A stretch of DNA of 20,000 nucleotides, taken from positions 2,015,087 through 2,035,086 of the forward strand of contig KV454011.1 of the NCBI GenBank assembly GCA_001661245.1. Direction: 5' to 3'. The position numbers and the translations under genes are program-made. The notes beneath the pieces are model-generated. The model made no database searches, was not told the origin of the DNA, and was given only the letters and a program-made list of their open reading frames with translations. Of this stretch, positions 1-20,000 are shown in pieces (the first letter of the stretch is position 1; every line of letters starts with the position of its first letter). Source of the DNA: Pachysolen tannophilus NRRL Y-2460. Lineage: Eukaryota.

Positions 1-251
1 GCTGATTCAGGCAAAAATATATAGAAGTCTTGAAGAAGACAAACCATTACGATATTTACAGTTCTTTTTTTGATTGAAGTCTTTGAATTTTTTTTTTTTT
101 AGCTTTATGTTTTTTAACTTCAGTTTTTTGGTTGAAACAACTGTTTCATGTAATTTCTAGTTTTAAAGGATTTTTCGATTCACATCTAAATATATTTTTA
201 TTTCTTCATCTTTACAATTGCAGTTATTTAAAAAGATATTGATTTTCTCGT

Positions 252-307
252 TATCTCATCTAAATAGGTTAAAAAATTTTCACTAAAAAATTTAAAAAAA
301 ATTTTCA
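252..307. promoter_or_regulatory. Ribi regulon promoter: PAC element plus two RRPE elements upstream of NOP13
   Basis: ATCTCATCT at ~253-261 (reverse complement AGATGAGAT, PAC core GATGAG). AAAAAATTTTCA at 271-282 and ~296-307 (RRPE). All lie 60-110 bp upstream of a nucleolar-protein ATG. Confidence 0.75.
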
Positions 308-364
308 ACTTTTTTTCTCTTAATAGTTAAATACAATAACTGATAGGTTTGAAACAGTCTTATA

Positions 365-1516
365 ATGGCAAAGTCAAATAAAGACAGTATAGATGATGTC
401 TCTGCTTCTGTTTCATCATCAGAAGTAATATCAGAGAAGAAACGTAATCTTGATGAGATTGAAATTGATCTTAGCCAAGCTACTCCATTATCTAAAAAAC
501 AGAAGAGATTATTGAGGAAAGGAAAACTAGTTACACCAGAGGTAACTCCTGTAGTGCTGTTAAATGAAGAAAAAGGAAAAAATGATGATGCAGAAACTGA
601 GAGCGTGAAAGAGAAGACGGAAAAGAAGAAATCGGACTATGGTATTTGGATTGGTAATTTATCATTTGATACCACTAAAGAAGACCTAATTAGATATTTA
701 GTGGCCAAGACTTCACAAAATCCAGTGTACACCACTGAAACTAATGATAAGGATATGGTCAAGATTGAAGAATCGGATATAGTCAGGGTGAATTTACCAA
801 AGGGTAAGGACGGTAAAATCAAAGGTTTCTCTTACGTTGATTTCAACACTTTGAATCACGTGATCACTGCTGTTGGACTCTCTGAACAAGCATTAAATGG
901 AAGGAACTTGTTAATTAAAGATTCTAATTCGTTTGAAGGAAGGCCGGAACCAAAAGCTTCAAGCTTTTCTCTGAGTGGCAAGCCACCTTCTAGAATCTTG
1001 TTTGTTGGTAATTTACCCTTTGATACAACAAGAGAACTTTTACAAGAGCATTTTCTGAGTTGTGGGAAGATAACAAAGATTAGAATGGCAACTTTCGAAG
1101 ATACTGGTAAATGTAAAGGTTTTTCGTTTGTTGATTTTAAAGATGAAACAGGATCCACTGCTGCTATTAAAAATAAAGTATATCATAAGTTGTTAGGAAG
1201 AACATTAAGATTAGAGTTTGGAGAGGATAGATCAAAGAGACATCCTAACCATATCAACAAGTCACAAAAACTTACAACCGAATCTGTTCCAAACAATGAT
1301 GTAGAATCTGTTGTTAAGCAAAGATCCAATATTGGAAGGGAAAGAAACAAGCCAGAAACTTTTGTTGAAAACAAGTTTGCAAAACGTGAACACAAAAACT
1401 TTCATACTGATTTAGCTCCAAATAAGAGACTAAAATCTTCAGTGGCATTGGCAGGTGCTCAGAGACAAAGTGCAGCCATTGTAGAGTCTAAAGGAAAGAA
1501 AATTACCTTTGATTAA
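365..1516 (+). CDS. NOP13: Nucleolar RNA-binding protein Nop13 (two RRM domains), 383 aa
   Basis: N-terminal PLSKKQKRLLRKGK. RRM1 has GIWIGNLSF...KGFSYVDF; RRM2 has PPSRILFVGNL...KIRMATFEDTGKCKGFSFVDF...LEFGEDRSKR. C-terminus ends GKKITFD. PAC/RRPE promoter; adjacent to a TDA7-like gene as in S. cerevisiae. Confidence 0.92.
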   Translation: MAKSNKDSIDDVSASVSSSEVISEKKRNLDEIEIDLSQATPLSKKQKRLLRKGKLVTPEVTPVVLLNEEKGKNDDAETESVKEKTEKKKSDYGIWIGNLSFDTTKEDLIRYLVAKTSQNPVYTTETNDKDMVKIEESDIVRVNLPKGKDGKIKGFSYVDFNTLNHVITAVGLSEQALNGRNLLIKDSNSFEGRPEPKASSFSLSGKPPSRILFVGNLPFDTTRELLQEHFLSCGKITKIRMATFEDTGKCKGFSFVDFKDETGSTAAIKNKVYHKLLGRTLRLEFGEDRSKRHPNHINKSQKLTTESVPNNDVESVVKQRSNIGRERNKPETFVENKFAKREHKNFHTDLAPNKRLKSSVALAGAQRQSAAIVESKGKKITFD

Positions 1517-1962
1517 ATTCAGCTGATACTTAGATTTTATCATATGTTTCTCTTTATTTTTTTGTATTTAAATATATAAATAATTCAAAAAATTCCAGTT
1601 GATTTTATTTCTATATATATATATAGTTGTAACTGTATAATAAAAAAAAGTGATTTGAAGACATTTTATAAACAAAGAGAAATGAAAGATAAGGCAATAC
1701 ATGTTAAAAAAAATAAAAAAAAAAAAAAAAAAAAAGTGGGTATAAAGAGTATGGGTATAGATAAACAAAACACTATGTCACATAAATATAGAGATTAAAA
1801 AAAGTTTCAAAAATGAAAATAAAGTAAATCTTTAATAACTAAATCTTCAGTATTTGGATATTTCATATTTCAATCATTCTTTACCTTTCCTTTCTTTTAA
1901 TCGAATAAACCTTGAATCTATATCCGTCATTCTTTTTTTTATTTTTTATCTTTTTTTTTTTT

Positions 1963-4290
1963 TCAAAGGCTGGAATCATCATTACTACTGCCACTTCCAT
2001 CAATACTGCTCAAGCTACTGCTTCCAATACTACTCAAATCAAGTAACATACTGTTATCATCACTGTTTCTATTGCTACTATTTGTAGAATTGCTATTTTT
2101 GTTATTACCACTGCTTAACCCTCCTGCACTATTTGTATTATTTCCTTTTTGCTTCTTGGTAGAGTCTCTTTGTCTTGTTGATGATAAAGTATCAAATACT
2201 ATCACATCTTTATTATTATCACTGAACACATTAGCTTTACTATTATAATTTGCCCTTCTCGATCTTGGAATGGGTGGTATTGGAGGTTTCCGCTTGGTAT
2301 TACTTGCAGCATTGAGTGGAGTTAAAATGCCTTGCTTCTGAGGAAGTTTACTTCCGTCAATTTTTAATCCGACGTTATCATATCTAGTTGAGTTTTTCTT
2401 TGTATAAGTAGTAGTTGATTTAGGAAGTCCTCCTCCAGATCTCACGTTATATGTATCAATACCAGTTTGATCCATATCTTTTTCCTCTGAATCATTAGTA
2501 TGCGAGCTGAAATCTTCTTCATATAACACATCCATCTGCCTAAGAGTAGGTGAGTTTGCATTGGAATTAATTACATCTGATTGACTCGAAGGTGGTGTGT
2601 AATGATCATTATTTTTATAATGATTATTGGCCAACATAGTATCTACCTTTAAACTACTAAGACTGAATTTCTTGGAAGGATTCAGAAGACCCTCATCATT
2701 TCCACCTTCATTCTCTTCATTTTGTAAAATATTTTTTGACAATCCAATAAGTCCAAATTGACTGTCTTCGGATGATCTTCGTGAAGGCATCTGTGGGCGT
2801 AACGGGGATCTATTCTTTGTGTTGGAAATATATTCAAATCCAAAATCTTCTTCGTTTAAATTTGAGCCATACGTTGTATTTGCAGCTCCATTTCCTCTTG
2901 TACCATCATTGTAAATAGATTTTTCATTTAGTTCACTTGAAGAGCCCATCTTATGAGTTGAATTTGATGACACTCCTCCTCCTCCTCCAAATATTCCTAA
3001 AAATGATAATTTTGGATGACTATTTTTATTTGTTTTATTCTTGTTGTTAAATGACAATGGTTTAAAAATACCAATATCAAATATGCTCTTATGAGTTTTT
3101 TCATCCGTGGTGAATGGATTTTCTGGATCTAGTATATTAAAATCATCATCCACTACTACATCTCTACCTGTAGCTGTTGTGGTTACATTATATCTTCTCC
3201 TCTTTGCTTTAACTTTTCTTCTTCTTAAAACCCATAAAAGTAATAATAAAAGGAAAAGTCCAACAACTCCTCCTACAACTCCTCCTGCAATCTTGGGAGT
3301 ACGATCCGTATTGCTACTCTTAGCTGTACTTGAAGTACTAGCAACCCCTGATTCATGGGCTAATACACTTTGGAAATATGAATAATCAGTCACTATTGGG
3401 CTAGCACTATATGATGATGCAGAAGAAGGAGTGGAATATGAATCGTAAGAATATGTCACCACTGTTTCTGTGGGTATATCTGTTGTGAAAGTAGTTGATG
3501 CATCTGTTATTATATACTCCTGTGTATAAGAAACAGTTTCCAGTGTGGTTACATATACATCCAGAGCTGATGACGAAGAACTTGAAGAAGAACTTGAAGA
3601 AGAACTTGAGCTCGAAGAAGAGTCTGTGGAAGTGGATGCGGACGTCGATGATTTGGTTGAAGTTGAAGTTGAAGATGAAGTTGAAGTTGAAGTTGAGGAC
3701 GAAGTGATGCTGGACGATGTGCTTGATGAGGTTTTTGATGAAGATGACGATGCTGTTGATATCTCGGATGTTGAAATTGGGTAAAATGGACTTGCCAATG
3801 CCGCTGAATATGCCGAACTCTCATCCAGACTTCCGTTGGAAGATGCGGTGCTTGAAGTCCGTGTGGAAACTGTCGCTGTTGATGATGATAAGGATGATGA
3901 CGATGTCGATGTCGATGATAATGATGATGTCGATGTAAGTGACAAAGATGACGTCGATGACGTCGATGACGACACACTTATACTACTGGCACCGCTCTCA
4001 TTATCACTACTTTCACTAATCTCACTACTCGTTGATGAAGAAACTCCATTGCTCGTTATAGTGTTCCCGACACTTATACTTGTTTCCACTGCTGATGACA
4101 CACTCTCCGAGTTTGATGGTTCCAGCAAGGCTTGGCTTGAAGTAGTCAAGGAGGAAGAATCAGCAGTGACTGTCAGTGAACTCGATGTCACCGTCGATGA
4201 AGACGCTGTTGACGATTCCGTCGCAGCACTCGAAGACGAATCATCCTCTTCTATATACAGACTTGTTGAAAACGTAGCAGTGTTTTCAAT
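1963..4290 (-). CDS. TDA7: Tda7-like single-pass membrane protein: Ser/Thr-rich ectodomain, one TM helix, long cytosolic tail; start site unresolved
   Basis: Frame open from 4290 to the TGA at 1963. YTQEYIITDASTTFTTDIPT resembles the juxtamembrane block I recall from S. cerevisiae Tda7. TM IAGGVVGGVVGLFLLLLLLWVL (3226-3291) is followed by RRRKVK. Neighbour of NOP13 (YNL175C/YNL176C synteny). No in-frame ATG until 2949. Confidence 0.75.
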   Translation of the reverse strand: MENTATFSTSLYIEEDDSSSSAATESSTASSSTVTSSSLTVTADSSSLTTSSQALLEPSNSESVSSAVETSISVGNTITSNGVSSSTSSEISESSDNESGASSISVSSSTSSTSSLSLTSTSSLSSTSTSSSSLSSSTATVSTRTSSTASSNGSLDESSAYSAALASPFYPISTSEISTASSSSSKTSSSTSSSITSSSTSTSTSSSTSTSTKSSTSASTSTDSSSSSSSSSSSSSSSSSSALDVYVTTLETVSYTQEYIITDASTTFTTDIPTETVVTYSYDSYSTPSSASSYSASPIVTDYSYFQSVLAHESGVASTSSTAKSSNTDRTPKIAGGVVGGVVGLFLLLLLLWVLRRRKVKAKRRRYNVTTTATGRDVVVDDDFNILDPENPFTTDEKTHKSIFDIGIFKPLSFNNKNKTNKNSHPKLSFLGIFGGGGGVSSNSTHKMGSSSELNEKSIYNDGTRGNGAANTTYGSNLNEEDFGFEYISNTKNRSPLRPQMPSRRSSEDSQFGLIGLSKNILQNEENEGGNDEGLLNPSKKFSLSSLKVDTMLANNHYKNNDHYTPPSSQSDVINSNANSPTLRQMDVLYEEDFSSHTNDSEEKDMDQTGIDTYNVRSGGGLPKSTTTYTKKNSTRYDNVGLKIDGSKLPQKQGILTPLNAASNTKRKPPIPPIPRSRRANYNSKANVFSDNNKDVIVFDTLSSTRQRDSTKKQKGNNTNSAGGLSSGNNKNSNSTNSSNRNSDDNSMLLDLSSIGSSSLSSIDGSGSSNDDSSL

Positions 4291-4418
4291 TTATTTTATT
4301 TTATTTTATTATTATTTTTTTTTTTCATTTAAAGGCGCACTAGCTCAGCATATTTTTTATTTTTATTTTTATTTTTATTTTTTTTATTTTTATTTTTTTT
4401 TTTGTCTCTTATGCATAA

Positions 4419-4425
4419 TGTTTAC
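4419..4425 (-). promoter_or_regulatory. Forkhead (Fkh1/2)-type site GTAAACA upstream of the TDA7-like gene
   Basis: TGTTTAC on + strand. The S. cerevisiae TDA7 promoter is annotated as Fkh2-bound. Short motif, so it could occur by chance. Confidence 0.4.
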
Positions 4426-4702
4426 CACAACAAACACATCATCACCTACGACTTAAACAAATACTAAATCAAATAATGAGATCTATGAGTGTATCTGAAT
4501 ATGTTCAGTATTGGTATCTGCTTGTAATGGCCTTAAAAAATTAAGCGCCCTGAATGAATAATCCTGTAATTAGGAAAACTTGATATCTAAACCTTGTAAT
4601 GGCTTGAAAATAATTAAAAAAAGAAATAAGCAAGTCAAAAAAAAAACAAAAGGAAGAAAATAAATGAAAAAAATACTTCTTCAATATCAGTTAAAAATCT
4701 TT

Positions 4703-4830
4703 ATATATATAATGATATATATATATATATATATATAAACTAGTAGCAAAAGCTGATTGGTAAAACGAAGGAATATCTATACATATACATATATATGTAT
4801 ATATATAGATTGAATATATATATATATCTA
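4703..4830. repeat. (TA)n microsatellite cluster
   Basis: Several TATATA runs, e.g. 4715-4737 and ~4779-4827. Similar runs occur near 8091-8119, 9731-9757 and 13636-13659. Confidence 0.85.
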
Positions 4831-5364
4831 TCTTATTTTGTTTAAATAAATTATTGTTATATTATTGTTATTTTATTCAAATATTAAAAGCGCAGAAATT
4901 TAATCTAAAACTTGGGTAGTGTGCGTTTTGACAACTTTCTAAATTAGGAATGTTACAATTTCATCTCGAATTGCACGCCAGGAGAAAACGAGTTCAAAAA
5001 AAAAAATTTGAAGGCGGAAATTTTCTTGGTCAAACGGGCGGGCAGGCAGGCAAGTAGGCACCCAGAGAGACAGACAGATAGAAACAGGTATACGAAACAA
5101 ATTAGTTGTACTAGTTGGACATTTGGCTAGAATAAAAAAAAAGAAATCTTAATAAATCTTAGTAAGTTATGGTGGTCTAGATGATGGTCTAGATGATATA
5201 TATATATTTAGATATAACTAACATATATAATTAAATAAATAAATTTATTTTTTAAAAAAAAAAAAAAAAAAAAAAAAGAAAAGAAAAAAAAATTGGCAAC
5301 CGTATGATTAATGTGATTTATAGGTTTGTTCTATACTGTAGAATTTTCTTAATTTCTTTTTTTT

Positions 5365-7575
5365 TTAAACATTTTCTTCTACAATTTCTTGCCAAACCCA
5401 TTTTCTCCATAGTTCACCACTTTCAATGATGATATTTTCAATGTCTCTTAAGGCCATTGTTGATTTTTTATGTTTATTCCCCGGTGGTGTCATTGTAAAT
5501 GGGATTGCAGGTGGTGGTAATTCGGATTCGTTGGTAGTAACGTTTTCATTACCACTACTATTAGCACCACTTTTAATTTCATCTTCAAACAATTTTTGAA
5601 ATCCATCCAATTTCGATGACGATGTCTTATTTAAAAATTCTCTGATTTCATTTTGTTCCAATTCCAAGATTGCAAATTCTTTTTGTTTTAAAAAAGATAA
5701 TGAAATAAAAACTATTTGTGTATGAGCATCTAAAGTACTATAAGGAACTTCGCTATTGTAATCAGTGATTGGTTTATCATCGGGTGAAGAATTGGATAAA
5801 TACGACGATTTGTTCAAAGATAACGATGATAATAATGATTTGAGAGATTCTCTTCTATTACTACTCTTATTATCCATATTTTCCTTTTTTAATTGTTCCT
5901 CGGAATATAATGGGTGCCAATAAATATCTGGACCTAATAAGGTCAATATTTCATCATCAATAGATAAATCATCAATTTCTTCTTGTAAATTTGATGTCTT
6001 TATATCTTCGTATAATCTCCATCCTAATAACATATCCCAAATTCTACCTCTATCTAACCTAGACCACACTTTGGCACCACACCATTTTAACCAAAAGATT
6101 ATCCAATCATCATTCTTAGTTGAAGGCGAATTTAAAATGTCTTCTTCAGTGAAAAATTGTGAAAGTTCAGGTAAAAGTCTTCGAAGACAATATAACATAA
6201 AAGAAATCCTCTCATCTGCAGTGCCTCCTTTGATTGGTAACGTTGCGCGCAACACATTTAACATGTTTGTGGAAGAAGTTTCTGAAAAATCTTCTTCATT
6301 TTCAATCCCATCTTCTTCCACATAATCCCCGGCACTATCGTGTAAAGTCTCTTGTTCTCCTTTCATCTCTTCTTCTTGTAATTCAGGTTTTGGTTCTGGT
6401 GAATGTAAAATCACTAATACTAATCTTTCATAAACTTCTGAAAATGACATATTCTTGAGATGACGATGATGTAATGAATTGTTATTCGTGTTCGATGACG
6501 AAACCGAACTGTTATCGTTGGAGATATTATACGAATATGAACGTGATGGTGATGATAACGCTGTTGATCCAATACCAATGTCTACAGACCTTTGACTTTG
6601 GGTTTCGTCAGTTGGGAATGGTTGCTGATAATCATAAAAATCATCATTTATATTCTTCAATACGGTCCTACCGTATTTTGAAACCTCATCCCTACCACAT
6701 AGCACATAATTTGTACCAAGTATTGGTGGATACCATTCAGCTAGCCCTAAAGCAACCCAAGTTAATCCAGAATGATAATTAATTAACGATCCCCATTTTT
6801 TGAAAAACTTGAGAATCGAAGACTCTAATATGCTAAAAATGTGTTGTTCAATTTCATTAAATTCTTCATTTCTTTTGATTTTCTCATTACTGTTCCCATT
6901 CCCCGGTACTTTGCCGTTCTCATTATTATTCCCATTTCCATTCCCATTCCCATTCCCAATATTGTCGTTATCATTAGTGTTATGGCTGTTTCCAACATCT
7001 ATATAATGATTGCTTCTTTTAAAATACTTTTTCAAATCATGATGAATTTTTTTCTTTAAATTCTCATTTTCCTTATCTGAATCAACCCCCGCACTTTGTC
7101 CATTCTTATCATTATTTTCATCTATATAGTAATTATCATCATCGTCATCATCATCACCATCAACTTCCACATCGGGAGTAATATAAGGTTTTAACACAAA
7201 TGGATGATTTCTAAGTAATAAAGGCCATATCTTACACCTTAAATGAGGCGGCAACCCACGCTGTCTAGCAATCAAAGCCAATCCAGTAATATTCTTAGTC
7301 TCCAAATAATATTCACACAATGCCATTAATTTTGGTTCATCCAAAATAGAAGCCCTACCTTTATATTTCATCTTTGGATTATTAGTCAAATTCATTGTGT
7401 TTGTAGTGGTCGTAGTTGTCGATGTCGATGGTGACGATGCCTGTGATGAGAAAAATTGCTGATCAACATTTCTCATATCATTTTTAGGAAAAAATGAAGG
7501 TGTCAACGATGATAATGGTTGAGTTCGTATTTTTGAAGGTTGAACATTATTATCCGAATCCGTTGCCGGCGACAT
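5365..7575 (-). CDS. OCA5: Oca5 (oxidant-induced cell cycle arrest protein 5), 736 aa, with Asn/Gly, Asp and Thr low-complexity inserts
   Basis: Motifs GLALIARQRGLPPHLRCKIWPLLLRNHPFV, YHSGLTWVALGLAEW, LLPELSQFFTEE, DDWIIFWLKWCG, GRIWDMLLGWR and IIIESGELWRKW match my recollection of Oca5. ATG in AAA-ATG context. Confidence 0.85.
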   Translation of the reverse strand: MSPATDSDNNVQPSKIRTQPLSSLTPSFFPKNDMRNVDQQFFSSQASSPSTSTTTTTTNTMNLTNNPKMKYKGRASILDEPKLMALCEYYLETKNITGLALIARQRGLPPHLRCKIWPLLLRNHPFVLKPYITPDVEVDGDDDDDDDNYYIDENNDKNGQSAGVDSDKENENLKKKIHHDLKKYFKRSNHYIDVGNSHNTNDNDNIGNGNGNGNGNNNENGKVPGNGNSNEKIKRNEEFNEIEQHIFSILESSILKFFKKWGSLINYHSGLTWVALGLAEWYPPILGTNYVLCGRDEVSKYGRTVLKNINDDFYDYQQPFPTDETQSQRSVDIGIGSTALSSPSRSYSYNISNDNSSVSSSNTNNNSLHHRHLKNMSFSEVYERLVLVILHSPEPKPELQEEEMKGEQETLHDSAGDYVEEDGIENEEDFSETSSTNMLNVLRATLPIKGGTADERISFMLYCLRRLLPELSQFFTEEDILNSPSTKNDDWIIFWLKWCGAKVWSRLDRGRIWDMLLGWRLYEDIKTSNLQEEIDDLSIDDEILTLLGPDIYWHPLYSEEQLKKENMDNKSSNRRESLKSLLSSLSLNKSSYLSNSSPDDKPITDYNSEVPYSTLDAHTQIVFISLSFLKQKEFAILELEQNEIREFLNKTSSSKLDGFQKLFEDEIKSGANSSGNENVTTNESELPPPAIPFTMTPPGNKHKKSTMALRDIENIIIESGELWRKWVWQEIVEENV

Positions 7576-8261
7576 TTTAATAATATATCAACCGTTCTTT
7601 AATCTTGATCTAGTTCCAACAAAGAAACGTTAAAAGAATAAAAAGACAAATAACAGGTATATAAACTCCTATTGATAGATAGACTTATATATCCAGCCTG
7701 TCTCTTTAATTCTATATATTTTTGATTATATAAATAGTTTCTGTTAAATTGTTTAGTACGAAATTTTGGAAAATTTTTTCTTTTTTTTTATGTTTTTTTT
7801 TTTATGTTTTTTTTTTCTTTGCTTTTTTGTTGATGTGATTTGAGCAGAAACAGAAATTTTTAAAAAAAGGTCTTGTGATGAACCACCTAAAAGTGATAAA
7901 TCAAAGAATAAGATAAATCAAAAGATATTAAGCTTAGGCACAATTGATAAGAAGATATATAATGATCAAAATGATCTTTTTGAAAAAACTTGTAATTGCC
8001 GAAAACTAGTTGTGGGAGTAAAAAAAAAAAAATAATAATAGTAAACCAATTAAAAATCACCAAAAAATAATTAAGAAAAAAAAAAAAATTATATATATAT
8101 ATATATATATAATATATATCCATATATTAATGCTGTAAAAACCCACCAAAAAAGAAGCAACCCATGAACCAATCTCTCTCTTGTAGAAAATAAAAATAAA
8201 AATAAAAATAAAATAAAATAAAAAATTCTCTAAATACTCAAAAAATAAAAAAAAATAGAAC

Positions 8262-9158
8262 CTAAACCAAAACCATTTCCTCATTTAATAAATTTCTCTC
8301 AATGACAAATTTATCAATCTTATATTCCTCTCTTTCATTATCTGTCTTAACATATTTCCATCCTAAGTTGTAACCACATTGTTTACAATTCAAATCACAA
8401 ACTTCGTAAGAACCAGTAATCATTTCTTTTTTCTCCAACATTCCCAATTTACAATTAATGATTTTATCCACCAAAAAAGCTGGACCTGATTTACCTCTAA
8501 AGTTATCACTTATAACTAAAGTTGATAAACAAATATGATTATGACAATTTTTACACGTGTACAATGTCTTGATAAAACTATTGCTTCTGCCAATCCCATT
8601 TCCAGAACCATATGGTGGGGACTTAATTGTGGCAATCAGTGCGGCCGCTGCCAGGGCAGATGCTGCAGAACTAGCTGCAGAACTGGCCCCAGAGCTGACC
8701 CCAGAGACGGAACCTGGGACGGAACCTTGAGCGGAAAGCTGGGCGGAACCGTGGGCGGAAACCGCAAAAGCAGAACTCCTACTACTGCCGCCACTTTCTT
8801 CCGCGGAAATAGCGGTTAAAGTACTTGAATCTCTATCCCCATTCGGCATCTCTTCATCTTCATATTCGCCATCAGTGGTATATTCTTTAATCTGATCACA
8901 ACTTCTATTCCGCAGATAAAAAGTAGTGACTATATAACAGTTATTAAGTGTTTTGTACATTTGCTCCACCTTATAAATATTGCTTCTATCTGTAAAATAA
9001 TCATTATCATCATCATCATCATCATCATCTATTAGGGTCTTTGATGACGATGAGCTAAAAGTCCTCTTATCCTTTTTCTTATTCTTATTCTCAATCAATA
9101 TATCGTTTGAAGTACGTAAAGCAGTGGTCTTGAAGCAATCCGGGTATAGCAAGCCCAT
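8262..9158 (-). CDS. MOH1: Yippee-family zinc-binding protein (Moh1-like), 298 aa, with a long N-terminal insertion
   Basis: Starts MGLLY. C-terminal Yippee domain YTCKNCHNHI...ISDNFRGKSGPAFL...MITGSYEVCDLNCKQCGYNLGWKY has two CxxC pairs. Family call is firm; exact orthology to MOH1 is less certain. Confidence 0.8.
   Translation of the reverse strand: MGLLYPDCFKTTALRTSNDILIENKNKKKDKRTFSSSSSKTLIDDDDDDDDNDYFTDRSNIYKVEQMYKTLNNCYIVTTFYLRNRSCDQIKEYTTDGEYEDEEMPNGDRDSSTLTAISAEESGGSSRSSAFAVSAHGSAQLSAQGSVPGSVSGVSSGASSAASSAASALAAAALIATIKSPPYGSGNGIGRSNSFIKTLYTCKNCHNHICLSTLVISDNFRGKSGPAFLVDKIINCKLGMLEKKEMITGSYEVCDLNCKQCGYNLGWKYVKTDNEREEYKIDKFVIERNLLNEEMVLV
8661..8766 (-). repeat. Degenerate GC-rich 12-bp coding minisatellite (Ser/Ala/Gly tetrapeptides)
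   Basis: GGAA(C/A) recurs every 12 nt at 8709, 8721, 8733, 8745 and 8757. GCTGCAGAACT occurs twice 12 nt apart. Encodes SAHG-SAQL-SAQG-SVPG-SVSG-VSSG-ASSA-ASSA. Confidence 0.7.
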
Positions 9159-9426
9159 ACTCGTGGTTCTTAAAAATCACTTATCCAAATCAATCTCAAT
9201 CAAAAATGATAAATTATCCAATCGACTATAGGCGCTTAAGGGTATCTCTTATCTACTTATATTTTCAATGTCTCCAATGTTTCTTTTTTACAACTAATTA
9301 ATCTTCTTAAAATGATATTTACTTGTATTCATACTTATAATATAATAATAATAATTACTCAATTACTCACACTTTAACCGTTTTGCCTTAAAACAGTAAG
9401 AAATTTTTAAGAAAAAAACAAATTAA

Positions 9427-9647
9427 CCGAAAACGGAAATTTGCCCTAAAATAAAAATAATGTTCCCAAACGGGTAATAATTACAAATATGAAATAAAAA
9501 AAAAAAAAAAGATATTTCCAAATCGGGTATTAATTTTGTGAAAAACCCAAATCTAGACCTAGTTGCTGTTTCAAGTAACTTGTGATTTGTAATTTCTTTC
9601 AGATTTCCTTTTTGAGATGATAAGAGAAAACTTTTTTCCTATTATGG
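9427..9647. promoter_or_regulatory. Cluster of four CC-N6-GG (Mcm1/CArG-type) boxes in the divergent MOH1/FGH promoter
   Basis: CCGAAAACGG 9427-9436; (TT)CCCAAACGGG(TAA) 9465-9474; (TTT)CCAAATCGGG(TAT) 9518-9527; (TTT)CCTATTATGG(AAA) 9638-9647. Confidence 0.55.
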
Positions 9648-9729
9648 AAATTATAACCGTTTCCATACATTTCTTTACCAGTTAAAAGTAAGATGAATGG
9701 TAAAGCAAACATGTATATAAGTATATAAG

Positions 9730-9761
<32 letters not shown>

Positions 9762-9820
9762 TGGAAATAATTTCAGTTGAAATATTTAGATCTGAGAAGA
9801 TCAATTGAGTTTGTTTGAGC

Positions 9821-10693
9821 ATGAGTTTTACTGTTAATAAGGAAATTGCCACTTTTGGTGGTAAATTGTTGAAACTATCTCATGAGTCCAAGGCTACTAA
9901 TACCAAGATGGATGTTAATGTGTACTTACCGGCTCAATACGAGAACGATCCATCTGCTACTAAGATTCCTGTTTTACTTTATTTATCAGGACTTGAATGT
10001 ACTCCAAATAATGCTTCGGAAAAGGCTTTTTGGCAACCATTTGCTAACAAGTACGGTTTTGCTGTAGTTTTCCCAGACACTTCTCCAAGAGGTGCTAATG
10101 TCGAAGGTGAAGATGAAACTTGGTATTTAGGTACTGCAGCTTCATTCTATGTTGATTCTACAACTTCTAAATGGTCCAAGAATTATAAAATGTACTCATA
10201 TATTAATGATGAATTGCAATCGGAATTGGCAAGTTATTTGACCAAGTTAGATTTCAATAATATTTCGATTTCTGGTCACTCAATGGGTGGTTATGGTGCT
10301 TTAATGATTTTCTTGAAGAATCCTTCAAAATATAAAACAGTTTCTGCTTTTTCACCAGTGGCAAATGTTCATGATAATAAATGGTCCGAATTATGTTTTG
10401 CTAATTATCTCGGTCAAGAAAAATCAAGTTGGGACCAGTACGATATTTTAAAATTGATTAAATCGTATAATGGACCAACACCTGAAATTTTAATCCATCT
10501 TGGTACGAAGGATCCTTTCTTGAATGAATTGAAATCCAAATTGATCTTGGATGCTTCGAAAGGCACAAAATTTGAAGGAAAAGTTGATTACAATTTTGTA
10601 GAAGGTTACGACCATTCTTATTACTATGTTTCTTCGTTTGTTGATGAACATGCTAAACATCATGCAAAGTATTTAGGCTTGGCTGATAACTGA
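9821..10693 (+). CDS. FGH1: S-formylglutathione hydrolase / esterase D (YJL068C/FGH1 family), 290 aa; possible readthrough isoform to 10729
   Basis: First ATG is 9821 (the track started at an upstream TTG). Motifs TFGGKLLKLSH, PDTSPRG, nucleophile GHSMGG, DPFL (Asp) and GYDHSYY (His). Confidence 0.93.
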   Translation: MSFTVNKEIATFGGKLLKLSHESKATNTKMDVNVYLPAQYENDPSATKIPVLLYLSGLECTPNNASEKAFWQPFANKYGFAVVFPDTSPRGANVEGEDETWYLGTAASFYVDSTTSKWSKNYKMYSYINDELQSELASYLTKLDFNNISISGHSMGGYGALMIFLKNPSKYKTVSAFSPVANVHDNKWSELCFANYLGQEKSSWDQYDILKLIKSYNGPTPEILIHLGTKDPFLNELKSKLILDASKGTKFEGKVDYNFVEGYDHSYYYVSSFVDEHAKHHAKYLGLADN

Positions 10694-10803
10694 CTAACAG
10701 CTGCTGATATTCCAATTCCACATCTTTGAAAAATAAATCTACAACCAAAACCACTATATATATGTATTTCGAATTTTTTTTTTTTTTATTGAAAGAATTT
10801 TTG

Positions 10804-13200
10804 TTAAATATTTTCTCCAAAAATAAAAGGAATATCATCTCCATATGTAACTTCTCCAACTCTTGTAACCGTATCAATTCTAACCTTATCACTATTAATG
10901 GAATTTGTTTTAAGCAAATTATTTAAAATATTACCAACCTTTTGATGCTTTTCCTGTTTTTTAAGTAACTCTTTCTTGTAAATTATCCAACTTGGAACTA
11001 CAGTAGCACCTTTGAATTCATCATTAACAAAAATATTCCAATATAGAGGTTCTACTTTATCAATATTACTCTCTTTATTCTCGTTGGCCCATTCGATAAC
11101 TGCGTAGTCTTCAGATCCAAAAGTTTCAATATGCAGGATTTTCTGCACTTTATTTACTTTCAACTGTTCAGGATTCTGCATAGATACTACAGATATATCC
11201 CCAATCAATAAAGAAAATGATTTCTTTTCCTGCTTTCGTTCTTCTTCGTCTTCCTTCTCAGAAAAGTTATCACTTATTACACCATTTGATCTAGATGAAA
11301 CAATCACCCATTCATCATCGACCAAAGGTTCGTCCTCTTTACCCAAGTTTCCAGAAACCAGTGAAAGCTTTCTCAAATCGTCTTCTTCAGTATATGAACT
11401 AGCAAAACTGATATTAACAGACTCTAACATAACATGTTCCACCGATGAGTGGCTTGGTAATGGAAATTTCTTTTCCACAACTTTCCATCCACCATTATAC
11501 TTATTTTCTTTGACGTCACTACTATCCAAGCGTATTGGAAGAACTAATGATCCTTCTTTTGATCTAGTTATAGATCTAACCCTTCTTTCGATAAAATATT
11601 TCACAATAATTTGAAAATAATTTGAATTTGGGTCCAAAGACCCAGAGGGGAAATCTTTGTATTTGTATGAAACTTTAACTTGTAAATTTGAAGAACATTC
11701 TTTGCATATATTGAATAATGGTTTTGGTTGCAGTTGCTTCTGTTGTTGAATGAGCCTATTTATAAGTTGATTCTTGATTAGAAATTGAGTAGCACCCAAG
11801 CTAGAAGAATCTTCAAGTGGTAGATTTACATCTTGAGTAACTTCTAAACATGAACCCGATTGGAATGAATCATCAATATTCTTTGTAATTCTTAAGCTGT
11901 CATTAAGTTGATCCTGCTTGCGATAACAAATCAAAGGTATTTCAAACTGTAAATTTCCGTTACACCAACTTTCATTGAAAATTCTTTTACCATTTTCACT
12001 AAAAAACTTTCCCTGGCCTTCATTAAAACTACTATAAAATAAAAAATCGTTTTTAGTGTTTGGAATTTTATAAACAGTTGAATTTTGAGATTGAATAAAA
12101 GTATTTATGCTCATTTCCTGTGCAGTCAATCCAATCCAAAATTTTATATCCTGTTTTTCAAAATCCAGGGAACCAAAATGTTCGTAAGTCCATGCGGGTG
12201 CAAAAATCCCACAATTGGAAATGTATTTAATGATCCAAGAAAGCGCTATACTTGTCTCAAATCCGCCGTTACTAAATTTCATTCCCCTTCCCCAAACATC
12301 AACTCCAACGTATACATTTTCTTGTGCACCTTTTAAACCCACCAATTCAATATTTTTTGTTAGATGAGTTTGGTCCCACCAATAATTAGTTAGCAAATTA
12401 TCAGATGCTCTATATAAATCATAATTTTCATCGGCGATTCCATTAAAATACTGAACTCTGTTTAACAGCGGCACGTATGCGTCATACCATATCAATTTTG
12501 AGTCTGGGTTTACCAAATGTAATTCGCATTTCAATGAATCAATAAACTTCACAATATCATAAGATAAATTCTTATCAGAAAACCTTGTCTCTATATTGAT
12601 TAGCCATCCATCAAACTTATAAACTTTTACTAATTCAACGAGAATCTTAATATATTTGAAATGAATCCTATCAGAATCTTTAGCAACAAAATCATTACAT
12701 TCATCCAAAGCTTCCAGTGTATTCCCCTCTATAATGACAGTTCCTAGACATCTAATACCGTTTCTATGACACATATTTATCCAACTAACTGGGGGTACAC
12801 TTATTCTATGATGAGAAAAATATACAAAATCGTCAATTAATGATGGAAATTGCAAGAAATATCGTTGCCCTGTCAGATGAGGGAAATACCCCAATGGATT
12901 TAAATCTTCTTTATCCTGATAACCACCTTTGAAATCATGGCAAATCAATAACTTTGGTCTATATTCCAATTGCATAAAATCTCTAGTATTTGCTCTTTCA
13001 TATGCAGCTAACCCATCTTTAGCAATTCTGAATTTATCCAAAGCAGATGTTTTTGTAGTATTATCCTTTCTGTTATCATACCATTCTTGAGCCTTTTTCA
13101 AGTTTGTGAAAAAGATACTAGATAAAGCATCACCATTAACATTGAAAAATTTCTGTTTTCCCTTGGGGTCGTTGACAACTTTTTGGTTCTTTCCAGACAT
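10804..13200 (-). CDS. Cytosolic endo-beta-N-acetylglucosaminidase (glycoside hydrolase family 85), ~798 aa
   Basis: GH85 motifs KLLICHDFKGGY, FVYFSHHRISVPP..WINMCHRNG...LGT, catalytic FDGWLINIE, IWYD, TNYWW, VYVGVDVWGRG and GIFAPAWTYE. First ATG at 13200 (track started at TTG 13350). No signal peptide. Confidence 0.92.
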   Translation of the reverse strand: MSGKNQKVVNDPKGKQKFFNVNGDALSSIFFTNLKKAQEWYDNRKDNTTKTSALDKFRIAKDGLAAYERANTRDFMQLEYRPKLLICHDFKGGYQDKEDLNPLGYFPHLTGQRYFLQFPSLIDDFVYFSHHRISVPPVSWINMCHRNGIRCLGTVIIEGNTLEALDECNDFVAKDSDRIHFKYIKILVELVKVYKFDGWLINIETRFSDKNLSYDIVKFIDSLKCELHLVNPDSKLIWYDAYVPLLNRVQYFNGIADENYDLYRASDNLLTNYWWDQTHLTKNIELVGLKGAQENVYVGVDVWGRGMKFSNGGFETSIALSWIIKYISNCGIFAPAWTYEHFGSLDFEKQDIKFWIGLTAQEMSINTFIQSQNSTVYKIPNTKNDFLFYSSFNEGQGKFFSENGKRIFNESWCNGNLQFEIPLICYRKQDQLNDSLRITKNIDDSFQSGSCLEVTQDVNLPLEDSSSLGATQFLIKNQLINRLIQQQKQLQPKPLFNICKECSSNLQVKVSYKYKDFPSGSLDPNSNYFQIIVKYFIERRVRSITRSKEGSLVLPIRLDSSDVKENKYNGGWKVVEKKFPLPSHSSVEHVMLESVNISFASSYTEEDDLRKLSLVSGNLGKEDEPLVDDEWVIVSSRSNGVISDNFSEKEDEEERKQEKKSFSLLIGDISVVSMQNPEQLKVNKVQKILHIETFGSEDYAVIEWANENKESNIDKVEPLYWNIFVNDEFKGATVVPSWIIYKKELLKKQEKHQKVGNILNNLLKTNSINSDKVRIDTVTRVGEVTYGDDIPFIFGENI

Positions 13201-13669
13201 TATACATTTATAATTTCTAACAATATTCAGACTAACACGCCTATCTGTAAGAATTTGATATATATGACCTAAAGATTTTAAATTTGATGTGTTTCCTTGA
13301 AAACACAGATTAAGCTCTATAAACTCTGATGAATCCGTAATTATGACCAAATAGTGAGTTATAACTTTAAGAAATGAATCTAACTAATAAAAGATTCAAT
13401 TGTAGAAAGGTTTATATAGAATTAAAAATAATATAATAATAATTCAATTAATTTATGCAGTAGTGTGTATGTACCATTATAATATAAATACTCTAAGCAA
13501 GAGGTTTAGCATTTTAATTCGTATACAAAACATTTTTAATAACGGGAATTAAATGAACTTTAAAACACAAGCAGATAGATAATTAAGATAAGATTTTGAT
13601 ATATATGAGTATTACTTAAGAGATTTGAGGAGTTTTATATATATATATATATATATATCTTTTTGTTAA

Positions 13670-14569
13670 CTACTTTGAATCTTCTTGTGCATCTTCCATT
13701 TTAGCATCTTCATCTTCCTTATCCTCTTTTTCTTTTTCTTTTTCATTTTCATTTTCATTTTCATTTTCCTTTTCTTTGTTAGATGACTCCACTCCTTCTT
13801 CTTGAATATCTTGTAATTTCTGGTCTTGTTGTTTTGTAGCCTTTTCACGATCTTGCTGTTCTCTTTCCTGTCTTGATCTTTCTTCTTCTAAAGATAAACG
13901 TAATGCCAACGCCAATTCCGGATCCATATTTGGATCTGCACCCAAATCGAAAAAATCATCATTTGCACCTGCTTCTCCGCCAAATGCAGCACCTCCATTT
14001 TGTAGAATTGGAGAAGATGCAATATGTTCATATAACAATTTAGGACCTGGTGAAACCGTTAAAAGATGAGAATTATCATCTTTATTAACTATTTCAATAA
14101 ATTTTTCTAATTTTGAAGTATTTAAACTTTCTTCACCAAAATTTATAAAATCAACAGCAATATTATTTTTTTTCAATTTTTTTGCTAATTTTTCTAAATC
14201 TTTATCTGATTCCGCAATTGGACTAGCAACAAACGCAATCACTCTCTGATGTTGTACTTTATTCTGACGATGTTTCAAAACTAATAATGCAACTTGAATA
14301 CTTGTACTTAAATGCAATTTCCCATCAATATTAACTTCATGTATTCCAGCCAAGATCCTACCAAAATCTGTAGTCAACGTAGATAAGACTTTAGGTCCAT
14401 CTCCACCCATTGACATCAAACCAACCGTATTCTCCGGATTCGAATTCGTCTTTGATTGGAAAATATAATCAACAGAATCCAATTGAGCATCAAATCTTGA
14501 TGTTAAAAAATCCCCATTTCTTGTATATTCCGAAGAATCTACAAGTATCATAGTAGCTTCAAGAACCAT
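13670..14569 (-). CDS. RPN10: 26S proteasome ubiquitin receptor Rpn10 (vWA + UIM), 299 aa
   Basis: Starts MVLEATMILVD at ATG 14569. Motifs NPENTVG, LKHRQNK, VDFINFGE and UIM DPELALALRLSLEEE. Acidic tail with (EN)n/(EK)n repeats. Confidence 0.96.
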   Translation of the reverse strand: MVLEATMILVDSSEYTRNGDFLTSRFDAQLDSVDYIFQSKTNSNPENTVGLMSMGGDGPKVLSTLTTDFGRILAGIHEVNIDGKLHLSTSIQVALLVLKHRQNKVQHQRVIAFVASPIAESDKDLEKLAKKLKKNNIAVDFINFGEESLNTSKLEKFIEIVNKDDNSHLLTVSPGPKLLYEHIASSPILQNGGAAFGGEAGANDDFFDLGADPNMDPELALALRLSLEEERSRQEREQQDREKATKQQDQKLQDIQEEGVESSNKEKENENENENEKEKEKEDKEDEDAKMEDAQEDSK

Positions 14570-14749
14570 GTTGCTACTTAATATATACTTCAATCAATCC
14601 CGTAAAACAACAATACCAAACTTTCCTCTATACCTCTTTTGAATCAATCCAATCCAAAGACAACAATAAACCAACTTATTCTTATTCTTCTTATACTTCT
14701 TATACTTCTTGTTCTTGTTCTTCTTCTTCTTATTCCTAGTATATTTTGA

Positions 14750-14758
14750 AGTGGCAAT
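14750..14758 (+). promoter_or_regulatory. PACE-like (Rpn4) element AGTGGCAAT upstream of RPN10
   Basis: Variant of GGTGGCAAA/AGTGGCAAA, ~180 bp upstream of a proteasome subunit ATG. Confidence 0.55.
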
Positions 14759-14835
14759 TTCGTCGAAGACAAAAAGGTTCGGTTTTTGTGGTGATGTTAC
14801 ACGACCTGTTTTTCTCTCTCTATGTGTGTATACGA

Positions 14836-14844
14836 TTTGTTTAC
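14836..14844 (-). promoter_or_regulatory. Forkhead-type site GTAAACAAA upstream of the NBL1-like gene
   Basis: TTTGTTTAC on +, ~150 bp upstream of the ATG of a putative mitotic gene. Confidence 0.4.
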
Positions 14845-14990
14845 ATTTTCAATAAGTTTCCTATGGAATTGATACTTTAATTAAAGATCAGGTAAGGTTA
14901 GATTGGGGAATAAGGAGGCTATAGCTGGTTCTTGGGTGCTGGTTTTTTGGTTATTGTTAGTTGTGGAATTGTGGAATTGTGGAATTGAAT

Positions 14991-15287
14991 ATGGGTGGGA
15001 AGAGTGTTCGAAGGTTTACGAAAACTGAAAAAATGCAGTTAATAGAGAGGTTTGAGATACATTTAAATAATAGAAGAAACATGTTGATAAATCAGACAAA
15101 AAATTCGCCGGCAGACATTGAGAATAAGTTGCGAAGAAGGTTAGATAGAGTGCTCAGGAAGTTGTGGGATGTTAAGATGAAAGATGTGTTGGACCTTGAA
15201 AGAGAACAAAAAGTTAATATTGTAAGTCTTATAAAAGACGTTGAAGAGTATAAAAAATTATCAAGAGATGGTTCAGGAAATGTTTAG
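14991..15287 (+). CDS. NBL1: Nbl1/Borealin N-terminal-like chromosomal passenger complex subunit, 98 aa
   Basis: Helical small protein FTKTEKMQLIERFE...RR..L...IENKLRRRLDRV..KLWDVKMKDVL fits the Nbl1_Borealin_N pattern. Divergent from RPN10, like S. cerevisiae NBL1 (YHR199C-A)/RPN10 (YHR200W). Confidence 0.7.
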   Translation: MGGKSVRRFTKTEKMQLIERFEIHLNNRRNMLINQTKNSPADIENKLRRRLDRVLRKLWDVKMKDVLDLEREQKVNIVSLIKDVEEYKKLSRDGSGNV

Positions 15288-15550
15288 TTCTAAAGAACGA
15301 AAAATGTTGCGTGTTGTTTGTTATGTGTTATATTACAATTTTTCAAATATTACTACTTTTACTACTGTGTTTCTTTGTTTGAATTGTTTTATAAAATAAT
15401 TTAATAAAGGTCTAATAAAATAAATAACTAATAACGAAAATAGATAGATACAAAGTAGTACAACAAAAAAAATAAAAGAACTAGCATTAGCATCCCCAGG
15501 TGTTTGTGTGTGTATTTTTTTGATTTTTTTTTTCTTTTCCTTCTTCTTTC

Positions 15551-18500
15551 TTATGCTTCTTCTGGAACATCATCATGGAAATATTTTCCCTCAGTAGTTG
15601 GTTTGATTACACCAGTTCTGATCAAGAAATCACCAAAATGTTCACCATCTTGTCTTTCTAAAGACCATTTTTTAAATAATGGTTTCAAAATATCCAAGAT
15701 TTCATCTTCTTTTATAGAAGACCTGTAAAGCTTATTTAAACGTTGTCCATAATAACCTCCTCCTAACATCAAGTTATATGCACCTGGTGCTTTACCAATA
15801 AGTGCAACTTCTGCTAACCAAGGTCTTGAACAACCATTTGGACAACCAGTCATCCTCATAACTATAGAATCATGCTTCAACCCATACTCTTCCAAACTTT
15901 CTTCAAGTTTTGAAATCAATACCGGTAAATAACGTTCTGATTCAGCCATGGCTAAACCACATGTTGGTAATGCTACACATGCTGCCGATGACAATCTTAA
16001 ACCAGAATAATTTGTATTATCCAACTTATATTTGCTCAATAATGATTTAACTCCCGCTAAATCAGTATCTGCAATGTTTGAAATTAACATATGCTGGTTA
16101 CCAGTTAATCTGAATTCACCTTGACCAACTTTAATTAAATAATGAGCAATTTCACGTAACCCTGTTTTATGTGGTAATTCTGGAGTATCTTCAACTCTAC
16201 CATTTTCAATAAAACACGTATAATGATTTAATCCACTTTCATCTTTGATCCAACCAAAATAATCAATGTTTGAATCAATTTCAAATGGAACTGGACGTTC
16301 AAATTTAAAACCCATTAATTCTTCAACTTTTTGCTTGTATACATCAACACCCATATCATCAATAGTATACTTCAATCTAGCATGTTTTCTATTCTTACGG
16401 TCACCAAAATCACGTTGGACTAACATAATTTTTTCACAAGCAATGTGAACTTTATCATAAGGAATAAAACCAAATAAACTACCCGTTCTTGGATAAGTTT
16501 TCTTGTTGTTATGAGTGGTACCCATACCACCACCAACAGTAACGTTATAACCAGTAACAATATTATCTTTATCAACAATGGCAATAAGACCAACATCATG
16601 AGCATAAACATCAACATCATTATAAGGAGGGACAGTAATAACAACTTTGAATTTACGTGGAAGATAAGTAGGACCATAAAGAGGTTCTTGATCAACTAAA
16701 GCATTACCTGAAACTAAAACTTTCTTCTTACGTGGACCATCTTTTCTTGATTCCCAAACTTTAGGATCATTTGGTGAAACATCGTTATCATCAACACCTT
16801 CTAACCAAATTTCATGATATGCTGTTGTTTGAGGAAGTAAATGTTCAGATACAACGTAGGATGTATGTGCAATTTGTTTATGGACTTTAGCATTAGATGG
16901 TAAAGCAGAAACCATTACATTACGGTTAACATCACCACAAGCACCTAAAGTATCCAATAATACAGAATTCATTCCTCTAATAGCAGCTTTTAAATCATGT
17001 TTAACAACACCATGAAGTTGGAATGTAGCTCTGGTGGTAATTTTCATTGTACCATTACCTCTAGTGTCAGCCAATTCATCAATTTTAAGCCATTGCTGAG
17101 GAGTTGCAGCACCACCTGGAAGTCTAAGTCTTGCCATGAAAGCATAAGCTGGCTCGAGACCTTCACTTTTCCTTTCATCTCTAATATCTCTGTCATCTTG
17201 CATATAGATACCGTGGAATTTTGTCAATTGCTGATCGTTCGCTGCAATAGCACCTGTGGATTGATCATTTAATCCTTCAACAATTGTACCTCTAAGATAA
17301 TCAGATGCAATCTTTATATCTTCATTGGTGATTGGAGGTGGTTCATCAACAGAAACAGCACCAGAAACACCCAAGGCTTCCCATAATTTAGGTTCCCATT
17401 CAGCATAACCTGTTTGATAACCGTCAGCATCCTGATCGTCTCCAAGACCCAATGGAGCCAATTCTTGAACTCCCAACAATGATAATCTCTTAGACAAATC
17501 TTTACAAGGCTTATTATAGTAATGTTTATCTTCCTTTCTTGGCCAGTAGGCAGAGTCACCAAGACCAAAAATAGCAACTTTTAAATTTGGAAGATCCAAA
17601 TCTGGTGCATTCTTAATTGCATCCCAAAGGTTCCTTCCGTTTTGTGGGAATTCACCTTGTCCTGCAGTGGAAGTAATGAAAACCAAGTTAGTTTCAATTG
17701 CCAAATCTTCAAGAGTCAAATCATCCATAGCCAAGACAAATGTTTTTAAACCTCTTGCAGCACCACGTTTACCCAATCTTTTGGCCAAAGATTCTGCATT
17801 ACCTCCATCGGAAGCAAATGCGATAGTTAACGGTGGGCCTGTTAAACCCTCCAATAAACTGTCGTAGGCTTCTTTGGCTTTTTGTTTTTGTTTTGTTTTG
17901 ATATCACTAGTTAATGAGTAAGTCAAGTTTCTCGATAATAATGGATCTTTCTTAGTCAATAATGTTAATTTATTTTCTTTGTCCAAGAAATCTTGTAATT
18001 CCTTTTTAATATTTGATGAATCCAATTTGAAAACTTCTTCATTATTGTCTTCATAAGTTGGATTGTATCTGTATAATGGCCAATAACCAGCATCCACGCT
18101 CTTCTTTGTTTCTTGTAAAATCTTTAAACTATCATCATTTTCACTTTCATACGGTAAATAAGCTAATATAATAGATGGACCATCAAAGTTACTTGCTTCA
18201 ACAACCGCTTGCAAGACTTGAGTATACGATGAATATACAGCAACTGAAGCAACATAAACATTACCAAAGTTCATTGCATATAAACCAATGTCCTTTTTCC
18301 TGTATAAGGATTTATTTTTTTTAACAACTTCATAAGGTTCATTATCAAATACAATCATGTTAACATTTTCACCTGATGAAATTAAATGGTGAACACCTGA
18401 TGAACCCAAATCATATGACCAAGAATCTGATCCAACTAACCACGAAGAATTTTTATGGAAGTAATGTTCATATTTCAATAATTGCGATGCAGCATTGGAT

Positions 18501-19962
18501 TCATCTTCTTTTAATAATGCAATGATTTGATCAGCCTTATCAACTGTTTCAGTCTTATCATTCGAACTTACTACCCACTCTGATAATAATTCAACTAACT
18601 CTGCAGCTCTTGGACTTTGAAATTCATTTTCAGTAATTGAAGTTTGAATCAATTTAATCAATTTTTCTCTTTGCTCTTTTTCAAATAAAAATTTACCAAA
18701 TCCAAATTCAGGATTAGTTTCAGTTCCAATATTTTTTAAATTAGAATCAAGTTTATTCAAAATATTCAATTTTGAACCAAAAACTTGTTCTAAAATCTTG
18801 AAATAAGCTAATTCTAATTTGTGAGCGCTGGATATAACTTTTGTTATATCTTTAACAGATTCAACATCCTGTCTTTGACCAACAAACAAATTTTGAACAG
18901 GTTTCGAAGATCTTGAATTTTCTATTAATTTTGAAACTACTTCCAGTGAATTTGTGAAAGAGCCTAATTGTGATGCAACAACTTGTTTAATATTTCTTTC
19001 TTGTAATTTTTCAAAATTATTTAATATATCCAACAACAAATTTTGGAATTGATTTATTTGTAAAGATTGTTCTATTGTTAATAATCTTTTAACTGAGTTT
19101 GGTAAATTTTTCAAAAAATTTTCAAAATTAAAAGGCCTGTAAACTCTAATGTTTAAAATACCTGCATTGAAATTTTGTGCATCTTTTGATAATTTCCAAC
19201 CTGCGTTACCTAAGATAACCAAGACATCTTCTGGATAAGCAGGTCCAATATACTCAAATGATTTATAAGAGTTACCTGTGATTGCTGCAATAGTTTTAAA
19301 ACTTTTTTCAATCAATTCATCAACGTCACCCAGAGTTATTTTATTATTGGTGTTGTACAGATCAGTACCGACATCCACTTTAAAATTTTCAATAAGTTGT
19401 TTAATTTTAGTTTCTTCTAAACAAGTAGTTGTATCAAAATAGTGTATGACTTGATGAATAATTGCTCTAATGGTATACTGGTCCAAAAATGATGCATTTT
19501 TTTCTGTACATGCATCTGATGGTGAAAAAAAATGTAAAACAGGTCTTGATATGGCAGTGGCCAATAAGTATGCTACAATCGACATATCATGGGCTTCAAG
19601 TGCATTATTCGATAACAATATGGTAAATCCTGAATCTTTTAAAGAACTTACATATGAAAACTCATCTTTTGGTAGTTGAGCATGAATAACAATCTTGGAA
19701 TTTTGTAACCCATTCAAATATGGGAGATTGTTGAAAAGTACTTCTGCTGTAGTAGCAAGAGTGAAAATATTATCATCAGAATCCTTTGTTACTTCATCCT
19801 TGACAATCGCCAACGGATCATTTGAATCAATCAAGTTTACAACTTTAATACCCTCATTCGTCAGTGTGACCTCATTAAAATTTTTAGAGAAATCCGAATC
19901 CACTGATTTGGCAGGTTTCGTTGTGAAAACAAGACCACCAACTGCATTTGCAACATGAGCAA
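15551..19962 (-). CDS. MET5: Sulfite reductase (NADPH) beta subunit, 5'-incomplete (large exon; first exon probably beyond the window)
   Basis: PFOR/TPP-like N-terminal region (WLVGSDSWSYDLG, YVASVAVYSSY), flavodoxin domain (ASDGGNAE, TSTAGQGEFP) and NIR/SIR hemoprotein (KFHGIYMQDDRD, ACGDVNRN, YLPRKFK). 4Fe-4S/siroheme ligands CVALPTC and GCPNGC. The frame extends past GTG 19903 to a poly-pyrimidine tract + AAG ending at 19963. Confidence 0.95.
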
Positions 19963-20000
19963 CTTTAAAACAAAAGGAAAAAAAAAAAAAAATTTTAAAA

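What the first reader, a model, noticed from the sequence alone, without database searches (positions are those of the whole stretch)
10691..10729. TGA-CTA readthrough stop on S-formylglutathione hydrolase exposes a hidden PTS1-like tail (-PHL)
Seen: the CDS ends ...GAT AAC TGA CTA ACA GCT GCT GAT ATT CCA ATT CCA CAT CTT TGA. Readthrough would add X-LTAADIPIPHL. The extension uses coding-like codons, and A/T-rich UTR-like sequence follows the second stop. Established: UGA-CUA is a leaky-stop context that makes cryptic peroxisomal isoforms of metabolic enzymes in fungi and animals. PHL fits the relaxed PTS1 pattern [S/A/C/P]-[K/R/H]-L. As I recall, Candida boidinii Fgh1 is split between cytosol and peroxisome. 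Inference: this yeast sends a fraction of its formaldehyde-detoxifying esterase to peroxisomes by programmed readthrough. I do not know of this being described for FGH.
Basis: partly seen in the sequence, partly recalled or inferred. Interest (0 to 1): 0.85.

Follow-up and report, generated by a model that had tools for sequence, protein, structure and literature searches.

The report
Hidden peroxisome tag behind FGH stop
A yeast formaldehyde-detoxifying enzyme gene ends in a leaky stop codon followed in frame by eleven codons that spell a weak peroxisome-import tag, so a small share of the enzyme may enter peroxisomes, but this could not be tested against related yeasts.

Summary
An intact S-formylglutathione hydrolase (FGH) gene (9821-10693, +) ends AAC TGA CTA. 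Eleven in-frame codons (LTAADIPIPHL) and a second TGA follow. A neighbouring gene's product is 100% identical to a Pachysolen tannophilus protein.

In favour:
- UGA-C is the leakiest stop context in S. cerevisiae, and UGA-CU(A) is the published readthrough motif for cryptic PTS1 isoforms.
- TGA-CTA plus a [SACP][KRH]L tail is expected about 2e-5 per TGA gene, or about 0.03 per genome.
- The 33 nt look coding-like: 39% GC against 6-24% after the other seven stops.
- FGH orthologues of related methylotrophs carry constitutive SKL or PKL, and C. boidinii FGH is reported in both cytosol and peroxisomes.

Against or open:
- PHL is a weak tag, and I found no test of it.
- There is no stimulatory hairpin.
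- The nearest FGH relative is only 64% identical, and no yeast DNA could be fetched, so conservation is untested.
- No RNA, ribosome or peptide data were available.

Verdict: a plausible new member of the known readthrough-PTS1 kind (about 0.5). Chance (about 0.33) and a relic tail (about 0.12) remain open.

The parts
9821..10690 (+). S-formylglutathione hydrolase (FGH / esterase D) coding sequence, 290 codons, ending ...YLGLADN. It contains no CTG codon.
   Evidence: ORF list. Pfam PF00756 at E 3.4e-49. TIGR02821 equivalog at 282.4 bits against a 281.7 cutoff. PDB 1PV1 at E 6e-86. S154, D231 and H265 are invariant in a 33-sequence alignment. 0 CTG codons.
10691..10693 (+). First stop codon, TGA. 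The upstream codon is AAC, so A stands at -3 and -2 and C at -1.
   Evidence: Identical in contigs of runs X1 and X2.
10694..10696 (+). CTA directly after the stop. It completes the UGA-CUA leaky context (+4 C, +5 U, +6 A).
   Evidence: Motif from PMC4207609. UGA plus +4 C is the most permissive combination in S. cerevisiae (PMC8087045). 8 of 903 TGA codons in the window are followed by CTA.
10694..10726 (+). In-frame stop-free extension of 11 codons, LTAADIPIPHL. It is 39% GC.
   Evidence: Codon log-likelihood ratio +3.99, in the top 4.2% of 6197 stop-free intergenic 11-codon windows and at the 69th percentile of real coding windows. The first 33 nt after the other 7 stops are 6-24% GC with ratios of -9.9 to +0.2.
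10718..10726 (+). CCA CAT CTT = Pro-His-Leu, the candidate (non-canonical) PTS1 tripeptide.
   Evidence: It fits [SACP][KRH]L. P at -3 occurs naturally in FGH orthologues P0008 (Ogataea haglerorum) and P0084, which end in PKL. I found no direct evidence for PHL itself.
10727..10729 (+). Second in-frame stop, TGA, followed by A.
   Evidence: In the +4 order C > U > A > G of PMC8087045, A is less permissive than C.
10730..10803 (.). AT-rich remainder of the 110-nt space between the convergent FGH and GH85 genes. It holds TATATATAT (10755-10763) and a T14 run (10774-10787). It is the presumed 3'-end-forming region, so the extension probably lies inside the mRNA (inference).
   Evidence: The GH85 ORF 10804-13200 (-) matches PF03644 at E 5.9e-79. 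No significant RNA structure in 10685-10790: minimum free energy -2.1 kcal/mol, z +1.54.

Best explanation
The gene encodes an ordinary, intact cytosolic S-formylglutathione hydrolase. Its stop codon sits in the leakiest context known for budding yeast, UGA followed by C, here the full UGA-CUA. At a low rate, inferred to be of the order of a percent or less, a near-cognate tRNA reads the UGA. Which residue is inserted is recalled from the literature (Trp, Cys or Arg). The ribosome then adds X-LTAADIPIPHL.

The new C-terminus, Pro-His-Leu, would act as a weak type-1 peroxisomal targeting signal bound by Pex5. A small pool of FGH would then enter peroxisomes. There, formaldehyde from peroxisomal oxidases such as methylamine oxidase becomes S-formylglutathione.

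In methylotrophic relatives the same end is reached by a constitutive SKL or PKL on the main ORF. In this lineage the signal would sit behind the stop and be dosed by readthrough.

Shown here: the sequence anatomy, FGH identity, rarity of the combination, coding-like composition, and PTS1 on orthologues.
Inferred only: that readthrough is appreciable in this yeast, that PHL is imported, and that the arrangement is selected.
For: 1. Stop context. TGA-CTA is at 10691-10696. UGA-CU(A) is the core motif that drives cryptic PTS1 isoforms in Ustilago and human cells (PMC4207609, passages). In S. cerevisiae ribosome profiling, UGA followed by C gives the highest readthrough, and such combinations are avoided genome-wide. 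The A at -3, -2, +6 and +9 seen here rank top or joint top in that paper's Table 2 (PMC8087045).

2. Rarity. 8 of 903 TGA codons are followed by CTA. 6 of 2525 stop-to-stop intervals end in [SACP][KRH]L. The only joint case in the window is this one. The Markov simulation gives 0.95% and 0.23%. With 2 of 8 window genes ending in TGA and 5288 predicted proteins (PMC4937558), about 0.03 such genes are expected per genome.

3. Composition. The extension is coding-like, in the top 4.2% of intergenic windows. It is 39% GC against 6-24% for the first 33 nt after the other 7 stops.

4. Family link. Of 119 FGH homologues, 9 end in [SAC][KRH][LM] (eight SKL, one SKM) and 2 end in PKL. The SKL carriers include C. 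boidinii, Kuraishia capsulata, C. arabinofermentans and Ambrosiozyma. On the FGH tree this trait needs at least 9 changes, so it is gained and lost readily.

5. Relatives. The neighbouring MET5 product is 100% identical, over the 701 residues searched, to a Pachysolen tannophilus protein. Its next relatives are Kuraishia (80%), C. boidinii (78%) and Komagataella (76%).

6. Physiology. C. boidinii FGH has a PTS1 and bimodal localisation (PMC1781073). A link between Fgh1 and peroxisomal amine oxidase has been proposed for a non-methylotrophic yeast (PMC5816127).

7. The stop is real. It is identical in contigs of two runs from two studies.
Against: - PHL departs from the classic S/A/C at -3. His at -2 is also a less common choice (recalled). 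I found no passage that tests PHL.
- The upstream residues (ADIPI) include an acidic one and no basic one.
- +5 U, +8 C and -1 C are not the most permissive nucleotides in yeast.
- The G at the fourth nucleotide after the stop codon, noted as enhancing UGA-CUA readthrough, is an A here.
- No RNA structure lies downstream (z +1.54; 193 of 200 shuffles fold at least as well).
- Conservation, the criterion that published screens use to weed out chance PTS1 motifs (PMC4207609), could not be examined. The nearest FGH homologue is 64% identical.
- The tree sister P0022 ends ...YLGLL with no PTS1.
- The two runs show no polymorphism, so they say nothing about constraint.
- The pattern is one that this scan's first-stage reader flags repeatedly in other genomes, so some chance hits are expected across the whole scan.
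- I know of no documented readthrough-derived PTS1 in a budding yeast (recall). The review passages seen name Ustilago, other fungi and animals.
Confidence: 0.5

Rival explanations
1. Coincidence. The 36 nt after the stop are ordinary 3' UTR that happens to be open in frame and to end in Pro-His-Leu. Any readthrough product is a trace by-product with no targeting role.
For: - An 11-codon extension is unremarkable. The other genes have 5 to 40 codons, and the median stop-to-stop interval is 7.
- PHL is non-canonical. With a broad PTS1-like pattern, 68 of 2525 intervals (2.7%) match, and 87 of 903 TGA codons are followed by C. Loosely defined hits are therefore common.
- The first-stage reader flags this pattern in many genomes.
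- There is no hairpin.
- There is no conservation evidence.
- Published screens warn of chance PTS1 motifs (PMC4207609).
Against: - The exact combination is expected about 2e-5 per TGA gene, or about 0.03 per genome. Here it falls on one of the few enzyme families whose relatives carry a PTS1.
- The extension's composition is unlike the start of the other seven 3' UTRs in the window.
Confidence: 0.33
2. Relic. An ancestor had a longer FGH C-terminus, possibly ending in a weak constitutive PTS1. A sense-to-TGA mutation truncated it, and the downstream codons have not yet decayed. The tail is no longer used.
For: - The 33 nt have coding-like codon use and GC content.
- Relatives in the methylotroph group carry a constitutive PTS1 on FGH.
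- The trait is gained and lost often on the tree (at least 9 changes).
Against: - None of the 119 homologues has a tail resembling ADN-x-LTAADIPIPHL. Their PTS1 follows the conserved LGL motif within 1 to 4 residues, against 15 residues here.
- The relic idea does not explain why the new stop is followed by CTA, a rare codon (19 of 438 Leu codons).
- If leakiness were retained by selection, this rival merges with the main explanation.
Confidence: 0.12
3. Alternative splicing rather than readthrough joins the tail to the enzyme. GACTAAC-AG at 10692-10700 resembles a yeast branch point plus 3' splice site.
For: GACTAAC followed by AG overlaps the stop. Cryptic PTS1 by alternative splicing is known in Candida albicans GND1 and Yarrowia MDH2 (reference lists seen).
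Against: - No GT[AG]NGT 5' splice site exists anywhere in 9700-10760.
- The only nearby GTA-type site, GTATTT at 10669, would give a 32-nt intron.
- By my reading, that splice puts the tail out of frame, running into TGA after two codons.
Confidence: 0.02

Closest known systems
Readthrough-derived cryptic PTS1 isoforms: Ustilago maydis Pgk1 and Tpi1, human LDHB and MDH1 (Freitag 2012; Stiebler 2014, PMC4207609; Schueren 2014, PMC4359377)
   Same: A UGA stop is followed by CUA. A short in-frame extension ends in a PTS1-type tripeptide. The gene encodes a soluble metabolic enzyme with a plausible job in both cytosol and peroxisome.
   Different: - The client enzyme (FGH) and the host group (a budding yeast) are not among the examples in the passages I read.
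- The tripeptide PHL is weaker than the published examples, as I recall them.
- The A at the position of the enhancing G differs.
- Neither conservation nor readthrough has been shown here.
Candida (Ogataea) boidinii Fgh1 and other FGH orthologues with a constitutive PTS1
   Same: It is the same enzyme family, 58-64% identical. The C-terminus tolerates a PTS1. C. boidinii shows dual cytosol/peroxisome localisation (PMC1781073; tails).
   Different: There the SKL or PKL is part of the main ORF, 1 to 4 residues after LGL. Here the main ORF ends in ADN, and a tag appears only after the stop.
Komagataella phaffii (Pichia pastoris) and S. cerevisiae FGH
   Same: The main ORF ends shortly after LGL with no PTS1 (P0015; 1PV1 alignment; PMC1781073).
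   Different: What follows their stop codons could not be examined here.

Membership tests
S-formylglutathione hydrolase / esterase D (TIGR02821, PF00756) | Full-length match to the equivalog model above its curated cutoff | tested here: met
   TIGR02821 scores 282.4 bits against a 281.7 cutoff, covering profile positions 5-275 of 275. PF00756 matches at E 3.4e-49. The margin over the cutoff is small.
S-formylglutathione hydrolase / esterase D (TIGR02821, PF00756) | Ser-Asp-His catalytic triad, with Ser in GHSMGG | tested here: met
   G152 H153 S154 M155 G156 G157, D231 and H265 are invariant columns in a 33-sequence yeast alignment. Assigning these residues to the triad rests on my own knowledge of the family.
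S-formylglutathione hydrolase / esterase D (TIGR02821, PF00756) | Hydrolysis of S-formylglutathione | not testable with these tools
   This needs an enzyme assay. The closest solved relative is S. cerevisiae FGH 1PV1/3C6B.
Readthrough-derived cryptic PTS1 isoform | UGA stop followed by CU(A) | tested here: met
   TGA CTA at 10691-10696. Motif definition from PMC4207609.
Readthrough-derived cryptic PTS1 isoform | In-frame stop-free extension ending in a functional PTS1 | tested here: inconclusive
   The extension is open and ends in PHL. PHL fits [SACP][KRH]L but not [SAC][KRH][LM]. PKL occurs naturally on two FGH orthologues. I found no data on PHL. The key paper on the fungal PTS1 consensus is not held.
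Readthrough-derived cryptic PTS1 isoform | Stop context and hidden PTS1 conserved in related species | not testable with these tools
   No whole genome is held. The metagenome scan returned only loci of 45% identity or less. Runs X6 and X7 are not relatives.
Readthrough-derived cryptic PTS1 isoform | Measurable readthrough, and Pex5-dependent import of the extended protein | not testable with these tools
   No RNA run is listed.
FGH with constitutive PTS1 (C. boidinii type) | The main ORF ends in an SKL-type tripeptide | tested here: not met
   The main ORF ends ...YLGLADN.

The most novel reading that the evidence does not exclude
A budding yeast of the CUG-Ala lineage doses peroxisomal import of its formaldehyde-pathway esterase by programmed UGA-CUA readthrough onto a weak Pro-His-Leu signal. 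Its methylotrophic relatives hard-wire SKL or PKL onto the same enzyme. This would be the first readthrough-made PTS1 reported for FGH and, to my knowledge, for any Saccharomycotina gene. It would also show evolution moving a targeting signal across a stop codon to turn full targeting into trace targeting.
Probability: 0.4. Interest if true: 0.6.

Novelty: new member of a known kind. Interest (0 to 1): 0.45.

Why it matters
If real, it extends readthrough-made peroxisomal isoforms to budding yeasts and to the glutathione-dependent formaldehyde pathway. So far they are described for glycolytic and redox enzymes of Ustilago, other fungi and animals.

It would give a clean evolutionary pair: a constitutive SKL or PKL in methylotrophs against a hidden weak tag in a relative that, as I recall, does not grow on methanol. 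That pair could be used to study how cells tune the share of an enzyme sent to peroxisomes.

It would also mean that genome annotations miss a peroxisomal formaldehyde-detoxifying activity that matters for growth on methylated amines.

If it is chance, it is a useful reminder that leaky-stop plus PTS1-like hits need a conservation test.

Tried and rejected
- Whole-genome search: no genome is held for this window.
- DNA of related yeasts: the single metagenome scan, with a 33-sequence yeast FGH alignment, gave 80 loci. All were 38-45% identical to the query and none was a close yeast relative. They were not used further.
- Sequencing runs: 7 runs were listed and no RNA holder was listed. I laid X1, X2, X6 and X7 on the stretch. 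X1 and X2 are identical to the window over 9771-12000. X6 and X7 match only low-complexity DNA and one 50-nt conserved piece. These runs therefore give no data on polymorphism, relatives or transcript ends.
- Earlier findings of this scan: nothing was recorded for this place, this sequence or FGH. Only same-pattern notes from other genomes turned up.
- Stimulatory RNA structure after the stop: none.
- Alternative splicing: rejected.
- tRNA genes: none in the window.
- Literature on PHL as a PTS1: 3 papers were listed, and the one opened showed no PHL in the text held.
- Noetzel et al. 2016 on the fungal PTS1 consensus is not held.
- My recollection that C. boidinii dihydroxyacetone synthase ends in NHL could not be checked. 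The one paper listed holds the terms, but the passage is not in the text held.
- Reading the K. phaffii FGH1 terminator from papers to see its post-stop codons: 5 papers were listed and none was opened.
- Four paper-tool calls failed on term syntax. Two (34, 36) were reworded and re-sent; for I tried other terms or another paper.

Full report
**What is there.** The window is AT-rich yeast DNA (32% GC). ORF 9821-10693 on the + strand encodes a 290-residue protein.
- It matches Pfam Esterase PF00756 at E 3.4e-49.
- It scores 282.4 bits on the NCBIfam equivalog TIGR02821 for S-formylglutathione hydrolase, just above the 281.7 cutoff.
- It matches the solved S. cerevisiae FGH 1PV1 at E 6e-86, aligned up to the conserved C-terminal LGL.
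- The GHSMGG serine, D231 and H265 are invariant in an alignment with 32 yeast homologues. The enzyme looks intact.

The first TGA is at 10691-10693 and the second at 10727-10729. Reading through would add X-LTAADIPIPHL. Only 110 nt separate this stop from the end of a convergent GH85 endo-beta-N-acetylglucosaminidase gene (10804-13200, -). The space after the second stop is AT-rich, with TATATATAT and a T14 run. The extension therefore very probably lies within the transcript. That is an inference; no RNA data were available.

**Which organism.** No whole genome is held. The sulfite reductase beta-subunit gene at the window's right end is 100% identical, over the 701 residues searched, to a protein named Pachysolen tannophilus NRRL Y-2460. 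That protein lies on a contig of the same length as the one carrying the window's FGH. The next hits are Kuraishia capsulata (80%), Candida boidinii (78%) and Komagataella phaffii (76%). Passages of PMC5951914 place Pachysolen, with Nakazawaea and Peterozyma, in the CUG-Ala clade. That clade is a deep branch of Pichiaceae beside the clade holding Kuraishia, Komagataella, Ogataea and Pichia. The altered CUG code does not matter here, because neither the FGH ORF nor the extension contains CTG. I recall that Pachysolen does not grow on methanol; I did not check this.

**Is the stop real and leaky?** Contigs of two runs from two studies cover 9771-12000 with no differing letter, so the TGA is not an assembly error. 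One of the two runs may be the window's own source, and identical sequences say nothing about constraint.

UGA-CU(A) is the short motif shown to drive readthrough-dependent peroxisomal isoforms in Ustilago maydis and human cells. A G after CUA was noted there as enhancing, and here that base is A (PMC4207609, passages). In S. cerevisiae ribosome profiling, UGA with C at +4 gives the highest readthrough, and such combinations are avoided in the genome. In that paper's Table 2:
- The A at -3, -2, +6 and +9 seen here rank top or joint top.
- The +5 U and -1 C are third of four.
- The +8 C is least favourable (PMC8087045).

No RNA structure follows the stop: minimum free energy -2.1 kcal/mol and z +1.54, with 193 of 200 shuffles folding at least as well. 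The context is therefore leaky by sequence alone and has no extra stimulator.

**Is it more than chance?** An open extension of 11 codons is unremarkable; the other seven genes have 5 to 40. The combination is rare.
- Across all six frames of the window, 8 of 903 TGA codons are followed by CTA.
- The only interval with both TGA-CT and the tail is this one.
- A second-order Markov model trained on the window's intergenic DNA, with the extension left out, gives 0.95% for CTA and 0.23% for the tail (400,000 draws).

That is about 2e-5 per TGA-ending gene. With 2 of 8 window genes ending in TGA and 5288 predicted proteins (PMC4937558), about 0.03 such genes are expected per genome. The estimate loosens quickly if the definitions are relaxed: 87 of 903 TGA codons are followed by any C, and 68 of 2525 tails match a broad PTS1-like pattern. 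The first-stage reader evidently looks for this pattern in many genomes. The statistics are therefore suggestive, not decisive.

**Composition of the extension.** Scored with the codon usage of the window's eight genes against intergenic trinucleotide frequencies, the 33 nt reach +3.99.
- That is the top 4.2% of 6197 (overlapping) stop-free intergenic windows.
- It is about the 69th percentile of true coding windows.
- The first 33 nt after the other seven stops score -9.9 to +0.2 and are 6-24% GC, against 39% here.
- Nine of the eleven codons are common ones. The two Leu codons, CTA and CTT, are rare.

This fits a tail that is, or recently was, translated. The sample is small, and this measure is not independent of the tail motif.

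**The family link.** Among the 119 best homologues (all 52-64% identical), 9 end in [SAC][KRH][LM]. Eight end in SKL and one in SKM. The SKL carriers include C. boidinii, Kuraishia capsulata, C. arabinofermentans and Ambrosiozyma monospora. Two more end in PKL (Ogataea haglerorum and P0084), so Pro at -3 is used naturally in this very family. Weaker look-alikes (three SSL, one AKI, one GKL) also occur. The remaining 103 end 0 to a few residues after LGL, including Komagataella phaffii.

On a tree built without the last 12 residues, SKL/SKM/PKL needs at least 9 changes among 120 rows. Many forks are unresolved (54 of 117 are open). The window's protein pairs with the unnamed P0022 (SH-aLRT 97, a long branch), which ends ...YLGLL.

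[quoted passage not shown] A study of Scheffersomyces stipitis links Fgh1 genetically to the peroxisomal amine oxidase Amo1. It cites the dual localisation and gives a rationale for peroxisomal FGH in non-methylotrophs that use methylated amines (PMC5816127). The enzyme's C-terminus clearly tolerates a PTS1, and a peroxisomal pool has repeatedly been favoured in yeasts.

**What could not be done.** The decisive test is conservation of the stop context and hidden tag in relatives. Published screens used exactly this to remove chance PTS1 motifs. It could not be run here.
- The nearest FGH homologue in 5.8 billion proteins is only 64% identical.
- Runs X6 and X7 of the same study are not relatives.
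- The tool that fetches contigs for database proteins is closed.
- Whether PHL is bound by Pex5 is also open. I found no passage on PHL, the main paper on the fungal PTS1 consensus is not held, and no Pex5 sequence was available for a complex prediction.

**Rivals.**
- Alternative splicing. GACTAAC-AG over the stop looks like a branch point plus 3' splice site. There is no GT[AG]NGT donor anywhere in 9700-10760. The nearest GTATTT would make a 32-nt intron and the wrong frame. I reject this rival.
- Relic of a longer ancestral C-terminus. This would explain the coding-like composition. No homologue has a comparable tail, and it does not explain the CTA.
- Pure coincidence. This remains the main rival.

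**Weighing.** For the readthrough-PTS1 reading:
- A full UGA-CUA context.
- A tail matching a 12-tripeptide pattern.
- Coding-like composition.
- A family in which PTS1 recurs.

Against it:
- A weak, untested tripeptide.
- No conservation data.
- No precedent known to me in budding yeasts.

I put a readthrough-made, peroxisome-targeted minor isoform at about 0.5, coincidence at about 0.33, a dead relic at about 0.12 and splicing at about 0.02; the small remainder is left for readings I have not thought of.

**Novelty.** The mechanism is a known kind. A full-text search for S-formylglutathione hydrolase, peroxisom* and readthrough together found one paper holding all three terms, judged unrelated from its title and abstract start (a study of vancomycin nephrotoxicity in human HK-2 cells). 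The review passages on readthrough-derived PTS1 name Pgk1, GAPDH, LDHB, MDH1 and pyrophosphatases, not FGH. Within the library searched, FGH is therefore not described as a readthrough client. If confirmed, it would be a new member of a known kind.

A public Pachysolen proteome (PXD003898; 2817 of 5288 proteins identified; PMC4937558) and the genomes of Nakazawaea and Peterozyma make the claim directly testable without bench work.

Noticed in passing
window 10692-10700: GACTAAC followed directly by AG overlaps the FGH stop codon. It resembles a yeast intron branch point plus 3' splice site. Any TGA-CTA-AC stop context looks like this, so scans for branch points and for leaky stops can cross-react.
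   Followed up: yes
window 9716-9770: A long (TA)n microsatellite lies about 50-100 nt upstream of the FGH start codon. Contigs of both runs X1 and X2 break at it.
   Followed up: no
window 10804-13200 (-): A 798-residue GH85 endo-beta-N-acetylglucosaminidase gene lies convergent with FGH. Only 110 nt separate the two stop codons, so the two 3' ends must overlap or share signals. S. cerevisiae lacks this enzyme family (recalled).
   Followed up: partly
window 8262-9158 (-): A protein with a Yippee/Mis18 domain (PF03226) has a long N-terminal low-complexity part. This includes a run of nine Asp residues and Ser/Ala-rich repeats.
   Followed up: no
window 2950-5364: A 2.4-kb stretch has no ATG-started ORF of 120 residues or more and no tRNA gene. 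Only low-complexity ORFs of 69-91 residues were found. What it holds is unknown.
   Followed up: partly
window 15551-19999 (-): The sulfite reductase beta-subunit (MET5) gene is cut by the window end. It is 80% identical to Kuraishia, whereas FGH reaches only 64% to any homologue. FGH therefore appears to be the more diverged of the two proteins in this lineage.
   Followed up: partly
proteins P0008, P0084, P0039, P0050, P0068, P0056, P0112: FGH orthologues of other yeasts end in non-canonical PTS1-like tripeptides (PKL, SSL, AKI, GKL). This family could serve as a natural catalogue of weak yeast PTS1 variants.
   Followed up: no
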